46,728 nt of DNA, taken from the IMG/VR virus record IMGVR_UViG_2568526103_000007, one strand, 5' to 3'. Both the position numbers and the translations under genes were made by a program. Positions within the stretch are counted from its first letter, which is position 1, and every line of letters begins with the position of its first letter. The notes under the pieces were generated by a model. It saw only the letters and a list, made by a program, of their open reading frames with translations. It did not search any database and was not told where the DNA came from. Origin of the DNA: a virus (taxonomy: Duplodnaviria; Heunggongvirae; Uroviricota; Caudoviricetes). Of the stretch, positions 1-46,728 are shown one piece after another.

Positions 1-1143
1 CTATGCTGTTTTGATATCTACGATAATCCAGTCTTTACCACGATCATCATTGTATCGGTCGGTCATTTTTCTGGATTTATGGCCTAACAACTTTTGCGTA
101 TCCAGACCCTGTTCCCGATATAACCGTTCTGACAGAGATCGCTGCTCATGAAATGTGGGCGCAGTTCCTTGCTCCCATTTTATGCCACATTTTTCCCGGG
201 CCTTTTTAAAAGCCGTTGTCAGAGTATTTGCAGAAACCTGGTCTCCTCTGTTTGCTTGAGAGGTAGTGTGACGGTAATGGACCAGATATTTACTAACAAC
301 AGCATCCCTGCACTGAGATATAACTTCACGAAGGGTAATATTCAGAGCATCGCATTTCAGGTTAAGCGGAATAGCAAGTTTTGAACCGGTTTTTTCCTGA
401 GTAATGTGCAACATGTCGTCCCATATATCAGAGAATTTCAAATTGCAGATATCGCCTAAACGTTGTCCAGTAACAAGAGCAAGTAGCATGCCGCATTTTA
501 AATAGGGCTGCCGTCTGCTTACGCTGTCAAATATTGCCTGCCATTCGGGCAGTGACAATCTTTGGCGGTTTACTCGATTTCGCGGTTGTTTTGTTGCCTG
601 CGCTGGGTTAAATCCTGGCGGAACATGTCCTGCGTGTTGTGCTTCTTTGAAGACGTCGATCAACACCATTCTCACGACTTGCGCCATCCTGTTATGACCT
701 TCAGCCTTTACAGCATCAATTATTTCGGCAATATCAAGTGCGGTAATATCCTTGAGGTGTTGCATTCCACAATGCTCACGGAAAAGACGAATGGGTTTGC
801 CTTTTTGCCGATAGGAGTTGGGTCTTAGTTCATTATGTTGCAGCCTGTCCTCTTGGATAGAAATATATTTATCAAGCCATTCTGTCACCGTAATGTCTGA
901 GCGCCTGCCTTTCATTCTTTCCAGACGCTCATTGACGCTTAATATTTGTCTGGTACGTTGTTCAGCAATAATGGTATTTGCTTCAGTAGCAACTTGTTTT
1001 GCTTCATTCTCATCAGTTCCTAAGCTATGAAAACGACCGGATAGTGGATGTTTGTATTGCCAATATACCTTTCCGGTTCGCTTATCTAATTTGCAATATA
1101 AATTGGGTATAGAGATTTTGTGAGATCGGGGTCTAGCAGCCAT
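1..1143 (-). CDS. int: Tyrosine site-specific integrase (lambda-Int family, not lambda Int itself)
   Basis: 380-aa ORF whose stop codon is at window pos 1-3; tyrosine-recombinase catalytic signature visible in the C-terminal half (LVTGQRLGD ... HEQRSLSERLY ... LLGHKSRKMTDRY); sits at the prophage left end next to an excisionase. Confidence 0.9.
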   Translation of the reverse strand: MAARPRSHKISIPNLYCKLDKRTGKVYWQYKHPLSGRFHSLGTDENEAKQVATEANTIIAEQRTRQILSVNERLERMKGRRSDITVTEWLDKYISIQEDRLQHNELRPNSYRQKGKPIRLFREHCGMQHLKDITALDIAEIIDAVKAEGHNRMAQVVRMVLIDVFKEAQHAGHVPPGFNPAQATKQPRNRVNRQRLSLPEWQAIFDSVSRRQPYLKCGMLLALVTGQRLGDICNLKFSDIWDDMLHITQEKTGSKLAIPLNLKCDALNITLREVISQCRDAVVSKYLVHYRHTTSQANRGDQVSANTLTTAFKKAREKCGIKWEQGTAPTFHEQRSLSERLYREQGLDTQKLLGHKSRKMTDRYNDDRGKDWIIVDIKTA

Positions 1144-1369
1144 CAGCGATTATCCTTTGGAGTTTTGGGTTTGCGTTTATTGGGAGTTGCGGTTCTGCAA
1201 GCGTTCCTACAAAACGGGAATTTCGGTCAATCATCCAGTAGCGACCAACTTTTATAGCGGGTGGGGCCATCATTTTCCCTTGCGCGTATTTTTTCAGAAC
1301 TCGCTCACTTGGTGCTAAGTCCCCAAATTCTTCTTTAGCCCAGTCCTGTAAAGTGATTAGTCGAGACAT
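1133..1369 (-). CDS. xis: Excisionase (Xis-like winged-helix)
   Basis: 78-aa ORF overlapping the int start by 11 nt; N-terminus LITLQDWAKEE resembles lambda Xis YLTLQEWNARQ; position directly upstream of int. Confidence 0.7.
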   Translation of the reverse strand: MSRLITLQDWAKEEFGDLAPSERVLKKYAQGKMMAPPAIKVGRYWMIDRNSRFVGTLAEPQLPINANPKLQRIIADGC

Positions 1370-1508
1370 TTGTCCTCCTCTTAGCTGCTGAGGGAGTTTG
1401 TGACCGATATATCTGACATGATATTAAGCTCATGGCAGGTACATCTCTTGACTGGTCATAGAGATAAATTTAATGCTGAGAAATGCAGTATTGAATTTAT
1501 CAATTTTT

Positions 1509-1748
1509 CTATTTCCTGCGCATGTCACGTAACTTCTTAATGTGTTCTGCCGTTTCGATCTCTTCTGCTATCCGATCTGCATCAGCTTTATTCACAGGTT
1601 CAAAGTCATGATTAAAGCGGAACATGCTGGCGATACATGTTCTGCCTTTTCGGATGTAGTGAACTTTGTTGTGGGTAGAACGCAGGATTTTGCAGGGAGT
1701 GCCGTGGTGGTCGACGTACCAGGTGTTAGGGTCAATCACTCTGAACAT
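1509..1748 (-). CDS. Hypothetical small phage protein
   Basis: 79-aa ORF in the same leftward operon as xis/int; no family recognised from sequence alone. Confidence 0.4.
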   Translation of the reverse strand: MFRVIDPNTWYVDHHGTPCKILRSTHNKVHYIRKGRTCIASMFRFNHDFEPVNKADADRIAEEIETAEHIKKLRDMRRK

Positions 1749-2061
1749 TCTTGACCTTGTGTTGTGCGGATTGATATTCAGTGCTGATATTCACCTTTAT
1801 AGCGAACACCTTTACCGGTTTATCGCCAAAGTGCGGATGTGTGATTGTCTTCACTTCATATCCGTCATACGGAACATCAATTCTGCGACTGGAATCGTCG
1901 CGCTTCGGATATCCCTTTGTGATAATCAGGCGGTCATATTCCCGGAACATAATTCGCTTATTCCAGTAGTCATTACACAAGCGATACTCTTCCGTTTTCT
2001 CTCCGCGAATCATGGCATCGAAGTATTCACTTTTAACAGCAAGTTGCAGGTTAGCCATCAC
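1732..2061 (-). CDS. ASCH-domain protein (PUA-like fold)
   Basis: 109-aa ORF carrying the ASCH signature GxKxxExR (MIRGEKTEEYRL); co-oriented with the leftward early operon. Confidence 0.55.
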   Translation of the reverse strand: MMANLQLAVKSEYFDAMIRGEKTEEYRLCNDYWNKRIMFREYDRLIITKGYPKRDDSSRRIDVPYDGYEVKTITHPHFGDKPVKVFAIKVNISTEYQSAQHKVKNVQSD

Positions 2062-2279
2062 TTAATCCCCCTTTGTTTGCGGATAAGCTCCAGATCTTGC
2101 TGGCAACTGGCGCAAGTCCGACAACCCTGAACGGCCAGGCGTCTTCGTTCATCTATCGGATCGCCACACTCACAACAATGAGTGGCAGATACAGCCAGGT
2201 AGTTCAGGCGGCGCATTTTTATTGCTGTGTTGCGCTGTAATTCTTCTATTTCTGATGCTGAATCAATGATGTCTGCCAT
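2058..2279 (-). CDS. TraR/DksA-family C4 zinc-finger protein
   Basis: 73-aa ORF with CxxC...CxxC spacing (CCECGDPID ... CRTCASCQ) typical of phage TraR/DksA-like proteins; start overlaps the downstream ORF's stop. Confidence 0.6.
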   Translation of the reverse strand: MADIIDSASEIEELQRNTAIKMRRLNYLAVSATHCCECGDPIDERRRLAVQGCRTCASCQQDLELIRKQRGIK

Positions 2280-2377
2280 CTTTCATTAATCCCTGAACTG
2301 TTGGTTAATACGCTTGAGGGTGAATGCGAACAATAAAAAAGGAGCCTGTAGCTCCCTGATAATTTTGCTTTTCATGT

Positions 2378-2659
2378 TCATCGTTCCTTAAAGACGCCGT
2401 TTAACATGCCGATTGCCAGGCTTAAATGAGTCGGTGTGAATCCCTTCAGCGTTACCGTTTCGCGGTGCTTCTTCAGTACGCTACGGCAAATGTCATTGAC
2501 GTTTTTATCCGGAAACTGCTGTCTGACTTTTTTGATTTCAGAATTAGCCTGACGGGCAATGCTGCGAAGGGCATTTTCTTGCTGAGGTGTCACTGAACAA
2601 GCCCCATGTCGGCAAGCATAAGCACACAGAATATGAAGCCCGCTGCCAGAAAAATGCAT
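2378..2659 (-). CDS. Hypothetical protein (early-left accessory region)
   Basis: 93-aa ORF co-oriented with the exo-bet operon; no recognisable motif. Confidence 0.35.
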   Translation of the reverse strand: MHFSGSGLHILCAYACRHGACSVTPQQENALRSIARQANSEIKKVRQQFPDKNVNDICRSVLKKHRETVTLKGFTPTHLSLAIGMLNGVFKER

Positions 2660-2669
2660 TCAGTGGTTG

Positions 2670-2861
2670 TCATACCTGGTCTCTCTCATCTGCTTCTGCT
2701 TTCGCCACCATCATTTCCAGCTTTTGTGAAAGGGATGTGGCTAACGTATGAAATTCTTCGTCTGTTTCTGCTGGTATTGGCACAAACCTGACTCCAATTT
2801 GAGCAAGGCTATGTGCCAAATCAATACTCGTTCTTAACTCAACAGGAGATGCTTTGTGCAT
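2670..2861 (-). CDS. Hypothetical small protein (resembles a lambda b-region small ORF, possibly orf63-like)
   Basis: 63-aa ORF immediately downstream (in transcription order) of exo; identity to lambda orf63 is recalled, not verified. Confidence 0.4.
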   Translation of the reverse strand: MHKASPVELRTSIDLAHSLAQIGVRFVPIPAETDEEFHTLATSLSQKLEMMVAKAEADERDQV

Positions 2862-3022
2862 ACCGCCCCCCGTTTATTATTTATCTCCTCAGCCAGCCGC
2901 TGGGCTTTCAGCGGATTTCGGATAACAGAAAGACCGTGAAATACCCAGCCTCGCTTTGTAACGGAGTAGACGAAAGTGATCGCGCCTACCCGGATATTAT
3001 CGTGAGGATGGGTCATCGCCAT
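2834..3022 (-). CDS. Hypothetical small protein (possibly lambda orf60a-like)
   Basis: 62-aa ORF whose start overlaps the exo stop; position matches the small ORFs that follow exo in lambda. Confidence 0.4.
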
Positions 3023-3693
3023 TGCTCTCCAAATACAAAACCAATTTCAGCCAGTGCTTCGTCCATTTTTTCGATGAACTCCGGCACCATCTCGTCAAAA
3101 CTCGCCATGTACTTTTCATCCCGCTCAACCACGACATAATGCAGGCCTTCACGCTTCATTCGTGGGTCATAGTTGGCAAAGTACCAGGCATCTTTTCGTG
3201 TCACCCACATGCTGTACTGCACCTGGGCCATGTAAGCCGACTTTATGGCCTCGAAACCACCGAGCCGGAACTTCATGAAATCCCGGGAGGTAAACGGGCA
3301 TTTCAGCTCAAGGCCATTGCCGTCACTGCATAAACCATCGGGAGAGCAGGCGGTGCGCATACTTTCGTCGCGATAGATGATCGGGGATTCAGTAACATTC
3401 ACGCCGGAAGTGAATTCAAACAGGGTTCTGGCGTCGTTCTCGTACTGTTTTCCCCACGCCAGCGCCTTAGCATTAACTTCCGGAGCCACACCGGTGCAAA
3501 CCTCAGCCAGCAGGGTGTGGAAGTAGGACATTTTCATGTCAGGCCACTTCTTTCCTGAGCGGGGCTTTGCTATCACGTTGTGAACTTCTGAAGCGGTGAT
3601 GACGCCGAGCCGTAATTTGTGCCATGCATCATCCCCCTGTTCGACAGCTCTCACGTCGATCCCGGTACGCTGCAGGATAATGTCCGGTGTCAT
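3013..3693 (-). CDS. exo: Lambda exonuclease (Red-alpha)
   Basis: 226-aa ORF; sequence [40 protein letters not shown]... matches remembered lambda Exo over its full length; 4-nt overlap with bet. Confidence 0.95.
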
Positions 3694-4475
3694 GCTGCCA
3701 CCTTCTGCTCAGTGGCTTTCTGTTTCAGGAATCCAAGAGCTTTCACTGCTTCGGCCTGTGTCAGTTCTGACGATGCGCGAATGTCGCGGCGAAATATCTG
3801 GGAACAGAGCGGCAATAAGTCGTCATCCCATGTTTTGTCCAGGGCAATCAGCAGAGTGTTAATCTCCTGCATGGTTTCATCGTTAACCGGAGTGATGTCG
3901 CGTTCCGGCTGACGTTCCGCAGTGTATGCAGTATTTTCGACAATGCGCTCGGCTTCATCCTTGTCATAGATACCAGCAAATCCGAAGGCCAGACGGGCAC
4001 ACTGAATCATGGCTTTATGCCGTAACATCCGTTTGGGATGCGACTGCCACGGCCCCGTGATTTCTCTGCCTTCGCGAGTTTTGAATGGTTCGCGGCGGCA
4101 TTCATCCATCCATTCGGTAACGCAGATCGGATGATTGCGGTCTTTGCGGTAAATCCGGCACGTACATGATTCATTGTCCTGCTCAAAGTCCATGCCATCA
4201 AACTGCTGGTTTTCATTGATGATGCGGGACCAGCCATCAACGCCCACCACCGGAACGATGCCGTTCTGCTTATCAGGGAAGGCGTAAATTTCTTTCGTCC
4301 ACGGATTAAGGCCGTACTGGTTGGCGACGATCAGCAATGCGATGAACTGCGCATCGCTGGCATCACCTTTAAATGCCGTCTGACGAAGAGTGGTGATCAG
4401 TTCCTGTGGGTCGACAGAATCCATGCCGACACGTTCAGCCAGCTTCCCAGCCAGCGTTGCGAGTGCTGTACTCAT
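3690..4475 (-). CDS. bet: Bet single-strand annealing protein (Red-beta)
   Basis: 261-aa ORF; [66 protein letters not shown]... matches lambda Bet; same length. Confidence 0.95.
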
Positions 4476-4480
4476 CCGTT

Positions 4481-4777
4481 TTATACCTCTGAATCAATAT
4501 CAACATGGTGGTGAGCAATGGTTTCAACCATGTACCGGATGTGTTCTGCCATGCGCTCCTGAAACTCAACATCGTCATCAAACGCACGGGTAATGGCTTT
4601 TTTGCTGGCCCCGCAGCGTTGCAAATGATCGATGCAGAGTGATTCAAACAGGTGCTGTGGAAGACCTTTTTCCATGTCGTCTGCCAGTTCTGCCTCTTTC
4701 TCTTCACGGGCGATCTGCTGGTAGTGACGCGCCCAGCTTTGAGCCTCAAGACGATCCTGAATGTAATAAGCGTTCAT
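4481..4777 (-). CDS. gam: Gam, RecBCD inhibitor (short 98-aa form)
   Basis: [21 protein letters not shown]...HVDIDSEV matches lambda GamS; immediately upstream of bet in the leftward operon. Confidence 0.9.
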
Positions 4778-4852
4778 GGCTGAACTCCTGAAAATGGCTG
4801 TGAAAATATCGCCTGCGAAATGCCGGGCTGATTAGGTAAACAGGAAAGGGGA

Positions 4853-5143
4853 TTAGTGATTCAGGCCGTTGCCGCGTCCGTCGAGAAAAACTTCCACGAG
4901 CAAATCACGGGTATAAGTGCGCTCGATGCCGCGATGCAGATAAAGCCGTCCGCGTAAATTAGCTGATGCAGTCCAGGTACCATCTTTGTGTTTGACCAGC
5001 ATTCCTGGCATGACCGCACCGCGATTAACGGTCTGCGTTCCGTAATGTTGATGAACCATAAAAACTCCTGCCCGTAAGCTGGGCTGCTGAACATATAGAG
5101 ACTTCTGCGCGTATTCAGGCGGTGGATGGCCGCCGGTTGTCAT
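4853..5143 (-). CDS. Hypothetical protein, first ORF of the leftward (pL-like) operon
   Basis: 96-aa ORF with a GAGG Shine-Dalgarno-like motif about 10 nt upstream; occupies the position where lambda has N/cIII/kil but resembles none of them (not arginine-rich). An alternative 77-aa frame overlaps it. Confidence 0.35.
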
Positions 5144-5329
5144 AACTAAGCCGCCTCGTTGAAGCGACTAAGGTATGAAATGTTGAGTTAATTTCAGCTG
5201 GTCACACCGACGTTCACGCGTCCGTTTCACCCCTCGCACTCCCCGAAGCCTGCTGAAATTCAAACTGCGGATCTAAGCGGTCATCGCAACGGTGAATCAG
5301 GTAGTTGCCGTATCGTTGTGTTGTTGCGA

Positions 5330-5420
5330 TGAACTTATTTAAAACTATAGTTGTTTTATCGTCAACAACAAAAGTTGTTTTATTGGTTGTTTTAGATATA
5401 ACTGGTTGTATTTAGGATGG
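5330..5420. promoter_or_regulatory. Putative left operator/promoter region (oL/pL analog)
   Basis: Cluster of GGTTGT / ACAACC hexamers and short inverted repeats (for example AACAACAaaaGTTGTT) in a non-coding stretch between the repressor gene and the leftward operon; the same hexamer recurs in the cI-cro intergenic region. Confidence 0.45.
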
Positions 5421-5502
5421 ATTTATTTTGTGACTTGAATCGCATAGCGATAACTGAAGCGAGGTTATGGTGGTTTTTTTAACGGTGTGTGTGATGAGGG
5501 GA

Positions 5503-5533
5503 GGGCAAAAGAAAACCCGGCACGGTGACCGGG
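5503..5533 (-). terminator. Intrinsic terminator downstream of the repressor gene
   Basis: On the minus strand: CCCGG-8 nt loop-CCGGG followed by TTTTCTTTTG; lies about 120 nt past the cI-like stop codon. Confidence 0.5.
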
Positions 5534-5654
5534 ATTCTTACGCCGTTAGGTAAAGATATTATTGCGGTGGCTTAATATTACTACCTAGAGCAAAGATAGG
5601 AATTAGTTCTTTACTGAATGAGCACAATGCCCAGTTGATAATTTTTAATTGGTA

Positions 5655-6344
5655 CTACCCATGCTTCCTATATGTCTGCGGCATGCTCCCAATAACCTTA
5701 CCGAAGATGAACACCCGGTTCATCTCGTCTTTCTCGATCGGGTCCCACGGTGAGTAGCTTTTGTTATCAGAGATGACCAGCAGCTTATCCTTCATCATTT
5801 GCAGGCGCTTTACATGGGCTGTGTCGTCGTACAGAAACGCATAGATACCATCACCGTCGAAAGATTTAACTGTGATATCAACGAACAGCAGATCACCTGG
5901 TTCGATCGTTCCTGACATGCTGTCACCACGCACGTTAATGATGCGGATATTTTCCGCCTTCCTACCATCGAACATGTGACGAGCATCGTCAAACGAGTAC
6001 TCAACCGAGCGTAGAACTTCTACAAACTCACGGTTGATGACTCCCGGCCCAGCACTGACTTCTATATCAAGAACGTCAATCTTGAAGTATTTGGAATGGC
6101 TGACAGTTGATTGTATTGGTTGCACTGTACTGTCTGACATATTTCCAACGCCAGAAGATAACCATTCTGCGCGCACACCCAAAGCGTTCGCGATCTCCAC
6201 GATTTTAGTTGTTTGATTAGCTTTCCCTGTTTCGATTTTCTGAATAGCAGCCTGGCTAACCCCGACCAAATCCCCAAGCGCCTTTTGTGTAAGGCCTCGC
6301 GCTAATCTGGCTTCTTTAAGTCTTTCTGAGAGTGTTGTTTTCAT
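5655..6344 (-). CDS. CI-like prophage repressor (HTH_XRE + S24 LexA-like peptidase domain)
   Basis: N-terminal HTH (LTQKALGDLVGVSQAAIQKIETGK) and C-terminal S24 autocleavage domain (GDSMSGTIEPGDLLFVD ... KRL); divergent from the cro-like gene. The six-frame ORF extends to 6410, but the ATG at 6344 (MKTTLSERL) is the likely start. Confidence 0.85.
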   Translation of the reverse strand: MKTTLSERLKEARLARGLTQKALGDLVGVSQAAIQKIETGKANQTTKIVEIANALGVRAEWLSSGVGNMSDSTVQPIQSTVSHSKYFKIDVLDIEVSAGPGVINREFVEVLRSVEYSFDDARHMFDGRKAENIRIINVRGDSMSGTIEPGDLLFVDITVKSFDGDGIYAFLYDDTAHVKRLQMMKDKLLVISDNKSYSPWDPIEKDEMNRVFIFGKVIGSMPQTYRKHG

Positions 6345-6448
6345 AGTCCAAATGTACAACCAAGGTTTTATTCCATCAAACGAAAATGGTTGTTGACTAA
6401 AAACAACCATAGTTTTAATCTTGATTCAAATTAACCACGGAGGTTGTT
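6345..6448. promoter_or_regulatory. Right operator/promoter region (oR, pR, pRM analog)
   Basis: Divergent intergenic region containing the 25-bp palindrome ATGGTTGTTgactaaaAACAACCAT (6386-6410) overlapping a TTGACT -35 hexamer, plus an ACAACCaaGGTT element; GGAGG RBS 6 nt before the cro-like ATG. Confidence 0.6.
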
Positions 6449-6679
6449 ATGAACCCAGCTATCAAAACAGCGATCAATATCGTTGGTTCACAAAAGAAAC
6501 TGGGCGCTGCTTGCGAAGTTTCACAGCAGGCCGTCTATAAGTGGCTTCACAACAAAGCAAAGGTATCCCCTGAACATGTCGGCAGCATTGTTACGGCTAC
6601 TGGTGGAGTAGTGAAGGCATACCAGATTCGCCCGGATCTTCCGAAGTTGTTTCCACACACCGAAAAGAACGCAGCTTAA
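6449..6679 (+). CDS. Cro-like transcriptional regulator (YdaS-like HTH)
   Basis: 76-aa ORF divergent from the repressor gene; HTH-like segment GSQKKLGAACEVSQQAVYKW; position equals cro. Confidence 0.75.
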   Translation: MNPAIKTAINIVGSQKKLGAACEVSQQAVYKWLHNKAKVSPEHVGSIVTATGGVVKAYQIRPDLPKLFPHTEKNAA

Positions 6680-6748
6680 ATTTCCATTTCACGCTCTTTA
6701 ACAATAAGCAATCAACTTAACAGTCAATTCAAACTAAAGGAGTCAATT

Positions 6749-7288
6749 ATGCAACCACTTACATACCAACAGACTAGCGGATTTAGCCCGACTGCGGTGA
6801 TAAATCGTTCTCAAACAAAACAGGTGCCAGGCCACGAAAAAATCCGTGATGCCGTCCGCGCCTGGTCGGCTGTAGATAATCAGGATGTCGTTGCCACACT
6901 CATTGTGAATGAGTATCTGGAGCAGGGCGGCGGCACCATCGATTTCCCTGATGATGTCAGCCGTGCACGCCAGAAGCTGTTCCGCTTCCTCGATAACAAA
7001 TTCGATTCTGAAAAATACCGAAATAACGTGCGTGAACTGACCCCGGCAATTCTGGCGGTACTACCGCTGGAATATCGCGGTTACCTGGTTGAGCAGGATA
7101 GCTTCATGGCTAGGTTGGCTGAAATGGAAAAGGAACTCAGTGAGGCAAAACAGGCTGTCATTCTCAACGCACCACGCCACCAGAAACTGAAGGAAATTAG
7201 TGAAGGTATTGTGTCGATGTTTCGTGTGGACCCAGATCTGGCTGGTCCATTGATGGCGATGGTTACTACCATGCTGGGGGCGATATGA
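6749..7288 (+). CDS. YdaT-like protein (CII functional analog of Rac-type immunity regions)
   Basis: 179-aa ORF; segments EYLEQGGG and LTPAILAVLPLEYR resemble remembered E. coli YdaT (EYLRQGGG, LIPAILAILPRELR); located directly after cro where cII sits. Confidence 0.6.
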   Translation: MQPLTYQQTSGFSPTAVINRSQTKQVPGHEKIRDAVRAWSAVDNQDVVATLIVNEYLEQGGGTIDFPDDVSRARQKLFRFLDNKFDSEKYRNNVRELTPAILAVLPLEYRGYLVEQDSFMARLAEMEKELSEAKQAVILNAPRHQKLKEISEGIVSMFRVDPDLAGPLMAMVTTMLGAI

Positions 7289-7374
7289 CAGGTTCAGAAA
7301 TGGCGAAAGCCGGTCTGCTGGAACAGAACCGACTTTCAGGTGCAAATCGTAACACACTCATTGCGGGAGGAATT

Positions 7375-8304
7375 ATGGCAAACACTGCTGAGATATTCAA
7401 TTTTCCAGTGCCGGATGCGGCACAAAAGGAGCCGCGCGTGGCAGATCTCGATGATGGTTATACGCGCATTGCAAATGAGTTGCTGGAAGCTGTGATGCTG
7501 GCCGGATTAACACAGCACCAGCTTCTGGTCTTTCTGGCTGTCATGCGCAAAACATATGGCTTTAATAAAAAACTGGATTGGGTTAGCAACGAGCAACTTT
7601 CCGAATTAACCGGGATATTGCCGCACAAGTGTTCTGCTGCAAAAAGTGTTCTGGTAAAGCGTGGGATTTTTATTCAGAGCGGGCGGAATACCGGCATTAA
7701 TAATGTGGTCAGTGAATGGTCAACATTACCCGAATCAGGTAAGAAAAATAAAGTTTACCTGAAAGAGGTAAATTTACCTGAATCAGGTAAAAAAAGTTTA
7801 CCCAAATCAGGTAAAGGCGTTTACCCGAATCAGGTAAACACAAAAGACAAACTAACAAAAGACAATATAAAACCTTTTTCGTCCGAGAATTCTGGCGAAT
7901 CCTCTGACCAACCAGAAAACGATCTTCCTGTGGTGAAACCGGATGCTGCAATTCAGAGCGGCAGCAAGTGGGGGACAGCAGAAGACCTGACCGCCGCAGA
8001 GTGGATGTTTGACATGGTGAAGACCATCGCGCCATCAGCCAGAAAACCGAATTTTGCAGGGTGGGCTAACGATATCCGCCTGATGCGTGAACGTGACGGA
8101 CGTAACCACCGCGACATGTGCGTGCTGTTCCGCTGGGCATGCCAGGACAACTTCTGGTCCGGTAACGTGCTAAGTCCGGCCAAACTCCGCGACAAGTGGA
8201 CCCAACTCGAAATCAACCGTAACAAGCAACAGGCAGGCGTGACAGCTAGCAAACCAAAACTCGACCTGACAAACACAGACTGGATTTACGGGGTGGATCT
8301 ATGA
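7375..8304 (+). CDS. O: Replication initiator O (non-lambda N-terminal DNA-binding domain, lambda-identical C-terminal domain)
   Basis: The ORF is open from 7285, but the ATG at 7375 with a GGGAGG RBS gives MANTAEIFNF..., aligning with lambda O MTNTAKILNF; the C-terminal ~120 aa match lambda O; the iterons lie inside the gene. Confidence 0.85.
   Translation: MANTAEIFNFPVPDAAQKEPRVADLDDGYTRIANELLEAVMLAGLTQHQLLVFLAVMRKTYGFNKKLDWVSNEQLSELTGILPHKCSAAKSVLVKRGIFIQSGRNTGINNVVSEWSTLPESGKKNKVYLKEVNLPESGKKSLPKSGKGVYPNQVNTKDKLTKDNIKPFSSENSGESSDQPENDLPVVKPDAAIQSGSKWGTAEDLTAAEWMFDMVKTIAPSARKPNFAGWANDIRLMRERDGRNHRDMCVLFRWACQDNFWSGNVLSPAKLRDKWTQLEINRNKQQAGVTASKPKLDLTNTDWIYGVDL
7726..7837. repeat. Replication origin iterons (five ~18-bp direct repeats TTTACCYRAAWSAGGTAA) followed by an A-rich stretch
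   Basis: Five copies read directly at 7726, 7754, 7773, 7797 and 7820, each internally palindromic (TTACC...GGTAA); embedded in O as in ori-lambda. Confidence 0.8.
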
Positions 8305-18138: not shown

Positions 18139-18275
18139 TGTTTGAGTCTTATATGGCAGAACGTCTTCGCCGCCGCTGGGTGCGCCTGCGCTTATATCGT
18201 TTTCCTAGTTCTGTTTTGACCGATTACCGGATACTGAAGAATTACGCCAAAACACTGAAAGGAGCTGCCGCATGA
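18135..18275 (+). CDS. ylcG: YlcG-like small protein
   Basis: 46-aa ORF not in the supplied track ([46 protein letters not shown]); overlaps the rusA stop and the Q start; matches remembered YlcG. Confidence 0.6.
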
Positions 18276-18961
18276 ATACCCAATATTTACAGTATGTCCG
18301 CGAGCAACTCATTGTGGCTACCGCTGATTTGAGCGGAGCAACGAAAGGACAGCTTGAAGCCTGGCTGGAGCATGCACAATTTGATACTGGTACATACAAA
18401 CGAAAGAAGCCGCGCATTCTGGATGAGGTAACTGGCAGGATGATTACGCTGGATAATCCGCCGATTTCCGGTAAGCAGTTGTACGCAAAAGGTTCATCCA
18501 TTGCACTGGTCAGCCAGGTTGAGTTCTCAACCTCGTCATGGCGCCGCGCGGTTCTGTCTCTCGAAGAACATCAGAAAGCGTGGTTGCTGTGGAGTTACAG
18601 CGAAAGTGTTCGCTGGGAACATCAGGTCACCATAACGCAGTGGGCATGGAGCGAGTTTAAGACTCTGTTGGGTACCAGGAAAATTGCAGGTAAAACACTG
18701 GAACGTTTGAAGAAGTTGATCTGGCTGGCGGCACAGGATGTGAAGAACGAGCTGGCAGGGCGTAAGACCTATGAATACCAGGAGCTGGCATCACTGGTGG
18801 GAGTGACATCAAAAAACTGGTCTGAGACATTTACTGAACGCTGGGTTGCAATGAAGCACATTTTTCTACAGCTTGATAGCCAAGCTTTATTGCTTTTAAC
18901 GAAAACACGTTCAAAACAAAAGACCATATTTTCACAGCAAGATATTGCAAAACTGGATTAA
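18272..18961 (+). CDS. Late-gene antiterminator Q (non-lambda Q family)
   Basis: 229-aa ORF located between rusA/ylcG and the lysis cassette and followed by intrinsic terminators, the canonical Q position; family assignment is by position and size only. Confidence 0.6.
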   Translation: MNTQYLQYVREQLIVATADLSGATKGQLEAWLEHAQFDTGTYKRKKPRILDEVTGRMITLDNPPISGKQLYAKGSSIALVSQVEFSTSSWRRAVLSLEEHQKAWLLWSYSESVRWEHQVTITQWAWSEFKTLLGTRKIAGKTLERLKKLIWLAAQDVKNELAGRKTYEYQELASLVGVTSKNWSETFTERWVAMKHIFLQLDSQALLLLTKTRSKQKTIFSQQDIAKLD

Positions 18962-19028
18962 AAATCATATATTTTATGTAAATCTGATATTTTGCCAATG
19001 TTGTACGCACTGGCAGTAATCCAAATTC

Positions 19029-19062
19029 AAGCCCGAGGTTTAAAGCCTTGGGCTTTTCTGTT
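19029..19062 (+). terminator. Intrinsic terminator (tR'-like) downstream of Q
   Basis: 8-bp stem GCCCGAGG/CCTTGGGC (one G-U pair), 7-nt loop, followed by TTTTCTGTTTCTG. Confidence 0.6.
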
Positions 19063-19142
19063 TCTGAACGGTGAGTAGCCTTCCAACCTACCCCAGCCAG
19101 GGTGTCTTCAGCTGTTGAGTTGATATTGCTTAACCCTCTGTT

Positions 19143-19167
19143 GCCAGCTACATGCTGGCTTTTTTAT
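19143..19167 (+). terminator. Second intrinsic terminator in the Q-holin intergenic region
   Basis: GCCAGC-tacat-GCTGGC followed by TTTTTT. Confidence 0.6.
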
Positions 19168-19270
19168 TCCAGGCTTGCGGGGAGCATCAACTCCGTGCTT
19201 TGTCGTTAAATTACCCCGTGAGCCTGATTTCTGACATTTAACGTCCCGGCCTTTTGTCGGCGGCGAAACA

Positions 19271-19588
19271 TTGGCTATTCATATGCACGAAAAAGAGAGC
19301 CTTGCCGGAGCGTTCTGGCTCGTTTTGCTGATCATCGCAGGTTGGGGCGGTCTGGTCCGCTACCTGATAGATGTGAAGCAGAGTAAAGCAACGTGGAGTT
19401 GGATAAATGCTCTGGCTCAAATAGTGGTATCAGGATTCACCGGTGTTATTGGTGGCCTGATCAGCATCGAAAGTGGATTCAGTATTTACATGATTCTCGC
19501 GACAGCGGGGATTAGTGGTGCGATGGGTTCGGTTGCACTGACGTACTTCTGGGAACGACTGACAGGGGTGAAAAATGCAAAATCTTAA
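19271..19588 (+). CDS. Holin (dual-start motif, three predicted hydrophobic segments)
   Basis: 105-aa ORF immediately upstream of, and overlapping, the endolysin gene; two closely spaced Met codons (M1, M5) as in holin/antiholin pairs; highly hydrophobic; not lambda S by sequence. Confidence 0.75.
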   Translation: MAIHMHEKESLAGAFWLVLLIIAGWGGLVRYLIDVKQSKATWSWINALAQIVVSGFTGVIGGLISIESGFSIYMILATAGISGAMGSVALTYFWERLTGVKNAKS

Positions 19589-20051
19589 TCCTCAGCGTAA
19601 AGCCTTCCTCGATATGTTGGCGTGGTCAGAAGGAACGGATAACGGGCGACAACCGACACGTAACCACGGTTATGATGTTATTGTTGGCGGCGAACTGTTT
19701 ACTGATTACTCCGATCACCCTCGCAAACTTGTCACGCTACACCCCAAACTCAAATCAACAGCCGCCGGACGTTATCAGCTTCTTTCACGCTGGTGGGATG
19801 CTTACCGTAAACAGCTTGGTTTGAAAGACTTCTCCCCCAAAAGCCAGGACGCAGTGGCATTACAGCAGATTAAAGAGCGTGGTGCTTTACCGATGATTGA
19901 TCGCGGTGATATCCGTCAGGCAATCGACCGTTGCAGCAATATCTGGGCTTCACTGCCGGGCGCTGGTTATGGTCAGTTCGAGCATAAGGCTGACAGCCTG
20001 ATTGCAAAATTCAAAGAAGCTGGCGGAACGCTCAGAGAGAGTGAGGTATGA
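19575..20051 (+). CDS. R: Endolysin R (lytic transglycosylase)
   Basis: 158-aa ORF; ...[49 protein letters not shown]... matches lambda R. Confidence 0.95.
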
Positions 20052-20509
20052 GCAGAATAACCGCGATTATCTCCGCTCTGGTTATCTGCGTCATCGTCTG
20101 CCTTTCATGGGCGGTTAATCATTACCGCGATAACGCGATTACCTACAAAGCCCAGCGCGACAAAAATGCCAGAGAACTGACGCTGGCGAACGCGGCAATT
20201 ACTGACATACAGATGCGTCAGCGTGATGTTGCTGCGCTCGATGCAAAATACACGAAGGAGTTAGCTGATGCGAAAGCTGAAAATGATGCTCTGCGTGATG
20301 ATGTTGCCGCTGGTCGTCGTCGGTTGCACATCAAAGCAGTCTGTCAGTCAGTGCGTGAAGCCACCACCGCCTCCGGCGTGGATAATGCAGCCTCCCCCCG
20401 ACTGGCAGACACCGCTGAACGGGATTATTTCACCCTCAGAGAGAGGCTGATCACTATGCAAAAACAACTGGAAGGAACCCAGAAGTATATTAATGAGCAG
20501 TGCAGATAG
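20048..20509 (+). CDS. Rz: Rz inner-membrane spanin
   Basis: 153-aa ORF matching lambda Rz ([43 protein letters not shown]...). Confidence 0.95.
20268..20450 (+). CDS. Rz1: Rz1 outer-membrane lipoprotein spanin, embedded in Rz in the +1 frame
   Basis: 60-aa ORF with lipobox (VVGC) and proline-rich segment [15 protein letters not shown]; matches lambda Rz1. Confidence 0.9.
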
Positions 20510-20540
20510 AGCTGCCCATATCGATGGGCAACTCATGCAA

Positions 20541-20834
20541 TTATTGTGAGCAATACACACGCGCTTCCAGCGGAGTATAAATGCCTAAAGTAATAAAACC
20601 GAGCAATCCATTTACGAATGTTTGCTGGGTTTCTGTTTTAACAACATTTTCTGCACCACCACAAATTTTTGCTGCATCGACAGTTTTCTTCTGCCCAATT
20701 CCCGAAACGAAGAAATGATGGGTGATGGTTTCCTTTGGTGTTACTGCTGTAGGTTTGTTTCCAACAGTAAACGTCTGTTGAGCACATCCTGTAATAAGCA
20801 TTGCCAGAGCGGCAGAAAACAACATTTTTTTCAT
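20541..20834 (-). CDS. bor: Bor lipoprotein (serum-resistance associated)
   Basis: 97 aa from MKKMLFSAALAMLITGCAQQTFTV...; matches lambda Bor; the supplied ORF has an upstream in-frame extension that I discount. Confidence 0.9.
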   Translation of the reverse strand: MKKMLFSAALAMLITGCAQQTFTVGNKPTAVTPKETITHHFFVSGIGQKKTVDAAKICGGAENVVKTETQQTFVNGLLGFITLGIYTPLEARVYCSQ

Positions 20835-21314
20835 CTTATTATCCTGCATTGTTAAAAACGGCAGAATCCTATGTGACAACAATTAAACGATAGTTAAATG
20901 GATTGATGAAAATTAAAACTACACAGGTGGGCTCAGACTATTGGAGGAAGTTGGGGACACTCAGAATCCTGTGGAATGAAATAAACCGGTCTATCCGTCC
21001 ATTACCCTTTTAGCTGCGCTGTATCGTCGCCGTATTCCCGCATTAACCATGACCGTAGCCCGACGGGGAATTCCTTCTGCGTGAGTGTGCGGGAATAATT
21101 AAAAACGATGCACACCGGGTTTTTACCGCGTTAATGATTCGCGGGTTTATCCCGGTGCGATGGTGGAAGAAACAGGAAGCTGTATTACAGAAAGTGCTAC
21201 TACTGTATCCCGATGCGATGTATGTAATGTGAGTCAGATAATGGCACAGGATGTGGTGATGTGGCAGTCTGGAACACAGGATATATTGTCAGAATAAGAC
21301 CCGTAGGAATAAAA

Positions 21315-21493
21315 ATGAAAAGACGCCTTTTACTACTTTTTCTGTTATCTGTCCTGGCAGTGGGATGCTCGCAGCAAAAAGCTGATGAGCCCCGGCAATT
21401 AGTGACGGTGTATCCACGATATCCGGAATATGCTGCAGCAAATTATATCAAGGGGCTGGTTGAGGTTAAGTTCGATATTGGTGCTGATGGGAC
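21315..21493 (+). pseudogene. Small TonB-C-domain-like lipoprotein, 5' part, interrupted by an IS66-family element
   Basis: Signal peptide with lipobox (LSVLAVGCSQ) then PRYPEYAAANYIKGLVEVKFDIGADG resembling the TonB C-terminal fold; reading frame is cut by the IS at 21494 and resumes at 24201. Confidence 0.6.
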
Positions 21494-21523
21494 GTAAGCG
21501 ACTCGTCAGAACCGTATTGATAT

Positions 21524-23095
21524 TTACTGAGAGCTCAGATCAACTTTCCAGGGCAACAGATCGCGTACCCGGTTTGCCGGCCAGTCCTGGATATGTTCAA
21601 TGACGTAACGCAGCCACTTTTCTGGCTCCACATTGTTCAGACGGCATGTGCCGATCAGCGAGTACAACACCGCCGCATGTTCACCACCGCTGTCGGAACC
21701 CGCGAACATCCAGTTTTTCCGGCCTACGGCCACTCCCCGTAAGGCGTTCTCTGCGATGTTGTTGTCGATTTCCACCCAGCCATTACTGCAGTACACGTTC
21801 AGTGCATCCCACTGTTTCAGCAGGTATGCGAACGCTTTTGCCGTATCTGAGTGACGCGACAGTGTTTTCATCTGTTGCTGTATCCAGTCATACAGTGACT
21901 GCATCAGTGGCGCGGCTCTGGCTTTTCTTGCCGCCAGACGCTGTTCTGCTGAACAGCCCCGGACCTCTGCCTCGATGGCATACAGTTCACCGATACGCTG
22001 CAGGGCTTCCGTGGTGATGTAGGTGGGCGCTCTTGCATGCACATCGTGGATTTTTCTCCGGGCATGAGCCATACACGCGGCTTCCGTTATTCTGCCGGAT
22101 TCGTATAACGCCCGGTAACCACCGTAAGCATCGGCCTGAAGCACACCGCTGTAACCGGCCAGGTGATTTTGTGGATGGATACCTTTCCGGTCCGGACTGT
22201 ACGCGAACCAGACCGCCGGGGGCATCTGTGAACCGGCGTTACGGTCATCACGGACGTAGACCCACAGCCGGGCTGTCCGGGTTTTACCGCTGCCCGGCTC
22301 CTGGACCGGGACGGGGATATCATCAGCATGGACTTTACCGGGCATCAGCACATACTGGCGCAGGACGTCATACAGCGGCTCCAGCAGTTCAGCAACAGCA
22401 CCTGTCCAGCGCCCCAGTGTGGCACGGCTCAGCTCCACTCCCTGACGACGGTATATTTCTGACTGGCGGTATAACGGCAGATGGTCTGCATATTTCCCGG
22501 TGACAACATGGGCCAGAAGCCCCGCTCCGGCATAACTGCGTGCAATGGGTTTTGAAGGTACTGGTGCCTGCACGATATGGTCGCACCGGCAACAGGCCTG
22601 TTTCGGACGTTGTGTTTCGATAACCTTAAAGGCGCTGCTGATAAGCTCCAGTTGCTCTGACACATCACATCCCAGAGAACTGAGTTCACCACCACAGGCA
22701 GGACAGCATTCCTCTTCCGGCCGGATAACCCGGGTTTCACGGGGAAGTGAGGCCGGTAACGGTTTACGGGCTGAAGACTGGCGCAGGGCGGATGGCAGTA
22801 CCGGGTCATATTGCTCACCCAGCGTTTCCGCCATTTCTTCCTGAAGTGCGCTGATTCGCTCCTGTGCTTCCTGTATCTGCCGTTCGGTTTTTGCACGAAG
22901 TTTTTCTGAGCTTTTACCGAACTGCATACGTTGCAGTTTCGCAACCAGCGCCTTCAGCCGGTTGATTTCGGAAGCATAAGCCGCCACCCGCTGTGAGAGC
23001 AGGCGGTTGTATTCAGCCATCTGGCGGATGGTGTCCTGTTGCGTCTGCAACAGTGCCCGCAGGCGGGCGTTCTCATGAGCAAGTGAGGTGTCCAT
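21524..23095 (-). CDS. IS66-family transposase (OrfC)
   Basis: 523-aa ORF; same conserved blocks as the first IS66 transposase ([42 protein letters not shown]) but only about half identical, so a different family member. Confidence 0.9.
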
Positions 23096-23114
23096 ATCCT
23101 CACTTTACAACGGG

Positions 23115-23462
23115 TTATATGCGGATTCCAGCGCGTTCCGTTCGTTTCGGGTGCTTCCAGTTGATACCTTCAAGAAGCATGGATAACTGAGCCGGAGTAA
23201 GGTGCACCTTGCCGTCACGGGTGACTGGCCAGACGAAGCGGCCCCGCTCCAGGCGTTTGGTGAAGAGGCACAGTCCGTCACTGTCAGCCCACAACACTTT
23301 TATCTGGTCACCCCGGCGTCCGCGGAAGATGAACAGGTGTCCGGAGAACGGGTCATCCTTCAGGACGTTCTGAACTTTTGATGCCAGGCCGTTAAAGCCA
23401 TTTCGCATATCGGTGATACCTGCAACCAGCCAGATACGCGAACCTGCAGGGAGAGATATCAT
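23115..23462 (-). CDS. IS66 OrfB (TnpB)
   Basis: 115-aa ORF, MISLPAGSRIWLVAGITDMRNGFNGL..., homologous to OrfB of the first IS. Confidence 0.85.
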   Translation of the reverse strand: MISLPAGSRIWLVAGITDMRNGFNGLASKVQNVLKDDPFSGHLFIFRGRRGDQIKVLWADSDGLCLFTKRLERGRFVWPVTRDGKVHLTPAQLSMLLEGINWKHPKRTERAGIRI

Positions 23463-24139
23463 CAGTGGCTGCTCCCTTTTATTTCGCGGATAAGTGTCTG
23501 TAATAACGCCGGCGTCAGTTTACCTTTAAGCCTGAGAGTTCCGGCCGGCAGAACCAGCTCACAACACAGACTGTCGGACGGTGTATTTATCTGCTCTGGT
23601 TCCTGTGCGGGGGCCGGGATTTTATTATCCGGCTCCGGCGTTAACGTCACGGGAAGCAGTGCCGGCATATTTTTTCCGGAAGGCAGCAGGCCACCTTTCC
23701 GGTATTGATGGCGCCAGTTGAAGAGCAGGTTATCGTTGATTCCGTTTTCCCGGGCGATCTGCGCCACACAGGCTCCGGGCTGCAGTGACTGCTCCACTAA
23801 GGCGATTTTAAACTCATAAGGGAAGTTGGGCCGCCGGGGACGTTTTTTTACCACGGGGGCTTCGGATATAACGGTGCTTTCAGGACGTACGACTGGTACC
23901 GTGGAAAATTGTCCGTAAAGGCAGGCATCAAGTTCCTGCTCCGACATGCCTGCGGGCAAAGGCCACGAAAGGCCAGCTCTCCGAAAGCGCACGAACATAC
24001 TACAAACTGTTGATTTTGGTACACCCAGGCGACGCCCGGCCACAACCCGGGGTAAATGTTCTTCAAAGTGAAGACGTAAAGCTTCAGTGATCCAGGTCCG
24101 GTGTTTCATACGATAGTGTCCATTAAAAATGATGGACAT
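23462..24139 (-). CDS. IS66 OrfA with an additional ~90-aa N-terminal HTH-like extension
   Basis: 225-aa ORF; the C-terminal half aligns with OrfA of the first IS (PGACVAQIARENGINDN); the N-terminal part is extra. Start could be the internal Met at 24109. Confidence 0.7.
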   Translation of the reverse strand: MSIIFNGHYRMKHRTWITEALRLHFEEHLPRVVAGRRLGVPKSTVCSMFVRFRRAGLSWPLPAGMSEQELDACLYGQFSTVPVVRPESTVISEAPVVKKRPRRPNFPYEFKIALVEQSLQPGACVAQIARENGINDNLLFNWRHQYRKGGLLPSGKNMPALLPVTLTPEPDNKIPAPAQEPEQINTPSDSLCCELVLPAGTLRLKGKLTPALLQTLIREIKGSSH

Positions 24140-24200
24140 TATTTTTGTAGAGCCGGAGGAAACAGACCAGACGGTTTAAATGAGCCGGTTACGATGGGAC

Positions 24201-24348
24201 TGTGACACGGATCGTTTTTCTCCGCTCAGAGCCTCATAATTTGTTTCGTGATGAAGTGGTGAAGGCCATGGCGAAATGGCGATTTGAAAAGAATCGCCCC
24301 TGTCAGGGAGTGAAGAGACAATTTATCTTTACGCCGTCACGTCCTTGA
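24201..24348 (+). pseudogene. Small TonB-C-domain-like lipoprotein, 3' part
   Basis: Frame continues from 21493 across the IS: ...DIGADGT | VTRIVFLRSEPHNLFRDEVVKAMAKWRFEKNRPCQGVKRQFIFTPSRP*; the reconstructed intact protein would be 108 aa. Confidence 0.55.
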
Positions 24349-24470
24349 TGCTTCCAGGTAGAGAGGGGCTGGAAGCAGGAGAAAAATGAAAGAGCCAGCG
24401 GTTATATTTTTGTCATGGCTGACGAGGAATGATGGAAGAAGGCGTTGTATGCCACACAACGCCTCACTGT

Positions 24471-24824
24471 TCATTTCTTCTTTTTCTCTGGTGGAACCCG
24501 ATGAATAAGAGTTGCACTGGTTTCCGATGAGATGGCGATATACTCGGGCAAAGTATGCTGGCAGTTTTCCAACTGGTCAAAAATACCTGCTCTCGTCTGT
24601 TGCAATGCCTGCAGCATGCGGCGGCAATGCGCCTTGCTTTTACTAACCATCTTTCCTTCCTCTATCAGTCGCTGCGTGAACTCATCATGGAATACCAGGT
24701 AAATGCGGATGTTATCGGTTTTGGCTACGCAGCATAGTACAAAACGGACAGGTGCATCCCGGGACGGGGGAGGCGTCACATGTCCCTGTGATGGTTGTTC
24801 CGGGTAATGTACTGTGTGGGGCAT
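24471..24824 (-). CDS. Hypothetical protein (region between bor and cos)
   Basis: 117-aa ORF; no recognisable motif; overlaps an alternative ORF in another frame, so coding status is uncertain. Confidence 0.3.
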   Translation of the reverse strand: MPHTVHYPEQPSQGHVTPPPSRDAPVRFVLCCVAKTDNIRIYLVFHDEFTQRLIEEGKMVSKSKAHCRRMLQALQQTRAGIFDQLENCQHTLPEYIAISSETSATLIHRVPPEKKKK

Positions 24825-24963
24825 AAAAATGTCCGATAATTTTACTTTCTACCGCAGTTAGTTGATTCGTTGGTCCTGGTAGCACATTGGGCGAGGATTT
24901 AAATGCCAGGCAACTGAAGGATGATGTCGCAAGGGAGATAGCGAGAATATTTCTGATTTTCAT
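24712..24963 (-). CDS. Hypothetical small secreted protein
   Basis: 83 aa from the internal Met MKIRNILAISLATSSFSCLA (signal-peptide-like), cysteine-rich C-terminus; GAGG about 12 nt upstream; overlaps the previous ORF. Confidence 0.3.
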   Translation of the reverse strand: MKIRNILAISLATSSFSCLAFKSSPNVLPGPTNQLTAVESKIIGHFYAPHSTLPGTTITGTCDASPVPGCTCPFCTMLRSQNR

Positions 24964-25080
24964 TTGATGATGCCTCTGTGTGAAATGACGGTAAACGACG
25001 CACTTGTGCCGGCACATAATAGCAAGCACCATAATAGATCAGATTCGATTCTTGCTGTAAGTGATAATTATTCTCGTTTT

Positions 25081-25123
25081 CGGGTCCTTTCCGTCGATCC
25101 AACAGGTTACGGGGCGGCGACCT
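25081..25123 (+). other. cos site: cosQ-like element and cosN with the 12-nt lambda cohesive-end sequence GGGCGGCGACCT (25112-25123)
   Basis: Sequence ...CGGGTCCTTTCCGTCGATCCAACAGGTTACG | GGGCGGCGACCTCGCGGGTTTTCGCTATTTATGAAAATTTTCCGGTTTAAGGCG... equals the remembered lambda right-end/left-end junction; nu1 starts 189 nt downstream as in lambda. Confidence 0.9.
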
Positions 25124-25300
25124 CGCGGGTTTTCGCTATTTATGAAAATTTTCCGGTTTAAGGCGTTTCCGTTCTTCTTCGCCGTAACTTAATGTTTTTA
25201 TTTAAAACACTCCCTGAAAAGAAAGGAAACGACAGGTGCTGAAAACGGGCTTTTTGGCCTCTGTCGTTTCCTTTCTCTGTTTTTGTCCGTGGAATGAACA

Positions 25301-25820
25301 ATGGAAGTCAACAAAAAGCAGCTGGCTGACATTTTCGGCGCGAGTATCCGTACTATTCAGAACTGGCAGGAGCAGGGAATGCCCGTTCTGCGAGGCGGTG
25401 GGAAGGGTAATGAGGTGCTTTATGACTCTGCCGACGTCATAAAATGGTATGCCGAAAGGGATGCTGAAATTGAGAACGAAAAGCTGCGCCGGGAGGTTGA
25501 AGAACTGCGACAGGCCAGCGAGACAGATCTCCAGCCAGGGACTATTGAGTACGAACGCCATCGACTTACGCGTGCGCAGGCCGACGCACAGGAGCTGAAA
25601 AATGCCAGAGACTCCGCTGAAGTGGTGGAAACCGCATTCTGTACTTTCGTGCTGTCGCGGATCGCAGGTGAAATTGCCAGTATTCTCGACGGGATCCCCC
25701 TGTCGGTGCAGCGGCGTTTTCCGGAACTGGAAAACCGACATGTTGATTTCCTGAAACGGGATATCATCAAAGCCATGAACAAAGCAGCCGCGCTGGATGA
25801 ACTGATACCGGGGTTGCTGA

Positions 25821-25846
<26 letters not shown>
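25301..25846 (+). CDS. nu1: Terminase small subunit Nu1
   Basis: 181-aa ORF matching lambda Nu1 (MEVNKKQLADIFGASIRTIQNWQEQGMPVLRGGGKGNEVLYDS...). Confidence 0.95.
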
Positions 25847-29527
<3,681 letters not shown>

Positions 29528-29547
<20 letters not shown>

Positions 29548-30847
29548 TCTCCCGCATATTGCCAGTATGGCCTTTAATGAGCCGCTGATGCTTGAACCCG
29601 CCTATGCGCGGGTTTTCTTTTGTGCGCTTGCAGGCCAGCTTGGGATCAGCCGCCTGACGGATGCGGTATCCGGCGACAGCCTGACTGCCGGAGAGGCACC
29701 CGCGGCGCTGGCGTTATCCGTTGATGATGACGGACCACGACAGGCCCGCAGTTATCAGGTCATGAACGGCATCGCCGTGCTGCCGGTGTCCGGCACGCTG
29801 GTCAGTCGGACGCGAGCGCTGCAGCCGTATTCGGGGATGACCGGTTACAACGGCATTATCGCCCGTCTGCAACAGGCTGCCAGCGACCCGATGGTGGACG
29901 GCATTCTGCTCGATATGGATACGCCAGGCGGGATGGTGGCAGGGGCATTTGACTGCGCTGACATCATCGCCCGTGTGCGTGACATAAAGCCGGTATGGGC
30001 GCTGGCCAACGACATGAACTGCAGTGCAGGTCAGTTGCTTGCCAGCGCCGCCTCCCGACGTCTGGTCACGCAGACCGCCCGGACAGGCTCCATCGGCGTC
30101 ATGATGGCTCACAGTAATTACGGTGCTGCGCTGGAGAAACAGGGCGTGGAAATCACGCTGATTTACAGCGGCAGCCATAAGGTGGATGGCAACCCCTACA
30201 GCCATCTACCGGATGATGTCCGGGAAACACTGCAGTCCCGGATGGATGCAACCCGCCGGATGTTTGCACAGAAGGTGTCGGCATATACCGGCCTGTCCGT
30301 GCAGGCTGTGCTGGATACCGAGGCTGCAGTGTACAGCGGTCAGGAGGCCATTGATGCCGGACTGGCTGATGAACTTGTTAACAGTACCGATGCGATCACC
30401 GTCATGCGTGATGCACTGGATGCACGTAAATCCCGTCTCTCAGGAGGGCGAATGACCAAAGAGACTCAATCAACAACTGTTTCAGCCACTGCTTCGCAGG
30501 CTGACGTTACTGGCGTGGTGCCAGCGACGGAGGGCGAGAACGCCAGCGCTGCGCAGCCGGACGTGAACGCGCAGATCACCGCAGCGGTTGCGGCAGAAAA
30601 CAGTCGCATTATGGGGATCCTCAACTGTGAGGAAGCTCACGGACGCGAAGAACAGGCACGCGTGCTGGCCGAAACCCCTGGTATGACCGTGGAAACGGCC
30701 CGCCGCATTCTGGCAGTTGCACCACAGAGTGCACAGGCGCGCAGTGACACTGCGCTGGATCGTCTGATGCAGGGGGCACCGGCACCGCTGGCTGCAGGTA
30801 ACCTGGCATCTGATGCCGTTAACGATTTGCTGAACACACCAGTGTAA
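29528..30847 (+). CDS. C: Head maturation protease / minor capsid protein C
   Basis: 439 aa from an apparent GTG start (VTAELRNLPHIASMAFNEPLMLEPAYARVFF...), overlapping the end of B by 20 nt exactly as lambda C does; the track ORF extends further upstream in frame. Confidence 0.9.
30242..30847 (+). CDS. nu3: Scaffold protein Nu3 (in-frame internal start within C)
   Basis: Internal ATG at the position corresponding to lambda nu3 (C start + 714 nt), reading MDATRRMFAQ...; inferred from lambda gene organisation. Confidence 0.7.
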   Translation: MDATRRMFAQKVSAYTGLSVQAVLDTEAAVYSGQEAIDAGLADELVNSTDAITVMRDALDARKSRLSGGRMTKETQSTTVSATASQADVTGVVPATEGENASAAQPDVNAQITAAVAAENSRIMGILNCEEAHGREEQARVLAETPGMTVETARRILAVAPQSAQARSDTALDRLMQGAPAPLAAGNLASDAVNDLLNTPV

Positions 30848-30856
30848 GGGATGTTT

Positions 30857-31189
30857 ATGACGAGCAAAGAAACCTTTACCCATTACCAGCCGCTGGGCAA
30901 CAGTGACCCGGCTCATACCGCAACCGCGCCCGGCGGATTGAGTGCGAAAGCGCCTGCAATGACCCCGCTGATGCTGGACACCTCCAGCCGTAAGCTGGTT
31001 GCGTGGGATGGCACCACCGACGGTGCTGCCGTTGGCATTCTTGCGGTTGCTGCTGACCAGACCAGCACCACGCTGACGTTCTACAAGTCCGGCACGTTCC
31101 GTTATGAGGATGTGCTCTGGCCGGAGGCTGCCAGCGACGAGACGAAAAAACGGACCGCGTTTGCCGGAACGGCAATCAGCATCGTTTAA
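30857..31189 (+). CDS. D: Head decoration protein D
   Basis: 110 aa from [27 protein letters not shown]..., lambda gpD; AAGGG RBS 6 nt upstream. Confidence 0.95.
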
Positions 31190-31208
31190 CTTTACCCTTC
31201 ATCACTAA

Positions 31209-31231
31209 AGGCCGCCTGTGCGGCTTTTTTT
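31209..31231 (+). terminator. Terminator-like hairpin between D and E
   Basis: GCCGC-ctgt-GCGGC followed by seven T; within the late operon, so probably read through or regulatory. Confidence 0.4.
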
Positions 31232-31244
31232 ACGGGATTTTTTT

Positions 31245-32270
31245 ATGTCGATGTACACAACCGCCCAGCTGCTGGCGGCAAATGAGCAGAAATTTAAGTT
31301 TGATCCGCTGTTTCTGCGTCTCTTTTTCCGTGAGAGCTATCCCTTCACCACGGAGAAAGTCTATCTCTCACAAATTCCGGGACTGGTAAACATGGCGCTG
31401 TACGTTTCGCCGATTGTTTCCGGTGAGGTTATCCGTTCCCGTGGCGGCTCCACCTCTGAATTTACGCCGGGATATGTCAAGCCGAAGCATGAAGTGAATC
31501 CGCAGATGACCCTGCGTCGCCTGCCGGATGAAGATCCGCAGAATCTGGTGGACCCGGCTTACCGCCGCCGTCGCATCATCATGCAGAACATGCGTGACGA
31601 AGAGCTGGCCATTGCTCAGGTCGAAGAGATGCAGGCAGTTTCTGCCGTGCTTAAGGGCAAATACACCATGACCGGTGAAGCCTTCGATCCGGTTGAGGTG
31701 GATATGGGCCGCAGTGAGGAGAATAACATCACGCAGTCCGGCGGCACGGAGTGGAGCAAGCGTGACAAGTCCACGTATGACCCGACCGACGATATCGAAG
31801 CCTACGCGCTGAACGCCAGCGGTGTGGTGAATATCATCGTGTTCGATCCGAAAGGCTGGGCGCTGTTCCGTTCCTTCAAAGCCGTCAAGGAGAAGCTGGA
31901 TACCCGTCGTGGTTCTAATTCCGAGCTGGAGACAGCGGTGAAAGACCTGGGTAAAGCGGTGTCCTATAAGGGGATGTATGGCGATGTGGCCATCGTCGTG
32001 TATTCCGGACAGTACGTGGAAAACGGCGTCAAAAAGAACTTCCTGCCGGACAACACGATGGTGCTGGGGAACACTCAGGCACGCGGTCTGCGCACCTATG
32101 GCTGCATTCAGGATGCGGACGCACAGCTCGAAGGCATTAACGCCTCTGCCCGTTACCCGAAAAACTGGGTGACCACCGGCGATCCGGCGCGTGAGTTCAC
32201 CATGATTCAGTCAGCACCGCTGATGCTGCTGGCTGACCCTGATGAGTTCGTGTCCGTACAACTGGCGTAA
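31245..32270 (+). CDS. E: Major capsid protein E
   Basis: 341 aa from MSMYTTAQLLAANEQKFKFDPLFLRLFFRESYPF..., lambda gpE. Confidence 0.95.
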   Translation: MSMYTTAQLLAANEQKFKFDPLFLRLFFRESYPFTTEKVYLSQIPGLVNMALYVSPIVSGEVIRSRGGSTSEFTPGYVKPKHEVNPQMTLRRLPDEDPQNLVDPAYRRRRIIMQNMRDEELAIAQVEEMQAVSAVLKGKYTMTGEAFDPVEVDMGRSEENNITQSGGTEWSKRDKSTYDPTDDIEAYALNASGVVNIIVFDPKGWALFRSFKAVKEKLDTRRGSNSELETAVKDLGKAVSYKGMYGDVAIVVYSGQYVENGVKKNFLPDNTMVLGNTQARGLRTYGCIQDADAQLEGINASARYPKNWVTTGDPAREFTMIQSAPLMLLADPDEFVSVQLA

Positions 32271-32311
32271 TCATGGCCCTTCGGGGCCATTGTTTCTCTG
32301 TGGAGGAGTCC

Positions 32312-32710
32312 ATGACGAAAGATGAACTGATTGCCCGTCTCCGCTCGCTGGGTGAACAACTGAACCGTGATGTCAGCCTGACGGGGACGAAAGAAGAACT
32401 GGCGCTCCGTGTGGCAGAGCTGGAAGAGGAGCTTGATGACACGGATGAAACTGCCGGTCAGGACACCCCTCTCAGCCGGGAAAATGTGCTGACCGGACAT
32501 GAAAATGAGGTGGGATCAGCGCAGCCGGATACCGTGATTCTGGATACGTCTGAACTGGTCACGGTCGTGGCACTGGTGACGCTGCATACTGATGCACTTC
32601 ACGCCACGCGGGATGAACCTGTGGCATTTGTGCTTCCGGGAACGGCGTTCCGTGTCTCTGCCGGTGTGGCAGCCGAAATGACAGAACGTGGCCTGGCCAG
32701 AATGCAATAA
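32312..32710 (+). CDS. FI: DNA-packaging protein FI
   Basis: 132 aa from MTKDELIARLRSLGEQLNRDVSLTGTKEELALRVAELEEEL..., lambda gpFI. Confidence 0.9.
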   Translation: MTKDELIARLRSLGEQLNRDVSLTGTKEELALRVAELEEELDDTDETAGQDTPLSRENVLTGHENEVGSAQPDTVILDTSELVTVVALVTLHTDALHATRDEPVAFVLPGTAFRVSAGVAAEMTERGLARMQ

Positions 32711-32721
32711 CGGGAGGCGCT

Positions 32722-33075
32722 GTGGCTGATTTCGATAACCTGTTCGATGCTGCCATTGTCCGCGCCGATGAAACGATACGCGGGTACATGGGAACGTCAG
32801 CCACCATGACATCCGGTGAGCAGTCCGGCGCAGTAATACGTGGTGTTTTTGATGACCCTGAAAATATCAGCTATGCCGGACAGGGCGTGCGCGTTGAAGG
32901 CTCCAGCCCGTCCCTGTTTGTCCGGACTGATGATGTGCGGCAGCTGCGGCGCGGCGACACGCTGACCATCGGTGAGGAAAACTTCTGGATAGACCGGATT
33001 TCGACGGATGATGGCGGAAGCTGTCATCTCTGGCTTGGGCGTGGCGTGCCGCCTGCCGTTAACCGTCGTCGCTGA
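32722..33075 (+). CDS. FII: Head-tail connector protein FII
   Basis: 117-aa ORF, lambda gpFII. Confidence 0.9.
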   Translation: MADFDNLFDAAIVRADETIRGYMGTSATMTSGEQSGAVIRGVFDDPENISYAGQGVRVEGSSPSLFVRTDDVRQLRRGDTLTIGEENFWIDRISTDDGGSCHLWLGRGVPPAVNRRR

Positions 33076-33086
33076 AGGGGGGATGT

Positions 33087-33665
33087 ATGGCCATAAAAGG
33101 TCTTGAGCAGGCCGTTGAAAACCTCAGCCGTATCAGCAGAACGGCGGTGCCCGGTGCCGCCGCAATGGCCATTAACCGCGTTGCTTCATCCGCGATATCG
33201 CAGTCGGCGTCACAGGTTGCCCGTGAGACAAAGGTACGCCGGAAACTGGTAAAGGAAAGGGCCAGGCTGAAAAGGGCCACGGTCAAAAATCCGCAGGCCA
33301 GAATCAAGGTTAACCGGGGGGATTTGCCCGTAATCAGGCTGGGTAACGCGCGGGTTGTCCTGTCCCGACGCAGGCGTCGTAAAAAGGGGCAGCGTTCATC
33401 CCTGAAAGGTGGCGACAGCGTGCTTGTGGTGGGAAACCGTCGTATTCCCGGCGCGTTTATTCAGCAACTGAAAAATGGCCGATGGCATGTCATGCAGCGT
33501 GTGGCCGGGAAAAACCGTTACCCCATTGATGTGGTGAAAATCCCGATGGCAGTGCCGCTGACCACGGCGTTTAAACAGAATATTGAGCGGATACGGCGTG
33601 AACGTCTTCCGAAAGAGCTGGGCTATGCGCTGCAGCATCAACTGAGGATGGTAATAAAGCGATGA
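33087..33665 (+). CDS. Z: Tail completion protein Z
   Basis: 192-aa ORF, lambda gpZ. Confidence 0.9.
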   Translation: MAIKGLEQAVENLSRISRTAVPGAAAMAINRVASSAISQSASQVARETKVRRKLVKERARLKRATVKNPQARIKVNRGDLPVIRLGNARVVLSRRRRRKKGQRSSLKGGDSVLVVGNRRIPGAFIQQLKNGRWHVMQRVAGKNRYPIDVVKIPMAVPLTTAFKQNIERIRRERLPKELGYALQHQLRMVIKR

Positions 33666-34057
33666 AACATACAGAACTCCGTGCAGCCGTACTGGATGCA
33701 CTGGAAAAACATGACACCGGGGCGACGCTTTTTGATGGTCGCCCCGCTGTTTTTGATGAGGAGGATTTTCCGGCAGTTGCCGTTTATCTCACCGGCGCTG
33801 AATACACGGGCGAAGAGCTGGACAGCGATACCTGGCAGGCGGAGCTGCATATTGAAGTTTTCCTGCCTGCTCAGGTGCCGGATTCAGAGCTGGATTCGTG
33901 GATGGAGTCCCGGATTTATCCGGTGATGAGCGATGTCCCGGCACTGTCAGATTTGATCACCAGTATGGTGGCCAGTGGCTATGACTACCGGCGCGACGAT
34001 GATGCGGGCCTGTGGAGTTCAGCCGATCTGACTTATGTCATTACCTATGAAATGTGA
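33662..34057 (+). CDS. U: Tail terminator protein U
   Basis: 131-aa ORF, lambda gpU. Confidence 0.9.
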
Positions 34058-34064
34058 GGACGAT

Positions 34065-34805
34065 ATGCCTGTACCAAATCCAGTAATGCCGGTGAAAGGG
34101 GCCGGGACCACCCTGTGGGTTTATAAGGGGAACGGTGACCCTTATGCGAACCCGCTTTCAGACGTTGACTGGTCGCGTCTGGCTAAAGTTAAAGACCTGA
34201 CGCCCGGCGAACTGAGCGCTGAGTCCTATGACGACAGCTATCTCGATGATGAAGATGCGGACTGGACTGCGACCGGGCAGGGGCAGAAATCTGCCGGAGA
34301 TACCAGCTTCACGCTGGCGTGGATGCCCGGAGAGCAGGGGCAGCAGGCGCTGCTGGCGTGGTTTAATGAAGGGGATACCCGTGCCTATAAAATCCGCTTC
34401 CCGAACGGCACGGTCGATGTGTTCCGCGGCTGGGTCAGCAGTATCGGTAAGGCGGTGACGGCGAAGGAAGTGATCACCCGCACGGTGAAAGTCACCAACG
34501 TGGGACGTCCGTCGATGGCAGAAGATCGCAGCACGGTGACGGCGACAACCGGCATGACGGTGACACCCGCCAGTGCTTCCGTAGTGAAAGGGCAGAGCAC
34601 TACGCTGACCGTGGCATTCCAGCCGGAGGGCGCAACCGACAAGAGCTTCCGTGCGGTGTCTGCGGATAAAACAAAAGCCACCGTGTCGGTCAGCGGTATG
34701 ACCATCACCGTGAACGGCGTTGCTGCAGGCAAGGTCAACATTCCGGTTGTATCCGGTAATGGTGAGTTTGCTGCGGTTGCAGAAATCACCGTCACCGCCA
34801 GTTAA
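34065..34805 (+). CDS. V: Major tail tube protein V (with C-terminal Ig-like domain)
   Basis: 246 aa from [36 protein letters not shown]..., lambda gpV. Confidence 0.95.
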
Positions 34806-34820
34806 TCCGGAGAGTCAGCG

Positions 34821-35243
34821 ATGTTCCTGAAAACCGAATCATTTGAATATAACGGCGTGACCGTCACGCTTTCTGAACTGTCAGCCCTGCAGCGTATTGA
34901 GCATCTTGCCCTGATGAAACGGCAGGCAGAACCGGCGGGATCCGACAGCAACCGGCAGGTTACTGTGGAAGACGTCATCAGAACCGGCGCGTTTCTGGTG
35001 GCGATGTCCCTGTGGCATAACCATCCGAAGAAGACGCAGATGCCGTCCATGAATGAAGCCGTTAAACAGATTGAGCAGGAAGTGCTTACCACCTGGCCCA
35101 CAGAGGCAATTTCTCATGCTGAAAACGTGGTGTACCGGCTGTCCGGTATGTATGAGTTTGTGGTGAATAATGCCCCCGAACAGGCAGAGGACGCCGGGCC
35201 TGCAGAGCCTGTTTCTGCGGGAAAGTGTTCGACGGTGAGCTGA
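34821..35243 (+). CDS. G: Tail assembly chaperone G
   Basis: 140-aa ORF, lambda gpG, ending ...SAGKCSTVS. Confidence 0.9.
   Translation: MFLKTESFEYNGVTVTLSELSALQRIEHLALMKRQAEPAGSDSNRQVTVEDVIRTGAFLVAMSLWHNHPKKTQMPSMNEAVKQIEQEVLTTWPTEAISHAENVVYRLSGMYEFVVNNAPEQAEDAGPAEPVSAGKCSTVS
35219..35225 (+). other. Programmed -1 ribosomal frameshift slippery heptamer G GGA AAG (G to G-T fusion)
   Basis: Heptamer read directly; the G frame stops 18 nt later while the -1 frame continues for 144 codons (T). Confidence 0.85.
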
Positions 35244-35659
35244 GTTTTGCCCTGAAACTGGCGCGTGAGATGGGGCGACCCGACTGGCGTGCCATGCTTG
35301 CCGGGATGTCATCCACGGAGTATGCCGACTGGCACCGCTTTTACAGTACCCATTATTTTCATGATGTTCTGCTGGATATGCACTTTTCCGGGCTGACGTA
35401 CACCGTGCTCAGCCTGTTTTTCAGCGATCCGGATATGCATCCGCTGGATTTCAGTCTGCTGAACCGGCGCGAGGCTGACGAAGAGCCTGAAGATGATGTG
35501 CTGATGCAGAAAGCGGCAGGGCTTGCCGGAGGTGTCCGCTTTGGCCCGGACGGGAATGAAGTTATCCCCGCTTCCCCGGATGTGGCGGACATGACGGAGG
35601 ATGACGTAATGCTGATGACAGTATCAGAAGGGATCGCAGGAGGAGTCCGGTATGGCTGA
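35225..35659 (+). CDS. T: Tail assembly protein T (made only as the G-T frameshift fusion)
   Basis: -1 frame relative to G, open from the slippery site; sequence FDGELSFALKLAREMGRPDWRAMLAGMSSTEYADWHRFY... matches lambda gpT. Confidence 0.85.
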   Translation: MFDGELSFALKLAREMGRPDWRAMLAGMSSTEYADWHRFYSTHYFHDVLLDMHFSGLTYTVLSLFFSDPDMHPLDFSLLNRREADEEPEDDVLMQKAAGLAGGVRFGPDGNEVIPASPDVADMTEDDVMLMTVSEGIAGGVRYG

Positions 35660-38213
35660 ACCGGTAGGCGATCTGGTCGTTGATTTGAGTCTGGATGCGG
35701 CCAGATTTGACGAGCAGATGGCCAGAGTCAGGCGTCATTTTTCCGGTACGGAAAGTGATGCGAAAAAAACAGCGGCAGTCGTTGAACAGTCGCTGAGCCG
35801 ACAGGCGCTGGCTGCACAGAAAGCGGGGATTTCCGTCGGGCAGTATAAAGCCGCCATGCGTATGCTGCCTGCACAGTTCACCGACGTGGCCACGCAGCTT
35901 GCAGGCGGGCAAAGTCCGTGGCTGATCCTGCTGCAACAGGGGGGGCAGGTGAAGGACTCCTTCGGCGGGATGATCCCCATGTTCAGGGGGCTTGCCGGTG
36001 CGATCACCCTGCCGATGGTGGGGGCCACCTCGCTGGCGGTGGCGACCGGTGCGCTGGCGTATGCCTGGTATCAGGGCAACTCAACCCTGTCCGATTTCAA
36101 CAAAACGCTGGTCCTTTCCGGCAATCAGGCGGGTCTGACGGCAGATCGTATGCTGGTCCTGTCCAGAGCCGGGCAGGCGGCAGGGCTGACGTTTAACCAG
36201 ACCAGCGAGTCACTCAGCGCACTGGTTAAGGCGGGGGTAAGCGGTGAGGCTCAGATTGCGTCCATCAGCCAGAGTGTGGCGCGTTTCTCCTCTGCATCCG
36301 GCGTGGAGGTGGACAAGGTCGCTGAAGCCTTCGGGAAGCTGACCACAGACCCGACGTCGGGGCTGACGGCGATGGCACGCCAGTTCCATAACGTGACGGC
36401 GGAGCAGATTGCGTATGTTGCTCAGTTGCAGCGTTCCGGCGATGAAGCCGGGGCATTGCAGGCGGCGAACGAGGCCGCAACGAAAGGGTTTGATGACCAG
36501 ACCCGCCGCCTGAAAGAGAACATGGGCACGCTGGAGACCTGGGCAGACAGGACTGCGCGGGCATTCAAATCCATGTGGGATGCGGTGCTGGATATTGGTC
36601 GTCCTGATACCGCGCAGGAGATGCTGATTAAGGCAGAGGCTGCGTTTAAGAAAGCAGACGACATCTGGAATCTGCGCAAGGATGATTATTTTGTTAACGA
36701 TGAAGCGCGGGCGCGTTACTGGGATGATCGTGAAAAGGCCCGTCTTGCGCTTGAAGCCGCCCGAAAGAAGGCTGAACAGCAGAGTCAACAGGACAAAAAT
36801 GCGCAGCAGCAGAGCGATACCGAAGCGTCACGGCTGAAATATACCGAAGAGGCGCAGAAGGCTTACGAACGGCTGCAGACGCCGCTGGAGAAATATGCCG
36901 CCCGTCAGGAAGAACTGAATAAGGCCCTGAAAGACGGAAAAATCCTGCAGGCAGATTACAACACGCTGATGGCGGCAGCGAAAAAGGACTATGAAACGAC
37001 ACTGAAAAAGCCGAAGCAGTCCGGCGTGAAGGTGTCTGCGGGCGATCGTCAGGAAGACAGTGCTCATGCTGCCCTGCTGACGCTTCAGGCTGAACTCCGG
37101 ACGCTGGAGAAGCATGCCGGAGCAAATGAGAAAATCAGCCAGCAGCGCCGGGATTTGTGGAAGGCGGAGAGTCAGTTCGCGGTACTGGAGGAGGCGGCGC
37201 AACGTCGCCAGCTGTCTGTACAGGAGAAATCCCTGCTGGCGCATAAAGATGAGACGCTGGAGTACAAACGCCAGCTGGCTGCACTTGGCGACAAGGTTAC
37301 GTATCAGGAGCGCCTGAACGCGCTGGCGCAGCAGGCGGATAAATTCGCACAGCAGCAACGGGCAAAACGGGCCGCCATTGATGCGAAAAGCCGGGGGCTG
37401 ACTGACCGGCAGGCAGAACGGGAAGCCACGGAACAGCGCCTGAAGGAACAGTATGGCGATAATCCGCTGGCGCTGAATAACGTCATGTCAGAGCAGAAAA
37501 AGACCTGGGCGGCTGAAGACCAGCTTCGCGGGAACTGGATGGCAGGCCTGAAGTCCGGCTGGAGTGAGTGGGAAGAGAGCGCCACGGACAGTATGTCGCA
37601 GGTAAAAAGTGCAGCCACGCAGACCTTTGATGGTATTGCACAGAATATGGCGGCGATGCTGACCGGCAGTGAGCAGAACTGGCGCAGCTTCACCCGTTCC
37701 GTGCTGTCCATGATGACAGAAATTCTGCTTAAGCAGGCAATGGTGGGGATTGTCGGGAGTATCGGCAGCGCCATTGGCGGGGCTGTTGGTGGCGGCGCAT
37801 CCGCGTCAGGCGGTACAGCCATTCAGGCCGCTGCGGCGAAATTCCATTTTGCAACCGGAGGATTTACGGGAACCGGCGGCAAATATGAGCCAGCGGGGAT
37901 TGTTCACCGTGGTGAGTTTGTCTTCACGAAGGAGGCAACCAGCCGGATTGGCGTGGGGAATCTTTACCGGCTGATGCGCGGCTATGCCACCGGCGGTTAT
38001 GTCGGTACACCGGGCAGCATGGCAGACAGCCGGTCGCAGGCGTCCGGGACGTTTGAGCAGAATAACCATGTGGTGATTAACAACGACGGCACGAACGGGC
38101 AGATAGGTCCGGCTGCTCTGAAGGCGGTGTATGACATGGCCCGCAAGGGTGCCCGTGATGAAATTCAGACACAGATGCGTGATGGTGGCCTGTTCTCCGG
38201 AGGTGGACGATGA
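35652..38213 (+). CDS. H: Tail tape-measure protein H
   Basis: 853-aa ORF, lambda gpH length and sequence. Confidence 0.95.
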   Translation: MAEPVGDLVVDLSLDAARFDEQMARVRRHFSGTESDAKKTAAVVEQSLSRQALAAQKAGISVGQYKAAMRMLPAQFTDVATQLAGGQSPWLILLQQGGQVKDSFGGMIPMFRGLAGAITLPMVGATSLAVATGALAYAWYQGNSTLSDFNKTLVLSGNQAGLTADRMLVLSRAGQAAGLTFNQTSESLSALVKAGVSGEAQIASISQSVARFSSASGVEVDKVAEAFGKLTTDPTSGLTAMARQFHNVTAEQIAYVAQLQRSGDEAGALQAANEAATKGFDDQTRRLKENMGTLETWADRTARAFKSMWDAVLDIGRPDTAQEMLIKAEAAFKKADDIWNLRKDDYFVNDEARARYWDDREKARLALEAARKKAEQQSQQDKNAQQQSDTEASRLKYTEEAQKAYERLQTPLEKYAARQEELNKALKDGKILQADYNTLMAAAKKDYETTLKKPKQSGVKVSAGDRQEDSAHAALLTLQAELRTLEKHAGANEKISQQRRDLWKAESQFAVLEEAAQRRQLSVQEKSLLAHKDETLEYKRQLAALGDKVTYQERLNALAQQADKFAQQQRAKRAAIDAKSRGLTDRQAEREATEQRLKEQYGDNPLALNNVMSEQKKTWAAEDQLRGNWMAGLKSGWSEWEESATDSMSQVKSAATQTFDGIAQNMAAMLTGSEQNWRSFTRSVLSMMTEILLKQAMVGIVGSIGSAIGGAVGGGASASGGTAIQAAAAKFHFATGGFTGTGGKYEPAGIVHRGEFVFTKEATSRIGVGNLYRLMRGYATGGYVGTPGSMADSRSQASGTFEQNNHVVINNDGTNGQIGPAALKAVYDMARKGARDEIQTQMRDGGLFSGGGR

Positions 38214-38539
38214 AGACCTTCCGCTGGAAAGTGAAACCCGGTATGGATGTGGCTTCGGTCCCTTCTGTAAGAAAGGTGCGCTTTGGTGATGGCTATTCTC
38301 AGCGAGCGCCTGCCGGGCTGAATGCCAACCTGAAAACGTACAGCGTGACGCTTTCTGTCCCCCGTGAGGAGGCCACGGTACTGGAGTCGTTTCTGGAAGA
38401 GCACGGGGGCTGGAAATCCTTTCTGTGGACGCCGCCTTATGAGTGGCAGCAGATAAAGGTGACCTGCGCAAAATGGTCGTCGCGGGTCAGTATGCTGCGT
38501 GTTGAGTTCAGCGCAGAGTTTGAACAGGTGGTGAACTGA
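38210..38539 (+). CDS. M: Tail tip protein M
   Basis: 109-aa ORF, lambda gpM. Confidence 0.9.
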   Translation: MKTFRWKVKPGMDVASVPSVRKVRFGDGYSQRAPAGLNANLKTYSVTLSVPREEATVLESFLEEHGGWKSFLWTPPYEWQQIKVTCAKWSSRVSMLRVEFSAEFEQVVN

Positions 38540-39237
38540 TGCAGGATATCCGGCAGGAAACACTGAATGAATGCACCCGTGCGGAGCAGTCGGCCAGCGT
38601 GGTGCTCTGGGAAATCGACCTGACAGAGGTCGGTGGAGAACGTTATTTTTTCTGTAATGAGCAGAACGAAAAAGGTGAGCCGGTCACCTGGCAGGGGCGA
38701 CAGTATCAGCCGTATCCCATTCAGGGGAGCGGTTTTGAACTGAATGGCAAAGGCACCAGTACGCGCCCCACGCTGACGGTTTCTAACCTGTACGGTATGG
38801 TCACCGGGATGGCGGAAGATCTGCAGAGTCTGGTCGGCGGAACGGTGGTCCGGCGTAAGGTTTACGCCCGTTTTCTGGATGCGGTGAACTTCGTCAACGG
38901 AAACAGTTATGCCGATCCGGAGCAGGAGGTGATCAGCCGCTGGCGCATTGAGCAGTGCAGCGAACTGAGCGCGGTGAGTGCCTCCTTTGTACTGTCCACG
39001 CCGACGGAAACGGATGGCGCTGTTTTTCCGGGACGTATCATGCTGGCCAACACCTGCACCTGGACCTATCGCGGTGACGAGTGCGGTTATAGCGGTCCGG
39101 CTGTCGCGGATGAATATGACCAGCCAACGTCCGATATCACGAAGGATAAATGCAGCAAATGCCTGAGCGGTTGTAAGTTCCGCAATAACGTCGGCAACTT
39201 TGGCGGCTTCCTTTCCATTAACAAACTTTCGCAGTAA
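38539..39237 (+). CDS. L: Tail tip protein L
   Basis: 232-aa ORF, lambda gpL. Confidence 0.9.
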   Translation: MQDIRQETLNECTRAEQSASVVLWEIDLTEVGGERYFFCNEQNEKGEPVTWQGRQYQPYPIQGSGFELNGKGTSTRPTLTVSNLYGMVTGMAEDLQSLVGGTVVRRKVYARFLDAVNFVNGNSYADPEQEVISRWRIEQCSELSAVSASFVLSTPTETDGAVFPGRIMLANTCTWTYRGDECGYSGPAVADEYDQPTSDITKDKCSKCLSGCKFRNNVGNFGGFLSINKLSQ

Positions 39238-39241
39238 TCCC

Positions 39242-39985
39242 ATGACACAGACAGAATCAGCGATTCTGGCGCACGCCCGGCGATGTGCGCCAGCGGAGTC
39301 GTGTGGCTTCGTGGTGAGAACGCCGAAGGGGGAAAGATATTTTCCCTGCGTGAATATCTCCGGTGAGCCGGAGGCGTATTTCCGGATGTCGCCGGAGGAC
39401 TGGCTGCGGGCAGAGATGCAGGGTGAGATTGTGGCGCTGGTCCACAGCCACCCCGGTGGTCTGCCCTGGCTGAGTGAGGCTGACAGGCGGCTGCAGGTGC
39501 AGAGCGATTTGCCGTGGTGGCTGGTCTGCCGGGGTGAGATTCATAAATTCCGCTGTGTGCCGCATCTTACCGGGCGGTGCTTTGAGCACGGGGTGACGGA
39601 CTGTTACACGCTGTTCCGGGATGCTTATCATCTGGCGGGGATTGAGATGCCGGATTTTCATCGCGGGGATGACTGGTGGCGTCACGGTCAGAATCTCTAT
39701 CTGGATAATCTGGAGGCCACAGGGCTGTATCAGGTGCCGTTGTCATCAGCACAACCGGGCGATGTGCTGCTGTGCTGTTTTGGTTCATCGGTGCCGAATC
39801 ATGCCGCCATTTACTGTGGTGATGGCGAGCTGCTGCACCATATTCCTGAACAACTGAGCAAACGAGAGAGGTATACCGACAAATGGCAGCGACGCACACA
39901 CTCCCTCTGGCGTCACCGGGCATGGCGCGCATCTGCCTTTACGGGGATTTACAACGATTTGGCCGCCGCATCGACCTTCGTGTGA
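39242..39985 (+). CDS. K: Tail tip assembly protein K
   Basis: ORF between L and I, overlapping I by ~100 nt as in lambda; start taken at the first ATG after the L stop (MTQTESAILAHARRCAPAESCGFVV); the HSHPGG segment suggests a JAB/MPN-type domain. Confidence 0.8.
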   Translation: MTQTESAILAHARRCAPAESCGFVVRTPKGERYFPCVNISGEPEAYFRMSPEDWLRAEMQGEIVALVHSHPGGLPWLSEADRRLQVQSDLPWWLVCRGEIHKFRCVPHLTGRCFEHGVTDCYTLFRDAYHLAGIEMPDFHRGDDWWRHGQNLYLDNLEATGLYQVPLSSAQPGDVLLCCFGSSVPNHAAIYCGDGELLHHIPEQLSKRERYTDKWQRRTHSLWRHRAWRASAFTGIYNDLAAASTFV

Positions 39986-40524
39986 AAACGGGGGCTGAAG
40001 CCATCCGGGCGCTGGCCACACAGCTCCCGGCGTTTCGTCAGAAACTGAGCGACGGCTGGTATCAGGTACGGATTGCCGGGCGTGATACAGGTGAAACGGA
40101 ATTATCAGCCCGTCTTAATGAACCGCTGGCAAATGGTGCTGTGATCCATATCGTGCCGCGTCTGGCAGGAGCCAAAAGTGGCGGTGTGTTTCAGGCTGTG
40201 CTGGGGGCGGCTGTTATGGCGGTTGCTATATGGATGCCGGGGGTAGGAATTATGGCGAGTAATCTGCTGTTTTCTCTCGGTGCCAGTATGACGCTTGGCG
40301 GTGTTGCACAGATGCTGGCCCCTAAACCCAGAACCCCCCGCACACAGACAACGGATAACGGCAAACAGAACACCTATTTTTCTTCACTGGATAATATGGT
40401 TGCCCAGGGCAATGTTCTGCCCGTTCTGTACGGTGAAATGCGCGTGGGATCACGTGTGGTATCTCAGGAGATCAGCACAGCAGATGAAGGTGATGGTGGT
40501 CAGGTTGTGGTGATTGGTCGCTGA
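39883..40524 (+). CDS. I: Tail tip assembly protein I
   Basis: 213-aa ORF starting MAATHTLPLASPGMARICLYGDLQRFGRRIDLRVKTGAEAIRALATQLPAFRQKL as lambda gpI; the central segment appears to differ from lambda. Confidence 0.85.
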   Translation: MAATHTLPLASPGMARICLYGDLQRFGRRIDLRVKTGAEAIRALATQLPAFRQKLSDGWYQVRIAGRDTGETELSARLNEPLANGAVIHIVPRLAGAKSGGVFQAVLGAAVMAVAIWMPGVGIMASNLLFSLGASMTLGGVAQMLAPKPRTPRTQTTDNGKQNTYFSSLDNMVAQGNVLPVLYGEMRVGSRVVSQEISTADEGDGGQVVVIGR

Positions 40525-40584
40525 TGAAAAACGTTTTATGTGAAACCGCCTCCGGGCGGTTTTATCGTTTATGGAGCATGACGA

Positions 40585-46728: not shown

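Follow-up and report, generated by a model that had tools for sequence, protein, structure and literature searches.

The closest described relatives of the locus considered here are the signals that lie just downstream of PL in lambdoid phages and govern their delayed-early genes: the N/nut system of lambda and the put RNAs, represented by putL and putR of HK022 and by a putL-like RNA of HK639. The put RNAs are cis elements of about 65-75 nt, folded into two bulged stem-loops, that suppress terminators in cis and independently of any factor, via the zinc-binding domain of the RNA polymerase beta' subunit. To our knowledge, RNA-only processive antitermination is known essentially from this one family. 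Put needs no protein factor, and the structure that it forms on the polymerase was not solved until 2022 (PMC9378689). Other leader RNAs that make elongation complexes resistant to termination are the rrn boxA/Nus complex, the EAR element of Bacillus and the Rho-antagonising elements.

The window (the whole stretch of 46,728 nucleotides that was analysed, from the Caudoviricetes record IMGVR_UViG_2568526103_000007 of IMG/VR) has an identical ST131 prophage annotated by PGAP. In it, gam starts at 4777 and an S24/HTH repressor gene stops at 5655, leaving 877 bp, in agreement with the spacing of about 880 bp given by a first-pass annotation made from the sequence alone. That annotation recognised neither N, cIII, rexAB nor kil in this interval, and for the first three it was right: PGAP names no N, Nun, cIII or rexAB in the identical ST131 prophage, and tblastn with phi80 N, P22-like gp24, HK022 Nun and lambda N (an approximate sequence) gave nothing better than E = 0.8. 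There is no arginine-rich early ORF in the window, where the only coding sequence between PL and gam is kil. The non-coding part had been described as operator-rich; operator-like repeats are indeed present, but so are the intrinsic terminator of the cI (repressor) transcript, located upstream of PL (5533-5516, minus strand; CCCGGTCACCGTGCCGGG then TTTTCTTTTG), and a 74-nt remnant of gevA/gevT corresponding to the 3' end of gevA (5540-5613, minus strand). Window positions 5400-5613 align to 5264-5479 of locus L001 and 5610-5699 to its 6856-6945, indicating that the 1376-bp gevA-gevT cassette, which occupies the rexAB position in PhiR47_2 and is missing here, has been deleted from this prophage.

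A canonical nutL with boxA and boxB, together with an N homolog elsewhere, was what the first-pass annotation had named as speaking against N-independent antitermination, and of these only a boxA turned up, outside the PL leader. In the leader, neither a boxA (allowing 3 mismatches) nor a boxB is present. A consensus rrn-type boxA (GCTCTTTAACAA) is found at 6693-6704 on the plus strand, 14 nt after the cro stop codon and thus at the nutR-equivalent site; it is the sole exact match in the window, where we estimate that chance would give about 0.006 exact 12-mers in 2 x 46.7 kb, and no boxB-like hairpin was found by reading the 45 nt after it. This boxA was rejected as a general partner of the leader element described below: it is a feature of a single cro/ydaT module, and 4A7-type relatives lack it. 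The locus therefore resembles lambda in the position of a candidate signal just downstream of PL and in the boxA after cro, but differs in having no N homolog, no boxA/boxB in the PL leader and no boxB on the cro side.

Transcription of the left operon would begin near 5330, from a PL promoter (5336-5365, minus strand) with a -35 TTGACG at 5365-5360 and a -10 that is either TTAAAT at 5342-5337 or TAAATA at 5341-5336. This promoter mirrors PR (TTGACT, 6393-6398), with 5339-5357 being 95% complementary to 6400-6418, and its -35 and spacing are identical to those of the PL flagged in the H-type locus L117; since a promoter scan of the window did not report PL, it is here inferred from these features. 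Operator repeats (OL) with AACAAC/GTTGTT-type half sites extend over 5339-5415, a feature given no strand, and include the direct repeats 5343-5359 and 5367-5383 as well as stretches that match the OR region (6375-6418) in inverted orientation. In window-type phages, the transcript opens with a leader hairpin (5281-5332, minus strand; AUCGCAAC ... GUUGCGAU), built on a 10-nt perfect inverted repeat (5281-5290 with 5323-5332), which is outside the conserved element and is not kept in H-type leaders.

The conserved element, a candidate processive antiterminator RNA, is the 96-nt leader segment GAUGACCGCUUAGAUCCGCAGUUUGAAUUUCAGCAGGCUUCGGGGAGUGCGAGGGGUGAAACGGACGCGUGAACGUCGGUGUGACCAGCUGAAAUU (5285 to 5190, minus strand), which starts about 45 nt past the inferred PL start site. 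Its 24 distinct sequence variants are all 96 nt long except one of 97 nt, a length kept even though the stem and loop of its hairpin P3 are replaced between element types. Its own covariance model scores 122 bits at 5285 to 5190, a single copy in the window; there is no second (putR-like) copy downstream of PR, and the only other match in the window, of 21 bits inside an inverse autotransporter gene, is probably due to chance. It occurs in 2210 of the 5426 complete E. coli genomes (41%) and is annotated in none of them, and the 28 element-bearing loci (308 kb) carry one copy each. It keeps a fixed place in the PL transcript, inside the first ~50-70 nt, and precedes at least three different downstream contexts: a conserved structured module followed by kil, an HK639-type leader followed by an apparent HNH endonuclease gene, and a tiny ORF. 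In L117, the translation of the first gene downstream of the element reads as this apparent HNH endonuclease and not as an N-like protein. PhiR34_1, 4A7 and Turner are among the viable phages with this arrangement. Infernal cmscan of Rfam 15 over 4400-7400, at E <= 10, returned only chance-level microRNA-type matches, none near the gathering score; the element matches no Rfam family, and it may have been described earlier in the literature (King et al. 2011). One metagenome scan gave mostly chance matches and 2 true copies, and a 15-nt pattern scan of viral contigs also gave mostly chance matches. The element shares with the rrn boxA/Nus, EAR and Rho-antagonising RNAs its place in a leader and its presumed effect on elongation, but differs from them on the two points compared, having no Rfam match at E <= 10 and lying in a leader that has no boxA.

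What ties the element to put is their mutual exchange. In HK639-type PL leaders, the space between the flanks AGCCAGCGNCGAAGTGGAG and TTACCAGCAGCTCTTTGCGAGGGGCTGACGG is filled either by a put RNA, at about 101 loci (98 assigned automatically and 4 labelled 'other' that are divergent put), or by the 96-nt element, at 14 loci (12 plus 2 H3 variants); among the leaders counted, none carries both and none carries neither. Comparison of L117 with HK639 places the element exactly in the putL slot, between identical flanks. The HK639 record annotates this slot as 'putL-like antiterminator RNA' and has an 'M3-like RNA' on the PR side, with no putR annotated. The exchange extends to the other context, since a CobraSix-type put lies directly 5' of the conserved module in six loci (L034, L037, L284, L306, L347 and L354), as the element does in the window. 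In H-type phages the cassette is the sole change from put-bearing relatives, and the element is followed, ahead of kil and the recombination genes, by strong intrinsic terminators (7627-7611 and 6734-6717 in L117, 9086-9103 in L149).

The element nevertheless stands outside the put family. Searching with a covariance model trained on 12 putL/putR sequences, as the first-pass annotation had proposed, gave with filters off no match in either window leader (the best score anywhere was 9 bits, E about 0.9) and no put in the 28 element-bearing loci (308 kb); blastn-short found no similarity to put, for which the consensus used was CGAACGGCNCG ... GUCGG ... GGCGGG.UCA.GGA.GA.CGGCAAU. Given this lack of similarity in sequence or model, the functional analogy is one of position. 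The likenesses are that each is a cis element located within ~100 nt of the start of the PL transcript in N-less lambdoid phages, present once in the left operon with intrinsic terminators after it, and that both occur between the same flanks or directly upstream of the same module. The two irregular stem-loop domains of put would have a counterpart in the element, where stem-loop I and P3 are the supported parts of the fold. The element differs in its length (96 nt against about 65-75 nt), in its conserved single-stranded motifs, among them a long, invariant, purine-rich stretch at element positions 42-58 (GGGGAGUGCGAGGGGUG), and in having a competing long-range helix.

The RNAalifold consensus places stem-loop I at element positions 7-51 (5235-5279, minus strand), with helices 7-9/49-51, 16-18/41-43 and 20-25/34-39, and it is the first structure to form in stepwise folding. 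Helix 16-25/34-43 is paired in 99.5% of cases, and in 8 of the 23 sequences both partners of pairs 20:39 (A-U to C-G) and 21:38 (G-C to A-U) are exchanged. In the second domain, hairpin P3 (61-66 with 75-80; 5206-5225, minus strand) shows pair 61:80 as A-U, G·U or G-C, 65:76 as A-U or G-C and 64:77 as G-C or G·U, and locus L450 adds U63·G78, while the lower stem of this domain (52-57/84-90) is without covariation. Under the two-domain model, pairing holds in 99.4% of cells and 4 pairs (24 cells) are changed on both sides, a covariation unmatched by any shuffle or slid register. It stems, however, from a small number of evolutionary events, in essence three clades (W, H and H3), and for such kindred sequences the shuffle control overstates significance. 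The G·U pairs 23:36, 22:37, 61:80 and 64:77 would be C·A mismatches on the opposite strand, and being strand-specific they mark the PL transcript as the functional strand.

The inverted repeat that first drew attention to this leader is real, although its arms lie at 5190-5201 and 5249-5260 (minus strand; element positions 85-96 with 26-37), about 8 nt away from the "about 5183-5251" given at first pass. The arms are of 12 nt, 11 of them complementary, and 47 nt apart; by itself this is only mildly unusual, an 11-of-12 inverted repeat within 80 nt being found in 8% of dinucleotide shuffles of the 877 bp. The long-range helix pairs in 88.5% of cells (86.7% for the whole long-range model) with zero pairs changed on both sides, and it competes with stem-loop I, becoming the minimum-energy fold in the window type only, once nucleotides 91-96 are made. 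Covariation thus supports the two-domain fold and not the long-range repeat. In energy, the two folds of the window copy are nearly equal (-28.0 versus about -26.8 kcal/mol). Absence of a stable leader structure had also been named as counting against an RNA signal; the folding z-scores against shuffled sequence are non-significant (whole leader +0.18, window copy of the element -0.28), but genuine put RNAs do not stand out either, and the measure therefore has no discriminating power.

The put-like RNA proposed at first pass therefore survives in altered form: a conserved, covarying RNA appears to substitute for putL in homologous leaders, but it is not put, its supported fold is one that competes with the inverted repeat, and its function is deduced from its place. 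Because it sits exactly at the put position of related phages, the element is probably a second, unrelated antiterminator RNA, and on balance we favour the view that it is a put-analogous, N-independent processive antiterminator of a new family. After initiation at PL, the RNA emerging some 45 nt on would fold during synthesis, stem-loop I being followed by the second domain with hairpin P3, and the nascent element would stay on its own RNA polymerase, as the put RNAs of HK022 and HK639 do. With the element bound, this polymerase would resist pausing and read through intrinsic and Rho-dependent terminators across kil-gam-bet-exo, and then through the terminator at 2357-2339 to xis-int, freeing early leftward expression from N protein. 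That terminator (minus strand; AGGGAGCTACAGGCTCCTT then TTTTATTGTT, 8-bp stem), located between the CDSs 2378-2593 and 2058-2279, that is, between the recombination genes and xis/int, is the candidate antitermination target in this prophage.

Between the element and kil lies a conserved structured RNA module (5075-5178, minus strand), common to phi80, HK639, HK225 and at least 120 viral contigs. It comprises an outer helix (CAUA 5177-5174 with UAUG 5144-5141), a hairpin P1 with 7 pairs changed on both sides, an invariant hairpin GGCGG-CCAUCCA-CCGCC at 5134-5118 and a GC hairpin that adjoins the kil Shine-Dalgarno sequence, and its conserved downstream piece falls in different reading frames in different phages.

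The module overlaps the start of the 96-codon ORF (4853-5143, minus strand) with which the first-pass annotation began the leftward operon; it described the ORF as not arginine-rich, and the N-terminus indeed is not. The profile search proposed there assigns it to the Kil family, so the statement that kil is absent was mistaken: residues 20-96 match positions 4-80 of the 83 of PHROG 294 ('Kil protein for bacterial septation inhibition') with E = 1.2e-38, and RefSeq/PGAP already has a 'phage encoded cell division inhibitor protein' at 4853-5059 in the identical ST131 prophage. The NCBIfam FtsZ-inhibitor model PRK11354 aligns from residue 29 with E = 4e-17, and its 61.9 bits, below the curated cutoff of 92, place the product in the family but outside the Rac KilR subfamily; BLASTP to Rac KilR aligns from residue 1 (E = 9e-13, 36% identity), and Pfam has no family for the ORF. 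In Citrobacter, Kluyvera and Enterobacter, the related proteins begin at the internal ATG; upstream of this codon the sequences diverge, and the 28 additional codons are not conserved as protein. By these comparisons, the true coding sequence is kil (4853-5059, minus strand; WP_000233576.1; Shine-Dalgarno AGGAG 5069-5065), a 68-aa KilR-type predicted inhibitor of FtsZ and cell division, of the same family as Rac KilR and the Kil of phi80 and HK639, in all of which it lies upstream of gam and the recombination genes; lambda Kil shares this position only, being unrelated in sequence. The suggestion of an unrecognised regulator or antiterminator of 96 aa, prompted by this being the first ORF after PL, is refuted as far as sequence comparison goes, since the product belongs to the Kil/KilR family, its N-terminal extension is unconserved and overlaps structured RNA, the ATG at 5143 is base-paired within a conserved helix and PGAP calls the 68-aa CDS. 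Kil has no part in antitermination. A leader peptide (MTTGGHPPP...) was also rejected as the main reading of the long ORF, because the conserved segment downstream is in different frames among phages and the AUG is paired in the covarying structure.

Other explanations concern the RNA itself. The left operon may need no processive antitermination, N and tL1 having gone at the same time, in the way that lambda becomes N-independent through nin-type deletions. As part of the 5'-UTR, the element would in that case serve some other purpose, for example in the stability, processing or timing of the transcript, or as a conformational switch acting on the toxic kil. This is unlikely, but in its favour the element of the window type runs straight into the module and kil with no strong terminator between it and kil-gam-bet-exo, the next being that at 2357-2339, so that the need for antitermination is less obvious than in the H type. 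The nearly equal energies of the two folds, with a long-range repeat completed only at full length, would suit a switch, and kil genes of other genera also have long structured leaders, that of Rac kilR including the sRNA KilS. The sequences of the Rac leader and KilS are unrelated to the window leader, as are the leaders of the loci anchored on kil from other genera, which are for this reason uninformative on the element. Against a job of this kind, the element precedes at least three downstream contexts, and so is not a gene-specific regulator, and in the H type it faces several strong terminators and is all that differs from the put-bearing relatives.

Rather improbably, the element could be a nut-like site at which a protein antiterminator is loaded, either one encoded elsewhere in the phage and so far unrecognised or a host factor other than core polymerase; the RNA would then not be self-sufficient. 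Its purine-rich strand resembles a binding platform and the boxA at the nutR position indicates that Nus-factor signals exist in this phage, but no N, Nun or arginine-rich early ORF was found in the searches described, and the W, H and H3 phages differ in their immunity regions and first PL genes, leaving no adjacent conserved protein partner. Moreover, the element exchanges with put, itself free of protein factors (PMC9378689). Still more improbable is that the 96 nt are conserved as DNA (a protein site or a recombination linker) or as a trans-acting, processed small RNA. The element does mark a module junction with freely recombining flanks, and its presence in 41% of E. coli genomes makes it very widespread; but compensatory changes and strand-specific G·U pairs argue for RNA, no terminator or obvious processing signal follows that would free a small RNA, and the place in the early PL transcript is fixed.

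If the element is the processive antiterminator that we favour, a broader proposal can be put forward, which we hold only tentatively: it may found a second family of antiterminator RNAs that act on E. coli RNA polymerase by themselves, free of protein factors, and are unrelated in sequence to put; it resides in prophages of ~40% of sequenced E. coli, with the long-range helix perhaps serving as an off-switch, and the module downstream would be a second new, unannotated phage RNA motif, guarding the delayed-early genes and pairing the ATG at 5143. The swap of put for the element already exists in nature in otherwise identical leaders, which makes the finding directly testable. For annotation, several phage records merge the structured RNA with the 68-aa gene into a 'Kil' or 'hypothetical protein' of 96-128 aa. 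If the reading is true, it would explain how the early left genes are expressed in very common N-less lambdoid prophages, such as that of ST131 and the inducible PhiR34_1 and 4A7, and it would mean that an RNA architecture other than that of put can reprogram RNA polymerase, providing a natural comparison for which surfaces of the polymerase matter.

The window consists of a lambdoid prophage from E. coli ST131; several complete genomes carry prophages identical to it over most of its length, and the isolated phage PhiR34_1 is 99% identical to it in the region of the finding. The minus strand contains int (1-1143), xis and small early-left genes (between int and exo), exo (3013-3693), bet (3690-4475), gam (4481-4777), the ORF discussed below and an S24/HTH repressor gene (5655-6344; a longer start extends it to 6410), and the plus strand a YdaS-like cro (6449-6679), a YdaT-like gene where cII would lie (6749-7288), O, P, an inverse-autotransporter/IS66 insertion, the genes of the nin region and Q. 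This insertion (9252-15722), located between the replication gene P and the nin region, comprises a large intimin/invasin-like gene with Ig repeats and an IS66-family element, in the PR-transcribed direction; PhiR34_1 has other cargo at this place (an SMR transporter, ybcK and others). The gevA-gevT toxin-antitoxin cassette (1376 bp), found at the rexAB position in PhiR47_2 (locus L001:5404-6832), is missing from the window prophage, in which 74 nt left over from the 3' end of gevA (5540-5613) lie between the repressor stop codon and the repressor terminator.

The 877-bp gap between gam and the repressor gene and its 96-codon ORF (4853-5143), described in the first-pass annotation, are real, as is the absence of N, cIII and rexAB. 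No N homolog was found by tblastn with phi80 N, P22-like gp24, HK022 Nun and lambda N, and an arginine-rich motif is absent from every early ORF. The same annotation was wrong in calling the ORF unknown and kil missing: the ORF is kil, the ordinary part of the locus. It matches PHROG 294 ("Kil protein for bacterial septation inhibition", E = 1.2e-38) and the NCBIfam FtsZ-inhibitor model (E = 4e-17), the latter alignment beginning at residue 29. The ATG of this residue is at 5059 and follows AGGAG and five U residues; Kil homologs from Citrobacter, Kluyvera, Enterobacter and others begin exactly at the equivalent ATG, and the DNA upstream of it in those genes is unrelated to that of the window. 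PGAP likewise calls a 68-aa CDS for kil, which aligns with Rac KilR from residue 1 (36% identity). The suggestion that the ORF could encode an unrecognised regulator is therefore refuted at the level of sequence by the family matches and by the homolog starts at the internal ATG.

The first 28 codons of the ORF are a conserved structured RNA, not a protein extension. They belong to a module (5178 to ~5075, minus strand) whose nucleotide sequence is conserved across widely differing phages, with copies in phi80, HK225, HK639, Enterobacter phages and at least 120 IMG/VR contigs (copies at L017:2495-2640, L005:3200-3340 and L006:3959-4100), and which has no Rfam match. The consensus structure of 30 aligned, diverse copies has a CAUA/UAUG helix, whose UAUG includes the AUG at 5143, and an inner hairpin with seven pairs changed on both sides (up to six pair types per pair), followed by an invariant hairpin, GGCGG-CCAUCCA-CCGCC. 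A conserved segment farther downstream falls in different reading frames from one phage to another, so that what is conserved is the RNA rather than a peptide. The module lies directly after an intrinsic terminator (tL1-type) in most phages, and in phi80 directly after N and tL1A; it ends at the Shine-Dalgarno sequence of whichever gene comes next, and one of its hairpins is annotated as a terminator in the HK639 record. Because the phi80 record places a Rho-dependent terminator ~130 nt downstream of it, the module may act on the first delayed-early gene as a barrier or a control element.

A structured leader ahead of kil seems to be the general case. In Citrobacter, Kluyvera, Enterobacter and Silvania prophages (L009-L016; alignment A1), the ~140 nt upstream of kil hold an unrelated leader, with a conserved long hairpin of its own (GTGAGCTTCGCGGTGGTG ... 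CACCACCAGCGAAGTTCAC) and another hairpin, CGCCAGCCTGGCG. Rac kilR of E. coli K-12 is preceded by KilS, an annotated 98-nt small RNA ending in a terminator (L363:2406-2503), which is unrelated in sequence to the window's leader; here too an RNA element guards a kil gene.

A putative PL promoter, with its -35 box (TTGACG) at 5365-5360 and its start near 5330, is suggested by resemblance to a mirror image of PR and the operators, although a promoter scan of the window did not flag it. The ~150 nt from this start to the module are specific to the window's phage group, and BLAST against the collected loci showed that part of this leader (5285 to 5190, minus strand) recurs at ~82% identity in a different context in locus L117. 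Of 5426 complete E. coli genomes, 2210 carry this 96-nt element, as do 16 isolated phages; it is annotated in no record and matches no Rfam family. Its copies represent 24 distinct sequences of three types (W, as in the window, H and H3), all of 96 nt bar one of 97 nt, a length kept constant despite complete replacement of the stem and loop of one hairpin between types.

RNAalifold predicts a stem-loop I (element positions 7-9/49-51, 16-18/41-43 and 20-25/34-39), a hairpin P3 (61-66/75-80) and a weakly supported helix (52-57/84-90). In the two-domain model 99.4% of cells are paired, which no shuffle or slid register comes near, and two-sided changes affect four pairs, 20:39 (A-U to C-G), 21:38 (G-C to A-U), 61:80 (A-U, G·U, G-C) and 65:76 (A-U to G-C), the variation of the element reflecting few independent events. 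The freely variable position 40 is a bulge, and the several G·U pairs indicate that the functional strand is the PL transcript. The inverted repeat noted in the first-pass annotation exists, a few bases from where it had been placed (arms 5190-5201 and 5249-5260, 11 of 12 positions complementary, spacing 47 nt), and is by itself only mildly unusual, since 8% of shuffles hold one as good. Positions 34-37 are contested between stem-loop I and the long-range helix that the repeat would form (26-37/85-96). In this helix no pair is changed on both sides, and the model built on it has only 86.7% of cells paired. In single-sequence folding the minimum-energy structure is two-domain for the H and H3 copies and long-range only for the window type; even in the window copy, stepwise folding keeps stem-loop I as the minimum-energy fold until nucleotide 90, the long-range helix winning only at full length.

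L117 and other H-type loci have a PL leader of the HK639 type, and scanning IMG/VR for its upstream flank returned 120 stretches. The flank is followed by a put RNA in 98 loci (automatic classification), by a divergent version in four and by the element in fourteen, with three chance matches; no locus of this survey had both cassettes and none had neither. Either cassette is followed by one and the same downstream flank, and the HK639 record names the slot "putL-like antiterminator RNA". This shared flank (UGCGAGGGGCUGACGGUAAAC; seen at L005:2136-2195 and in H-type loci) resembles element positions 48-66 (UGCGAGGGGUGAAACGGAC), includes a boxA-like GCUCUUUG and falls within HK639's annotated 126-nt "putL-like" feature. 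Element-bearing loci contain exactly one copy each and lack put, put-bearing phages lack the element, and the put covariance model finds no match in the window. An "M3-like RNA" (two hairpins) is annotated in the HK639 record after the cII-like gene of the PR operon (L361:1711-1770); its sequence is also present in H-type phages (L146, L147, L153), which carry the element instead of putL, so that only the PL cassette has been swapped.

Put RNAs work on RNA polymerase by themselves and suppress terminators of both the intrinsic and the Rho-dependent class (PMC9378689). Downstream of the element in L117 come, in this order, a gene reading as an HNH endonuclease, at least three strong intrinsic terminators, the module and a block 93% identical to the kil-gam-recT region of HK639; L149 follows the same logic. 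The position directly 5' of the module, held by the element in the window, is taken in six loci by a CobraSix-type put. In the window a good intrinsic terminator (2357-2339) stands between the recombination genes and the xis and int genes. RNA-mediated processive antitermination, a function of known kind, is the best explanation of the element, and we regard it as slightly likelier to be right than wrong. The literature searched describes no second class besides put; an earlier mention is possible. The first-pass observation is thus partly confirmed, and its interpretation, which offered RNA-based antitermination or an unrecognised regulator, partly supported.

No element copy was found downstream of PR. 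The element covariance model gives a weak match on the PR-transcribed strand inside the inverse-autotransporter coding region (11549-11640, plus strand; 21 bits, rough E = 7e-4), which is probably due to chance. An exact rrn-type boxA (GCTCTTTAACAA; 6693-6704, plus strand) is found 14 nt downstream of the cro stop codon, in the place equivalent to nutR, with neither a boxB nor an N gene, and perhaps provides Nus-factor protection against Rho. It is linked to the YdaS-like cro/YdaT-like module and absent from 4A7-type relatives, in which the cro-cII gap is only 30 nt, and so stands apart from the element's system as an observation of its own. What makes the locus interesting is a leader RNA of 96 nt that is widespread, unannotated and covarying and that is exchanged with put in nature.

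What the first reader, a model, noticed from the sequence alone, without database searches (positions are those of the whole stretch)
5330..7288. Rac/CP-933-type immunity module (S24 repressor, YdaS-like Cro, YdaT-like CII analog) grafted into a lambda backbone, with GGTTGT/ACAACC operators
The repressor is a LexA-like autocleavable cI (HTH plus S24 domain), but cro and the gene after it resemble E. coli YdaS and YdaT rather than lambda Cro/CII. I recall YdaS/YdaT being reported as Cro/CII functional analogs rather than a toxin-antitoxin pair, but could not verify that here. The cI-cro intergenic region contains a 25-bp palindrome ATGGTTGTTgactaaaAACAACCAT overlapping the -35 of the rightward promoter, and the same GGTTGT/ACAACC hexamers recur several times in the putative oL region (5330-5420). 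This defines a candidate operator consensus for this immunity type.
Basis: partly seen in the sequence, partly recalled or inferred. Interest (0 to 1): 0.5.

Follow-up and report, generated by a model that had tools for sequence, protein, structure and literature searches.

The report
Common lambdoid prophage immunity switch

Summary
The segment is 100% identical to Escherichia phage PhiR34_1. Its core (6150-6760) occurs in 1524 of 5426 complete E. coli genomes.

The repressor (5655-6344, minus strand) has an N-terminal domain like that of the 434 repressor, plus an S24 autoprotease domain. Cro belongs to the Pfam YdaS family. The 179-aa protein is a phi80-type CII of the YdaT family.

- **Repressor:** it is unrelated to RacR or PaaR2, so this is not a Rac/CP-933-type module.
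- **Operator unit:** it is a 14-bp dyad, ACAAC-N4-GTTGT, with the geometry of 434 operators. There are four in oR and two 24 bp apart in oL, plus lone half-sites.
- **The palindrome:** it is the right half of the second oR dyad plus the left half of the third.

Two comparisons support this. Heteroimmune relatives (4A7, Perceval) differ only in the oL patch and the cI-NTD/oR/cro patch, and carry different 14-bp dyads at the same positions. Four phages from other genera with the same or nearly the same recognition helix keep the dyads while the DNA between them diverges.

This is a new member of a known kind, of low interest. No protein–DNA binding was tested.

The parts
5330..5425 (-). Immunity-specific oL/pL patch
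   Evidence: This is the only stretch between 4700 and 5613 that is replaced in the heteroimmune phage 4A7; the flanks are about 92% identical. Its left edge coincides with the predicted pL +1 (about 5330).
5341..5354 (-). OL1 dyad ACAACTATAGTTTT (one mismatch to ACAAC-N4-GTTGT), in the pL spacer and overlapping the -10 hexamer by 2 nt
   Evidence: An equivalent dyad sits 24 bp from OL2 in L008, L009, L010 and L012.
5365..5378 (-). OL2 dyad ACAACTTTTGTTGT (perfect), abutting the pL -35
   Evidence: conserved in four relatives.
5337..5342 (-). Predicted pL -10 (TTAAAT)
   Evidence: Lies 17 bp from TTGACG. Same layout as pR, with a 19-nt match between pL and pR (I2). Inferred.
5360..5365 (-). 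Predicted pL -35 (TTGACG)
   Evidence: 'tgac' follows OL2 in all five phages. Inferred.
5385..5390 (-). Lone ACAACC half-site, 12 bp upstream of OL2
   Evidence: Upstream ACAACC(A)-type half-sites occur in all four relatives; this -12 offset is matched only in L008, as ACAGCCA. No dyad partner; role unknown.
5404..5409 (-). Lone ACAACC half-site, 31 bp upstream of OL2 (possible weak OL3 at 5396-5409)
   Evidence: A half-site lies at -31 or -32 in four of five phages.
5516..5533 (-). Intrinsic terminator of the cI transcript
   Evidence: CCCGGTCACCGTGCCGGG followed by TTTTCTTTTG.
5655..6344 (-). cI repressor, 229 aa: 434-like HTH domain plus S24 autoprotease domain
   Evidence: Pfam and PHROG 4. 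The 434 repressor DNA-binding domain is the best solved match (E 4.5e-9, gapless over residues 5-68). A98-G99, S142 and K179 are present.
6351..6356 (-). Predicted pRM -10 (TACATT); the cI mRNA would be leaderless (+1 at the A of ATG, 6344)
   Evidence: Positions T1, A2 and T6 are invariant in five phages. Inferred.
6374..6379 (-). Predicted pRM -35 (TTGATG)
   Evidence: its TTG is invariant in five phages. Inferred.
6356..6369 (.). oR dyad 1, ACAACCAAGGTTTT (lambda OR3-like; fills the pRM spacer)
   Evidence: eight of ten half-site columns are invariant in five phages.
6380..6393 (.). oR dyad 2, ACGAAAATGGTTGT (OR2-like). It abuts the pRM -35 (centre about -42.5) and overlaps the pR -35 by 1 nt
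6403..6416 (.). oR dyad 3, ACAACCATAGTTTT (OR1-like; fills the pR spacer)
   Evidence: all ten half-site columns are invariant in five phages.
6434..6447 (.). oR dyad 4, ACCACGGAGGTTGT, at about +6 to +19 of pR with the cro Shine-Dalgarno in its centre
   Evidence: Kept in four of five same-specificity phages. A fourth dyad lies at the same place in the 4A7 type.
6393..6398 (+). Predicted pR -35 (TTGACT)
   Evidence: TTG invariant. Inferred.
6416..6421 (+). Predicted pR -10 (TAATCT)
   Evidence: T1, A2 and T6 invariant. Inferred.
6386..6410 (.).
6449..6679 (+). Cro, 76 aa, YdaS family. Its recognition helix VSQQAVYK resembles the VSQAAIQK of cI
   Evidence: Pfam and PHROG 35. The nearest solved structure is deposited as 'Cro protein' (3bd1). 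30% identical to Rac YdaS.
6749..7288 (+). CII analogue of the phi80 type (YdaT family), 179 aa
   Evidence: Pfam; PHROG 163 'CII-like transcriptional activator', 6e-67. 66% identical to phi80 cII, 36% to Rac YdaT, and a distant match to 8bt1.
6748..6765 (.). Weak candidate YdaT-type box, TATGCA-N6-TACATA, over the start codon
   Evidence: Same geometry and position as the Rac YdaT-box (PMC11879457) and present in 4A7, but not kept in phi80, mEp237 or CobraSix.

Best explanation
This is a canonical lambdoid immunity switch with 434-class operators.

**Lysogeny (inferred).** cI dimers bind 14-bp dyads ACAAC-N4-GTTGT. In oR, dyad 3 (6403-6416) sits in the pR spacer and dyad 2 (6380-6393) overlaps the pR -35, so together they shut off pR. 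Dyad 2 also abuts the pRM -35, centred near -42.5. That is the position from which lambda and 434 repressors activate pRM, which here would make a leaderless cI mRNA. Dyad 1 (6356-6369) fills the pRM spacer and would give negative autoregulation. In oL, OL2 and OL1 (5365-5378 and 5341-5354) shut off pL in the same way.

**Induction (inferred).** RecA* would stimulate S24 self-cleavage at Ala98-Gly99, using Ser142 and Lys179. pR would then express Cro and the CII analogue.

**Lytic and establishment functions (inferred).** Cro is a YdaS-family HTH protein whose recognition helix begins VSQ-A like that of cI, so it should compete for the same dyads. The CII analogue (phi80 type, YdaT family) should favour establishment of lysogeny, by analogy with lambda CII and the Rac and CP-933P YdaT proteins.

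**What is shown:** gene families, motif statistics, and conservation and co-variation of the dyads.
**What is inferred:** all binding, the promoter positions, pRM activation and the order in which sites fill.
For: 1. Family assignments. The closest solved relative of the cI N-terminal domain is the 434 repressor. Its operators are 14 bp, with the outer 5+5 bp contacted and ACAA...TTGT conserved (PMC1636474).
2. Five of the six matches with at most one mismatch to ACAAC-N4-GTTGT in 46.7 kb fall in oL/oR.
3. Co-variation: 4A7, Perceval and two Klebsiella phages share the cI C-terminal domain. The E. coli pair also shares the pL leader and the cII/O/P genes. Both replaced patches, oL (5330-~5425) and cI-NTD/oR/cro (6211-6748), were mapped by alignment in 4A7. 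Their helix 3 is AQPTIWR (cI) and AQPTVWR (Cro), and their dyads are ATACGC-NN-GCGTAT-like, at the same four oR positions.
4. Footprinting: phages from Klebsiella, Providencia, Salmonella and Erwinia have cI N-terminal domains 61-74% identical, with the same or nearly the same helix 3. They keep four oR dyads and two oL dyads 24 bp apart. In the five-way alignment, 27 of 40 half-site columns are invariant, against 1 of 12 dyad-centre columns and 1 of 27 other columns (Fisher p = 4e-9). Ten of 21 predicted promoter-hexamer columns are invariant, including TTG and TAnnnT.
5. Variants in three further copies (two E. coli genomes and phage PhiR47_2) change only inter-site bases.
6. In CP-933P, a YdaS Cro and its repressor footprint overlapping sites, and YdaT acts like CII (PMC8630535, PMC9986795).
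Against: - No binding, transcription-start or cleavage data exist for this phage.
- Dyad 2 has a poor left half (ACGAA).
- Dyad 4 contains the Shine-Dalgarno, so part of its conservation may be translational, and it is not recognisable in phiEt88.
- oL has only two clear dyads, plus lone half-sites that the model does not explain.
- The binding site of the CII analogue and a pRE-like promoter were not found. The known YdaT box TTGATT-N6-AATCAA is absent between cro and the gene.
Confidence: 0.8

Rival explanations
1. One reading: the operator unit is the long palindrome GGTTGT-N9-ACAACC (21-25 bp, 6386-6410), bound by one repressor dimer, and copies of the hexamer pair define the consensus.
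For: The palindrome is perfect (nine of nine arm positions) and overlaps the pR -35. The hexamers are strongly enriched in oL/oR.
Against: - Only one instance exists in the window at up to one mismatch, and none in oL.
- The arm spacing is not fixed: 9 bp in oR, 10 bp in oL in all five phages, and 10 bp in phiEt88 oR.
- In UPF_BP1 the left arm is degenerate (GTGTT) while the 14-bp dyads persist.
- The half-site centres are 15 bp apart, about 1.5 helical turns, and point the opposite way to 434 half-sites. That does not fit a 434-like HTH dimer (PMC1636474).
- Two adjacent dyads generate such a palindrome automatically.
Confidence: 0.06
2. The cro-like and 179-aa genes are a YdaS/YdaT toxin pair, as the Pfam names say, kept silent by the repressor. 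They would not be lysis-lysogeny regulators.
For: The Pfam names are 'Bacterial toxin YdaS/YdaT'. RefSeq annotates the 179-aa gene as 'toxin YdaT domain-containing protein'. Ectopic expression of the Rac genes is toxic (PMC5917430).
Against: - Both proteins are HTH DNA-binding proteins that occupy the cro and cII positions of a complete lambdoid phage.
- CP-933P and Rac YdaS/YdaT have been shown to act as Cro- and CII-like regulators (PMC8630535, PMC9986795, PMC11879457).
- The 179-aa protein is 66% identical to the gene annotated cII in phi80 and belongs to PHROG 163, 'CII-like transcriptional activator'.
- The nearest solved structure to Cro is deposited as 'Cro protein' (3bd1).
Confidence: 0.03
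3. The repeated ACAACC(A) motifs, especially the lone copies upstream of pL, are bound by something other than cI. Candidates are Cro alone, the CII analogue, or a host factor. Alternatively they are A-tract or UP-like promoter architecture, so only some of the motifs are repressor operators.
For: The lone half-sites at 5385 and 5404 lack dyad partners, yet lone half-sites of this type recur in four relatives, in A-rich DNA, with repeat spacings of about 10-19 bp in direct orientation. Lambda CII recognises direct repeats (established knowledge).
Against: The motif equals the operator half-site. It is replaced together with the cI and Cro recognition helices in 4A7, although 4A7 keeps the same CII analogue (97% identical). 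A weak one-half operator filled cooperatively, as an OL3, is the simpler account.
Confidence: 0.1

Closest known systems
Phage 434 immunity region (cI, Cro and 14-bp operators ACAA-N6-TTGT)
   Same: The cI N-terminal domain is the best match to the 434 repressor DNA-binding domain (E 4.5e-9, gapless). The dyads are 14 bp with a 5+4+5 layout, and the outer ACAA...TTGT is the same (PMC1636474). Dyads lie in tandem 23-25 bp apart across divergent pR/pRM, with a second set at pL. The repressor carries an S24 C-terminal domain.
   Different: - Position 5 is C (ACAAC), not G/T.
- Helix 3 is SQAAIQK, against TQQSIEQ in 434.
- oR has four dyads, the fourth over the cro ribosome-binding site, not three.
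- oL has two clear dyads plus lone half-sites.
- Cro is from the YdaS family, not a 434-Cro paralogue of the repressor domain.
- Cross-immunity was not tested.
Phage phi80 cII and its early region (also mEp237, HK225, HK639)
   Same: The 179-aa protein is 66% identical over its full length to the gene annotated cII in phi80. Both are followed by O/P-type replication genes. PMC8630535 notes that YdaT is homologous to phi80 CII.
   Different: phi80 has a different cI and Cro and annotated 19-bp operators. It also has an intergenic M3/oop RNA downstream of cII, whereas here the cII-like gene overlaps O.
CP-933P (PaaR2-YdaS-YdaT) and Rac (RacR-YdaS-YdaT) cryptic prophage switches
   Same: Cro and the CII analogue belong to the same Pfam families. 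The layout is divergent repressor/cro. Four repeats were reported in the CP-933P intergenic region, and a leaderless repressor mRNA (PMC8630535).
   Different: - The repressors are unrelated: RacR gives no hit, and PaaR2 has no peptidase motif and is not SOS-inducible.
- Sequence identity is only 30% (YdaS) and 36% (YdaT).
- The operator sequences are unrelated (GTTTAGTAA-type in CP-933P).
- The YdaT box TTGATT-N6-AATCAA is absent here.
- There is no toxin-antitoxin cargo, and this phage appears intact.
Sequenced phages PhiR34_1, PhiR47_2, PhiR26_1, PhiR5_1, IdasGreatGrand, Turner, and the heteroimmune Bievrevirus 4A7 and Perceval
   Same: Identical or nearly identical immunity region, already annotated as cI / Cro / cII.
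   Different: No operator annotation exists in the records examined. The PhiR34_1 record starts cI at an upstream ATG (6410 in the window) that lies inside the operators.

Membership tests
LexA / lambda-cI type S24 self-cleaving repressors | N-terminal HTH DNA-binding domain plus C-terminal Peptidase_S24 domain | tested here: met
   HTH_3 at residues 9-62 (5e-13) and Peptidase_S24 at 95-218 (1e-18).
LexA / lambda-cI type S24 self-cleaving repressors | Ala-Gly cleavage site in the linker and a Ser/Lys catalytic dyad | tested here: met
   A98-G99 in EVSAGPG, S142 in GDSM and K179 in VKRL. The assignment is by motif, using established LexA/cI knowledge.
LexA / lambda-cI type S24 self-cleaving repressors | RecA*-stimulated self-cleavage and SOS induction | not testable with these tools
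   Requires an in vitro cleavage assay or mitomycin C induction.
434-class repressor/operator system | DNA-binding domain homologous to the 434 repressor | tested here: met
   1per: E 4.5e-9, gapless over residues 5-68. 434 Cro (1zug): E 2.7e-7.
434-class repressor/operator system | 14-bp dyad operators with conserved outer ACAA/TTGT and a variable centre | tested here: met
   The N4 spacing is constant in 29 of the 30 dyads scored. Half-sites are conserved and centres variable.
434-class repressor/operator system | Three tandem sites in each of oR and oL | tested here: not met
   There are four dyads in oR, and two dyads plus lone half-sites in oL.
434-class repressor/operator system | Same immunity specificity as 434 | not tested
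   The helix-3 residues differ and position 5 of the half-site differs. Needs cross-immunity or binding assays.
YdaS family (PF15943) Cro-type regulators | Profile match above the curated threshold | tested here: met
   62.2 bits against a cut-off of 30; 30% identical to Rac YdaS, E 5e-8.
YdaS family (PF15943) Cro-type regulators | Binds the same operators as the cognate repressor | not testable with these tools
   Indirect support only. Helix 3 of cI and Cro resemble each other within each immunity type and change together between types.
YdaT family / phi80-type CII | Profile match above threshold and homology to phi80 cII | tested here: met
   PF06254: 103 bits against a cut-off of 21. PHROG 163: 6e-67. 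66% identical to phi80 cII. 8bt1: E 7e-4.
YdaT family / phi80-type CII | Inverted repeat TTGATT-N6-AATCAA (YdaT box) between cro and the gene, or over its start | tested here: not met
   The best match, with two mismatches, is at 6421-6438 in the pR leader and is not kept in 4A7. Nothing matches in the cro-cII spacer. A different 6-N6-6 repeat at 6748-6765 is not conserved in phi80-type relatives.
YdaT family / phi80-type CII | Tetramer formed through a long C-terminal helix; activation of a leftward establishment promoter | not tested
   No structure prediction was run, and no promoter could be assigned.
   No similarity to RacR (best E 5.8). This repressor has an S24 domain, whereas PaaR2 lacks the peptidase motif (PMC8630535).

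The most novel reading that the evidence does not exclude
This immunity group and its heteroimmune sister group (4A7 type) may share a non-lambda operator plan, conserved across five enterobacterial genera. The plan has a fourth operator inside the initial transcribed region of pR, centred on the cro Shine-Dalgarno. It also has lone, direct-repeat half-sites upstream of pL. Together these could support a higher-order repressor assembly, or an extra checkpoint on cro expression, that the three-plus-three lambda/434 scheme lacks.
Probability: 0.25. Interest if true: 0.35.

Novelty: new member of a known kind. Interest (0 to 1): 0.2.

Why it matters
Operators for this immunity type are not annotated in the phage records I examined, and my limited literature searches found no description of them. 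The type is very common: 28% of complete E. coli genomes carry it.

A correct operator definition (ACAAC-N4-GTTGT, four in oR and two in oL) lets one:
- predict superinfection immunity groups from sequence;
- design reporters or de-repression mutants;
- correct database errors, namely the 'toxin YdaS/YdaT' names and the 251-aa cI start.

The paired window-type and 4A7-type phages are a clean natural example of co-replacement of a recognition helix and its operators. None of this changes how lambdoid switches are understood.

Tried and rejected
- **Rfam**, whole window at gathering threshold: no hits, so no nut/put/oop-type family was detected.
- **Folding the 192-nt pL leader**: not more stable than shuffles (z = -0.33). 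The idea of an HK022-like put RNA is not supported. A distant DNA search returned only the same phage group plus a 37-bp match in HK225.
- **The known YdaT box** (TTGATT-N6-AATCAA): only a two-mismatch hit in the pR leader, not conserved in 4A7, so treated as chance.
- **De novo search for a conserved CII-analogue site** across six phi80-type cII loci: every top hit lies at homologous coding positions and is confounded by protein conservation. The repeat TATGCA-N6-TACATA over the start codon is not kept in phi80, mEp237 or CobraSix.
- **phi80 M3/oop RNA against the window**: no convincing similarity.
- **Literature searches** for PhiR34_1 and for GevT/GevA: nothing relevant.
- **The simple sigma-70 scan** missed pR, pL and pRM because their -10 hexamers score below its threshold. 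Promoters were therefore placed by conservation instead.
Full report
**What is there.**
The region carries a leftward gene for a 229-aa repressor (5655-6344) and a rightward 76-aa cro-like gene (6449-6679). A 179-aa gene follows (6749-7288), then lambda-type O and P. To the left lie kil, gam, bet and exo. Exo differs from lambda exonuclease at 3 of 225 residues, so 'lambda backbone' is correct.

The stretch 5150-7300 is 100% identical to Escherichia phage PhiR34_1. It is 96-97% identical to several other sequenced temperate coliphages, where the genes are already annotated cI, Cro and cII. The core (6150-6760) occurs in 1524 of 5426 complete E. coli genomes, mostly at 99% identity or more. This is a very common prophage immunity region.

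**Checking the observation.**
The 25-bp palindrome at 6386-6410 is exact and contains TTGACT. GGTTGT/ACAACC occurs 28 times in the window, and six copies sit in the two control regions, where 0.14 would be expected.

**Protein identities.**
- *cI.* It matches HTH_3 and Peptidase_S24. It has an Ala98-Gly99 candidate cleavage site, Ser142 in GDSM and Lys179 in VKRL. Its N-terminal domain is most similar, among solved structures, to the phage 434 repressor DNA-binding domain (E 4.5e-9, no gaps over residues 5-68).
- *Cro.* It passes the Pfam YdaS threshold. Its nearest solved relative is deposited as 'Cro protein' (3bd1).
- *The 179-aa protein.* It passes the YdaT threshold (103 bits) and belongs to PHROG 163, 'CII-like transcriptional activator'. 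It is 66% identical over its full length to the gene annotated cII in phi80, but only 36% identical to Rac YdaT. It is a distant match to CP-933P YdaT.

The literature shows that YdaS and YdaT act as Cro and CII analogues, and that YdaT is homologous to phi80 CII (PMC8630535, PMC9986795, PMC11879457).

The label 'Rac/CP-933-type module' is not right. RacR shows no similarity to this repressor, and PaaR2 lacks the peptidase motif (PMC8630535). The three genes are not a fixed unit either. The same cI/Cro specificity sits next to a small protein annotated as CII (CII family or CII-like) in the Klebsiella, Salmonella and Erwinia phages. In the Providencia phage a small unannotated ORF occupies that position. 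The same phi80-type CII serves two different immunity types.

**The operator unit.**
434 operators are 14 bp. The outer 5+5 bp are contacted and the outer ACAA...TTGT is conserved (PMC1636474). I therefore searched for ACAAC-N4-GTTGT, which is a subset of ACAA-N6-TTGT.

With at most one mismatch it hits six times in 46.7 kb. Five of those hits lie in oL (5341, 5365) and oR (6356, 6403, 6434). A two-mismatch site at 6380 completes a series spaced 24, 23 and 31 bp apart. The chance of that placement is about 2e-11.

The palindrome is simply the right half of dyad 6380-6393 followed by the left half of dyad 6403-6416.

**Test 1: co-variation.**
Phages 4A7 and Perceval are 90-97% identical to the window across the pL leader, the cI C-terminal domain and cII-O-P. 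In 4A7 the alignment breaks in exactly two patches, 5330-~5425 and 6211-6748. In Perceval the second patch is replaced in the same way, and its alignment does not run continuously across oL.

Within the second patch, helix 3 of cI changes from VSQAAIQK to VAQPTIWR. Helix 3 of Cro changes from VSQQAVYK to VAQPTVWR. The dyads change to ATACGCTTGCGTAT, ACACGTTTTGCTAT, ATACGCATTGCTAT and ATACCAATAGGAAT, at the same four positions. A Klebsiella phage with the 4A7-type helix keeps those four dyads while the DNA between them differs.

GTTGT copies at 5315 and 5320 lie in the conserved leader that the heteroimmune 4A7 shares, so they are not operators.

**Test 2: phylogenetic footprinting.**
Four phages have cI N-terminal domains 61-74% identical to the window's, with the same or nearly the same helix 3. 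They come from Klebsiella, Providencia, Salmonella (UPF_BP1) and Erwinia (phiEt88). All keep the oR dyads in place, except that phiEt88 lacks a clear fourth. All keep two oL dyads exactly 24 bp apart.

| Column class in the five-way oR alignment | Invariant columns |
|---|---|
| Dyad half-sites | 27 of 40 |
| Dyad centres (dyads 1-3) | 1 of 12 |
| Other intergenic columns | 1 of 27 |
| Predicted promoter hexamers | 10 of 21 |

The difference between half-sites and the centre and other columns gives Fisher p = 4e-9. The remaining invariant columns fall on the predicted promoter hexamers, the Shine-Dalgarno and the start codons.

The N4 inside the dyads is constant in 29 of the 30 scored. Sequence variants in two E. 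coli genomes and phage PhiR47_2 touch only inter-site bases.

**Promoter model (inferred from conservation and spacing).**

| Promoter | -35 | Spacer | -10 | Predicted +1 |
|---|---|---|---|---|
| pR (plus strand) | TTGACT, 6393-6398 | 17 bp | TAATCT, 6416-6421 | about 6428 |
| pRM (minus strand) | TTGATG, 6374-6379 | 17 bp | TACATT, 6351-6356 | 6344, the A of the cI ATG |
| pL (minus strand) | TTGACG, 5360-5365 | 17 bp | TTAAAT, 5337-5342 | about 5330 |

- A pRM start at 6344 would give a leaderless mRNA, as for lambda cI and PaaR2.
- The predicted pL start coincides with the mosaic junction with 4A7.
- Dyads 1 and 3 fill the pRM and pR spacers in mirror-image fashion.
- Dyad 2 abuts the pRM -35, centred at about -42.5, which is the lambda OR2 geometry. 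It clips the pR -35 by 1 nt.
- A terminator (5533-5516) follows cI.

The mechanism is therefore the standard lambdoid switch, with S24 cleavage on SOS induction. Binding, site occupancy order and pRM activation are all inferred.

**What does not fit neatly.**
- oR has a fourth dyad (6434-6447) at about +6 to +19 of pR, with the cro Shine-Dalgarno in its centre. It is present in both immunity types.
- oL has lone ACAACC half-sites 12 and 31 bp upstream of OL2 (5385, 5404). The relatives also carry lone half-sites of this type upstream of OL2, but none has a dyad partner.
- The CII analogue is 97% identical between the two immunity types although everything upstream of its ATG differs. No YdaT box or pRE-like promoter could be assigned.

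**Verdict.**
The feature is real and the gene-family calls are right. The module label and the operator pairing are wrong. It is a new, uncharacterised specificity within a thoroughly known kind of system, and it is widespread but unsurprising.

Noticed in passing
window 9252-12803 (+): A 1183-aa inverse autotransporter of the intimin/invasin family (IAT_beta plus five Big_1/Invasin_D3 repeats) lies about 250 bp downstream of replication gene P. PhiR34_1 has ren and emrE at that place. It looks like adhesin cargo carried by the prophage.
   Followed up: partly
window 5534-5654 (insertion point about 5610-5613): The slot between the cI stop and its terminator, equivalent to the rexAB position in lambda, is empty here. 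Relatives carry different two-gene cassettes at this point: GevT/GevA in PhiR47_2, an ASCH-domain gene plus a hypothetical gene in 4A7, and a transmembrane gene plus a hypothetical gene in Perceval.
   Followed up: partly
window 5144-5335 (-): There is no N-like ORF and no nut or put RNA. The predicted pL transcript begins with a 187-nt leader conserved at 95% or more in this phage group, followed directly by kil-gam-bet-exo. A perfect 10-bp stem (5281-5290 with 5323-5332) sits at its 5' end, but the leader as a whole folds no better than shuffled sequence. Rfam finds nothing.
   Followed up: partly
window 6345-6410 (-): The GenBank record of PhiR34_1 annotates cI as 251 aa, starting at an ATG equivalent to window 6410, which lies inside the operator region. 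Homologues start at MKTT (6344) and the upstream DNA diverges freely between phages, so the 229-aa form is the correct one.
   Followed up: yes
window 7372-7400 (-): A promoter-like site (TTGAAT-17-CATAAT, with an extended TG) lies inside the 5' end of O and points into the 3' end of the cII-like gene. Lambda pO/oop sits at the equivalent position. No similarity to the phi80 M3 RNA was found and no clear terminator was seen.
   Followed up: partly
L003 4914-4943; L013, L015, L016 about 40 nt upstream of the cII start: 4A7, phi80, CobraSix and HK225 carry a GC-rich hairpin (GCCGCC-taayc-GGCGGC) just after cro. The window type lacks it. It could be a nutR/boxB-like or tR1-like element and is specific to those immunity types.
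   Followed up: no
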